Shown piece by piece: positions 1 to 64,000 of a stretch of 64,000 nucleotides of DNA. The DNA lies in contig JBLDXI010000002.1 of NCBI GenBank assembly GCA_047495785.1, positions 1,612,001 to 1,676,000 on the forward strand. The letters are read 5' to 3'. Position 1 is the first letter of the stretch. Each line of letters starts with the position of its first letter. The notes beneath the pieces were generated by a model. The model saw only the letters and a list, made by a program, of their open reading frames with translations, was not told the DNA's origin and searched no databases. Made by a program: the position numbers and the translations under genes. This DNA is from Lepidodermella squamata (lineage: Eukaryota > Animalia > Gastrotricha).

Positions 1-56
1 TTCGAATTTTTAATTAGGTATCGGAATGTTTTATACGAATTTTATATTCCTTTCAG

Positions 57-1660
57 CTAAAGATGATCGGCAAGGCGATACGGCTCTTCATTCAGCAGCA
101 TATTCCGGCGAACACGCTGTTCTTAAGTATTTACTCAACAATGGAGCTGAAATTAATGCGAAAAACCGAAGCAACGAAACCGCTTTACATGTTAGCTACA
201 GCTTTCGCGGGAAATATATTCTAATTTTTTTTTCATTTTTCAAGAGAGCTGCCGCAAGTGGCCATGTAGCTATTGTTCAGCTTTTGATTGGTCGAAAAGT
301 CGACCTAGAGGCGAGAAATAGCTACGGCTGGACGGCGTTACATACAGCTTGCGCAAGTGGGCAAATCGACGTCGTTAAATTACTTCTGAACAGGTGCGAA
401 AAAAATTGATACGAAAATTTCAATTATCTAAATTAAATGTTTGTTTTTAGCCGTGCGATGATCGAATCACGTGATTCCCGTGGCGATACGCCGCTCCACA
501 TGTGTGCGTGGTTCGGTCGGGTCGATGTCGCTCGCCTGTTGATCTCCAAACGCGCTCAAATCAACGCTCAAAATTCGAAAGGCCAAACTGCGCTTCACAA
601 TGCGGCGTGGTCGGGTGGACCCGAGATGATTTCAACACTGCTCGAGGCAGGCGCTGATATTTACGCGAAAGACAGACATGGCTCAACTCCTATCCACCTC
701 GCTGCAGCAAATGGCCAAGTAATGAAAAAATATATTATTAAAAATGATCGAAAAATGTGAATATGCTAATTCGATTTTCTAGGTTGACTCATTCAAAGTT
801 TTAATGCAAAATGGCGGCCGGCTAGATTTGAGAGGCGAATGGGGTCGCACTCCGTTGCACATGGTTGCGCTCGGGTCAGGCGACCCGGCTATGGCCCGGT
901 TCATGGTCGATCGTAAAGCGAACATCGAAGCAAAAGACGACCGCAATAGCGATACCGTTCTTCACCTAGCCGGCGAATTCGGAAAATCAGCTCTCGTGCA
1001 AATGCTTCTAGGTAAGGATGCTTTTAATTTGAAATTCGGCTTTTAAAAATATTTAAAATTCAATATTATTTGTAATTTGTAGGACGAGGTGCCAAGATCG
1101 ATGCAACGAACCGTGACGGCGATACGCCCCTCCACCGAGCCGCCTTAACAAACCAAGCCGATGTCGCCGGTCTGCTGCTCGACCGCGGCGCTGTAGCCGA
1201 GGCGAAACGGCGATTCGACGGCAGAACGGCGCTTCACGTCGCGTTGGCTAACTACAACCTCGAAGCAGCTCGAGCCATCTACGAGCATCACAGAAATGTC
1301 GCCACTATGAGCGACGATAATGGCGATACGTGCCTACACCTGATTTGCAGCGTGCCCGAATCACCTGAACAGCGCGAATTAGCTCAGACAATGCTGTCGG
1401 ACAACGCCTCTGATGCCTTTGTAAACGCGAAAAATCTACGAGGCGAGACTGCGTTGCATTTGGTCTGCCAAAAATGTTCGAGTACGGTGTTGTTGGAGCT
1501 GTTGCTTGAGAAGGGCGCATCGACAACTGCGATGACCGAAGCTGGGCTGACGGCGATTGAAATCGCCGATGCGGCGGCGAAAGACGAATTTGTGACAATT
1601 TTACTCGGCCATAGAGGCAGAACCCCCTTGGTTAATAGTTCGCATAGCCATAGAAGATAA
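57..1660 (+). CDS. Ankyrin-repeat protein, multi-exon, 5' end outside the window
   Basis: Many GxTPLH/TALH ankyrin motifs across ORFs 26-409, 437-760, 804-1046 and 1244-1660, joined by short GT-AG introns (~191-244, 394-450, 719-782, 1012-1082); TAA at 1658-1660. Confidence 0.9.
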
Positions 1661-2640
1661 CACTTCCCTTTTTTGCTTGCTATCATTTTATATTACTTCA
1701 TTACATTATTTTTTGAATAAAACAGATGAAATTAATTGAAGTGATTTTGTCAAGAATCCCAAGATGAGATCGAATAGTACATATCGAACTATTCGAGCTA
1801 TCGCATACATTGCCTCGCGAAAGGTGAAACGTTGGCTTGTAACTTCGATCTTCCAAAATCAGTCAGTAAACAATAAAAGGAAATGAAATAAACCGAAAAT
1901 ATTTACAATTCAGTATCACATCTCTCACTTGAGGGGAAAAATGTAAACAAATCATGCTCTCTCACGCCCGTCAAACCTTTACAAGGGCAAATTTCAGGTA
2001 CTTATCGATCATATAATTTTCGCCCTTTTTGATTATGAATTATACTGCCCGATTGCGAGAGTGACGCATGGGATCTAATTTACCCGAAGCTTCATTTTAT
2101 TATTTGGTCAGCTGCTATTAATCCAACTAAATAAGCCAATTTTTCACGGCCACATGAGAAAGTGTCCAGCCAACTGTGACAAAAAACCGGAATTTTACCT
2201 AAAGAAACGCAGGTCACCCGCTATAGTATATAAGCACTAATATGCGAGGGCGGCTTTTATTAGCGTATTCAGGTATTGAAAAAACTGGTTACTCTCCAAG
2301 GCCAAGTCCATTCTCTAGCTGATATGCTTATAAGAGGTAAGTAGTTCTAGCTTTGATCCCTTGCTCATGATCATGAGCGCAAGGCGAGATCAATTTATTG
2401 GAGCATTTAACATCTTGTAACCCCCATTTCATTATCCCGGCACCCATAGTGTCCCGAGAGTGGCCGCACGGCACCTATTATTAAGGCCTTCCCACAAACT
2501 CGTTTCTTTTTTTTTCTCATGCGTATGCGAGTAAACACATACACATACAGCAAAAAGCATACAGCCCCCGTTCACAAACTGATTTCTTTTCTCCTTGTAT
2601 GTGATTTTTTTCTGGCCGAAGAGGCCACTGAAAAAAGGGA

Positions 2641-2713
2641 TGGCGGCACGTCGAATCGAACCCTTGACGACTTCGCACACATCGATAATTATATCGACAT
2701 GGCTAAGCCGTCA
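2641..2713 (-). ncRNA. Degenerate tRNA-like Pol III element (pseudo-tRNA or SINE head)
   Basis: Minus strand: TGACGGC/GCCGCCA acceptor-like pairing, A-box-like TAGCCATGTCG, B-box GGTTCGATTCG, followed by TTTTTT. Confidence 0.5.
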
Positions 2714-2893
2714 AGCTTAATGTGTGACCTATAAATTAGGCTTTAAGGCAAACAATTCATTGATAAATGCGTCAACAAACAAGTCGAAGATTAATGATTC
2801 ATGCCCGCACTTGACCCATAAAACGCGGATAACTTTTATATAGATATTAGCAACCAATAATTTAGGCTTTTTATAGCGACGGATAAATACGAT

Positions 2894-2968
2894 GGCAACA
2901 TAGTGCAGTTGCTATTGACCGGCCTGTTCAACGGGCGGACGGGGTTCGAGCCCCATCGAAGTTGTTCA
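2894..2968 (+). ncRNA. Degenerate tRNA-like Pol III element (pseudo-tRNA or SINE head)
   Basis: A-box-like TAGTGCAGTTG, T-arm GGGGTTCGAGCCCC, GGCAAC/GTTGTT acceptor-like pairing, followed by TTTTTT. Confidence 0.55.
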
Positions 2969-3759
2969 TTTTTTCAGCGGCCTCTTCGGCCAGAAAAAAA
3001 TCACATACAGGGAGAAAAGAAATCAGTTTGTGAACGGGTCTGTATGCGATTTTTTTTCGCCAACACATACGACCCCGGCAAAAAACTTATTACAAATCAC
3101 ATACACATTTTTTCATACGAGTATGTGCGCAGACCTTTATAAGTTGTATACAAAAATGATTATCGCTAAAAAGTATTCTTATCACCCTATCCCAGTCAAT
3201 TTACCACGCGGTTGTAGATAAGTTTTCATTCATGGGCGTAAATTTGCCTACGAACATACTTTGCCTTGTGGAAAAGCATTATTTTATTCTCAGATAGCAG
3301 ACCCGGTAAAAGTTTATTGTCCACTTTTGTGTCCATAAAACCCACTTATAGTCAGGTGACCTTGGTAACTTTTATTGATTGAAATAAGTATACAGCCTAA
3401 TACCAAAGAATCTTTAGCCGCCGAACAAGGTTTGTTGTACGGCAATAATGCGATTTCACTTCATGGCTCAATTCTAATTAGCCTCGGCAAGTCAATATTT
3501 GCTCGCGGCATTTTTTCATTTTCGGGTACAACGAAAGGTAAGCTCATTTGGTCAGAATTCTTCTGGCTTTCTTAGTTGGAAATCTCGAAATCTGATTCGC
3601 ATAGTCTGCCTCTCTATCCACACCTTGAATGTTCATCGATCACATGGCCCCAGTCTTAGATATAATGTCTACTTTATTTTCCCCGACAAAATTCGCTCCG
3701 AATTCGTAGATATTCGGCATATTTTCTATCATGTTCGTTATAGGGTCCATTTTTACCCA

Positions 3760-5466
3760 ATGGTTAAGTCGACACCTCCGCCTGGTAAGAATGCGGGCCG
3801 CGTTTGCTCATGCATGTGCTGCTGCAAGGCTTTTGTCATTATCGGACTGATATTGGGTCTACTCCTCGCCAGTGCCGGTGTTTTCTTGACCTTGCGATAC
3901 CGCACGATTTTTTTCAACCGCCTGGCATCTGCCATGCTGCTCAGCCCTACAGCGGCGAGTTTTGCTACTTTCAAAAACCCGCCAGCAAATATGTACATGT
4001 CTTACTACTTTTTCAATGTTACGAACCCTGAGGAAGTTCTGAGGGGTGCAAAACCGATTTTGAGAGAAATCGGGCCGTACGTTTACCGAAGCAGTCGAGT
4101 GAAGGAGAATGTCAACTTTGACGACGAATTTACGCAAGTTTTCTATGAAGAACGCCGTTTCTATGTTTTCGACCAGGAGAAATCAGTTGGTTCGGATAAC
4201 GATACATTCTACAACGTCGATCTTGTCGCCTACAGCGTGACGAAAACAGCATATGATGAAGGAAGAGTCAGCGTCCTTGCCAAAACTTTGTCTGTGACCA
4301 AACGCAAGTACCCATTTAAGAACCATGTGATTCGTGAGTTTCTATTTGGCGCGAAGGATAATTTGCTGGAGAAAGTGCTGCCGATTAAGTTCCCGAACCC
4401 TAAAACACGTCCTCCAGCTGTTTTCGGCATTATGGCCGATAGAGCGACCGGGCAGAGCCGAAATGGATCAATATACGCGAACTATACCTTGAGGACTGGA
4501 AAAGGAGATATTAGCAAGTTCCAAACAATTGTGAAGTACAATGATAAGACACGAATGACCACTTGGCCTGGTAACGTAACCGACCCCAGCACTGGCCAGG
4601 AATTCGACCCTAATGTTATCGAAGGCAGTCTGGGCGCCAGCTTCGGTCCGAATGTCAGGGAAAAGTCGATATTAAAATCGTATGCTGCTGACTTATGCCT
4701 AGTGATCGGTTTCACCTACCAGCAACCAAGCAACAGAGGTTTGTCCAATAATTTACGTTTAGGTACTTCAGATATTGAGAAGAGCTTCGTTTCAGGAGGT
4801 GTGGACACACTTCGGTTTGGCCTCAACGTGCCGAACTGGCGGCAATTGGTTGGCGAATTGAATCGCGCCAACTGTGCCGCTGAAGATCGCGATGACCCAG
4901 TGAAATGCCTGCAGGATGGTGTTCTGAACGTTACATCCTGCAAGGGAGGTGCCCTAATCATGAGTCTACCCCACTTGATGGCCGCAGATCCTTTTTACCA
5001 GGTATTTTCACGATTCTGCTCCAAAATTTGGCTTAGATTGTTATTTCAGAATACAACAGAGGGTTTGAATCCTGATCCCGAGAAGCATTCAATCATGCTA
5101 GACATCGATCCGTTGACCGGAACAGCCCTGCAGGCTTCGAAGCGAATGCAGATCAATATTCGCTTTACGGCTTTCAAGCACCAGAACTACACCAACTTGC
5201 CGCCCTTCACACTGCTCCCAATCATGTGGATCGATGAGTCCGGCGGAATTAACGAGGCCGGCCTTGAGGGATTGAAATCCCGCGCTCACAGTGGGTTCAA
5301 TATGCTGCAAAACATCTCCTATGCCCTTCTGATAACCGGAATTTCACTAATTCCTGCTTGCATCATCATCTACCTGGTTTGCAAGCAACGCTATTCTTCG
5401 AAGCAGCGTGATCAACTACGATCAGGCAATGGCGGCTTCGATGAGAAACGGCCATTGAACGCTTGA
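3760..5466 (+). CDS. CD36/SCARB (class B scavenger receptor, LIMP-2/SR-BI-like), copy 1
   Basis: N- and C-terminal TM helices; YFFNVTNPEEV, EIGPYVY, SLPH and IDPLTG...KRMQINI motifs. ATG 3760; introns 4739-4795 and 5002-5049 inferred from the paralog; probable 5'UTR intron ~3539-3743. Confidence 0.92.
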   Translation: MVKSTPPPGKNAGRVCSCMCCCKAFVIIGLILGLLLASAGVFLTLRYRTIFFNRLASAMLLSPTAASFATFKNPPANMYMSYYFFNVTNPEEVLRGAKPILREIGPYVYRSSRVKENVNFDDEFTQVFYEERRFYVFDQEKSVGSDNDTFYNVDLVAYSVTKTAYDEGRVSVLAKTLSVTKRKYPFKNHVIREFLFGAKDNLLEKVLPIKFPNPKTRPPAVFGIMADRATGQSRNGSIYANYTLRTGKGDISKFQTIVKYNDKTRMTTWPGNVTDPSTGQEFDPNVIEGSLGASFGPNVREKSILKSYAADLCLVIGFTYQQPSNRGLSNNLRLGTSDIEKSFVSGGVDTLRFGLNVPNWRQLVGELNRANCAAEDRDDPVKCLQDGVLNVTSCKGGALIMSLPHLMAADPFYQVFSRFCSKIWLRLLFQNTTEGLNPDPEKHSIMLDIDPLTGTALQASKRMQINIRFTAFKHQNYTNLPPFTLLPIMWIDESGGINEAGLEGLKSRAHSGFNMLQNISYALLITGISLIPACIIIYLVCKQRYSSKQRDQLRSGNGGFDEKRPLNA

Positions 5467-5687
5467 ATTTTCAAGTAATCCGTGATGAAAGATGAATGGC
5501 TAGTCGTATGCCTGCCAAAATGTTATGTTTTATTTTGTTAACTCTCCTCGCAATATTAACGCGTGGTGAAATTAATTTGGTGTTCCGGTCGATCTTTCAA
5601 TATGCCGACTGAATACCTCGTCAAATTTTAGCTTGAGTTTTCAAACAGTGGATACAAAAAATAAAAACAATACCATCAGTTGAGACA

Positions 5688-5835
5688 ATCAGTGTTTGTT
5701 AGCGTTTTGTAGGCTATTTCCCGTTTTTTCATCTCCGCCTTCAGCCATTTGGCGCGTCTCGATGACAAGCTGAAGCCGATATTGTCATTTATGCGACCTG
5801 TCAAAGGGCTGCGAACCAGAAACAATATTTACAGG
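5688..5835 (-). pseudogene. Collapsed remnant of the SLC18B1-like MFS gene
   Basis: ATCTCCGCCTTCAGCCAT matches ~14919-14936 and is joined directly to GACAAGCTGAAGCCGAT.TTGTCATT.ATGCG.CCT.TCAAAGGGCT, which matches ~15719-15766. Confidence 0.75.
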
Positions 5836-6551
5836 CGAAATATTGAGCAGCTAAAACAACGCTTTCTCGATAAAAGCTATTTATATCATCTATCATCCGA
5901 CGAGCGATAAAATGTACAGGCTGAGTGAGAATTTGGAGGCGCATTGACGGCCCCGAAAAATAAGTTTTTTTGCGCATTCATACAGTACCCATTAAATTAT
6001 TCAGCAACCTTGTTTTAATTGAGTTTTTTCTCGCGTATAAACTTTCATTCCCGCCGCGGTAATGCTATCCGGATTTGATTACTTATTCAATTTTCATATT
6101 AATTTAAGCAGTTTATTCTCACTCGGTGACAACAGATATATTTTTGTAGTGAACCGTAGCCGCATTTTGTTGATGTAAAAGGAATGATATTCCCTGACCC
6201 GATAACTTATTTGACCATTTTCGATTCCGCTCTCCTGTTAGATTGCGATTTGAGTGACGCTTTTCTCACACGGGATTTAATAAGGTCGAAGCTTCATAAT
6301 ATCAGTATAACTCGGCCAGTTCATCTTAACTAGTTAACTATCTAACTAAAGTCACCGTTTTTCACAGGTCACAGTCATATCATGAAATCTCCAGCTTGTC
6401 TTTTATAATGCTTTCTTCCTGCAATTCATACGGCTCCAGACACACTTCATGGATTGTTGTCTTCCATATTCTATTATTATGATCTCTTAACAAATATCGA
6501 TATCGTGTACTCGGTATATTCAATTCATGTCTGTTATAGGGTCCATTTTTC

Positions 6552-8218
6552 ATGTCCAAGTTGACTCCTCAGCCTGGTAGGAATGCAGGCAGCGTTTGCT
6601 GCTGCCGGGTCTTAGTTATCATTGGTGTGATATTAGGATTAGCACTTGCGACTGAAATACCGCTTAGCCTGACCGCGGCGAGTTTTGCTACTTTCAAAAA
6701 CCCGCCAGCAAATATGTACATGTCGTATTACTTTTTCAACATTACGAACCCTGAGGATGTTTTGAGGGGCGCGAAGCCGATTTTGAAAGAAATTGGGCCG
6801 TATGTTTACCGAAGCAGTCGAGTGAAGGAGAATGTCACCTTCGACGACGAATTTACGCAAGTTTTCTACAAAGAACGTCGATTTTATTTCTTCGACCAGG
6901 AGAAATCAGTTGGTTCGGATAACGATACATTCTACAGCATGGATCTGGTCGCATACAGTGTGACGAAATCAGCATATGACGAAGGGAGAGTCAGTCTCCT
7001 CTCTAGAACGTTTGATGTGACTAAACGGAAATCCCCTTTCAAGTCCCACGTGATTCGCGAGTTTCTATTTGGTGCTAGGGATAATTTGCTGGAGAAAGTC
7101 CTGCCGATGAAGTTCCCGAACCCCGAAACCCGTCCTCCGCCTGTTTTTGGCATTATGGTTGACAAAGTGAACGGGCAAAGCCGAAATGGATCAATAGACG
7201 CGAACTATACCTTGAGGACTGGAAAAGGAGATATTAGCAAGTTCCAAACAATTGTGAAGTACAATGATAAGACACGAATGACCACTTGGCCTGGTAACGT
7301 AACCGACCCCAGCACTGGCCAGGAGTTCGACCCTAATGTTATTGAAGGTAGTCTGGGTGCCAGCTTCGGTCCGAATGTCAAGAAGGAGTCGTTGCTGAAA
7401 GTTTTCGATGCTAATTTGTGCCTAGTCATGGGTTTAACTTATGAAAAACCGAGCAAAACTGGTGAGTAGACATGATTAAACACGAAATCTGCTTCTATAA
7501 ATAGATCTTATTATAGGTGGTGTTGACACTCTTCAATTTGGTGTTAACATAACTAACTGGCGTAAGTTTGTAGGAGAATTGAATCGAGCTAGCTGCGCCC
7601 CGGCGGATCGCGACGATCCGACTAAATGCATGCAGGATGGTGTTTTGAACGCTACATCTTGCAAGGGAGCCTCTCTAATCATGAGTCTACCTCACTTCAT
7701 GGGCGCTGATAAATTTTATCAGGTAATATTCATGGGTTTATTATTTGCCTGAATTTTGAGCTGATTTTGTCTAGAATACAACCGAGGGTTTGAGCCCCGA
7801 CCCCGAAAAGCATTCAATCGTGCTCAATATTGATCCTCTAACCGGAACTGCACTTTCTGCCGTGAAGCGAGTGCAGATCAATTTTCGTTTTATGAGTTTC
7901 AAATTCCGGCAATACAAAAATTTGCCGCCATTCACTCTGCTCCCGATTATGTGGATCGAAGAGTCGGACGGTATCAAAGACGTAGACCTTGGCGATGTAG
8001 CCAATAAGGATGTACAAATAGTAAACACGTACGAGCGTGTTCTTGGCATGTGTCTTGACCTCATTAAGCTGACCACCTGGCTATTCAATTTGGTTTCCTG
8101 CAATTATGGTGGAATGTTTTGTTTCGATGATGACTTATTCAATCCGATTCTGGGTTTTTCTTATTTTGTGATAGATCTTCCTTCTAGTTTGCAAATTCCA
8201 ACCCAATCCAAATTCTGA
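6552..8218 (+). CDS. CD36/SCARB scavenger receptor, copy 2 (in-frame deletion after TM1, divergent C-terminus; may be pseudogenising)
   Basis: High identity to copy 1; introns 7462-7516 and 7723-7774; similarity stops after WIEESDGI (~7975). Confidence 0.8.
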
Positions 8219-8473
8219 CTTTATAACGCAATAGGTAATATGGCGTGGTGGGCAAAATGTTGTCCCTAGATCACAACCGAATTTGTGTTTTCCACTTCTA
8301 AAGACTCTAAATACTAAAGGAATGTTTGAACAATAGGTGCTGTGCCCTATTAAACCTATGCATCATTAGACCAGTGAATCGCAAGCTTGAAAAATGCAGC
8401 GTTTCATTACCTTAATTCCTAGATTTCGCAAACCTAATAAAATCCGACGATAAAAGCCCCTTAAAAACCATTG
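8195..8473. repeat. ~270-bp dispersed direct repeat, copy A
   Basis: Shares TCCAACCCAATCCAAATTCT, TTTGAACAATAGGTGCTGTGCCCTATTAAAC and TTCCTAGATTTCGCAAACCTAATAAAATCCGAC with 13191-13450. Confidence 0.85.
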
Positions 8474-9623
8474 TGAATGTGAATATGGAGTTCGACCTTG
8501 ACCGAACGATCGCAAGTCATGACGAATAGCAAAATATGATCGGCACCAAGTGCCTATTGAAAACAAAATATTATCTTGTTAATAATGAGACATGAGATGA
8601 AATTCATTTGAGTCGTCATTTTCTTGTCTGGACTTGCCTTGATTCTTCTCACAACACTGGTGTCAGAAGCGGCCGGGTCTTTTATCAGGTATTCGGGCCC
8701 ATATGACTTGCCCAAATAAGATTTTTTAATTCTTGTTCAATGCAGATAGCCGACAATTGTTCGCGACCATAATATAGAAGAGGGGCCGGACAAAGTCAAG
8801 GAGGAGGACTCAGAGAAAGAGGAAGGTCACGGCCAAGACGCTGATTGCTGATAGTTCTCGTTGGTCGGCCGCTAAAAAAATACGAAAAGCTTACCTCAGA
8901 CCCGAAACTCAATCGCTTATTTCCCATGTTGACGAATGATGATCGTGAGCCGAGAGGATTCCCATCGAGAGGAATGCCGAGAGGCACCCCGTGATCGCTG
9001 ATCGTCACCCTCCCCTAAACCTTTGCGGTAAAACGGTTCCTCTTGTTGTGCGATTATTACCATCACAAGTCAACAATGAACCAGCGGAGGAGGAAAAATA
9101 AAACTTTTCATTGTTTCATTGTTTCATTGTTCAATAACAATATCGAAGAAATCAATTGGCAACGAAACAACTACCGTACTTCTTCTCAGTCACTGGAAGC
9201 TTTCATTCATGACTACTTAATATGGGAACTTGGTTTAATAGATTTGTCTGTTGATGATTGATGATATTCGGGTTTTTTGAAGATACTAGCCCGGATAGAG
9301 TTAAATTGTTTCGAGAAGAATTGATGAAACGTATCAACAACGATTTTTCCCAATGCAAGGAAACACCACAACAGCTACAACTTATATTTATCCTGGACTT
9401 ACCGAGTTTAAAGGAAAATTAACTCAAGCAATAGTAAATGTGTCTTCTTCAGTGTCGTGGAAGCTGGAGTTTTACTTTCAGTGATTCAGTGATAAGAACA
9501 GAATAATACAACGATAACCATCACTATGAAATTTATTACTTTGAAATAACGTGTTTCGTAATGTTGCGCTGGCGTATAATATATACACGACAATACGTTT
9601 TCTAATAGATGACAGAATGTTTG

Positions 9624-10627
9624 TTATCTGCGCGCTTCCTTAAGATAGACCGCTCGTAGTTCTTTAAGATCTATTTGAATTTCGCCTGCTCCTTCGGGTT
9701 GGTCAGCGTGGAAGTACAAGTACTTAGGTGCGATAGATAAAAATAAGTAGTCGTCCGAATCCCTGCTAGTGCCAGTGCCGGTAAGAGCGCCAAATTCGCT
9801 AGCATCTGCGTCATCAAGGGCAACCGTTCCAAAGCTTACAGAGGCGCATCGTCTAGGTCTTCCATTTTCAGTCCGACTGTACGCCACAGCTACCATTGGA
9901 AATCCACTTTCACGTTCTTCATAGATGCGAATAATAAAAACATAGGAGATCGAGTTATCTGGTCGAATATATCTGTTGGCGACGTCCAGAAAAGGCTCAA
10001 CATGATGAATCATAACTTCGAAAACAACTGACGGAACTGTTTCAACTTCTTGGGTGTTAGGGTTCTTTTTACCATCGCCACGGAAAGACCCATCAGGTTG
10101 CCGACGCTCCTTTTCGCCCAGTTTCACATCAGCCGAACCAGTGGACAGAATGGTTTTGCTATGATTTTTAGAGTAATCTTTGAAAACATAACGTATTTCA
10201 TCGACCAGCGCTTGGTGCTCACGGCTATTGCCCAGTTGATGGATGAAGACGTTATCGTTGAGATAGGTCATTTTGCTAATTCCATGCTCCTTGAAATGAA
10301 GATAAAATGAATAATTTGAAGGGAAAAGAGTTTATTTAAAAAACTTACCCTGAAGACATCCTCATGTTGTTCATCATAAAACTTCACACTAACACCACTA
10401 GCCAATGGGACTTCCACGAGATTAGCGTACTTCTGATTCAGAGTTGCAAACTCTTTAACTTTTGTCTCAAAAGACCAACTGTTAATATCATTAGGGTCGA
10501 ACACTGGAACACCGAAACAACCGATACTAAGAGAAGTGCTGGTAGAATTGCCATTAGTAGCTAGAACTTGTCTTTTGACAGACGATACTGATGTAGAAAA
10601 GCCGTCCTCACATGCAACTTCAGTCAT
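9624..10627 (-). CDS. Uma2/DUF820-like PD-(D/E)XK restriction-endonuclease-fold protein (~314 aa, 2 exons)
   Basis: GT-AG intron 10348-10290 joins ...DVFR to EHGISKMTYL... in frame; motifs REHQ, QPDGSF and PSVVFEV follow the Uma2 H...PD...hhEV pattern. Confidence 0.7.
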
Positions 10628-11374
10628 TTTTTGCTTTGCTACTATTCCTATAAAATAAGAAAGACTGTGTCATAAATAAAACATACACAGCAATTGCGCA
10701 ACCGACGCTTGGTGCCGGGCGGAACTACTGTGGGCCACAACAACACAACACAACAACAGTTTGTCGCGCGCGACAGAATTTTCAAGCGTGACTATTTGTG
10801 TGTGTCGCGTCGCTGTTTTCGTGCGACACACCAGCGACTGTTGAGATTCGCCAGTAGCAGTTAGCATAGTAAAATAATTTCTACGGAAAATTGTTGAAGA
10901 AATCACAAGAGACATCAGTCTGGTTATGAGAGAAAACTTAGCTAAAACGATGTTTATTGGTGAACGTCAAGTGTTGTTATGAATGACGACGATAAACGCA
11001 AAAAGCAAGTAATAATCGACGTGGCTCGCTAGTGTGCGCGCGTGCTCGTTTTTATTACCCCCTAATAATGTGAGCCGCCGACGAAAAGATGCGAGGAGGT
11101 CAGGTCAGCTTTCAAACAGCCAGACGAGGTGGCCGTTATTATTGCTGCCTGCTTTACAATTTACATGACGAAAATTAATTTTCCAATCAGGATGGCTTCC
11201 GTTGAGCGTTGAGCCAGGTGTAAATTGAGTGAAATTCGGAAGGTTTAGAGAAGTGAAGGTGCAAGAACGAGAAGCTCTTCAATTTAAAACACTCGTGTCT
11301 TTATCATATCCTCTATGGTCTTAATTGAAGAGGAAGGTCGACGCTACAATTTTTAGCAAACATGTTTTCCAGTT

Positions 11375-13190
11375 ATCATCATCATCATTTTATTGTTTTC
11401 CTTCTGATTGCACCATTTTTTGTCTTAATTTTATAAAAGAATAACAGTATTTAGGAGTGGATTTATAAATGGGCAAAAAGAGGATCGAGCGCAGAAGTAA
11501 GGCGTTGAGATAACTAGGAATCCAAGAATCGTCCCTCTTCAAGTCAGCACACGTTTTGCCATTTGCTGGAAAATACAGAAAATACGCCAAACCCCACTTT
11601 TCACTTATTTTCGGTCAATTAGTTTTGTTTAACTAAGGCCAAATTTGTAAGGACAGGCCATTCTTCCGATATAAATTTTTTGCACGAGTTGACAAAAAGA
11701 TTTATCGAAGTAATGTTAGTGATAGAGGCAGGTAGAAGGTACCATAATTTGGTTGTTCTAATAGCAAAGCTAAAGCCCCTAGGGCAAAGTGAATGTTGAG
11801 GAATTGTTAATTTGTTATTAGAATGATGTCGAGTAGTAGAGAGATTAGGTTTGAGAAAGAAAGTATCGTATTCTAGAGGATGAGACATATTATTAATTAT
11901 TTTGAACGCCATCGTAAGGTCGCGGATTAACCATCTTTGGTTTAAGGATAGCAATTCAAACTTAGCCAGCCTCTGAATATAGTCGAGGGGAGCCATAGGG
12001 GGAGATATAAATCTAGATGTGAAGTTTTTTAAGCACTTTTCTAAAAGATTACGATGCTTGAATAAATAAGGCTGCCAGACGCATGAGGCATATAGTAGGT
12101 TGGGTAAGACATAATAATTGAAAGCGCGAATTAGAACTGAGTGATTTATCTGGTGGAAAAAGAGTTCAGGATCAAACCTCAAAGGCGACGGCTTTTAGCG
12201 TCTAGTTTGTTGCAGTGAGACGAGAAGGTCAACCTGTTATCTATGATGACGCCAAGATCGCTAGTTTCTGTCACCGAGTTGATAATGTGAAGACCGAGTA
12301 GATAGTGTTATGGAGTAAGTTCTTAGATCCAAGACGAAGAATGAAACATTTTTTAAGATTAACTGATAGTTGGTGGGAAGAGAAAAAAGAATAGATAGAG
12401 TTAATATCCTGCTGTATATCAGCCGGATTTGTACCCAATTTGGGGTAAATTTTTGCATCGTCAGCAAATAATCGAATAATGCAAGATTTCACGCAGGATG
12501 GCAAGTCATTTATGAAAAGAAGGAATAAGATTGGGCCCAGCACGCTTCCTTGGGGCACACCGGAAGTGACTGGAGACCACTGACAATGAGCATTGTTAAT
12601 AACGACGCGTTGAGAACGACCAAGTAAAAAATTAGACATCCAATCAAGTAGGCGACCAGAAATGTTGTAGTGTTCTAGTTTATTTATCAGTTTTATGTGA
12701 GAGACGGAATCGAAGGCCTTTTTAAGGTCAAAGTAAATGCAGTCAACGGGGATGCCCCTGTCAAGTCTAGACGACCACTCGTTGATATTCTCGAGTAGCT
12801 GCATTTCGGCACTGCGGCCTGATAGGAACCCAAACTGTTCGGGAGATAGAATATTAGATTATTTTTAGTGAGATGAGATACCATTTCAATCCGAATACAA
12901 GACTCCATAACTTTACATGGTATACTGGTTAGGCTAATGGGCCGATAGTTTTCGGTTGAAGAGGGGGAGCCACTGTTTTTGAAAATAGGTACAACGTTAG
13001 CTAATTTCCAACAGGCTGGAAGTACACCGGATTCGAAACTTCTAGAAAAAATTAACGAAAGAGGAAATGCGAGAGAATCGGATAAGTTCTTTAATATTGT
13101 GGGGTGGACACCGTCAGGCCCCATAGAAGAATTTGCTTCGAGATTACGTAATAAAGATTCAATAGTTCTAACAGGATAAGCGGCTTGTGT
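11375..13190 (-). mobile_element. 5'-truncated, frameshifted non-LTR retrotransposon (CR1/L2-like RT)
   Basis: RT motifs GPDG, YRPISLTS, YFDLKKAFDSV, GVPQGSVLGP and FADD split over three frames; 3' end has AATAAA followed by an (ATG)n tail at ~11375-11393. Confidence 0.92.
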
Positions 13191-13450
13191 TCCAACCCAA
13201 TCCAAATTCTTTTATGGCGTGGCGGGCATAATGTTGTCCCCTAGATCACAGCCGCATTTTATGTTTTCTAAACATTGCTTCCACTTATAAATGCTGAACG
13301 GCCGTTTGAACAATAGGTGCTGTGCCCTATTAAACGTGTATCCCGTCACCCTTGAATGCAAGCTTGAAAAGTGAAACGTTTTTTTTTACCTTCATTCCTA
13401 GATTTCGCAAACCTAATAAAATCCGACAATAAAAGCCACCTTGAACCATT
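13191..13450. repeat. ~270-bp dispersed direct repeat, copy B, abutting the LINE 5' junction
   Basis: Colinear similarity to 8195-8473. Confidence 0.85.
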
Positions 13451-13815
13451 TGGTTAAGTCCTCACTTGGTGAAAATGGCTCGCTGCTCGCTGATAAAAAT
13501 ATTCGCAATATCGTCCACGTGCTATAGCTGGCACGCGACAGAGGACTGGTTAGGGAAAAAGTTCATTTGGCTTGAGACCAACGTTGCAATTTCATTAACA
13601 ATTTATTGTTCGTTCATTTTGTTTGAATGATTTTGTTCTTTGATTTTTTCGTTGCTTGTTGCTATGGCTCTTGCCAAAACATGATCTTTAACCTATGTAA
13701 AATGGAAAAATAGATAAGACATCAACATGATGCTTGTTGGAACGCCTACTAATTCAATACACTTCCTTGCCACTCGTTTCTAGATAGCTAGCTGTTGTCA
13801 TTTTGCCAATGATTT

Positions 13816-14716
13816 ATGGCGTCTCACTTGACGAAATGTTTTGTGTTATCCCTGGTTTCACGCCGACTTCTTTGCAGTAGCAGCTACAAAAACATAATAG
13901 TTGAAAAGAAGGGCGCAAAGAATGACGTCGGCTTGATTCGTCTCAATCGCCCTAAACAAATCAATGCGTTGAGTCGCGAGCTGATGAGCGAGCTTACAAC
14001 GGCCCTCAAGACCTTTGATAGCGATCCAAATGTCGGGGCTGTCGTTATCACTGGATCCGAACGCGCGTTTGCAGCTGGAGCTGACGTTACCGAAATGCAG
14101 AATTTGACGTTCACCGAAGTGACGAAAAGTGACTTCCTCGGGTATTGGCACGAAACTACACGCATTCGAAAACCGATAATTGCCGCTGTTAATGGTTTCG
14201 CAATCGGCGGTGGATGTGAACTGGCAATGATGTGCGACATCATTTACGCGGGTGAGAAGGCCCAGTTCGCGCAATCTGAAGTCCTCATTGGTATTAGTTT
14301 TTCAACAAGAACGAGAGAACTAATGGTATCAGACACATTTTACAGGCACCATCCCCGGCGGCGGTGGAACTCAGCGGTTGGCTCGCGCCATGGGAAAGTC
14401 GAAAGCAATGGAAATGATTTTGGCTGGCGAGAGAATCAACGCTCAGCAGGCTGAAAAGGCGGGATTGGTCGCCAAAATTTTCCCTGCCGATAAGCTCGTC
14501 GACGAATCTATCAAAGTTGCTGAAAAGATCGCTAGTCTTTCTCAACTGGCAGTTGCCTACGCGAAAGAAGCTGTGAATCAATCGCAAGAGCTGCCGCTTG
14601 GTGAGGGTAATTACCTTGAAAAGCGTTTGTTTTATGCGACGTTTGCAACCGCTGACCGAAATGAAGGTATGTCGGCTTTCATCGAGAAGCGCCCGCCGAA
14701 GTTCACTCATAACTGA
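13816..14716 (+). CDS. ECHS1: Mitochondrial short-chain enoyl-CoA hydratase
   Basis: Presequence-like N-terminus; [14 protein letters not shown], and [12 protein letters not shown] across intron 14291-14345; C-terminal [10 protein letters not shown]. Confidence 0.95.
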
Positions 14717-14863
14717 GAGACCTTTGTTGAACTTAATGTTGATCTAGCGAAGAACTGATAATTATTAATGACCCTGTGATAGGATTTCCTCAGCTTTTCC
14801 GATGTTGTGCCTTTAGTTAACGTTCTTTTATTTATAGGTCGTTCAAGTTGTAAAATAAAACCA

Positions 14864-17800
14864 TTAATTGTGACATTCAGTGTTTGATAATTTGCTGTAG
14901 GCGTTTTCGCGCTTTGTCATCTCCGCCTTCAGCCATGTTGGGGTGTCTCTTTTTTCGACGTTGCAGTCGATTAGTCGTTTCATGTCCTCGCGTTTTGCCT
15001 TTCGTTTTTCTGCAAATTTGACGATAATACTGCCGAAAAGGGCAAGCGCTACTACTACAGCGGAAATTCCGATGGAACCAGACAAGATCGAACTGGTGAC
15101 GGGGTAGCCGTATTTATCAACGCAAGGGAACGAAAAAGCAACACCGATGAAGCCGCCAAGAGTGACCAGACTGTTGTAAATCGCTGAAAAAATTAAAATT
15201 ATAATAAAATTTCAAAAAAATTCAAAAAAATACCAGATACAACGGAGCTTGACTTTAGATCAATTCCTACGTCTTCTTCCATGTCGAAGGCTTCGAAAGT
15301 TGAGGCAGTTGCATCGCTTACCAGTCCCATCGTTATTTCGCCCGGCTTCGGTCCACGTTTAGATTTTTGTAAAATATCGAACATCGTTTTAGACATGGGA
15401 CCCATAATCATGGCGAGAGCGATGCGTGAAAGGATGATGCCAGTGATGACGACAATGGCCAAGCTCAGAAGTGAGCCATCGTCTTGAACACCGCTCGATA
15501 CATTAAATTCATTAATTATTGAAGAAAGATTTGATGGAACCGCGGGAGTAGCTGTTTCCGGCATGTTAGCGGTCGAGTTCGGTTCGAGAATAACCTGGAC
15601 TGCCCATGAAGAAGGCCCGATGAGCTGGTAAGCTGGGCAGCCTATGAGGCACCCAACCTAAAAAATCTCGCAATTAACAGTGTTTTACTCATAATTCAAC
15701 TCAAATACCAGAATAAACGACAAGCTGAAGCCGATTTTGTCATTGATGCGGCCTATCAAAGGGCTTGTTATTGCGAACCAAGCTCCTGCGCCAAACAGGG
15801 CGACGCCAATTGCACCAGAAGATAATTTGAATTGGGACAAGTGATGAACACTCAGTGTGTTGACGAAAGTAGCGGCGGCGTAAGACATCAGAAAAGCGAA
15901 ACACGTCGCCCATGCTACCGGAGAGCGGAGGAGATCAGCCACGGGCCACCTTTGCGTTAAAAACACAAAGAGATGGATAATATAGCAATGATAAAATAGC
16001 GCGTGAAATAAAGTCATTCATTTTTCGCTTAGTAGGTATTTTTCATTTGACGCAATGTGTGTGAGCCCCGTGTTGTGCGTGCAAATTAATCAAGTAATAA
16101 AGGGTGTTTAGTGCGAAAGAACATTCTCGAACATTCTGGAATTTTCTAGATTTTTCTAAATTTTCTCGATTTTTCTAGAATGTTCTTTACTGAGTATATA
16201 TTCCCGACGTCCGCTGACCCTCTGCATCCTCTCTCAAAGCTAATTCGAAGTTACAATCTTGAACTATTACTACAAGTTTTCAACTGCGCTTTTAAACCAC
16301 TGTTTCATTGATATTGCTTGATTACCACTGCAATGTCTTCATCAACATCTCGAGCTATTGGCATTGACCTGGGCACGACGTATTCTTGCGTCGGTGTCTA
16401 CCAGAACGGCAAGGTCGAAATCATCGCCAACGACCAGGGCAACCGAACAACGCCCAGCTACGTCGCGTTCACCGACACCGAGCGACTCATCGGCGACGGC
16501 GCCAAGAACCAGGTCGCGATGAACCCGCAAAACACGGTTTTCGACGCGAAGCGCCTCATCGGCCGGCGGTTCGACGACCCGATCGTCCAAAGCGACATGA
16601 AGCACTGGCCGTTCAAGGTCGTCAACGAGGCGGGCAAGCCGAAAATCGAGGTCGAGTACAAGGGCGAGCCGAAACGATTCGCGCCCGAGGAAATTTCATC
16701 GATGGTCTTACTCAAGATGAAAGAGACCGCCGAGGCGTACCTGGGTCACAAGGTGCGCGATGCCGTCATCACGGTTCCGGCCTACTTCAACGACTCGCAG
16801 CGACTGGCCACGAAAGACGCTGGTGCCATTGCTGGTCTCAACGTCATGCGAATCATCAACGAACCGACGGCGGCTGCTCTTGCCTACGGTCTCGACAAAC
16901 AACACGAGTCGCAGGAGAAGAAGGTCCTAATTTTCGATCTTGGTGGTGGTACTTTCGATGTTTCGATCCTGTCAGTCGATGGCGGTGTCTTCGAAGTGCT
17001 GGCTACGTCAGGTGACACTCACTTGGGTGGCGAAGATTTCGACAATCGCATGGTCAACTTCTTCGTCGACGAATTTAAGCGGAAGTACGGCAAGGACATC
17101 TCGAAGAACTCACGAGCCCTCCGCCGCCTTCGAACCGCCTGCGAACGCGCGAAACGAGCCCTGTCGAGCAGCACCGAGGCCAACATCGAGATCGACTCGC
17201 TGCATGAAGGCGTCGATTTCTACTCGAAAATCACGCGAGCCCGTTTCGAGGAGCTCTGCAACGACTTGTTCCAGAAGACGATGCAACCAGTCGAGCAGGC
17301 CCTCCGCGACGCCAAGCTGGACAAATCGAAGATCGACGAGGTCGTGCTGGTCGGCGGTTCGACTCGCATCCCGAAGGTTCAGAAGCTATTGACCGACTTC
17401 ATGGGCAAGCCTCTCAACAAGTCGATCAACCCGGACGAGGCCGTCGCTTATGGCGCCGCTGTTCAGGCCGCGATTCTCTCAGGCGTGACCGACAACACTG
17501 TCAAGGACGTCCTGCTGGTCGATGTTATCCCGCTCAGTCTCGGCATCGAAACCGCTGGTGGAGTGATGACCAAGTTGCTGGAGCGCAATTCGAAAGTGCC
17601 GACTCGAGCCACGCAGACCTTCACAACGTACTCGGACAATCAATCGGCCGTGACGATCCAAGTCTACGAAGGCGAGCGGGCGATGACGAAGGACAACAAC
17701 TTTTTGGGCCGCTTCGATCTGACTGGAATCCCGCCGGCGCCTCGTGGTGTCCCGCAAATCGAGGTCACCTTCGACATCGACGCTAACTGCATCCTCAACG

Positions 17801-19173
17801 TTTCGGCGGTCGAAAAGGCGACTGGAAAATCGAACAAGATCAAAATCACGAACGAGAAACGGCTGTCGAAGGAAGAAGTCGAGCGAATGGTGGCTCAGGC
17901 CGAAAAGTTCAAGGCGGACGACGACAAACAGCGCGAACGAGTTGCGGCTCGAAACGGTCTCGAACACCTTGCCTACTCGTACAAGCAAGCTGTCGAAGAT
18001 GCGGGCGAGAATCTATCGGCTAGTGACAAGCAGACGGTCAAGGACAAGTGCCAGGAGGTGATTTCTTGGCTCGATCGCAACACGACCGCCGAGAAGGACG
18101 AAATCGAGTACAAATCGCAGGAATTGCAGAAGGCCTGCTCGCCAGTTATGACGAAACTGCATGGCGGCAACTCTTCGAGCAACACTGGCAAGACCGATGG
18201 CGGCAATCAGTCACGCTCGGCTGGCTCGACGTCAAACAACCGTGGCCCAACTGTCGAAGAAGTTGATTAAACCTAACGTGAACTAAATAGACTGACTTTT
18301 ATCTAGTGATTCAATTTTCCATGTTGATGTGAATTTTTTGAAATAAAAGCTTGAAAAAATGACAAATAGTTTTGATGTCAATTTTTTATGGAAATTGTGA
18401 GTATTAAGCTTACGGTTGGCTTGATGCAGAATTATTATCGGCAGCGGAGTTCGGTAGGTGATAGGCAACGAAGAAGCCCACCAAGGGTAGTAGCAAGCCG
18501 AACGGCAGTGTTGTAGCTGGAAACCCGCCAAACTCATAGAGAAATCCGCCAGCTAAAGGTCCAATAATCTGACCAAGCTGGTAGGAAGTTTCCAAACAGC
18601 CGTAGATGAATGAAACTCTATCGGGATCAAAAATTGGGGCGATTGCGTATAACGAGGCGCTAATTTTGATTATTCCGAGACTAAAAAGAACAGATGTCGG
18701 ATAGATTAAAGCGCGGAACGAGTTACCAGCTGGCAACCAGTGACTGAAACCTGATGAAAATTCAGAATTTTAATCTAAAAACAAATTGACCGAAAAATAC
18801 CAAGTAAAATCGTGCTAATCGTAGCTAAGGCAACACCGATGGATAAAATTAGTTTCGCCTGGACCTTGGTGATCAAATAACCTAAAATAAATCCGAAATT
18901 AAAATTCATCTATAATAGTTTTATTGAGAATTTACAAGCAACGGGATACAAAGCCACGGAAGATATGTAGATGCAGGCGTAAAACAGCCCAATTTCCGTG
19001 AGAGAAATGCCTTTATTGCCTGCTTCGGGTACAAAAAATGGCGCAAAGGTTGCCAGGTTGAATCCGAGTAGGAATAAAGCCGCACATTCGAGGGACAAAT
19101 AAAGTCGCCATTTTTTCAAACTTCTCGACGGCTTAAGAGGCAATTCTTCCGCTTCAACGATTTCTATGCTCAT
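14864..19173 (-). CDS. MFS transporter, SLC18B1-like (6 exons, with a 2.46-kb intron at 15950-18413)
   Basis: TM-rich exons: [47 protein letters not shown]; phase-consistent junction CAA CC|G TGG across the long intron. Confidence 0.85.
16118..16202 (+). promoter_or_regulatory. Heat-shock element array (~14 alternating nGAAn/nTTCn units) plus TATA box
   Basis: aGAAcaTTCtcGAAcaTTCtgGAAttTTCtaGA...TTCtaGAAtgTTCt with ~10-bp periodicity; TATATA at 16195, ~140 bp upstream of the hsp70 ATG. Confidence 0.92.
16333..18270 (+). CDS. hsp70: Inducible cytosolic Hsp70, intronless
   Basis: [22 protein letters not shown] and [12 protein letters not shown] signatures; C-terminal GPTVEEVD; no introns; upstream HSE array. 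Confidence 0.98.
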
Positions 19174-19364
19174 TTTTGTGAATTTTAAACGTGTTAAAAT
19201 TTAAAGTTTTTAGAATGGACTGAATGACATAAATTTGGCCTCATTGTAACCACGTGCGGTCGGGATAAAAGTTGAAGCCACGTGCCTTAAATTTTCAACC
19301 TTGAAAAGTTGGTGATGTAACTCGTGCAGCTTTTTACAAGCTGGAAGCTCGAATTTAATCGAAG

Positions 19365-22300
19365 ATGACCAATCGATTTCGTCAGATCAAATTACTGCTC
19401 TGGAAAAATTTCTTGCTGAAACGAAGACAGCCGGTAAGATTCCTTTTTAATTTTAGAATTAATTTAACTTAAATTTGAATAATTAAGGCTGTGCTATTTT
19501 TGGAATGTTTCTCGCCAATTTTATTCTTCGTTATGATTGGGACGCTGCGTTTGAGCAATTCACCGGTGCCCCAAGAGACATATTACGGCCGACCTAAGCC
19601 ACTACCATCGAGTGGTTTAATATCTGTTGCTCAAGCTATTTGCCGCGAGGTACCAACAAATGACGACGGATTACCAGCTTTCCCAACGGATTCCAAGTAC
19701 CTAGTAATTTCTTTTAATTTTTTATTAAAGTTCCCAATTTTTAGGATCTCAATGTCGTTGAAAAATCTCGACTCTTTCTACCGAAATTACGCCCAAGTTT
19801 ACCCGGAATCTTTACTGGAAACTCTGGAGAGCCTTCCTCAAATTCTCGAAGAAAATTTTGCATCTTTGCCTGAATTCATGGCAGAATTCAAAAATTTGAC
19901 TGACGAAGCGTTCGATCAAGGTGAGCCGCTCGCCAAGGTCAAGTCCGAATTTCTCAATCAAAATTATCGCAAGGTAAATCGCGCTGAACCTTTTTTAAAT
20001 ATAATTTGATTTATTCCTTATTTTAGCTTAAAGAGATTATGGTGTTTTATTCGGCCTTAAATGAAATTGGCTCCATAGCAGAATATTTTGCTATCGAAGC
20101 CTGTCAAAATTACTCGAATAGCTCGCGAAGTAAACTTGAGGAATTCATGAAAATCATCGAGCGAGTTTTGCCTGTCCTTTGCCCGGGGACGTCATCATCC
20201 GGTACAATTTTAGGCAGCTGGAAGAAATATATAAACGGCTCAGCCGATTTTGCGACTAATTTACTCTTCGAGAGAATTTCGACGACAAGCCCTCGAATTT
20301 TCTATTCGCCCCTCGGAACGGCTGCTGATGAAATAATGGCGAAAGTGAATCGAACTTTCGACGCAATTGATACGGCTAATGTCATAGCTCGTTACTGGCT
20401 CGAAGTTACCAGCCTGAAATTGGCCAAGATTTTTTCAAAGCTCGAAACGGCGCAAAATATTAAATTTTTGAACGAGGTTGCAATTTTTTTTTTAATTCTC
20501 CAAAATTTAATAGCTGATTTTCCGAAATACGTAGATTCGAGAAAGTCTGAAGTTGAAGCTGAAAGGAAAGGCCGTTGATCCGGCCTTGGATCTCTTCATC
20601 AACGCAAAGTTGGACAGCCCTGAAAGGACATTAATCAAAATCAAGAAAACGAATGACGTAGCTTGCGTCTGGTTGAAAATGGCGGGCGATTTAAATTTAT
20701 CAATAATCCGGCCTTTCGCCAGTGAGCGCAATGCCGTTGATTACGCGGCAAATCACGCTCATCGGGAAAATATCAGCGTTTTCGCTATCGTGTCATTCAT
20801 CGATATGAACAAGACTACTGATGGGAAACTACCGCGACATGTCAAGTACAAAATTCGAATGAATTCAACGCTACTGCCTACTGTCCGCCGAGTTCGGTCG
20901 TCATTTTGGACGCCGATGCCTGACAAAACGGGCGAATATTATTACTAGTAAGTGGGCCGAAAAAATCAAGAAATAACTGCTGAATTTGAGTATTTTTTCA
21001 GCCTTGGCTTCGCTTTCTTGCAAGATTTGATCGAAAGAGCGATAATCGATGCTCAAATTGGCGATGATATCATTGAACCCGGAACTTTTGCGACTAATTT
21101 CCCTGTCCCGTGCCATCGCAACGACATCTTAGCAATGCCGAATGCGTAAGCTACAATTAAAAAAATTGAAAAACAATTAAGGCGGATTTGTTTTTTAGTG
21201 TAATTTTGCCGATATTTATGCCGCTAAGCTTCATCTATCCCGCCGCGATTTTGACTCATAACTTGGTTGCTGAAAAGGAATTGCATCTAAAAGAATATAT
21301 GAAAGTAATGGGATTGAGCAGTAGCTCGCATAGCCTCGCTTGGTTTATCCTCTCCTTCACCCAAATGACCTTTTCAATGTCAGTGATTGTCGCCTTACTT
21401 CAATATTGCCTCGTCATTGTCAACAGCGACCCAATTGTTATTTGGCTAATGTTGGAGGTCTACTGCATCTGTTCGATTTCCTTAAGTTTTTTTGTTAGTT
21501 CGATATTTTCGAAGGCGAAAATCGCGGCTGCTGTAAGTGGCCTTCTCTACGTTGTCACTTACGTACCCGGAGCTTGCATAAATATTCACGATTTTCTATC
21601 ACAAACCGGTCCACCTGACTATTTGCGCCGTTTAGCCAGCTTATTCCCAACGTCGGCGTTCAGTTTATGCTGTAAATTCGTTACATTTCGAGACGCAGAG
21701 GGCGTTGGAGTCCAGTGGAATAATTTGGCTAGTTCAAATGGCGAATTTTCGATACTTGAAGCGCTGATTTTTATGGCGATGGACTGTTTTATTCTGTTAT
21801 TTATGGGTTGGTATATTGAACAAGTTCGGCCTGGTCATTTCGGAATTTCGAAGGCGTGGAACTTCCTATTTCAAACTTCGTACTGGCTAGGAAAATCTGA
21901 TCCCTTCAAATACTCGCCACTGCCAAGTGATGATATACCTTTCGAGGGGAATTTCGAACAAAATTCGAGCAAATTGAATCCAACTGTGAAAATAATTGAT
22001 TTGACGAAGCGGCACTCTTCCTCGAAAACGTGTGCTGTTGAAAAGTTGTCACTTGACCTTTATGAATCTCAAATCACTGGTCTACTAGGTCACAACGGCG
22101 CTGGTAAGTCGACGACAATGTCGATATTAACCGGAGTTTCATCGCCGACTTATGGCTCGATTCGAATTTACGGCCTTGATTTGGTTGAAAATCTCGATAA
22201 AATTCGGAATTCGATCGGTTTCTGTCCGCAGCAAGATGTCTTATTCGAAAATCTTACTCCAAGAGAACACCTTGAATTTTTCGGAGCTTTGAAGGGTAAA

Positions 22301-25300
22301 ATCACTGAAAGAGACATCAATCTCATGCTGAAGGATGTCGGCCTGCAAAATAAAGCCTCAATTCCGGTGAAAAATTTATCTGGCGGGATGAAACGGAAAT
22401 TATCGATCGGTATAGCTTTCATCGGGCAGGCTAAATTCGTTATTTTGGACGAGCCAACAGCAGGTGTTGATCCGTATTCTCGACGCTCGATTTGGAACTT
22501 GATCGGAAAATTCAAGTCAGGGCGAACTATCCTACTGTCAACTCACCACATGGACGAAGCTGAGGTTTTATCGGATCGTATTGCTGTAATGGCTAAAGGG
22601 AGATTGATGGCGTATGGCTCGCCTATTTTCATCAAAAAACGATTTTGCGACGGTTATCAACTGATTTGCAATCAAGAACGCGGCGCTCAAAGCCAGATCA
22701 TCGATTTTGTCAAGGAAAATGTTCCCGGTTCCGGTATGGTTTTCGAGTCTAATGAGGAATTGAAATTTCTCCTACCCTACAAAAATGAGAAAAAGCTTCC
22801 CAAATTTTTCGAAAATTTAGAAATCTCGGCTAGTGCAATTGGCGTGAAAAGCTATGACGTTTCCGATTCTTCGTTGGACGATGCCTTCCGGAAAATGGGT
22901 GGTGGCGGAGAATCCGAACCTAACCTTGAATTACCGAAGATGAAATTTACGGAGCAAGGATCAAGTTCATGGCTTCAATTTACCGCGCTAATTGCCAAGC
23001 GTTTCCACTTCGCGAAACGGAATGTCCCAATTTTACTGTCTCAAACCATTTTGCCGACAATTTTTACGATGATGTCAATGTTCATGGCCTTAACTGTTTC
23101 GAATGTTGGCAATGTAGAGCCGATCTTACTGTCGCCAGATCAATATCTCAACGCAACGCAGCACCTCTACATTCCGATTTCGTTTCGGAATTCTGACCTA
23201 AATTCGGACAGTTTCGCGCAATTTTTCAGGCTTAACCGGTCGGGCGTTGTAAATGGGTCATCATCATTGCCGAATTGTTCGTGTTCACCTGATTTATATA
23301 AATCGATCTGTTCTGACGGCTACATTCATCCACCTGTTTATCCTTTACCCTCGAGCAACTTTGCTATTGTTGATTTGGAGAGGAGAAACATGCGCGAGTA
23401 CCTCCTTGGGACTGGATATGAATTCCGCTTGAATCGATACGGAGCTATTTCTTTCGGCGCTGAGATGAATCACGTCCCGGCGGGCTTCGATCACGGTTCG
23501 ACAAAGCGGATAGGTCGATTAGCCACGCGTCATATAGTCAAATATTTCTACGAAAGTAAAGGCTATCATTCGATGCCCGCCTATTTGAACCTGGTCAATA
23601 ACGCGATCCTTCAATCAAATGTCGCGAAAAGGCCTAATCTTGGCAAACCAGAGGATTACAAGATAACCGCTTATAGCCATCCTATTGATGGCACCGATTA
23701 CTGGCAGGAAGGAGAAATTACGCAAGTTTACCTCATTTTTATTCGGATTTTTTCGAATTTTTACCTTCATTATAGCCGCCAAGCTGCTGATATGATGGTT
23801 GCTATCTTCATAATAGCTGGTCTAACATTCGCGACGGCATCAAGCGTTTATTTTCTAGTTTACGAGAACCTAATTTTGGCTAAACACGCCCAGCTTATAA
23901 CCGGAATGAACCCGGCAGCCTATTGGATTTCGAACTTATGTTGGGACATGGCCAACTTTTCAATTCCGGCTTTGATGTGTTTGGTATTTATTTGAATTTT
24001 GGGGATTTTTAGATTTTAAATTGATTTACAGGTAACTATGGTTGTTTTTCAAATTTCCGCCTACGTCTCTGGCGATAACCTACTCGCAATGGGTGCGTTG
24101 TTTTCGCTATCCGGCTGGTCAACTATCACTATGATGTATTCAATCTCGCGAAAATTCGACACCCCAAGCAAAGTGATTTTGTTGAGAAATGCCTCGAACT
24201 TTTTGCCTAATTTTTATCCTATTAGGCCTATGTCATATCTGTGGTCGTTAATTTTCTCATCGGATCAACCTGTTCACTTTCGACTTACCTATTCGACCTA
24301 TACGCTACGGCTGAGTCAACCAAGTTCGCAAATGAAATAATGAAAGTTGCCTTCCTAGCTCTGCCACCATATTGCCTTGGTCGAGGCATTTTCGACGTCG
24401 CGATGAATCACTACAAGAACGAATTGTTCAGCTTATCAGGCCAACACGATCAAATCGTCTCGCCCCTATCTTGGGAAGTCACAATGAAGAATTGTCTAGC
24501 CATGTTCATCGAAGGACTAATCTTTTTCGCAGCCACCCTAGTTCTTGATTTTAAATGGTTCTCTAATTCGAAGAAAAATCAATCTGAAATCGAGAAAGGG
24601 CCTGAAAAGCTTGAAATTGATGGTCTGACGAAATTCTACGGAGATTTCCTTGCCGTGAAAAATCTCAGTGTTGAACTAGCCCCCGGTGATTGTTTCGGCC
24701 TTCTGGGCTTCAACGGAGCTGGGAAGTCGACAACCTTTTCAATGTTATCAGGCCTGTTCAACTCATCGTCGGGGGAAGCTCGATTGGGTGGCGAAAATGT
24801 ATGCAGTCCAAACGGCACTTCGCCTGGGGTTTTTCGCAAAATCGGCTTTTGTCCCCAAACAAACCCGTTATTCGACGAATTAACAGCTCGGGAACATCTC
24901 CAACTCTACGCCAAACTTCGAGGAATTGAAAATGAAGGTGAATTTATTAGCGGTTTGATTTCAAGTAACGGGCTAACTGCCTACGTCGACCAGCCCAGCC
25001 GAACTTATTCAGGTGGAACGAAGCGGAAACTCTCGACAGCAATCGCATTGTTGGGCGATCCGAAGGTCGTGCTACTGGACGAACCAACAACTGGTATGGA
25101 TCCAGTTTCGAAGCGATTCGTCTGGAATCTGGTGATGAAACTCCGCCGAGAGAATCGCATGGTTGTCCTTACTTCTCATTGCATGCTGGAATGCGAGGCG
25201 CTATGCAGCAAAATTGGCGTCTTAGCTACCGGCAAGCTACGCTGCCTTGGTACGACTCAACAACTGAAAAATCGGTTTGGGACTGGCTACAACGTCACTG

Positions 25301-25684
25301 TTCGATTGCCCTCTAATAATCGTGTATCGGTTAAGCTTTTGAAGAGTGAATTCTGCCGAGCTGGAATCGAAGTTGCAACTGGCAGATCAGTCGCGAAACG
25401 CAGTGAAATCGTTGAGTTGGCACTGTTGAATGCCCGGCCTGACTTCGGTCGGATTTTTGGCTTTCTGCTTGAAATAAAATCGAAAGAAATTATCGAAGCG
25501 TTTTCGATCAGCCAGACGGCCTTGGAAACCGTGAGCTATCACTTTTTATTTCCGGCTGTTCCACTTTAATTTTTATTGCCAGGTGTTTCATCATCTAGCC
25601 CATAAATCTCTTTCGAAAAAGCCCGAATACGTTCTCTTGGAGGAATCGATTGACCCGTGGCGAAAAATTGACTCCTGTTATTGA
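19365..25684 (+). CDS. ABCA-subfamily full transporter, multi-exon
   Basis: First exon MTNRFRQIKLLLWKNFLLKRRQP; two NBDs (GHNGAGKST/LSGGMKRKLS/LDEPT and GFNGAGKST/YSGGTKRKLS/LDEPT); last exon 25583-25684. Confidence 0.93.
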
Positions 25685-25947
25685 AAATTTCGGATTTTAA
25701 AGACTGATCTTGATCCCAAGATTTTAATATTTTTTGGCGTCGCATCAATAAAAAATTGGAGCAAATAAATTATTATTTATTGATCAAGTTATTTTTCTCT
25801 TCACATTGTCACCGTCAGCTTCGATTTCATGTCATACAAGAATAATCGAGATGAGAAAACCAGGCTATAGCAGATAGATTATAGGATCATAAATATTTCA
25901 AATTTTAAACACGCAAATAAATAGTTAATTTTAATGAGGTCATTGCT

Positions 25948-27870
25948 TCAGATTTTCACTTGGGGCGACTTGCACATCTTTTCAAACAGTTGAGTTGCGC
26001 CACTTTTAAGAGCCTTAGCAGAACCCTCACAAAACAGTGCCTTGGTTTGATACTCGCCCGAGAATGCAGACACCTTGAGCACTTTCAGCACTGCGAATTC
26101 AGCTCTAAGTAAAACGAAACATTAAATTCATTCGAAATTCGAAATTATAAAAAAAACCAACTTTGATGCTGTCTCCCATTTGACTTCAACGGACTTCAGT
26201 TTCTCGCCCAAATCGACGGGCGAGACGACTAGGAAATCGTAAGTATAGCCAGGATGTACCGCCACAGTTTCGTTGTTGTGAACTGTGTAAAATTGCGGCA
26301 TCGAACCCTTAATTCCGCTCAGCTTGAACAAAAACTTTCCCGAAATTTCGTTCGACATCGCGTCATCGCGAGTAGTTAACTTCACATGGTAATGGTAACC
26401 TGTTAAATATTTCATATATAAGGCGATTTAATGGTATCAAAATTAATTACGGCAGAAGGGTGATTTTGCTCCGGTCATCATTGTGTACATGTTATTGACG
26501 GAACCATCTTTAGGTTTGACAGCGCGATAGCCAGCAGCGTTGCAGTTGTCGCTTTCTTCGCAGTACAAACATTTACCGGTCAAAAATTGCTTCCAGCCCT
26601 CGCAAGAATAGGCCCGCCAGGGGCACGAGCTGCTGACAGTTTCAGTCATAACTTCGTACGATCGCGTATGGGCACAGGCGAGGAAGGAGCGAGCGACGTC
26701 AAACAGGCTTTTATCATCGCGTAACGCTGCTAGCTTGACGCCAGCGGTTGAACAGCCTGGTTGGTCGATACCTCCATTCACGTAGACATCGACGTGGCCA
26801 GACGCTTGCCAAGTTCCGAAGCCGCCGGTCAATTTCAGCGACCTCGCCAATGACCCGGAATCGGTGTGGATCACATCGACGAATTTCGCGTCGGTTTCAT
26901 CAAGTCGGACGAGCGGGTCCAAGTCTTGGAAGTAGAGATCGGCCGGGTCCATGCCAGTAATTCGACCTACAGCTCCATGCAAAGCATGACCAGTGTATCC
27001 CATTAGATGCGCCCCCATACTGTGACCAATCAAGTGGATATTTTCAACATTTAAGCCGGTTTCCTTCGACAGAAATTTGATCATTTTCGCGATTTCAGCC
27101 GCAACGACTCGAGCATTTGCGCAAGCTAAATATGAATTTTAATGAATTTCTTCAAATTTTGCGATATTCTTACATTTGCTGTACAAATCCACTGAACCCT
27201 TGCTCCATTCCACGATAAAAACGTTTGCATCTTCCCGAGCTAGAAACTGAAGCGCCATCGTTTTCAGCCAGTGGCTATCGCCAAAATCCAAATAGCCATG
27301 AGTGATGAACTTGGTTGGGAGAGATCCGTTGAACGAGGTGTGCTTCAAAGCTTCAGCGTCTCCAGCGGCCACCTTAATAGCGTCAAAAGCCGAATTACGA
27401 CGAGTGTATAGGTAAAAGGTCGTTGCGATGTCAGCTGGATTGTTCGGTAGGACAGCGACACGGCCCTTGTTCCACGGGGCTTCGGTGGTGAAACAGCCGA
27501 GATCTCCGTAGCAAACTTCTTCGGCATCGCCTGAGAACACGGAGCTTAAGAGACTGAATCTAACTTTACGGAGGAAATTTTACCCTTGGTTGAGTTTTGA
27601 GTAAGCAGCTCAATCAAATAGTGGTATAACTTCGAGTTACTAGAACCATACGCGCTCTTGTAAGCGTCCAACACCCAAGCTGAGAATAAAGATTTAGAAA
27701 AAAAACTTGAAATTAAACTGAACCAAACCTCTAGTTGATTTCGCTAGATTGTTGACAAAATTAGCAGCGTCATTGTAATAAGAGCTTTTGTGTTCTCCTT
27801 TTTCCTGTTCACAGTGAACTTGGGCAGAGAATAATCCCAGAGCTATAAGAAAAGCGGTGAAATATTTCAT
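25948..27870 (-). CDS. Secreted pancreatic-lipase-related protein with PLAT domain, multi-exon
   Basis: Signal peptide; VCYGDLGCF, FITHGY, GHSMG nucleophile elbow, GMDPA, FVDVIHTD, CAH; PLAT-like C-terminal exons. Confidence 0.92.
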
Positions 27871-28413
27871 TTTTTTCAATTTCAGTTGAATGAGATTTTC
27901 GTAGATCTCAGAATCGGTCCAACCTTTTGCCTCGCGCCAAAATTGAAAGCACGCGACTCAACAGTGTGTAATTACAGGGTATTGACGAATTGACCTAACA
28001 ACAAAAAAGTGTAAAACTGACCTCATGTGACTTGAATGTTGAGTGGCGCAGGACCACCCCTTTTTGCGTGAAAACATCACGACCTCAATGATGAGCTCAA
28101 GTTTCAGCGTTCGATTTATCATTGTTTGATGCGGATTTAGGGCTGAATTTTCGAATATTCGTGTTTCGAGGCTCAAGCAAAAAATCGGCCCAGTCTTGCG
28201 CCCGTCAACATATATATCACATGACTGATCTAGGTTAATACGAATTCCACGAAAAAACATCTTATCATTTAGCGTAAGTTTATTCTTAGGAATTCACTGC
28301 GCCCATTAATAAATAAGGCTTTGAAGCTCTTTCATCAAACAACGAGTAAATCAATGATTTCAACTGTTGTCACATTAATAAAATCACGATAAAGCTATTT
28401 TCGTCCGTATATT

Positions 28414-30175
28414 TTAGCTGGTCGGTGGCTTTTGTACAATTCTTGCCTCGATCATTTCGAACACGCCATGAGGATCCGATTCAGAGTTGATGCGGAACAT
28501 CGTGTTAGATGCATAATACTCGCGAAGTTCGCTAGCAGCTGCTTTCTGAGAAGCGTAGGCGCGGCGAACGACCTCTTCGCGATCGCTAGGCCGCTGGGTC
28601 AGCCGAATAGCAACAGCTAAGGTTCGCGGTGGGTTCAATGCCAGGTGGAACGTTTGCCCGGTAACAGGGTCGACAACTCTTTGAGATACCCGTTCAAGAG
28701 CCTCGTCCAACGGTAGATCCAAGAAAAACACCCTAACATTTCGAATATGTTTATAAACCACTTGACAATTCTTCAGTAAAAAGCTACCGATTAGGCTTGA
28801 ATCCGGCGGAATCCAGTAATTCAGCCTGGTCACGAGTTCTTGGATAGCCTGTGAGAACCCAGCCGCGAGCAACACAATCAGGTTGTCCGAGTCGCTCCTC
28901 GAGCATTTCTGTAACAATTGTGTCAGACACAGAGCCACGTTGCTCGAGACTTCTTTTAGCCGAGACGCCCTTATTTGTTTCGTTCAAAATATGTTCCTTA
29001 ATTATTTGACCCATTGAAACTGAAAAAGACCATTGTTAATAACAGTATTTAAAATGGCCAAGTGTCTTCAAACCATTAACAAGGTTATACTTGGCAGCAA
29101 GCAATGAGGCTTGCAAAGCCTTCCCAGATCCAGGGGGTCCAATGAGAAGAATTCTTGGCTGGAAGGGTGCAAATGATCGCGGCCGGGTTTTTATGATGGC
29201 CATTGCTTGTGAGCAGATGTCGGCAGCAGGTTGATCAGCATCAATGATCTTCACTGCAGCCCCATACGTCGCAGTGACTGCTTCGCCATTTCTGCGATAA
29301 AACAGTAACCGACCAACCATTTCTTCTGCCGTGTAGCCTTTTCCGGCTTCTTTAATACGATTTGCGACTTTGTTATCACTAGGCCATGCAAAAGCTGAAT
29401 GATAAATTTCGCCTGTCACAGGGTCAATCTACCAAATGAGAACGTTTTAAATGAAGAAGCATTAAATAGTGCCGATCTCACCCTCTTGCCCACAGCTCTT
29501 TCAACGCAAACAGCATCAGGCAAATTCAATAGTATACAGTGCCGTGGAAAAATGCCAGCCTTTGAATAAATAGCATTTTATTAATGGCATGTTAAGTAAA
29601 TTCAGCTTACGGCTTGCAACTCAAGCGCTTGCACCCTAGTTTTAGGGAAATCGTCCATAACGTAACCTCTCTTTGCAGCTTCGACGGTTGATGCCTTCGA
29701 TTTGAACATTTGGGCCCACAGCGAATCCGGTATCTCTTCGCCATTCTTTAAATACTGATTTGCTGCAGCTTTCAGTTCTCCAGGTGCTTCAGCAAAAATT
29801 GTTTCTGTGCTAAGATGAAGACAACTCAGCTGCTTAACCAGTTGCTTGGCAAGAGTTCGCTTTCCGCTCGCCGGTGGTCCCAAAATAATTACGCGTGGAG
29901 CTAAAATTGAAATTAAACATAAGCATAAAGTGATCTCGAGAATTACGATCTTACAAGCACTGTCAAGATTCTTCAGGTAATAAACCAAACTGGCTAGGGG
30001 ATCGTCTGGTCTGGCGATCATCAAATGTTCCAGCATCCTCTACAGGTAAATATTGAAGAACAGACATCAATCGACCCAAGTATTGTACCTTTGTAATCTC
30101 GAATAAATCATGATCTTCAGCGTATTTCTGGAATTCCGCCGGTATCTTGAATGGCCGTTGAGTTTGGTCCATCAT
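28414..30175 (-). CDS. AK8: Adenylate kinase 8 (two AK domains), multi-exon
   Basis: N-terminus MDQTQRPFKIPAEFQKYAEDHDLFE..MLEHLMIARPDDP; two P-loops GPPASGK and GPPGSGK; DPVTG lids. Confidence 0.9.
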
Positions 30176-30903
30176 GAATGCGAAACACTTTATCAATGAT
30201 GATAAGGAGAAGTAACAACTGCATCCAGAATCCAAATGGTCAGCGGAGGACTAATCGCCAACAAGCGCGTGCATAGCAACGTCGAAGGACGCATAATATA
30301 TCAAAATTCAAAACATAAATGTTCATGTATTAAATTTTATAAATTATAATTATGTATATTTTTGTTCAAAATCAGTTTGCAGCAAATTTTTGGCACAACA
30401 CTTTTCTTTCCGATTTTCGATTTCACTTTTCAACCGTTGACTGTTGACTGTCCTGCTTATTTTTTTACCTGTCTAAGGCGTAAGGCTACCTTCTTTTGCC
30501 CTTGCCTCTAGCCTCACTCGAACTACATCGAACAAATTGCTGAAGACGTCAATTTCGCATGAGGAAGTGCTTTTCTCCTTGCTCCATCATTCTTGATTTT
30601 TGCCTTTCTTGAAAGAGACTCATCTCTCCTGCCTTTTGCCCGCTGCTTGTGCCAAAAATGTGAACATGGTACGGACAATTCTGGTCGGCGTTTTGAAATT
30701 CGACCTTAAGAAGTATTGAAAATTGCGAGAGGCTTTGTTGTTCTTGGAATTCAGGAAGCTAAGTATTTCTTGCCATTTTTCAAGTGCCGGTCGCAGTAGC
30801 AGCATATAGCATTCCAATTCAATTTTTCTTATAAAAAAAAGCTTGTATTTGTACCTAGGGGTTATTACCATTCTTTTGGATATTGCTAGTATTTTCCGTC
30901 GAA

Positions 30904-31787
30904 ATGGCAGCTAAAAGCAAGATGATCACCCCAATTCCTGGGTTCTGTTTGAAAACAAAAAATGAGGATGGGAAAAAGGTTTTTTTGAATTTCTGCTCTT
31001 CCTCAGAGGTTTGTGTGCTTGCGATGGTTAATGTGGATAGATCTTTATTGGTTCTTCTTAGATGCGTGACCCGCCAGCGTTGGCTGACGAAGAAATCGCA
31101 CTAGCCATCGCTTCTCCCGATCCTCCATCGTTTCGTCTGCCTTTGAGCCTTGGCCCACCTCATGAAGAGCTGGACCACACCGCTCAACCTTGCGTCGCTT
31201 TTGACGTGGCAATCTCACCGAAGTTCATTGATTTAGCGCAATCCCGTCAGCTTATGCTTCAACTTCTGGTGGCAGCCGCTTTGGAAGGATTGGAGGCAAA
31301 GTATGATTTGACACTCTCCAGGGAGTGGACTCTTCTCAAAAACAAAAGTATGTGAAAATATTTTGGCTTTTTTCTCAAGACTCATTAATTTATTGAAATT
31401 CCAGAAGTGCTCGGAACTATTCAGCCACAATGCATTAGAACAACCGAGCAACCTTTGATATCCGAGTTGTCGCCGCAAGTTCCAAATTCAGTCAAAGCTG
31501 ATAAATCGCAGCTGCCATCGGACGCTTTTATTTTGCGCGAGCCATCGACCGGTCCTATAAAGCGACTACTCGTCGTATTTAGATTCACTCATTTAATGTC
31601 GAGTCGCCTGTTACGAATCTCGACAGCGTCGAACCGACTGATTGTCTCTTATCTAACTCACGGCACCGGTGAGGCTACGCTGGCTGACATTGAATTGCCG
31701 TGCTCCGTTGTATCTGAAACTGCGAGTGCACATTTTGTACCTCTTTCAAGACTACTTGTGATATCGTTGTTTCCATCAATCGATTGA
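30904..31787 (+). CDS. PIH1D1: PIH1 domain-containing protein 1 (R2TP subunit), 3 exons
   Basis: ITPIPGFCLKT, KVFLNFC, FRLPLSLGPPHEELD, EGLEAKY; introns ~31009-31061 and ~31348-31404. Confidence 0.88.
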
Positions 31788-31848
31788 ATTGCGACATTCG
31801 TTAAATATTTCTTTCATTTTCCGTAGGATTTGTTATTTAAAGCTTTCA

Positions 31849-32350
31849 ATGAAGTGGTCGCCGAATTCGATATACGCTGTTATAGCGCTTATCGCGGTTT
31901 TCTCGTCAGTTTCCGAGGCTAAGAATTTAACCTGCTATGTATGTAACGTCTACACTGGCGGTGCTGGTGCGATGTGTTACGACGACTACGAAAGATCATG
32001 GAACCGAGGATCTTGCGACTACTGCATGAAAGTATACACTGAGCAGAGGAATCTGTATCACAGAAATCACCCCATTGGTAAATATATTATTTCTTCAGTT
32101 GGTTTTATTTAATTTTATCCCGTAATTAGTTACAACTACAATCAGCCGAATTTGTGCTCAGAAAACCGAGGCTCTTTACAAATATGACACCTGCGAGAGG
32201 CACATTGGAGCTGCAACTTTCAGCATTCGATGCTGGTGCCACACCAATAACTGCAATGCCGCCGAGTCTTCCCTGCAAAAACGAAGCTTTCTTCTGCTGA
32301 TAGCAGGCTCATTACTTCTATTAGCTGCTCCAACGTTGTTGCCATTCTAG
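31849..32350 (+). CDS. GPI-anchored Ly6/three-finger (Quiver/Sleepless-like) protein, 2 exons
   Basis: Signal peptide, LTCYVC...CDYCMK; intron ~32078-32129; exon 2 SRIC...CWCHTNNCN then a hydrophobic GPI-type tail, TAG at 32348-32350. Confidence 0.85.
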
Positions 32351-33001
32351 AAAAATATTGTTGCGTTTTAGCCTTGTTCAAGTAAGCGCGAAAAATATCG
32401 AACTTGAATGATCTCGGTTTTTTCCAACGCATCGTTAGGTCCGATATTTTGTTCGCTCCTCATTCCCAGCTGTTAGTGTATTTTTGCCCCGACTTTTTAT
32501 ATCTAAAGCACTTTTATTTCGTACCCTAAATAATCATTTGGAATTAATTATCTTCAAGTTCTTTTGTAAATCGATGCTTTGCATGAAAAATTTCGAATCC
32601 ATGGTTGTGAATTTTATCATTATTGCAAAAATTGAGTGGGATTTACTCGCGCAGTTGTCCAGCGTGGGTTTATTCGGTTGTGACTAACTCTGCTGCTCCA
32701 TTTTTTAGCCGCCTGAAGATTCGTTTTCTCGTTATCTCTTTACATTTTACGGCTTTATGGAAAAACCATCACATCATCAAAATTGGATGTTATTTATGCC
32801 ATTTTGACGAAGAATGCCACGTTTTTATATAAATAAAAAACCCAATGGAATTTAGCAAATGTGTCGTGTTTATTCATATAGCATGGTATAATAATGATAG
32901 CAATTACGATAATATTAGTTACCAAACTCCTCGGAGATGCGAGGTGCAAGCATTCAGATAGATCAGTCAATATGCGCTTAAAAAATCGGAAACTCCTTTG
33001 G

Positions 33002-35709
33002 TCAGACAGCACCTGTGATAGCGGCGGCGGCAACTGGGGGCGGGATCGTAAGAGGAGGGTTTATAATTTGCATCAGAATTGCATCACTCTTCTCGGGCGT
33101 GTTTTCGTTGGCGGAACTTAGCAGCTCCAAGAACCGAAGTTGAACGCGGAGTTGCAAACACTCCTCGCTTTCTGTCATGATATTTTTCTCAAGCTCTTGG
33201 ATCGCACGCTGTTAAACAGATCGCAATTCATTACTAACCACGTAAATTTCGAAAATCTCACCTCGAGTTTTTCATTTTGGCGCATGAGTACAACTGCCTT
33301 ATGAGTGTTATTAAGGTGGGTGTCTTCATCGCTGGTAGTGCTACCCTCACTATCGTCGCCATCGTCCAGCTCATCGTGAGCGACGAGGGCCATCGATGAG
33401 CCTGCAATAGCTGATGGCATGCTCAAGCCGCCCTCGGATTCGGCCATCGAGTCTGTATCAGGATCTTTGTGGTCCGCAATCACACCAGCTAGTTGCTTGA
33501 TCAGCTGACGCTCGGCTTCCAATTGCCTTTCAGTATCTTGAACTATAAGAGAATTTTTTTTATCGAAAAGTCCAGCTTACAATATTTTGAAACTTACTCA
33601 GATTCTGATATTCAGCTTCCTCGATTTTCAACCATAAATAAGCCAACTGAATACTTCTGCGCTGTTCCAGGAGCTCAGCGGCTTGAACAGCTTCTGGCTC
33701 CTCCTTAGCAGGAGTGACATTATTTTGCGGAGCTTGGACAGGACTCGCAACTTGAACAGGTTTCACCGCCTCCGATGTGATTTTCTCGACAGGAACTTGT
33801 CTAGAAGAAACGGGCGCGGTATTTTCATTAGTTTCCGGTTTAGCAGGTACGACCCGCGGAGGTTGAATAACGGCAGGGGAAGGTTGAGGCTGCTCAGACC
33901 CATTCGAGGCCGGTTGAGGGGCTGGGACCGGCTGAGATTCGGGTTTCGGCGCAGGTGGTTCGTGAACCTCGGGTTCCTTCGCCGGAGTCAGATTCATGGT
34001 TGCATCAGCAGATTGAGTTCCAACATTCTGAGGCTGAGAAAATAGAACGAAATATAAAATTCTAATAAATTGGATTTTGAAATAAACTCACATTCCTAAC
34101 TTTCATTTGCTTTAACAAGCCGAATAAATCTTTCAATTCCGCGTATAATACTCGAGCGTTATCACCGGTTTGCTGTTGCTGTTGCGCTTGGTCAATTTCT
34201 TGTTGCGCCGAGCCATTTCCGTTAGACTGTTGAACTTGCTGCTGAGTTTGCTGTTGCGTCTGTTGAGCAGACCCCTGATCGCTCTTACCAGTCGAATTGG
34301 TTCCACCTGACTGTGAACGGTTATTCTGGCCGGCGGAGATGTCTGACGTTTGAGAATTGTTCTGAGAATTCGCAGAAACTTGGTCATGAGCCGATTTCGG
34401 GGTCGTAGATGTCGAGTCTTGTGCACTGCCAGGTGTGGAAGATAAAATTCCACCGGGCCTGCGTCCAGTTTCAGTGTACTTTTTCAGCTTTTTCAACTAA
34501 AATAAGGGAAATCATAACCATTTTAAATTATATGGTAAAATTGCTATCAAATACCTTTCTTTTCAACTGAGTAACGATTCGTTGTTGCTCCCAACTCTGC
34601 TCAACAGCAGCTTTATCCATCGGACTTGGCTCCCCGCCAAGGTCCGCAGAGGAATTCGCAGCTAGTCGTGCGAGAAGGCCTTCTAAATGCATTTCGCGCC
34701 ACCTTAGATCCTCCTCTACAGCAGCAATCGCGTCGGGAAGGCACAGAACCCATTGTGGGACATAAGGCCGAATAGTAACGCCAGGAAACAATTCATCGAC
34801 GTGTTCGATAAATACAACAAGTAAGCGATGACTCATTTGCAGCGTCGTTTGTAACGAAAGAGCTAAACTCGCAGGTTTAACAGAGGTTATCGAACACAAA
34901 TGACGTAAATGCACGGTAAGCCATGCCAAAACTGTGCGGTTAATCACTGGAAGCTCTGCTAAAAGCTGTTTCAACTCAGGCACGCATCGTTCGGGCCGAG
35001 AATCGGCCGCGTTTTCGAACTGCTGGATTAAACTGGTGGTTAATAATGGGGTAGGTAACATGCGAAGATAAGCTTGAAGTAGGCCAGCTATATCGGCTGG
35101 ATTGCACGAGTCGAGCGAAACTAATTCCCCGCGTTCATAGCTGTCACGAAGTCGATCAACTGCCACCTTATCAGCGGCTCTTTGATACAAACCCTGAAGA
35201 GATTCGAGCTGCGAGGGAGACGCTGCCGATGCCAGACGTTGCTCCAGATAATCGATACACTCACGAACGATAACTGGAAGAGCTGTGTCGTGACAACGTG
35301 GGGCTGATGCTAATGGTTGACCGAAAACGGGTCGGCCCTCGAGAAGTACGACCAAGTCGGCGGGCAACGGCGAAATATTTGGCATCGACATGTCAAGATC
35401 GGGAAAGACATTGTTGCTATTAGGTGTACCTCCAAGAGACGGAACTGTCGAGCTGCGAGGTCGGTCGACAATCGGCTCTTCATTTATTTTCACACTTTTC
35501 TGCTTCTCCTTCTTGCCAGCTGAAGGTAATCGAAATGTCGGTTTTTTGAGCGACGAAGGCTTCGAGGGTCTGCTTCCACGGCTGGAAGTATCACCAGATG
35601 CTCGGTCAGGCGATTTGTCGCCAATCTTGTTGTAGCCCTTTTCTTTTTTATTCTTCTTCTTATCTTTAGATGGTTGCTCCTCGTCGACGGCACCTGATTT
35701 CTTTAACAT
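33002..35709 (-). CDS. RALBP1: RalA-binding protein 1 (RLIP76)-like RhoGAP, multi-exon
   Basis: Lys-rich N-terminus, RhoGAP domain (VFGQPL, PVIVRECIDYL), Ral-binding-like WEQQRIVTQLKRK, C-terminal coiled coil CLQLRVQLRFL. Confidence 0.82.
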
Positions 35710-36911
35710 GGCGCAAAATACTCACAGGAAAAGTATAAAATCTATGGAAACACAAAAGCACGATACAGAAACACAGGAAGATATGGCAACACCGGTATAT
35801 ATGATGCAAAACATTGGTCTGAATAAAATCAAACTATTAGAGCTTTAAACTGTAAATCTAAGGGTCCCGCTGTACAAATCACCTCGAGAGATCTCAATTT
35901 CCCCGAGTTTATTATGCATCATGGCAACGGTGAATGTAATAACGCGAATGTAGAATGCGCCGAAACTGTATTCGATCTGATGGCAGTTAATTAATTCATT
36001 CATATTGCTGACTCAAATTGGGTGACAAGTGAAGGGATCGCAAACAAGACCCGCCGCTTTGAACTGAGGACGGCATGGGGCGATTTCCTTCAGTCACATT
36101 ACAGGATTTCTAGCTCTAAGAGAACAGATTAGGAGGTGCAGGGTACATAGGTCAGAAGGCTCAAACTCAAGCTATCAAGCAACAAGCACCAGCTGTTCTC
36201 TGCTATTCACGGTCTTCGAGAAATGATTTTTTCATGAAAATCCCGTTTGCAATTCACCCAAATAGCTTTCTAGCCCCACAATCACTAAAAAATATTATCC
36301 TTAATAAATTCGACAAGTGATGTTAAGCTAATTCTAGTGTCAAACAATATCATGTGGTAGCAAATTACTGATATCATAAGTGAAAACGAATATGTTCCTC
36401 GGTTTTTTCGTGGCGTGCAATGCCATGGACGCCATGCCGCATTCCAGTTCTGCTGTCATCGTTAGTAAAGTTCTAAACGTATCAGAAGTTTTGTCTCTCG
36501 TTATTTGTTTCTTCGTAAACTTTTTGCTTGCTTCTCATTCAGATCTACAGCCTCACCACGTTTTTTCAATCTAAGAATCTAAGAATTCATGATAAAGCGG
36601 GAAATATCGTCATGTGACTGCTTGCGACTTTTTTGTTACATTTGCTCAAGATTTTGAATTCTTCTCTATGATGCTTTTTTTTGGAAAAATGTGTTTGCAA
36701 ATTGTCAATGCTTGTCTGTTTTCATTGTTTGGTTAATGTAGTTCTGGGTTCCATGGTACATTTATGTTGAAATTACTGCCCTCTATCTGTCGCAAATTTG
36801 AGCAACTAAGCGTGCAGAAGGCTAAAGTTTGTTCTTTCGTCCTGTCGTGTGAATCAAACAGAATCTTAATATTCATTCGAATTACTCTAGATTTTTGCGC
36901 AAAGTTCTTTA

Positions 36912-39664
<2,753 letters not shown>

Positions 39665-40328
39665 ACGAGCCTGTCGCATCCGAACTAGTTTCTATCAAAC
39701 AAATTAGCGGTTTATTAATAAAATAAAGTAAAATCAGTAGCCGTGAGTCTTGTTATCACGGTGACAGTCATTGGACGAAAGTTATCGCAAACATGATTTT
39801 AAACGGTGAAAATGTAAAAATTATTAAGGCGTGTGCTATTTCTTTCTGCGCTGCTGTTTTCTCGGCTCGTACTGATTCGACGAAAACACAGTGTTTCCCG
39901 TCTGCAATGTTGTAGTAGTTTTGTTGCGCTTGGATGACAAAAATGTGTATCGGAATCGGCATTGTGAAGTTCGAGTGGTTTTAGCTGTTTTCGTATAAAT
40001 GTTTGTTCACTATGTTACCTATGTATATTTACTGCGTTCGATGTTATACTTGAAGCTATTGAAGAATTTTGCGCGTCGTTAAGTTCAGTGTCTCAGTATT
40101 GCCTGCACGGAGTAGTCGCGAGGCATTTTTATCTGGCGTTGAAAAAATGAAAACAATAAAGAAAATACGTTCAATTAAATTTTGCTGTTTTTACCCATTA
40201 TTAGAACCATTTATCGCACGAATGAATTTTTTCGCCAATTACTAATGGTTAGCATCTCAGATTAATACTCAAAAGTAAGCTTTTGATTAAATTAAGGCGG
40301 ATATTTTAAATTTCTCTTCTTTTTTAAG

Positions 40329-40954
40329 ATGGTCAATTGCACAATGCGTTCTCAAGGTCATAAGCATCGAAGGAAGCCTCCTCAACTTGGATTGAATCGA
40401 GTGCGAAAATCGATCGACAAATCTTCGAAGAAATCATCATCGAAACCTGACCCAGCATTAGAGGCTGCATTTACTGAACTGCGAGCTACTCTCGCCTTTT
40501 CTGGAGAATCGAACTTTCAACCTCTCGACGATGAAGAACAAATCCTTCTGGCGACCATTCAGCGAATCCGAGACCTTGAACGCGAATTGGTCGACAGTGT
40601 TGTCGGCTCTGAAGCGAGTAGTTCCGAGAGGAAAGAGGCGATTGACTCTATTCGATCGTCATTTTCAACCTCGAATTCTAGTTTGGCGAACGAAATGGAT
40701 TGCGCAGTGCCTAATAAGAAGCCTTCGTCAAGCCGCCGACTGAATTTGTTAGTTTTGATAATTTTTAATTGATTTTCATTATTTTGAATACTTCTAGCTC
40801 TGATTTAAAACCCGAGACGAACCCTCAAGAAGACGCAAATTTGCTTGAGATGGAACAGTTTCTGGAAGATTGCGACCGTTCGTCGATTTTCGACGGCTTT
40901 GAAGCATCATTTGCCCGCCTGGTCAACACGAATGTTGATAAAAGTGCCAAATAG
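40329..40954 (+). CDS. Hypothetical protein, probably 2 exons
   Basis: ATG directly after an acceptor-like TTTTAAG; coding-like Ser/Lys/Glu-rich ORFs separated by an AT-rich intron-like gap (~40745-40797); no family recognised. Confidence 0.5.
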
Positions 40955-41380
40955 TAGTTGATAACTTGATTTGTCATTGTTTCTCGTTTTTTTGTTATTC
41001 AATTTTGTGCAGCGACTCCGATGCTCATTCCAGTTGCTAAAAACGAACATGTTGTGCTAATTTTTCTCTACCGTTCTGGTTTATTGTTTGTCAAAACTTG
41101 ATTCCTCAAATTCTATTTGGTTCAGACGTTGAATATACTATATATAAATATTATATCAGAAATCGAACTATATATATATCAGAACAAAACTGGGTAAGAC
41201 TTGTTATGATGGAATGATAATCTCTCTTTTTTACTTGATTTTCTATTGCCGACTATATGAATAAAATCGAACGATTTAAAGCACGGCTTTGTTTTGATTG
41301 GCTTTGATTTCACGCACCTAAGATTCCAGCCAATTATTTGTTTTTTTAGTCTTTCTTTCATGATGAAAATTTCCTGAAAC

Positions 41381-44324
41381 ATGACATCTCCATCACCTCC
41401 GCCCTCGTATTCCGTGCCGTTAGCCTCGAGTAATTTTCACAATGCCTCGGTGAATAATGACTCGACTCGCGATTCCAACGAAGATCTCATGTGGTCGAGC
41501 GCCCTGAAGCGGCGCGTTGAGGATGACCAATATCCTAGCGGGTCATCGCTTCTCGGCCAACTCCACCGGCGGCAGTACGATTGCGGACGACATCCGCCGT
41601 CGAAAGCCTGGTTTCGGTCCCGGCGAATCGCTCAAAAAATTCTGCCCAATCTCACGATAGCCGACGTGAAACGGCGGTTCATCTTCCCGCGGCGCTTCTC
41701 ACCCGACGGTCGCTACCTGGTCGCTTTCAACACAAGTCAAGTGCTCATCTACGAATTTCTCGGAACCGGACGGCTCAATCAGGCGGTGCACAGCTACTTC
41801 GAAGCCCTGAATAAGCCGAAATCTTCAATGAATAGCAGACATCGGCCAAGTCAACCTATTTCGATCGGCAACGACTACTGGGTTCGCGCCAACAGTCTTT
41901 CATCATTCTCAGACAAGTAAGAAAATTTTTCTTCCCTCAAAATATGAGCTTTGATAAAGATTATTAAGCTGGATTTTAGGCTTTGAGGCCTTAATTTTGA
42001 GTTGAGGAGGAAGAGTTTAATTGTCCTGAACCGTCAGCTGCGACCCATCGCAATTCCAAACTGACATTGCGCAACGCATTCAAAATAAAAAGAAAGCGAT
42101 TAATAATATTGACATCACTAATAGCAGGCTGACGGATAGAGATGCGCGGTAAAACCTGTTCGGAAGATAACCGAAATAGTAGAAAAATTAAAGAAGTCAC
42201 GTTTTAAGCACGGAAAATCTTTTTTCTATCATTTATCTTGAGAGAAGATCGCAACAGCATGATAGCTTCCACAAGATCGGAAGACATGCGATATTTCAAA
42301 GGTGGCAAGGCTAATTTAATCTGAGAGAGCACAATTAGTCTATGCGGAATCACAACGTTTAATTTTATTTGAATGTAACAATTTGTCTCCGAATTTCAGC
42401 TGTGGAGCTTTCGACTCGTGTTTCAAAATTGTTGCCACCGTCGATATCGGCTTGCCAGCCGAATCATTGTCACGTGACGTCGCGTTGTTCACAGCAAGCG
42501 AGGGTGGCCGGTACCTGATCGTTGCAAGTGTGTACCCCGGTATCCTATTCGACGAAGACCTTCACCCGGCAACCCCGGCTGAGCAGCGTCAAACCTCGGA
42601 ATCACTCCCGCTTCGAAATCCAAGCGCGCTACAACACGTATCTCTCCACATCATCGACATAATTTCCGGTGTGATAACAGACTCAATCACGTTTCGATGT
42701 GATATTATAAGTTTGTCCTCCGCGAACCCTGGCATTTGTATGGTAAATGGTGACAGACTCGCGGTTCTCTCGATTCAACACCAAATCGTGCATATTTTCG
42801 ATGTTTCAAGCCGTTTCACCCCGGTTGCGAAATTAGGCCCATACGGCTCGTCGCCCGATGATTTCCAAACGATCGAACGCGTCTTCCCCGGCTCAGTCCC
42901 GCCGCCTAATCAAGGACCCCACTCAATGGGCACATTGAAACATCGCCTCCTCACCTATTTGTACTTCAGTGTGAAAAGCCAACCCGGTAACCCGGCTGGA
43001 AATCTGCTGAAATTCCACTCGCAAATGGACGATGTGTTGCAACTGCGCATGTTTCGTATGCAATTGTTGGACCGCGATCATGTGCTGATCAAACTGGCCC
43101 CGGAACGGGTGCTTCTAGCTATGCTGGGCCAGGCCGGTGCCGGCAGTGTGGCTAATATTGGTGCTTCCGTGAGTATCGACGCGGCGTCTAGCGGCAATTC
43201 AGCGACTGCAGCTGCGATTTCGGCCCAGCTGAGATCGTCCTCTTTGCTCGTTATTTACAGCCTCCAGAAAGATCAAGTCATCGCAATGCTACAGGTATTT
43301 ATCTTATATCCCTATGTTTAAGGAGGCTAAATATTTTCATAGGATGGCAGTGATGCAACTCTTGACGTTGTGCTCCAAAATGCTGATTGCATCTTAGCCC
43401 ACACCGCTAGTACCATCGAAAGCCGGTCCGAGGCCGGTAACATCTCGCCGGCTGTTCATCCATTCGCCAGCCAAGCCGCGTTGAGGGTACCGACTAATTG
43501 CGAGGTTGCGAAATGCATTTTCGCGCAGCATCGCCGCGTCAATTCTCGGCTAGCGGCAGCGACAAGTGGCGGTGGGGGTCGGGCTGAGGCGAATTGCCGG
43601 GCTATGGCTGCTTTCCTGTTTCAACCGTCTCAATCGCATTCACCTTCGCCTTATGTCGATTACTCGCTTTTCGCGTTCGACGATCGACTGTTATCGCCTC
43701 TTCTTGCCGATGCAAAGCCTCGGCAGTTGACTCCAACTGGAGCTGCTCTTCGCCTTTGTAAGCTTTCAGTTTCAAAATAATTGAAAAATTCAAGTTTTTC
43801 AAAAAATTAAGGAGGATTTTTTATTTTTGTATCGAATTTTTCCTAACATGTTTTTCCAATTTAAATTTGATTTTTTATTAAAAAATCCATTTTCATCGTA
43901 GGCGAATTAGAAACTTTTGAGACTTTGAGACTGAAAATATGAAAATTTGAAATTCAAGGGTTCCGAATTGAGAAATGCTAGTTTTGAAAATAGCTGATTT
44001 TTCCTATTTTTATGAATTTTTACAGTTTACCCGACGACTGGGCACTCTGCGTGCCGGTTATTTGTTTCATGCGGTCCTAATTGCCACCCTCACAACTGTC
44101 CGTGCAATGAATTTGCGACTCACACGATGCCAGGCGGCTTGGGCAATAACGACGCCGATTCGCGGCCGGCGGCGCAGTCTTTCCCGTTTCGGACTCTCGT
44201 TTCAACTGTCATTCACCCGTGGCTTCCGCTGGTGCTGTCCTATACCCGGCTAGTGCCTACCGACCCGTCATTCGCGACAACCCCGATGGATTTGTTGAAC
44301 TTGCACATCCCATTCTCGCCGTGA
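41381..44324 (+). CDS. DET1: De-etiolated-1 homolog, 4 exons
   Basis: RRFSPDGRYLVAF, LAVLSIQHQ, LKHRLLTYLY, LRMFRMQLLD, QSHSPSPYVDYSLF, HPWLPLVLSY; phase-consistent introns 41917-42399, 43295-43342, 43758-44025. Confidence 0.9.
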
Positions 44325-44575
44325 ATACTAATACTATTTCAGCGAAGCAAATTGTGGTCGTTTTCTTTCATTATTTTATTTTACCCAAACAAATGTTGAA
44401 GAAGTAACAATCTCTTCATTAAAAATTTCGGCAATTTTTTAGGTGATTGGGCTTCAAAGATATTACTCCATAACAAAAATTTGCTGTGTTACTGTTTTAG
44501 TTCACTGCTTATATTATAAGGAAAGATATGAAATTATTAAAAAAAAATCTTGTTTTTATTAGAGATTTAATCATA

Positions 44576-47500
44576 ATGGCGAGACAACTTGATTTTGACA
44601 TCGACGATTTGCTTGATGACATCGGAGATCAAAAGCCGCAAAAATCAACGTTCGGCCGAATCGTGCCAGCCACCATAAAAACAACCCCGGTCGCGTCAAA
44701 AATCGACGATGATTTCTACGATGACGAGCCTATTTCCGAGGCGAATGTCGCTGATATTATCAAGTCTGTCGAACCTGATCAATTAGACAGTAAATTATTC
44801 GGTAAAAAAGACGCGAATCAGCCAATGTTCTCCAGTTCGGCCAGTGTCGATTTGAACTCAACTGGAAAAACCTCCACTAGCAATTTATCCGATAAAACGG
44901 TGATTGAAAAGCCGATGTCAGCCCCTGGGATGAGATCAACGCCAGTTTCGAAACCTGCACCAAAGGCTAGTTCTGGGTTTGATGACTTTGAGGTGGATTC
45001 TCTGCTGCCCGATGAAGCGCCTACTAAGCCTTCATCCGCTCATGGCGCGTTGGTAACGAAAGACACGGACATGAAAGCGTCGTCTTTGCCGCTACCGGAC
45101 TCAAAATCCGGGCAAGCTGGTTCGAAGACTTCGTTTGAACTATCCTCGTCCGGCGAATTTTCCGCCTCAAGTTACATGCCATCCACAGGGCCGACTCGAT
45201 CGGCTGTAGGCGGGTCGAAATCTGTTAGTTTCGCCGATGACCGCCCGCCAACTCGGGTTGGTAAGAAGCTGGACCTAGACAGCGGGAGCGATTGGCTGGA
45301 ACTGGCGGGCGGGGGCGGTTCGTCGAAAAGTTCAGCCCTGGATGATATTCTATCGTCTGCAACGTCGACGTCATCGCGAAGACCTGGAACGCAACAGACC
45401 TCGCAAACAGCGGCGAAAACTGACGTGGCTAAGCCGAAATCGGCACCGGGTGGGCTGGATCTGGACGGAGACAGTCATAGGGCGTCTCAGGCCCGTGGTC
45501 CAAGCGCGAATTCAGCGTACAGTTTGATGAAGTCTGAACGAGGTGAGTCTTAGATTTGTTTAAAATGTCTACTTTTACCATATTTTATCGAGCAATATCA
45601 TAATTTTTAATCAATTTACGGTTATTCAAGATGAAGATATTCCTATCACGAAACCGGGCTTGTCGGTCCTTTCTATTTTGAACGAGGATGACGACAGAGT
45701 TGATAACAAACGTAAATCTCATCAGTGAAAGCAATGAGGCGTAATTCTGTTGTTATTTCGGGCATTTTTCTGCTGCTTTTATCATCATTTTACATAATTT
45801 ATGCGGAATGCTTTGGCTTTTTTATTTTATGTTGTCTTTGTCTTTTGTTCGTCTTTCGTAACTTTGTTTTTTGCTCTGGGCATGTAAATTTGGTTATTTT
45901 TTTTATTCTGAATTCCACCTTAATTTATTTCGTAATTTTCAGCCCCATCTCCTCCGACTAATCTTCCAGCTGCGCCGAGTTACAGTGCTAGTTCATTAGC
46001 AGGATCGAACTCTACGCTAGGTACACCTGAGGTCCGGACAGCTCCGAAAACTCGCCCGACCGTTGGATCTGCAACTGCGGCTAGCATTTTGCTGGACAGC
46101 GATAGTGATTTGTTCACTGCTTCAGGCGACTTTAACCCGTTGCGGACGAGACGACCGCAGAGTGGCGGAACTGATGCTACGGAACAAGTCCCAGTCGCCG
46201 CCCCGCGTCAGCAAACGCCTCCTGCCACGGCAGGCGCTGTGGTCGGTGGTCTCCCGGCTGTTCTAGGAGATGCATTGGGTGCGGATGCTAGTGCAGTTTC
46301 TGAACTTACCCGTTTGGTTCAGCTTCATAATCGCGAATCTCAGTTGACCTCTGAACTGACTGCGGTTCGCCGGCATATGGACGTCAATCGGCTGTACCTG
46401 CAACGAATTTTAGGTAAAATAAATTTATTTTAAAGAGGATTTTTTTACGATTTGTTGACAATTATCATGAAAAATCAGAATTTGTTGAGGAATATTTTCA
46501 ACGATTGTAAAGATGATGAGATTTATTAATTGGTATCATTTCATTTCAAAAAACATCGGGTTGAAAGGTTGCTCTTCCGAACTGCAGAGTCGTCACGACA
46601 TCCTAAAGTGGAATTAAGGCCATTAATTAATTAAATAAATTAATTAATTAAAGAGTAAATAAATTAATTAAGAGTGGAATTAAGGCTCAATCGCGCATAA
46701 AATGCCAGAGTAGTACTGTGAAGGTCTCCGGTCAAGCAACTAGACTGAATTAACCACAAACTGCTTTATTCGACAAGAACCCCCTTCAGGGCCACATAGG
46801 GCCCGTTTATATAAGGTAAGGGCACGCGACCCTGTGTGGCGGGATGCGACAGGTGGCCCCTTGGCACGAGAGCAGCGACGGGCGAGGGCTAGCCAAGTGG
46901 TCACAAGTACATCAAGGGAACTCAATTATTGGCAGGTGTGGGAGCAGCGAGTCTGTTAGGTCCTACTTAGCTCGTGTATGGCAGAATTAAAATTGGACTG
47001 TGTCTTTCGGCCGGGGGAGGGAAGAGGGGCGTAGTGGCGGAGACAACGACTTTGTGAGCGATTTTAGGTGACAGTAAGCTGAATTCGCGCAGCAAGAGGT
47101 CGGATGTGGTTGGCCAATGCAACTTGTTGCAAACGAGCGTGGTCCTGTAATTCCTTGGGACCCGCGAAGAGCGAATATACCCCACAGCAAATAAATCTGT
47201 TTTAATGCGTCCTTCAGTTGGGAAATCTGCTACTCGCTGCTTTGTTCTCTCAAGACGAACCAGTTTTTGAGGAATATCTATGTGCAAAAATGCTGGATAT
47301 TTCTGCAAGATCTCGCGTTGATCACCACTCCGTAAGCAAATTGCCTTATCGGCGACACATTATTTAAATTTTCTCAGTTGCAAATGTTGCGTGAATAATT
47401 CGATAGCTATCCATTACAGATTCTTTCATGAACTCGATGTCCTGATGACTCGATGTATGATTTTACTAGCCCTAGCAACGCTAGTCGACGACCATGATGA

Positions 47501-50421
47501 GGAAGTTTGCTCTGGGAGACTCTGGGAGGTAGTCATGGAATGCACGTAGGAAGACGCTGCTTTTAATTATCGAGTTAGCGCTATCTCATGGTCGCCGTTG
47601 CCAAGTATTTCGTTCGAACACGACGCAAAATACACTCAATTTTTGTTCACAAGTTTTAAATTTGATCAAAAGTTATTATTAATAATTAATGTTCAGTGTT
47701 ATTTTCCGGGACCCGCCGTCTCGCCGCCCATCTCCGCTCACTTGTCGATCTGAGCCCGCTTATCAGCATCCAGCTCCACATCCGCGGCCGTTGCGCCGTC
47801 GGTGCCAATTACCCCGCCAGCCTTTGTCGAACCTTCCGCATCCTTCGAACGCCCAGTGACCGGTAGGGTACGCAGTCGGCTGCCTCCAGTGAAGTTACCG
47901 TTAGAGCCGTTTGGGGGAAGTTTTGCCCCCCCCCCCGGGTCATCCGGGACTAGATTTGAATTTGAATTCACCCCCATGCTGTTTAGCGGGGTTGAATTGT
48001 GCCAACAGTGTCTAGTTTTCCGAATAGAACTTTGCGTGTTAAAGGTGTGCAAGTAGCAGGGTGATCAGCCTTTTGTTTTTACTACACATCCCTGCGATAA
48101 AATTGCTGCGTCCTAGAAGACGCACCGTCACGACCCAGTACTCATGCTCATGGTATGCTAGGTTAGATGAGGCCTCGTAACCAAAATACTCCGAATACGC
48201 TCCGAATATGAAAGGGCGAAGGTTGCTTGCCCCTACAGTTTGGACGTTCCGAGAGGACATCCGCCATCTGAATTGATAAATCGCATCATCATCCTTGAAA
48301 ATTTGATTTTTTAAATTAAATTTGACCTTGGAATATTGTGAAAATTCAGTTTTAAGGAATTTAAAAAAATGTGTCCTTTTTTAGGCTCGATTTTCGGCCT
48401 TGAAGCGGCCATCCCTGCGTCACAAGGCAGTTCCGACTCGCAGCTACACCAACAACAAGCTGCCGAGAAACCCCAGGCTCAGAAGCATGTTGAGACGAAA
48501 GTTGACGATACGCGAATTCAAGAACTCGAGTCTGAAATCTCGCATTTGAAAGTTCAAGTCAATCTGCTGCACAGTATTAAAGAAACCCTGCAAACCCAAC
48601 ACGAACAAGAACTGGACGTAATTAGAAAGTCGTACCAACGGCAAATCGACGAGGTCGAACAAGCTTCTCGTCATAAGGAGGATCGATTGAAGCTAAATTT
48701 GAGTGACGTGACTGAAGAGCTCGAGGCGACGCGGAAAAGACATCAAGATGAGTTGACTGAAAAGTCCTTATCTCACAAATCTGAGCTCGAGCGGTTGATT
48801 CGAGAACGGGACGAACATATTCGTCAAATGCAGAACCGCCATAGACAGGATATGATCGAATTGAGACGAGCACATGAAGAACAGGTAAATTTGGTTTTCA
48901 ACTAAATTTTACAAATTTTTCAAATTTATTTTAAGGTGGGACTGTTGCGAGCCGAGCGTCGAGCTGATGCAGCAGCGGCTGGAGCGGCGCCTGAGCTGAA
49001 AGTTTTAGCCGACCAACTCGCCGATCTCGAATCGAATGTCCAACAGCGCCACGAGTCGTCGATGAGCTTAAAAATGGTCATGTTCAGCGATCGTGAGGCT
49101 AATTTACGTAGCCAAGAGGCGGCCCTCGTCAAAGAGCGTGAGCAAATGCGACAGGCGCTGATGCAACTCGAACAAGCTCGTAATGAATTGCAGCAACAGC
49201 GATGGATGGCCGAGCAGAAGGAGGCGAAATTGTCGGCTATGCAAGTTGCGCTGGAGGAGGAGCGAAAACGGCAGGCGGAGACTGCTGACCGCGACCGGGT
49301 TCACGTCGACAAGATGCGGACTGATATGGTTGAAGAACATAGTAAATTGCTGCAGGAAATATTCCGGGAAAGGCAGCGCATTGCTCAAGAGTCAGAACAC
49401 GTCGAGGCTGAGCATCGTCGTTTGATTTCTGCTAAAGCCGATTTGTTGCACCAGCAAGCTATCAGCAATCAAACCATCGCCCAGGCTAGACAGGCCGAGG
49501 ACAAAATGCAGGCCGAAGCGAGTAAATTGCTAGTCGACCGCGAGAAAATGTTGGTCGAATTGCGGACCTTGGACGAGGAACGAATGTCTGTAGGAAAGTT
49601 GCGACAGGAAATCGACGAAATGCGCCGATCGGCTGAGCAGAAACTGCGCGATGCTGAACTGATAGCGTCGCGTGGCAGCGAAGCCATGGCGGCTGCCGAG
49701 GCGATCCGGCGCGAAGTTGTCGATTTGAAGCAGCAAATTGCCGAGAAGCAAGCGGCGATTAGCGATGCTCAGGCTGCTTTCATTGAGGTTAGTTGACATA
49801 GTACCTCTTTATTTCATTTTGATAAAAAATGAAATGAAAAATGAATAAAAACGATAAGTTGAAAAATTCCACCTTAAATTTTTTTTTAATTTTTACATAA
49901 AAAAATTCCTCCTTAAAATGTATTAATTTTAATTTTTTACTTCTCTCTATTAATTTATTAATTTTCAATTTTGTATTTTTGGCTTATTAAAGAAGTCTCT
50001 ACAATTATATTACCTGTGTTTAATTATAACTATTCATATTCGTTTTTAGGAGCAAAATCGCTTCAATAAAGAGCGGAGTGAATTTGACCTACTGCGCCGA
50101 AATATCGTCTGCAGCCAGTGCAATCGCGGCCTCTCAACGGGTGAAGTGCGGAAAGTTATGCTCGAAACCTCGCCGCAGTACACCGATATTCGCGAGCAGT
50201 TGCATCAGTTGGAACAAAAAATGGGCGCAGATTTGCGCGAAAATCAGCCGGCTGAACGCGATGTCCCGACTACGCGTGTCAGATTCGAACAGACGACGAC
50301 TACTTCAACAAAGAAGTCGAGCAAGAAATCACCCGCTAAGAAGGACGATTTCGACTACGAGGCCGAGCGATTATGGCTGGCTCAACTTCAACGGCACCGT
50401 ATCAACTCGACGCTCCATTGA
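44576..50421 (+). CDS. FBF1: FBF1-like (ciliary transition-fibre) coiled-coil protein, multi-exon
   Basis: IDDLLDD N-terminus, long Ser/Pro disordered region with a DWL motif, extended C-terminal coiled coil; introns include 46414-48384. Orthology inferred from architecture only. Confidence 0.6.
46717..47186 (-). mobile_element. Solo-LTR-like element inside the FBF1-like intron
   Basis: TGTG...CACA termini, 470 bp, GC-richer than its flanks; minus strand has TATATAAA followed by AATAAA near the 3' end; no clear TSD. Confidence 0.6.
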
Positions 50422-50736
50422 ACACGAAAAAATATTATTATTATTATTGTGATAAAATATTTATTAAATTATTGTGATGTTCCAAGCGTTTGCTCAAAAG
50501 CTTTTCGATGGTAAACTATTTCACTGATCTCAATTTTAACGCACGTGTGATCTCATTTTTATTGTGTGAATTTCCCAATTGCCACGGTTGTGCCTTGAGC
50601 TGATTTTTTAAATTGAAAATAAACACATTATTCGTATATTTTTTGGTGTTTTTATTCTTCATACAAGTCTGGAAAAAATGATAAAAAGCAAGCGAGTTTA
50701 CGCCGAAAGAAAACACCGAATTTAAGGTAGCTGATT

Positions 50737-51516
50737 CTAGCCCTTCACGCTCGAGCTTTTCTGGCGAGTCGTTAGACTCATCTTTTTCTTGCCGATGACA
50801 TCGCCATCAATAGTATTGCTTTGAAGCAACTCAGCAGTTCCGCGGTGTCCATTTTTAGCCGCATAATTGACCGCTGAATACCCAGCCACAGTTCTCAGAG
50901 CCAGGTTAGCGCCATAGTGGCGAAGCAGGGAGATCACATCGCGATTCCCATTCCAAGCCGCCTCGAATATCGCCGTAGATCCCACCCTACTGACAGCATT
51001 AACATCAGCGCCGTGTTTCAGCAACAGCTCGACAATCTCGCAGTGGCCAAATTCGGCAGCCCAGATAAGCACTGTCCTGCCAAAGTCGTCCCTGCTGTCC
51101 AGATTCGCCCCTCGCTCCAGGAGCAGTTTCACCGAGTCGCAATGGCCGTTACAGGCTGCTTCTAACAAAGCGGTAGATCCGCCGGAACTTCGAGAATTCA
51201 AATCAGCGCCATTTTCAAGTAAAACTTCTATCACGTCGTTAAAGCCAGCCCAAGCCGCCCAATTCAGCGCTGTCCGGCCGTCTGTTGACCGAGCATTCAC
51301 ATCGGCACCTCGTTGTAGCAGGAATTTCACAACCGCAATCTGGCGGTTAAGAGCTGCCCAGAATAACGCTGTCGAGTTGTCGTAGGTGGCGAAGCGCGTG
51401 TTGACGTCGAGCCCGTTGTCTAGCAGACGGGCGACTTGGTCGACATTGCCGTCTCTAGCTACCTTCAACAAGTCTGGTAGTTTGTTTTCTTCGACTAAAG
51501 TTGATTTCCTCTCCAT
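50737..51516 (-). CDS. Intronless ankyrin-repeat protein (~6 repeats)
   Basis: Repeated TALxWAA..G...V.LLL..GAD.N units in a single 259-aa ORF. Confidence 0.9.
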   Translation of the reverse strand: MERKSTLVEENKLPDLLKVARDGNVDQVARLLDNGLDVNTRFATYDNSTALFWAALNRQIAVVKFLLQRGADVNARSTDGRTALNWAAWAGFNDVIEVLLENGADLNSRSSGGSTALLEAACNGHCDSVKLLLERGANLDSRDDFGRTVLIWAAEFGHCEIVELLLKHGADVNAVSRVGSTAIFEAAWNGNRDVISLLRHYGANLALRTVAGYSAVNYAAKNGHRGTAELLQSNTIDGDVIGKKKMSLTTRQKSSSVKG

Positions 51517-51963
51517 AGCGCGTTTTTTGGCTTTGTGTTTTCGGTATCAGCACTTTCTTTCAAGAACTTGAGTTTATCTCACTTTTCTGTTATTATCTCT
51601 CTGGGATGATAAGCAGCGTCAGACCTTGTTGTTTCAGCGCAGATTTTCTGAACTCAGATTTCACGTCTAGGTACCGTTAGGGAAATCCGGGTACGAAAAA
51701 CGCTTTCAAAATTTCAGAATTTTTTTAGAGGAACCAAACGCAAACTTTAAAAAATTCATTTTCGAATTTCGAATTTATTTCAATTTTATTTCAATTTTTC
51801 TGAAATTAGCCATGAGATTTCCAAAAAATTTCCATAAAAGAAAGCTTCGAGAGAAATCGTTATTCAAAATGCGGTTCATTTTGAAGTAGTACCCAAACTT
51901 CAACTGAGATTGCATCCTTCAAAATTTTATTTAGAAAATGACTGACTTTAGAAAATGTAATGA

Positions 51964-53142
51964 TTAAGCTGCAATATCAGCAAGAGATTCCTGACGACAA
52001 CAAACTCCAGGAAAATTATGAACAAAAAAATCGGCAATCCAAACAACGGCAATACCAGCAATGTAAAGCATTTGATAGTTCAATATCGGGCTACTCTGAG
52101 CTCGAATAGCGAAGAGCGAAATTACCATGCCGATGAAGGCGAAAATTTCAACGATGAAAAACGCCAGGGTGACCTTGACCTCATGCAGGTCTTTGTACCG
52201 CTTCGACAGCGGCAGAACTGTGAAGCAGACAACGGCATGCCATAGAAAAATCGGGAAGAAATGAATCATTTTAATAACAGTCATCGTATCCCGCCACTCG
52301 AGTTCCTTCGCATAGCCGTACGATGAGTAGATCATGAGCATTGCCAGGAAAATACAGTTGATCAGCGCCAATATGCAGTGGATCAATTTGATTGAAATCG
52401 AAATTTTTTCGCATTGCAGGCGAACAGATTTGTAAACACTGCCGCCATCTTTCAAGCAAATGAAGGTTGTAGGCTTGCGAAGATTAGCCGCCTGAGCTAC
52501 ATGGAAGACAAAGGTCAATACTGAGAATAATATCGCCCCTTTAAGCGACAGGCCAAATGGGATTTTCGGAGGTCGACCTTCAGGGAAAATGTAGCTGATA
52601 GCTTCAAGGCTATCGGCAGATTCCGCATTGTTCAGCTCGATATACACTAAAATCGCCCCGATTGCGATAAGCCACGCTGCTCCTATTGCGTAGAAAACGG
52701 CTATTCCAACGAATTCCATCGAGTTTTTGCACGAATCTTTCGTTGTCAGGCCGAATGTGAGGCAAATGTGGATTAGGATGATGATAAGTGGCGCTTGGAT
52801 CGGGAAAATCGCTTTATTGCAAGGTATCTTGCATTTACTAAGCGCATCTTCGACTGATTCCGAGGTAACCTCAATCAAGTAGGACTTTGATTTCTCAACC
52901 CGTTGGCTGCTGTTCAGGGGTCCATGAGACGTTTTTCCGGTGAAGTTGTTGTAAGAGCCATGGTTGACGTAGTAAAGGGCTGGTTCGAAATCGTATTCAC
53001 ATCGAGTGATGCAGGTTGATTTTTTAAGGTAGCCAAAAGCAGCCCAGAAAATTGTGATGAATAGCATAACACTGAGGAGACAATTGACCACCTTAAGCGC
53101 AATTGCCAGTCGGTCATTTCGAAACATTGATGAATCAGCCAT
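51964..53142 (-). CDS. Orphan multi-pass membrane protein (~8 TM), intronless
   Basis: 392-aa ORF with about 8 hydrophobic segments in two similar blocks. Confidence 0.7.
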   Translation of the reverse strand: MADSSMFRNDRLAIALKVVNCLLSVMLFITIFWAAFGYLKKSTCITRCEYDFEPALYYVNHGSYNNFTGKTSHGPLNSSQRVEKSKSYLIEVTSESVEDALSKCKIPCNKAIFPIQAPLIIILIHICLTFGLTTKDSCKNSMEFVGIAVFYAIGAAWLIAIGAILVYIELNNAESADSLEAISYIFPEGRPPKIPFGLSLKGAILFSVLTFVFHVAQAANLRKPTTFICLKDGGSVYKSVRLQCEKISISIKLIHCILALINCIFLAMLMIYSSYGYAKELEWRDTMTVIKMIHFFPIFLWHAVVCFTVLPLSKRYKDLHEVKVTLAFFIVEIFAFIGMVISLFAIRAQSSPILNYQMLYIAGIAVVWIADFFVHNFPGVCCRQESLADIAA

Positions 53143-53515
53143 ATCTCAATCCATAAACTATAATTCAAGAAAATTGAAGGCAGATATACAGTGATGCTGC
53201 GTGTTTTTTTGGAGAAAATGTGGTGCAATGCTTTTACGCTATGCAATATATTACTATATATGCCTCTGAGTACGCATCCTATATCGTAAATAGCTATCGG
53301 CTTCGTAGTACCGCGTATAGACCGCTTGTTTATGTACTGAGCGAGTAAAAAAGCGTGCGCGATCTATTTTTAGCGCAATATTTCTATTCATATATAGCCG
53401 CCATATCGTTGGAGTTTCGCTTCCGGGATTAAGGTGTCTCATGTTCAATAACAGAATTCGTACCAGCTCTTGTTTATTTTACCTCTTCAAATGATGCAAA
53501 AATGAGAAATTAATT

Positions 53516-55331
53516 TCATTGCTTTTTATACATCAAATCTGCTAAAACAGCTATGTGATCGCTTCCGAATACTTGATTAGGACAAGCTGTAAACTTGGCG
53601 ATTTCCTCTTCAACGTCATAAACTGGTAAATAACTGGTGACATCAAACTGCCCACACTCAGCAAAAACGTAATCAATCGGCCCGGCTAAGGTTGGTTTCC
53701 CATAGTTGGTATAAGAAAGTTCGCCTGAAGCCGGGAACATTTTAAACTCCGCCGCGAGAAGGTCGTCCAACCCAGGCACGTCTTCATACTTGCCCTCAGG
53801 ATGCGGGAAATATTCCCGGTAATTTCCGATGATTTTACCAGCTGTTAGGAAGCTCAAAGCCGCACTTCGAAGATCAGCGTTGAAGTCACCGCAAAACACA
53901 ACCTTGGCACATTTTCCATTGATTTGCCGCTTCATCCGTGAAATCAGCCGTGAACAAATCAGAATTTGAATCAGCCGAACGATAGGGGCAGACCATAGGT
54001 AGAAAAGATGGGTATTAGCCACTACCAGGTGTTGATGGGTGTTCTTATCAACTAAATGCAGAAATTGAACAACAGATGACCTGGTTAGGAAACTTTCGCG
54101 AAGCTGAGGTACCCCCATCAAACAATCGTTCAAATCCGCAAATTCAGGATCATTTTCGAGCACTGAACAAATTATTTTCTCCTCTACTGCGACCAGCTCG
54201 AAGCGATCACGCCGGTAGAAGGTTGCTACACCTTCATTCGTGCCATTTTTCAGTGACAAATGCCCGGTATAACCGTAAGATTGAAGCATAGGAAGGTAGT
54301 CGTCTTCGAAAATGTGTCGATCAACCTCTTGAAGGCACATTATATCAGCCTGGTAGCCGGGTAATTCTTTCAAAATCAGCATTTTTCGGTATTTGATAGT
54401 CAAAAATTCGAGCGGGCAGTGCGGGAAAACATCAGTGATGTAGTCAAGTCGGCTGGTGTAGCTATCCGCCAAAATGTTGTAGGATAGGACCCTCAGAACA
54501 TGACTGGAAATTAAATCATAAAAAAAATCGAAAAAATTCCGAAAAAATCACTAACTTTCTCTCTTTTTCAGGGTAATTCCGCAAATGTTTCCTCTGTCTC
54601 CGCTCGAAAGGGTACTCTTCAACGCCCATCACAACCGGCTCGGCAGACTGAGCAAAAAGCGGTTCACCCGAGATCATTTCCGAATTTTCCCGACGAATCG
54701 GGGTGCATTTTAACCTCAAAATTTTCCCAACATGCGAGACCGTCGGGGTGAAAGCGAAACCATCCGCAACTTTTTCCCATTCCTCCGCATTGTCCATCGA
54801 TACAAACCATTCGAATTTACTTTCCAACTGGTCTGCCGAGTCGAGTTTCAGTTTCAGCGGAACAGGCAAGTTCGATATCGGTTTCTCGAACATCTGCACC
54901 GACTTGACAGTTGGAGGATTGACAACTATTCGATAGCTAGTACTGCCGAATCTAAACTCTGTAGCTTTAGTCCACCCTATCAAATTAGTCACTGTTTTCG
55001 AGTCCAACTTCTCGCCGTTTTCGTACAACCCCAAATGATCGACCGATATTTCTAGAACCCCTTAAATATTATCAGAGTGAATGAATAAAATAGTGTTAAT
55101 ACCTTCTTGGGGAGGAGGTTTTCCTTTCACCTTAATCGCCGGCTTCGGTTTCTTCTCTAATTTAGCGGCCATTCTTTGAAAGGCCCAAATAACGAATTCA
55201 TCCTTGGCGCGATGGAAGCAAACGTCATTAGATTGGCCATTCAGAGATGCGATCGTCTTCAGAGTAATTTTAAGAAGATCTTCGTCCTCGACACACCTCA
55301 CGTGAGCTAGATTTCGCGTTGATGATTCCAT
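53516..55331 (-). CDS. PDE12: 2',5'-phosphodiesterase 12 (CCR4/EEP family), 3 exons
   Basis: SYNILAD, CLQEVD, ANTHL, CGDFN, IDYVF and GSDH motifs; PDE12-type N-terminal exons (VNPPTV, FTPT..HVGKILRLKCTP). Confidence 0.9.
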
Positions 55332-55495
55332 TGAAAATTATGATAGTTCAATTTCGAGATAAATAATAAATAACTAGGTATGATAAATATCTTGACCAGA
55401 AAATAAAATCTGATATAAAATGACTGGGATATATACCGCTCGATCATGATATTGCATCATTACAGCTGATAAGATAAAGAACAACAGCAGATTAC

Positions 55496-55569
55496 AACTT
55501 TTTTCCGAGAATTAAGGCCTGCGATCGCCCTTGCTTGCGATCGCAGGCCTTAATTCTCGGAAAAAAGTT
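55496..55569. repeat. Perfect 33-bp inverted repeat with an 8-nt loop
   Basis: AACTTTTTTCCGAGAATTAAGGCCTGCGATCGC-CCTTGCTT-GCGATCGCAGGCCTTAATTCTCGGAAAAAAGTT. Confidence 0.95.
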
Positions 55570-55889
55570 TTGCGTTTGAATAATTCGCACACCTGATGCA
55601 ATATTACGCGGGTGATTCATATTTAACAGCGCGTGATTCATAGTGCGTGACTCATTGTGGTATTTTTTTTACCCGAGCGAGCACAAGACACAAGATCGAC
55701 AACGCTCAACCGTCCCATAGCCAAAATATTACAAAAAATTGTATCAATAAAATCATTTTTTGGACGGTATTCTCCAAAAGCTGTGACCTTTTATTGAAAT
55801 CATCGTAAATTTGCATTTCTACTTTACCTATATTACCATCCGAATAACCGGCAGAAATGAGTGACCTTGTTGATACAGCGTTTCCCATG

Positions 55890-56072
55890 AGTAGCTCAAC
55901 TATTTTCTAATTTTTGAACTTTTTGCTGGAGATTCAACTAGGTCCATTGCGATTTGAACGATGTAAATGAATTTTACTGAAAAAAAAAGAAAATTTACCG
56001 TAGAAAACCCAGGAAACCCAGATGGTAACAGATTCGGTAATATTCGGAATTTTTTCCGGTTTGACCTAATTA
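55890..56072. repeat. Diverged dispersed repeat, copy 1
   Basis: AATTTACCG..AAACCC.GATGGTAAC.G.TT.GGTAAT.TTCGG...CCGGTT.GACC.AATT shared with 57410-57612. Confidence 0.7.
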
Positions 56073-57409
56073 CCCTTCTTAAGGAATTATTAATTTTCTA
56101 AGATTTTTTGGCCATGAAATGTGACTCCGCCTCTCATTTTAGACTTTCTGATCATTTTTTCCATTTATTTTCTTTGTTTGCGCTACTTATGGGACAGGTG
56201 TAAATATTTTTTGGCTAGGCTCCTGTTACATTTTAGTAAGAAATCAAATGAATTTTCGGAGTATTCACCCGGGAAGCACGGTTCGGTTATTCCTGTTTTT
56301 ATTCAAAATATACCCAGGTTTTCTCGTCACAATTTTTTTTCCAAATTTTCTGACCGTTGAAATGAGCAGAGCTATGAAGGTTTATTTTTTTTCTTTGTTC
56401 AAACTACGCAAAGAGTTGTTTTAGACGCGTGTGAGAAATAATGCTGCCATACCTGATACCTGTGTTTCGCCGTGAAATAACAACCTTAATAATTATTAGT
56501 CATTATTGTTTTTATGTAATTTACACCATTTAAACGCTCCAGCTTAACATAAGCGTACTCCGTGGACGGCCTGAAGAGAAAAGAGCAGCAGGAAGAGTGA
56601 TGATGATGATGATGATGACTAATGGTAGTTAGTGTCGTTGCCAAGTCGCTACCTCAACTTATATTGTCTCGCGTCCACGGCTGTGATAAGCGATCTTATA
56701 TAGCAACGAGTCTTTAAATTTTAATAAAATGACGCGTTTACAGATGATATCAGGTCATCATCGTTAATACAGATTTGCAGAGATAGTTTTATGCGAAAAG
56801 ACAGCGTGTTATAAGCTGCTGGTTATGCTTTTTCACTCTAGTACAACATGACAGTTATACGGCCGGATGCGCGTTGCCGCGGTCGCGGAAGTTTATCGCA
56901 GATTTACCTCGATGTTCCTGTCTCGCTGGCTAAGATCTTATTCACAAAGCTAATGTTCCGTAACTCATCATGTCGCGCGCTGCTTTGTTAACAACACAGT
57001 CACCTTGAATCTTTGCATCCGCAGTTCACTTTATATTGAAATGGGGACGCGGAACGATCTGATGAACCCACCTTCGAGTTCATAATACTAGTTTAATTAA
57101 CAGGTGTAAAAGATCGAAATCAGCCTGCATTCGGGTCTTCGTAGATCATTGATAACTCTGTGTTAAAGGACGCAGATTGTCGGATAAAATTAAGACAATA
57201 AATAGAGGAAACCCCCGCGAAATTATTATAAAATAGGAAAAATAAAGTGAAAAGTAAAATTTTCAAATGAGATTCGAAGTTTCCGATAATGAAAGATTTC
57301 TCAAAATTGGATGGATCAGCCTAAATTGAAAATAAAATAAAAATTTATGCCGGCTTGAAGTTCGTTGGAGATTCGTCTTTTTAAATCAAATTTGGAACAG
57401 CGTGTCCCA

Positions 57410-57722
57410 GAAGTTGCGCAAGTTTCTATTATTTTCAACATTTTGTTGGAAATTCAGCTTATTTTTTTTTAAATGAAACCTACCTTGAGAATGTTCCATC
57501 TTTTATCCACGATTTAACCGAAGAAATGAACAATTTACCGGAAAGAACCCGAAAAACCCCGATGGTAACCGGTTTGGTAATTTTCGGTATTTTACCCGGT
57601 TGGACCCAATTTCTCCGGACTGTTTTAATCCCATTAACAAGTGATTACTATTTATCGGGATTTTTCGATTCCTGGTTAGGTTAGGTTGGGGTTAGGGTAA
57701 GGGTTAGGGTTAGGTTAGGGTT
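57410..57722. repeat. Diverged dispersed repeat, copy 2, followed by a (TTAGG/TTAGGG)n tract
   Basis: Similarity to 55890-56072; GGTTAGGTTAGGTTGGGGTTAGGGTAAGGGTTAGGGTTAGGTTAGGGTT at ~57674-57722. Confidence 0.7.
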
Positions 57723-60194
57723 CGAATTGGGGACTTAAAATTTGGAGCTGATTGGAATAATTCGGTACAGAATTCAATGATATTTGGTAATGAGCTCACT
57801 ATACCCCTGTGAAGTTCTCAAAAGATTGCTAGGCGTTTTACTGGAAATCACGGAGAATTTTACGATCATTTATTTCGATTTTTTTAAATTAATCAAGAAA
57901 TTCCAGAAAATTGGGAAAATGCATTTTGGGCGAATTATTTACTCAAATTTGGGTTCCTTTTCCGGCCAAATTTGGTTCCGCAACAGGCTTTTTCGGTTCC
58001 GCTAAAAGTAAGACCCATTGATATTTTCAATGCCAATTTTACGCTTCGGTTGAATTTTCCCGCAAAAGGTTACTCTTTTTTTTAAGAAGCATTATTTATT
58101 TTAAGCTAGATTTTTTATTTTATTCACGAGTTTTTTTCGCGGTTTTATACCTTGAAGATATGATGTTATTTGTTTGATCATACCTTAACGCTAATAACAA
58201 CAGTATTATTACATTGGAAATCTTCGTGTTTAAATGTTTAATGAGCGCCTCGCGCTGCCGTGATGCGAGCCAAAAAAAAACTTAATCCTACTCGAAAAAG
58301 GCTGCTTCTAATCGGCCATGTGCCGTGTTGTGTGTTTTACGAGCCCAGGTATCATCGCCGAGTTAAGCGCGGCTTAGCCGACGCGGTCGTTGTTCAAAAA
58401 TTGAAGCTATTTATCACCCTGCTTTTGTGTTAATGACACGAATATGACAGCAATATAGACCATCAGACCTATGTAGCATATATATACAACAGGCCCGACA
58501 CATGTTATTTGGCGGCTAATGCCAACGTTGAACAAAAAGCTTGAACAAGATGATATATCACATATCTCACATGGTATACAAGAAAGCGCCCGCGTTAAGG
58601 CGGCTTTACTACATGTGTAATACATATATGTCGCTTGAACATCATGACCGCGTGTCGCTCGTTGCGCTAAGCTGCAAAAACAGCAGCCGCGCGACAGCTC
58701 ATCATTGTTTTGCTACTTCCATCCACCGTTGATGATGATAATAATATTATATCAATAAATTTTTCTAATGAGTTTTATTACACAATACGTGTTAACGATA
58801 CTGCCGTTTAATTGTTGACATCGCGACACGAGAGAAGCAGCCTAGCAGCAGTGTACTACAACCTATGAATAAAAATGTCATGTATATATGTTTTTTGAAT
58901 TCGTTCATTCACGGCGCATTCGAAAATTTATGCGACGGGGGCCATTTTGTAGGCATAGAAAGCGTTTATATTCGCTATTCACCTCCTTCTGTCAACTGTC
59001 AAATATACCGATGTAGTCAATTTCACTGTATCGTGATGATAATGATGATGATAATAACAAGTACATGTGTTTAAGGCGGGCATTTTGCGCGCTTCATTTG
59101 AGCGTGCGCCGTCGCATTTGACTTTTGAACAAATCAATGCGCGGCATTTATTTCAGTTCTCTCTCTCTCTCTCGCTCCCATTCACACGGTGTTATTTCGC
59201 GCGCGCGACAACAATTTTTGCACTTGTTATCGCGGTGGCCGGTCGTGACTTATCAAACGGTGGAAAATCACATCAACGGCGCAGACGGTTGAGAACGGCG
59301 AAGAATTATTACTTATTCGATGTTGATGATAATGATTTAATGAACTCGCGCGTTTGACAACTCGCGCAGGTAGTTGCGGAGTAAATCGTGTTGTAATATG
59401 CGCGTGAAAAATGTAATATACGCGCGCACATATGTCAAGTCACTTGGCTGCCGAGTCGCGACACCGGCAGATGATCAGCGACCACTTTCACGCACTTCTA
59501 CTCTCATATACTGCTGTGTAATAATTTGCGGTAATCGTTGGCGTTCATCTCGTAATACGTCTTCGTTTTCTGAAAAACGAGCAAGCGAGACTGTAATAAT
59601 TGCAATAAATTTTTCCGTGCGTTGCTCGGCCCGCTGTCACAGATAGCCATCGCGAGCAGACTCAACTGCGGCGGAAAACAATTGTAATAATCGCGGGTAA
59701 TTATTACCTGGCCCGCACTTGTCTCCTGTGCCTTGTTTAAACACACACCGCCTGCTCGGTGCTACCTATATACGGGTATCATGCCGTCGGTCGAGTGGCG
59801 TCGATGATGATGATGAAAATCGGCGGTCCGAAAAAGGAAATTTAAAACAGAAGCCGGTGTTTTGTGTTCATGCCGTGGTAGTGTAGCAAAGTGCGAGAAG
59901 TAGCAACCACCAGCAGCACCTTATTGTTGTTGTTATTGTTATTATATTACTCGATATTATATTATTACTCGGCGCCTATAAACTTTCTTCTGCTTCATTT
60001 CCTGAGCGCGCGCGATGATGATGAGATTAAACGCCGTTGCTGTGCAGCTGCTGTGTTTGGTTAGTTAAGTTATACCAGCAGTATCGATCTCGAGTCGAGG
60101 GGCGTCTGCTGCGTCTGTTTATGTTTGCGCGCGCACTTTCAATAGAGCTGCAATCATCCAGCTATTACCCGTGTACCAGTTAGCCGCTCGCGCG

Positions 60195-60260
60195 CACCAG
60201 CCAATCAGCGCCGCGCATCGCCCGGCCGCGCGCGCTCATTGGCCAGCCGCTTAAATTAAT
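60195..60260 (+). promoter_or_regulatory. Putative Irx proximal promoter: two opposed CCAAT boxes in a CpG-rich patch
   Basis: GCCAATCAGCG...GCTCATTGGC about 160-210 bp upstream of the Irx ATG. Confidence 0.45.
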
Positions 60261-60406
60261 ATCACTTAGCGCGCACACGCATACATATACACAAACAGTA
60301 ATAAGACTAATCACGACGATATGCTGGTGGCGAGCAGCTAATAAAACATTACTATTTCTCATTTCTCGGCAATTAGTTTTGGTTTAAACCAACAACACTT
60401 TCTATT

Positions 60407-62751
60407 ATGGCTTCGACCAGTGCCAAACTGGAACCGACAACCGGCCAGCAACAACCTGCTGGCGGTAAAATGGTAGCTATCTCCCCGACCCCGTCCCCTC
60501 AGTCGTCGTCAACTTCAGGCGCGTTAAATATTGTCGACTCGCCGTCCCCGAATGCTAAAAAACCGTGCTGTGAAGCGGCAGCCGCTGCTGGGCAACAAGT
60601 TTGCCCGACTTGTTACGTAACTGCCCTTCTCAGCGCCTTCAAAGGCCAGCAACAACAACAGCAACCAGTCGAAACTTCAAATAACCGAACAAGATCGATC
60701 TCACCTCAAAGGAATAACGGCAAGGAGATGCACAGTCCAGCTATTTCGACTTCATCGCAAAAGCCTGAAATTAAGGTGGGCTTTATTTTGAAACTTTCAA
60801 TATTTTTTAGTAATTTTTTTAATTTATTTAGGCTGCTTTTAATAATGGCGGGAATAATGCGGTAGAAATGTTGTCGATGTTACAACAAGCCTCGCCCCGC
60901 TGGGCCGCGGCGTTGAAAGAGCGCCTCGGTTCCGATGCGGTTCCGCCGCCGGTACCAGGAGGTGATGAAACCGCCGCCCTCATCGCCGCCGCTCAACACC
61001 ACCAGCAACAACAGCAACAACAGGCCGATTTATTCCTCGCGCAATTAGCCCATCAGCAGCAGCAGCAGCAGCAACAACACGCCATGGCGCCTGGGCTGCC
61101 GCCCGGGTTTAACCTGGACCACTTTCGGCAGATGATGGGCGGAAATATGGCGTTCTTCCCCGGCGGCGGACCACCGGGTGCCATGCCGCCCGGCGTCGTC
61201 GGTCAACTGTCACCCGGGCAAGCGCCGCCTGGGTTCGGCGTCCCGGATCCGGCCGTAGCCGCGGCTGTTCATCACCAATTCGCAAATCCCTACGGACCCT
61301 ACGGCGCCGCTTTCGATCTCAACGGGATGAGGCGGAAAAACGCGACCCGCGAGACTACGGCAGTGTTGAAACAATGGCTAGCCGAGCACAGGAAGAACCC
61401 GTACCCGACCAAGGGCGAGAAAATTATGCTAGCAATTATCAGTAAAATGACCCTGACCCAGGTTAGCACGTGGTTCGCGAATGCGAGGCGTCGTTTAAAG
61501 AAGGAGAATAAGGCGAACTGGCAGGGCGGCAATGGCGCCGGCGGTTCGAACGCCGGCGATTTAGATGACGTCGATTTCGGAGATGACGAAAACGGCGACG
61601 AGGAGATTCTCGACGATGACGCGGCTAACAATCAGGACGACGAGCAGCCGTCGATCGAGGACCACCACCGAAGCCAGGATGACGACAATTCTCGGCCTGA
61701 GCAGAGCCAAGATTCGAACCAGCCTAACAATCAACAGCAGCAGCAGCAACAGCAACAACACCAGGCGGCTAATTTGCTACAATTACAACAAGCAGCTCAA
61801 CTACTACAGCAGCAGGGTGCGAACAACGCCGATCCTGAGGCGAGTAAACGATTCGCGGCTCAGGTTGCGGCGATCCTACAACAGCAACAGCTAGCTGGCC
61901 AAATCAACGCGCAACAAAATGCTGCGAAAAATCCGTTTCAAAGTAATTTTTTTTACGAATTTAATTTTAATTTTAAATTAATTTAACTTATTTTAGATTA
62001 CGCTGCCATGTTACAGCTTCAACAACTTCAACAATCACGTCAGCAAGTTCCTCCGCCCCCGTCAGCCCCTGTTAATCCTTTAATTGCGCTACAACAAAAG
62101 CTGGATACAAGTTCCAGCGCTGGAACCGAGACCACGTCACCCGTGCCGCCTCAACAACCCGCGAAACCAGCCTCGGAGAATCAACCGAAAACCGCGCAGA
62201 AACGGCCTGGAATTTGGTCGATCGCCGCTGAAGTTTCGTCATCGACTTCATCGCCGGCCGAGGGTGGCGAAAACGCGAAACAAGCCCGGCTATCAGCCTC
62301 TCCGGAACATGTAGCGGCGCCAAAGGTTGAAAATCAGCAGCAGCAAGCGGTTATTGAGGCGATTTTAGCCTCGCAGCGCCTCGGTCAATTTCGCAATCCG
62401 AATGTTGTGCAACAGCATTTCGAGCAACAAAATCGAATGTTGGCCCTAGCAGCTCAGCAACAGCAGCAGGCTATTCCCCCTCAAAATAACGCCCAGTTGG
62501 AACAAATCGCGATTTTAAGGCGGCTCATGGAGCAACAACAACAGCAACAGCAGGCGAATCACGGCCAGGCTCAATTAGCAGCGGCCATGATGCTGGCGGC
62601 CGGCAATCCAAGTGCGTTTTTGGGCAACCTCGGCGGCCTTCAACCTCACCAGTTGGCCGGTTTAGCGCCACCCGGGCTGCTACCTGGCCACCATCACCTG
62701 TTCGCAGCCGCAGCCGCTGCCGCCTCGCAAAATAATCAAGCCCCTAATTGA
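60407..62751 (+). CDS. Irx: Iroquois-class TALE homeobox transcription factor, 3 exons, with poly-Q/poly-A tracts
   Basis: Homeodomain [58 protein letters not shown], acidic tract, IRO box KRPGIWSIA; introns 60776-60831 and 61943-61996 are phase-consistent. Confidence 0.97.
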
Positions 62752-64000
62752 TGTCATTTTTTTCGCTCTCTCGTTTATTTTTTTTCGGTGTGACCTTGAA
62801 AATTAGTATTTTATTTTATTTCATGACATTATTGCTTAGCTCACTTTTCCGGCAACTTTTGTCTCATCCGCTTCGTTGTGTAAAAAAAAAATGTAGCTTT
62901 GTTTTTATTAAGGTGGCTTTTTTCAGTTATTATTGTCGAGCGCGTAATTAATTATAGCGCCCTTTCGATTTTAATCAAAATTGTTGTTATATGATACCCA
63001 CTCTTCAATCAAAGCAGCTATATTACATATTATATGTTATAACGATTATTCGATTTTATTTATAAAAGAAAACAGCAACATTTAACAGAAATAAAATGTC
63101 GACAATTTTTGGTTTAAAAATGCGAGACTTTTGATGTTTATTATGCTATAGCTAAATACCGATGATTAACCGTGTTTAATCTACCTATATAACTATATGG
63201 CTTCGCCGGCAAACAGCTTGTATGTGGTTTTACAAGCTGTCAGTCACGACGCTTTTGCTTGAAAATAGATACATTAGTGGTGGCGGGCGCGTCTAATACG
63301 TACATTGCCGATGATGATGAGAAAGAAGGCTGGGCTGCGCGCCTGAAGAGCGTATCGCGTTGCCGTCTCGTGAAAATCATTGCAACTAAAAGCAGCTCTT
63401 CAAAACACTGATTATGATGATGCGCTATTGATATTATTTATACTAGCGTAATAATACATTATAAGGCGTATTATATCAAGTAAACGAGCAAATATACCTA
63501 CCTACTTGGATAAACTCAACGTAGCGCGCAAAAGTCAAAACACCAATAAAAGCCGAATAAAACAAGGGCGGAAACATAGGCGCGCGAGGTACTTTTACCT
63601 CAATTTAAGCACCAGGTAGGTAGGTAGGTAGATGGGGTACATAATATCGCAGAGATTATGATGAAAGAAAATGTTGTGTATTTATTTGCGTATATAACGA
63701 AAAACGCCGGCGATGACGGTTCCAAGACCAGACACGCGCCTCTCTTTTCCCCCCAGCAAGAAGTGGGCGCCTAACAGTTTGCACTCGAACAAAATCATCA
63801 TTAGCGGCTACAAATAAGACACCCGTCATCGGGCTCTCTACATTGCGCTAAACGTATGTAAACCAAGCGGAACCAAGTCAGGTAATTGGCGCCGTAAAAA
63901 TAGCCCGTTATAATTCTGTTTATCAAAGCACGGCTGCTGATTATCAGATGAAGTATACTTACCTAAATAGTCGCTGGTCTATGCCTCCCCTACCTCCCAT

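What the first reader, a model, noticed from the sequence alone, without database searches (positions are those of the whole stretch)
9624..10627. Intact, spliced Uma2-type restriction-endonuclease-fold gene in an animal genome
Seen: a two-exon ~314-aa gene with a host-style 59-nt intron and an acceptor-like site just before the ATG; motifs IHQLGNSREHQ, QPDGSF and PSVVFEV. The residues after the catalytic E are VMIHH. Established: Uma2/DUF820 nucleases are mainly bacterial, and related REase domains are toxin modules of Crinkler-type effectors in fungi, oomycetes and protists, with links to transposons; they are not standard metazoan genes. Inference: a horizontally acquired or transposon-derived nuclease now domesticated, possibly an undescribed defence, effector or selfish system. 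It sits in the most rearranged part of the window.
Basis: partly seen in the sequence, partly recalled or inferred. Interest (0 to 1): 0.8.

Follow-up and report, generated by a model that had tools for sequence, protein, structure and literature searches.

The report
Multicopy Uma2-like nuclease in an animal
An animal genome carries a predicted two-exon gene, with several diverged and partly broken versions, for a protein predicted to fold like bacterial Uma2 DNA-cutting enzymes; its nearest named relatives are in slime moulds and fungi rather than animals or bacteria, so it was likely picked up sideways and likely persists as a self-duplicating gene, but it lacks one usual catalytic residue and cutting is untested.

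Summary
The gene is real as read: minus strand, exon 1 10627-10349, 59-nt GT-AG intron, exon 2 10289-9624, 314 aa. The exon-2 model (pLDDT 78) matches solved Uma2/DUF820 structures at Z 12.5-14.1. His118, Pro158-Asp159 and Glu184 are kept. VMIHH after the Glu is not itself odd for Uma2; the real anomaly is that the family's relocated Lys is Val196, with Arg199 one helix turn away. Relatives are eukaryote-type, not bacterial: unnamed ENA proteins (78%, 31%), a Dictyostelium multigene family (27%) and fungal clusters; no credible named animal hit among 1.84 billion representatives; donor unresolved. A DNA run holds at least three versions (83-91% alike, some frameshifted); a likely RNA run from another study holds exact exon pieces but no splice junction. 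There is no Crinkler header, signal peptide, fused NTPase, terminal inverted repeats or transposase. Best reading: a header-less, Crinkler-kin Uma2-like nuclease, likely acquired from a microbial eukaryote and kept as a small birth-and-death family acting inside the animal's own cells. 'Domesticated' is not shown. Crinkler-type genes in animals have precedent (Medea1, AACRNL), so this is a new variant, moderately interesting.

The parts
10349..10627 (-). Exon 1, 93 codons: about 45 low-complexity residues, a predicted helix (W52-Y68) and the start of the Uma2 N-terminal subdomain; no signal peptide or LxLFLAK header
   Evidence: P0002 carries exon-1-like residues 9-30 in frame with the C-terminus
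10290..10348 (-). Predicted 59-nt phase-0 GT-AG intron, 22% GC
   Evidence: a divergent genomic version keeps it with a 3-nt insertion inside it; no junction contig
9624..10289 (-). Exon 2, 221 codons plus stop: Uma2/DUF820-like restriction-endonuclease fold
   Evidence: Pfam Uma2 E 4.9e-5, 23.3 bits, under the cut-off of 27; model pLDDT 78, pTM 0.80; Z 14.1/13.8/12.5 to 9y1l/1wdj/3ot2; Foldseek E 1.8e-5 to 6okh
10215..10217 (-). His118, the helix-1 His of the H-PD-EXX-K site
   Evidence: alignment A4, numbering; definition in PMC551604
10092..10097 (-). Pro158-Asp159 (PD half-motif)
10017..10019 (-). Glu184, invariant in 17 of 17 aligned rows; followed by VMIHH
9972..9983 (-). Helix-2 segment V196-A-N-R199: Val where Uma2 relatives carry the relocated Lys/Arg; Arg199 one turn later
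10648..10665 (-). Pyrimidine tract plus AG, 20 nt before the ATG: trans-splice acceptor or end of a short 5' intron
   Evidence: sequence; not tested by reads
9532..9537 (-). AATAAA, candidate poly(A) signal 86 nt after the stop
8196..8473 (.). Left copy of an old direct repeat (about 79% alike) that brackets the gene and a LINE remnant; right copy 13190-13452
   Evidence: origin unresolved
11617..13189 (-). Broken LINE-type retroelement (RT fragments), neighbour of the gene
   Evidence: RVT_1 E 1.2e-25; frameshifted ORFs; diverged copies in X1

Best explanation
The locus is a predicted two-exon animal gene for a stand-alone, eukaryote-type Uma2-like protein, likely acquired sideways from a microbial eukaryote and present as several diverged versions, that likely acts inside the animal's own cells as a metal-dependent DNA nicking or cutting enzyme whose breaks would favour its own duplication. 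Shown: gene structure in the sequence, fold match of the model, His118/Asp159/Glu184 kept, relocated Lys replaced by Val, several versions with some frameshifted, no header, no transposon ends. Inferred: splicing, expression, lateral origin, Mg binding by Asp159/Glu184/His118, Arg199 (or His188/His189) standing in for the Lys, and the self-duplication step, which is borrowed from the untested hypothesis of Feder and Bujnicki for bacterial Uma2.
For: Fold. Site: D and E are the only practically invariant residues of COG4636 and Lys-less variants exist (PMC551604 passages); both are kept here, plus the His. Kin: 6 hits at E<=1e-3 among 1.84 billion, of which 4 unnamed-source or JGI, 1 Dictyostelium, 1 dropped as a repeat artefact; Atlas neighbours of homologues P0001 and P0009 are Mucoromycota/Ascomycota clusters. 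Multiplication: at 9766-9794 two other contigs differ from the window's contig at every listed site; pieces are 83-91% alike; indels of 7+1, 7 and 60/5 nt break some versions; P0002 is an internally deleted version; the 4 Dictyostelium members include two on one contig nine locus tags apart. Constraint: 61 of 70 identical in the catalytic core against 85 of 120 elsewhere versus P0001 (Fisher p 0.012, region chosen after looking); 9 of 17 codons differing in two or more contigs are silent against 23-28% expected (p 0.026). Host link: identical contigs in X1 and identical pieces in X2, two studies, both also holding identical neighbouring host DNA. Precedent for selfish Crinkler-type genes in animals: Medea1, AACRNL.
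Against: One divergent contig shows 2 silent against 11 replacement codons, and all 31 codons together (11 silent) do not differ from neutrality (p 0.23); only 40 of 102 difference rows were shown. One of the ~90% versions may be the other haplotype's allele. No Uma2 protein has shown activity in any paper read. The tree names no donor (7 of 14 inner branches open), so ancient retention with losses is not excluded. Exon-1 support comes from 2 of 8 homologues that are one cluster. Copy number seems small, unlike the mass expansions in cyanobacteria.
Confidence: 0.4

Rival explanations
1. Co-opted defence nuclease: the intact version is kept by the host to cut invading DNA or RNA (viruses, transposons, ingested microbes), and the broken versions are ordinary turnover of a defence family.
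For: Core constraint; fast change in helix 1 (8 of 20 identical against P0001); weak match to PADLOC candidate PDC-S17, E 2.5e-4, 1 of 17 rows; CR proteins proposed to target invasive DNA (review section).
Against: No sensor or targeting domain; PADLOC match is weak and to an untested candidate; no expression data by tissue or infection.
Confidence: 0.22
2. Catalytically dead or weak nucleic-acid-binding protein: the fold and acidic residues persist but loss of the Lys has ended cutting.
For: Val196 at the Lys position, also Val or Leu in P0001 and P0003; 6 of the 14 eukaryote-type rows listed have no Lys/Arg there (window, P0001, P0003, P0016, P0018, P0022); exon 2 is net acidic (-6).
Against: His, PD and E are all kept, also in P0003 at 31% identity; relocation of the basic residue within helix 2, often to Arg, is documented (PMC1913061 passages).
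Confidence: 0.2
3. Passive cargo: the gene has no role in its own spread and was copied by LINE-driven or repeat-mediated segmental duplication in an unstable region, most versions decaying.
For: LINE remnant and old direct repeat bracket it; neighbours are duplicated too; frameshifted versions; repeat-rich flanks in X1.
Against: The intron is kept in another version, so not a retrocopy; core constraint.
Confidence: 0.14
4. Contaminant or chimeric assembly of a fungal or protist gene into an animal scaffold.
For: No listed contig bridges the gene to SCARB or ECHS1; GC3 0.39 is the lowest of 16 coding stretches (0.44-0.73).
Against: Identical sequence in two studies nine years apart that both hold identical host neighbours; identical-copy contigs in X1 have depth 54-55, like adjacent host contigs at 46-49; host-sized intron.
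Confidence: 0.04

Closest known systems
Uma2 / DUF820 / COG4636 (PF05685; PDB 1wdj, 3ot2, 6okh, 9y1l)
   Same: Fold (Z 12.5-14.1, rmsd 2.3-4.3 over 141-158 residues), H-PD-E residues, hydrophobic residue at E+2, stand-alone architecture, tendency to multiply.
   Different: Below the Pfam cut-off; 10-16% identity; relocated Lys is Val; longer C-terminal part with an SFG motif shared only with eukaryote-type kin; spliceosomal intron; animal host.
Eukaryote-type Uma2-like REases of Mucoromycota, Ascomycota and Dictyostelium discoideum (KAM9975966.1 and kin)
   Same: 22-31% identity over the whole domain, PD, PTVVxEV, YxR, SFG and DL motifs, about 300-340 aa, multicopy.
   Different: Most keep Lys/Arg four residues before the helix-2 aromatic; this gene with P0001 and P0003 has EVMxxH...RY instead; found in an animal.
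Crinkler/RHS (CR) effectors with REase toxin domains (Zhang et al. 2016, known here only through PMC5289972, PMC6131194, PMC11342252)
   Same: REase-fold domain in eukaryotes, fungal kin, repeat-rich unstable setting.
   Different: No Ubl/LxLFLAK header, signal peptide, NTPase or kinase; numbered CR-REase clade could not be assigned.
Tribolium Medea1 element (CR-NTPase8 + CR-REase7) and AACRNL
   Same: Crinkler-type toxin-fold genes living in animal genomes, with broken copies.
   Different: Medea1 has an NTPase and the REase7 His at E+3 (here Ile; His at E+4 and E+5); AACRNL is an ADP-ribosyltransferase inside hAT/mariner elements; no transposon ends here.

Membership tests
Uma2/DUF820/COG4636 (PF05685) | Restriction-endonuclease fold closest to 1wdj/3ot2 | tested here: met
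   the top four chains of 48,161 are Uma2/DUF820-type or annotated REase-like (Z 10.7-14.1), next Z 7.8
Uma2/DUF820/COG4636 (PF05685) | Pfam gathering score of 27 bits | tested here: not met
   23.3 bits for exon 2; 9 of 17 aligned rows match at E<=1, best 2.4e-6. Filed as Uma2-like, not as a PF05685 member
Uma2/DUF820/COG4636 (PF05685) | Invariant Asp (PD) and Glu, with helix-1 His | tested here: met
   H118, P158-D159, E184
Uma2/DUF820/COG4636 (PF05685) | Lys relocated to helix 2 (PD-EXX-K; most but not all members) | tested here: not met
   Val196 at that position by motif register; the profile alignment to 4 bacterial rows is too weak to fix the register alone (prob 1.2%)
Uma2/DUF820/COG4636 (PF05685) | Another basic side chain filling the Lys position in space | not testable with these tools
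   Arg199 is one turn away; model coordinates not available
Uma2/DUF820/COG4636 (PF05685) | Nuclease activity | not testable with these tools
   needs assay; predicted only for the family itself (PMC551604)
Crinkler/RHS (CR) effector | N-terminal Ubl header with LxLFLAK and HVLV motifs, or signal peptide | tested here: not met
   no motif, no N-terminal hydrophobic stretch (crude scan); no Pfam hit on exon 1
Crinkler/RHS (CR) effector | Alternative alpha-helical header | tested here: inconclusive
   exon-1 model pLDDT 37.6, one helix 53-67
Crinkler/RHS (CR) effector | REase coupled to NTPase or kinase (common, not universal) | tested here: not met
   314-aa single-domain gene; no such ORF in 7000-14000
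Crinkler/RHS (CR) effector | Match to a numbered CR-REase profile | not testable with these tools
   Zhang et al. 2016 not held
CR-REase7 / CifB / Medea1 type | His three residues after the active-site Glu | tested here: not met
   E+3 is Ile; definition from PMC11342252 section 19
DNA transposon cargo or transposase gene | Terminal inverted repeats around the gene | tested here: not met
   longest inverted arms in 7900-14000 are 25 nt or less and imperfect; related versions leave the window's flank at different points
DNA transposon cargo or transposase gene | Target-site duplication or empty site | not testable with these tools
   no genome held

The most novel reading that the evidence does not exclude
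An animal lineage has captured a fungal/amoebal Uma2-type nuclease with a rewired active site (His-His loop plus Arg in place of the Lys, shared with P0003) that works as a transposase-free, self-duplicating or Medea-like selfish nuclease in the germ line; it would give the first tractable animal model for what Uma2 proteins actually do.
Probability: 0.15. Interest if true: 0.75.

Novelty: new variant of a known kind. Interest (0 to 1): 0.45.

Why it matters
Uma2 proteins are abundant in bacteria and fungi yet no activity is shown in the papers read; a spliced, apparently expressed, multicopy version in an animal shows that the eukaryotic branch reaches animals and supplies a natural Lys-less active-site variant to test. 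If it cuts DNA and drives its own copying, it adds to Medea1 and AACRNL as a Crinkler-kin selfish gene of animals. If it is dead or passive, it is one more patchy lateral acquisition.

Tried and rejected
No whole genome is held, so paralogue loci, flanks and empty sites could not be read. Bacterial origin: no relative in genome contigs (111 pattern matches, 0 confirmed), viral contigs (5, 0), metagenome contigs (200, 0 and 85, 0), plasmids (only E>=2) or two cyanobacterial plasmids that do hold Uma2 genes; these scans find close relatives only. PDB sequence searches gave nothing; NCBIfam and PHROGs nothing useful. P0004 (Scirpophaga, 14 repeats, E 5.7e-7) was dropped as a low-complexity artefact and P0019 as a poor fragment. 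Tree of 17 rows: unresolved, long branches meet. Splice junction: no contig shows it; X2 has almost no cover over the intron and none in 9380-9520 or 10602-10760, which is only a lack of cover; no holder is on record as RNA. The many fold-back joints in X2 were read as library chimeras. The 5-kb bracket repeat as LTR or TSD: 79% alike, no clear ends; the joint 8194-13212 in X1 and X2 is better read as a third related copy or the other haplotype than as an empty site. Flank hairpins: z -0.3 to -1.4, not significant; no Rfam or tRNA hit. Exon-1 fold too poor to search. Exact look-up of 5 window proteins found none. Literature searches found no paper on Uma2-like genes in animals, but the key paper (Zhang 2016) is not held. 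No complex prediction was run: no binding claim is made.

Full report
Observation. The minus strand carries an ATG at 10627, a donor AGG|GTAAGT at 10348, an acceptor TTTCAAG| at 10290 and a stop at 9626-9624, giving 93 + 221 = 314 codons. Nine donor/acceptor pairs keep an open frame; the 59-nt one has the best sites. The intron is 22% GC and close in size to the 55-nt ECHS1 intron that a contig of run X2 skips. Exon 1 is likely coding: it extends the alignment to P0009 by 17 points (0 of 300 shuffles) and to P0003 by 5 (10 of 300), while intron read-through adds nothing; for 6 of 8 homologues there is no gain above shuffles. P0002, an internally deleted relative, has exon-1-like residues 9-30 in frame with the C-terminus. 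No contig spans the junction. An AG acceptor lies 20 nt before the ATG and AATAAA 86 nt after the stop. The host is an animal by gene content; an earlier unchecked note calls the genome nematode-like, which I did not test.

Fold and site. Exon 2 scores 23.3 bits on Pfam Uma2, under the cut-off of 27. Folded with a 17-row alignment it gives pLDDT 78, pTM 0.80. Foldseek's six matches at E<=0.001 are chains of 6okh, 9y1l, 3ot2 and 1wdj; the wide structural search ranks 9y1l, 1wdj, 3ot2 and 3ijm first of 48,161 chains (Z 14.1, 13.8, 12.5, 10.7; next 7.8). Feder and Bujnicki (PMC551604; abstract, passages and Discussion read) define the site as H-PD-EXX-K, with a hydrophobic residue where EXK has Lys, the Lys moved to the next helix, only D and E practically invariant, and Lys-less variants known. 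So VMIHH after the Glu is not in itself a defect. Here His118, Pro158-Asp159 and Glu184 are kept; the helix position that holds Lys in the Dictyostelium rows and P0020 and Arg in P0006, P0015, P0017, P0021 and P0031 (four before the helix aromatic) is Val196, with Arg199 one turn on; 6 of the 14 eukaryote-type rows listed lack Lys/Arg there. Relocation of the basic residue into this helix, often as Arg, is described for other families (PMC1913061 passages). Activity is therefore open.

Relatives. HMMER over 1.84 billion representatives gave 6 hits at E<=1e-3: P0001 (78%) and P0002 (79%), unnamed ENA proteins that look like versions from this or a close species (inference); P0003 (31%, ENA, unnamed), which shares EVMxxH...RY; P0005, a Dictyostelium discoideum family of 4 (27%); P0006 (JGI, named Uma2 family, 28%); and P0004, a moth repeat protein dropped as an artefact. 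Word-index searches added unnamed JGI/Logan proteins only (1 of 198, 8 of 4823, 9 of 4010 candidates). Atlas searches with P0001 and P0009 return eukaryotic clusters, commonest Mucoromycota and Ascomycota, ahead of bacterial Uma2 (scores 0.94; TM 0.71 against 0.58 for P0001); the Atlas names only the commonest phylum, so animal members are not excluded. No prokaryotic or viral relative was confirmed. The tree of 17 rows is unresolved. Lateral gain from a microbial eukaryote is the simplest reading (my estimate 0.65), with no donor named; retention with many losses remains possible. I recall Uma2-annotated proteins in bdelloid rotifers and springtails; this comes from no call.

Copies. DNA run X1 holds contigs identical to the window's gene and others 83-91% alike; at 9766-9794 two other contigs differ at each listed site, and the summed depths imply three different ones, so at least three and perhaps four versions exist. 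Some are broken (7+1-nt deletion near 10482-10490, 7-nt insertion at 10529, 60 nt replaced by 5 at 9717-9778). One keeps the intron with a 3-nt insertion inside it. One ~90% version may be an allele, because identical contigs across 8000-10571 have depth 46-55 against 92 at ECHS1 (inference). Versions leave the window's flanks at different points (9486, 9523, 9598; 10634, 10736). One loose end just upstream of a version's ATG contains a 12-mer found once in the window, exactly, at 9430-9441 in the 3' flank, a weak hint of a head-to-tail array elsewhere. Constraint is modest: core 61 of 70 against 85 of 120 identical to P0001 (p 0.012, post hoc), 9 of 17 shared codon differences silent (p 0.026), but 2 of 13 in one contig and 11 of 31 overall (p 0.23), from 39 coding rows of the 40 shown out of 102.

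Expression and linkage. X2 (guessed RNA, another study, 2015) has a spliced ECHS1 contig and pieces identical to both exons at depth 3-4, plus pieces of other versions: likely low transcription, DNA carry-over not excluded. No listed contig bridges the gene to SCARB or ECHS1, but co-occurrence with identical host DNA in two studies, matching depth and a host-like intron make contamination unlikely. GC3 0.39 is the lowest of 16 coding stretches.

Surroundings. A broken LINE lies at 11617-13189; a 79%-alike direct repeat (8196-8473, 13190-13452) brackets gene and LINE; X1 shows repeat-level depth in 8908-9134, 10724-10950 and 11405-11631. No terminal inverted repeats, RNA gene or transposase were found.

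Mechanism. Most likely (0.4): a stand-alone Uma2-like nuclease that binds metal through Asp159/Glu184/His118, uses Arg199 or the His pair in place of the Lys, nicks DNA inside the animal's cells and so favours recombination and duplication, giving a small birth-and-death family. This extends the hypothesis in PMC551604's Discussion, itself untested. Rivals: host defence (0.22), dead binder (0.2), passive cargo (0.14), artefact (0.04).

Comparison. It works like Uma2 by fold but misses the Pfam cut-off and the Lys, so it is filed as Uma2-like. It is kin to Crinkler REases but lacks header, signal peptide, NTPase and kinase, and is not CR-REase7. Crinkler-type genes in animals have precedent: Medea1 (PMC11342252, passages and section 19) and AACRNL in seven animal phyla (PMC12957317, abstract, Introduction, section 6 and Discussion). 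PMC3424549 (passages) lists Uma2 as bacterial; PMC4102429 (passages) notes one fungal case; PMC6131194 (passages) covers Rhizophagus REase5/6/8; PMC5289972 (passages and section 11) is my source for Zhang et al. 2016, which is not held and whose profiles and supplements may already cover this clade. Searches found no paper on a Uma2-like gene in an animal.

Verdict. Observation confirmed; interpretation partly supported; new variant of a known kind; interest 0.45.

Noticed in passing
window 16333-18270 within 14864-18769: An intronless HSP70 gene (+ strand, GC3 0.73) lies between exons of an MFS transporter gene on the opposite strand, apparently nested.
   Followed up: no
window 5664-5810 vs 14852-14949 and 15719-15765: Fragments of the MFS gene are duplicated between the two SCARB/CD36 genes.
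   Followed up: partly
window 3939-5266 and 6662-7991: Tandem SCARB/CD36 pair, 81% alike at DNA level.
   Followed up: partly
window 2552-3054: MITE-like element with about 70-87-nt inverted arms, 93-97% complementary.
   Followed up: no
window 55496-55569: Perfect 33-bp inverted repeat with an 8-nt loop.
   Followed up: no
window 10762-10775 and 10724-10950: Palindrome TGTCGCGCGCGACA upstream of the gene in a stretch matched by 11 contigs in X1; similar CG-palindromes at 56971 and 59195 are not above chance.
   Followed up: partly
window 11405-11631: Very high-copy short repeat (summed depth about 16,000 in X1) abutting the LINE's 3' end; no Rfam or tRNA match.
   Followed up: partly
window 14025-14551: X1 holds a second ECHS1-like sequence with 84 differences in 525 nt: a paralogue elsewhere.
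   Followed up: no
window 51964-53145: Intronless 392-aa multi-pass membrane protein with an internal duplication and no Pfam hit; resembles the orphan eight-helix family noted elsewhere in this genome (e1-10289120).
   Followed up: no
P0002/P0008: 70-aa relatives that join exon-1-like residues directly to the C-terminal 53 residues: an internally deleted derivative.
   Followed up: partly
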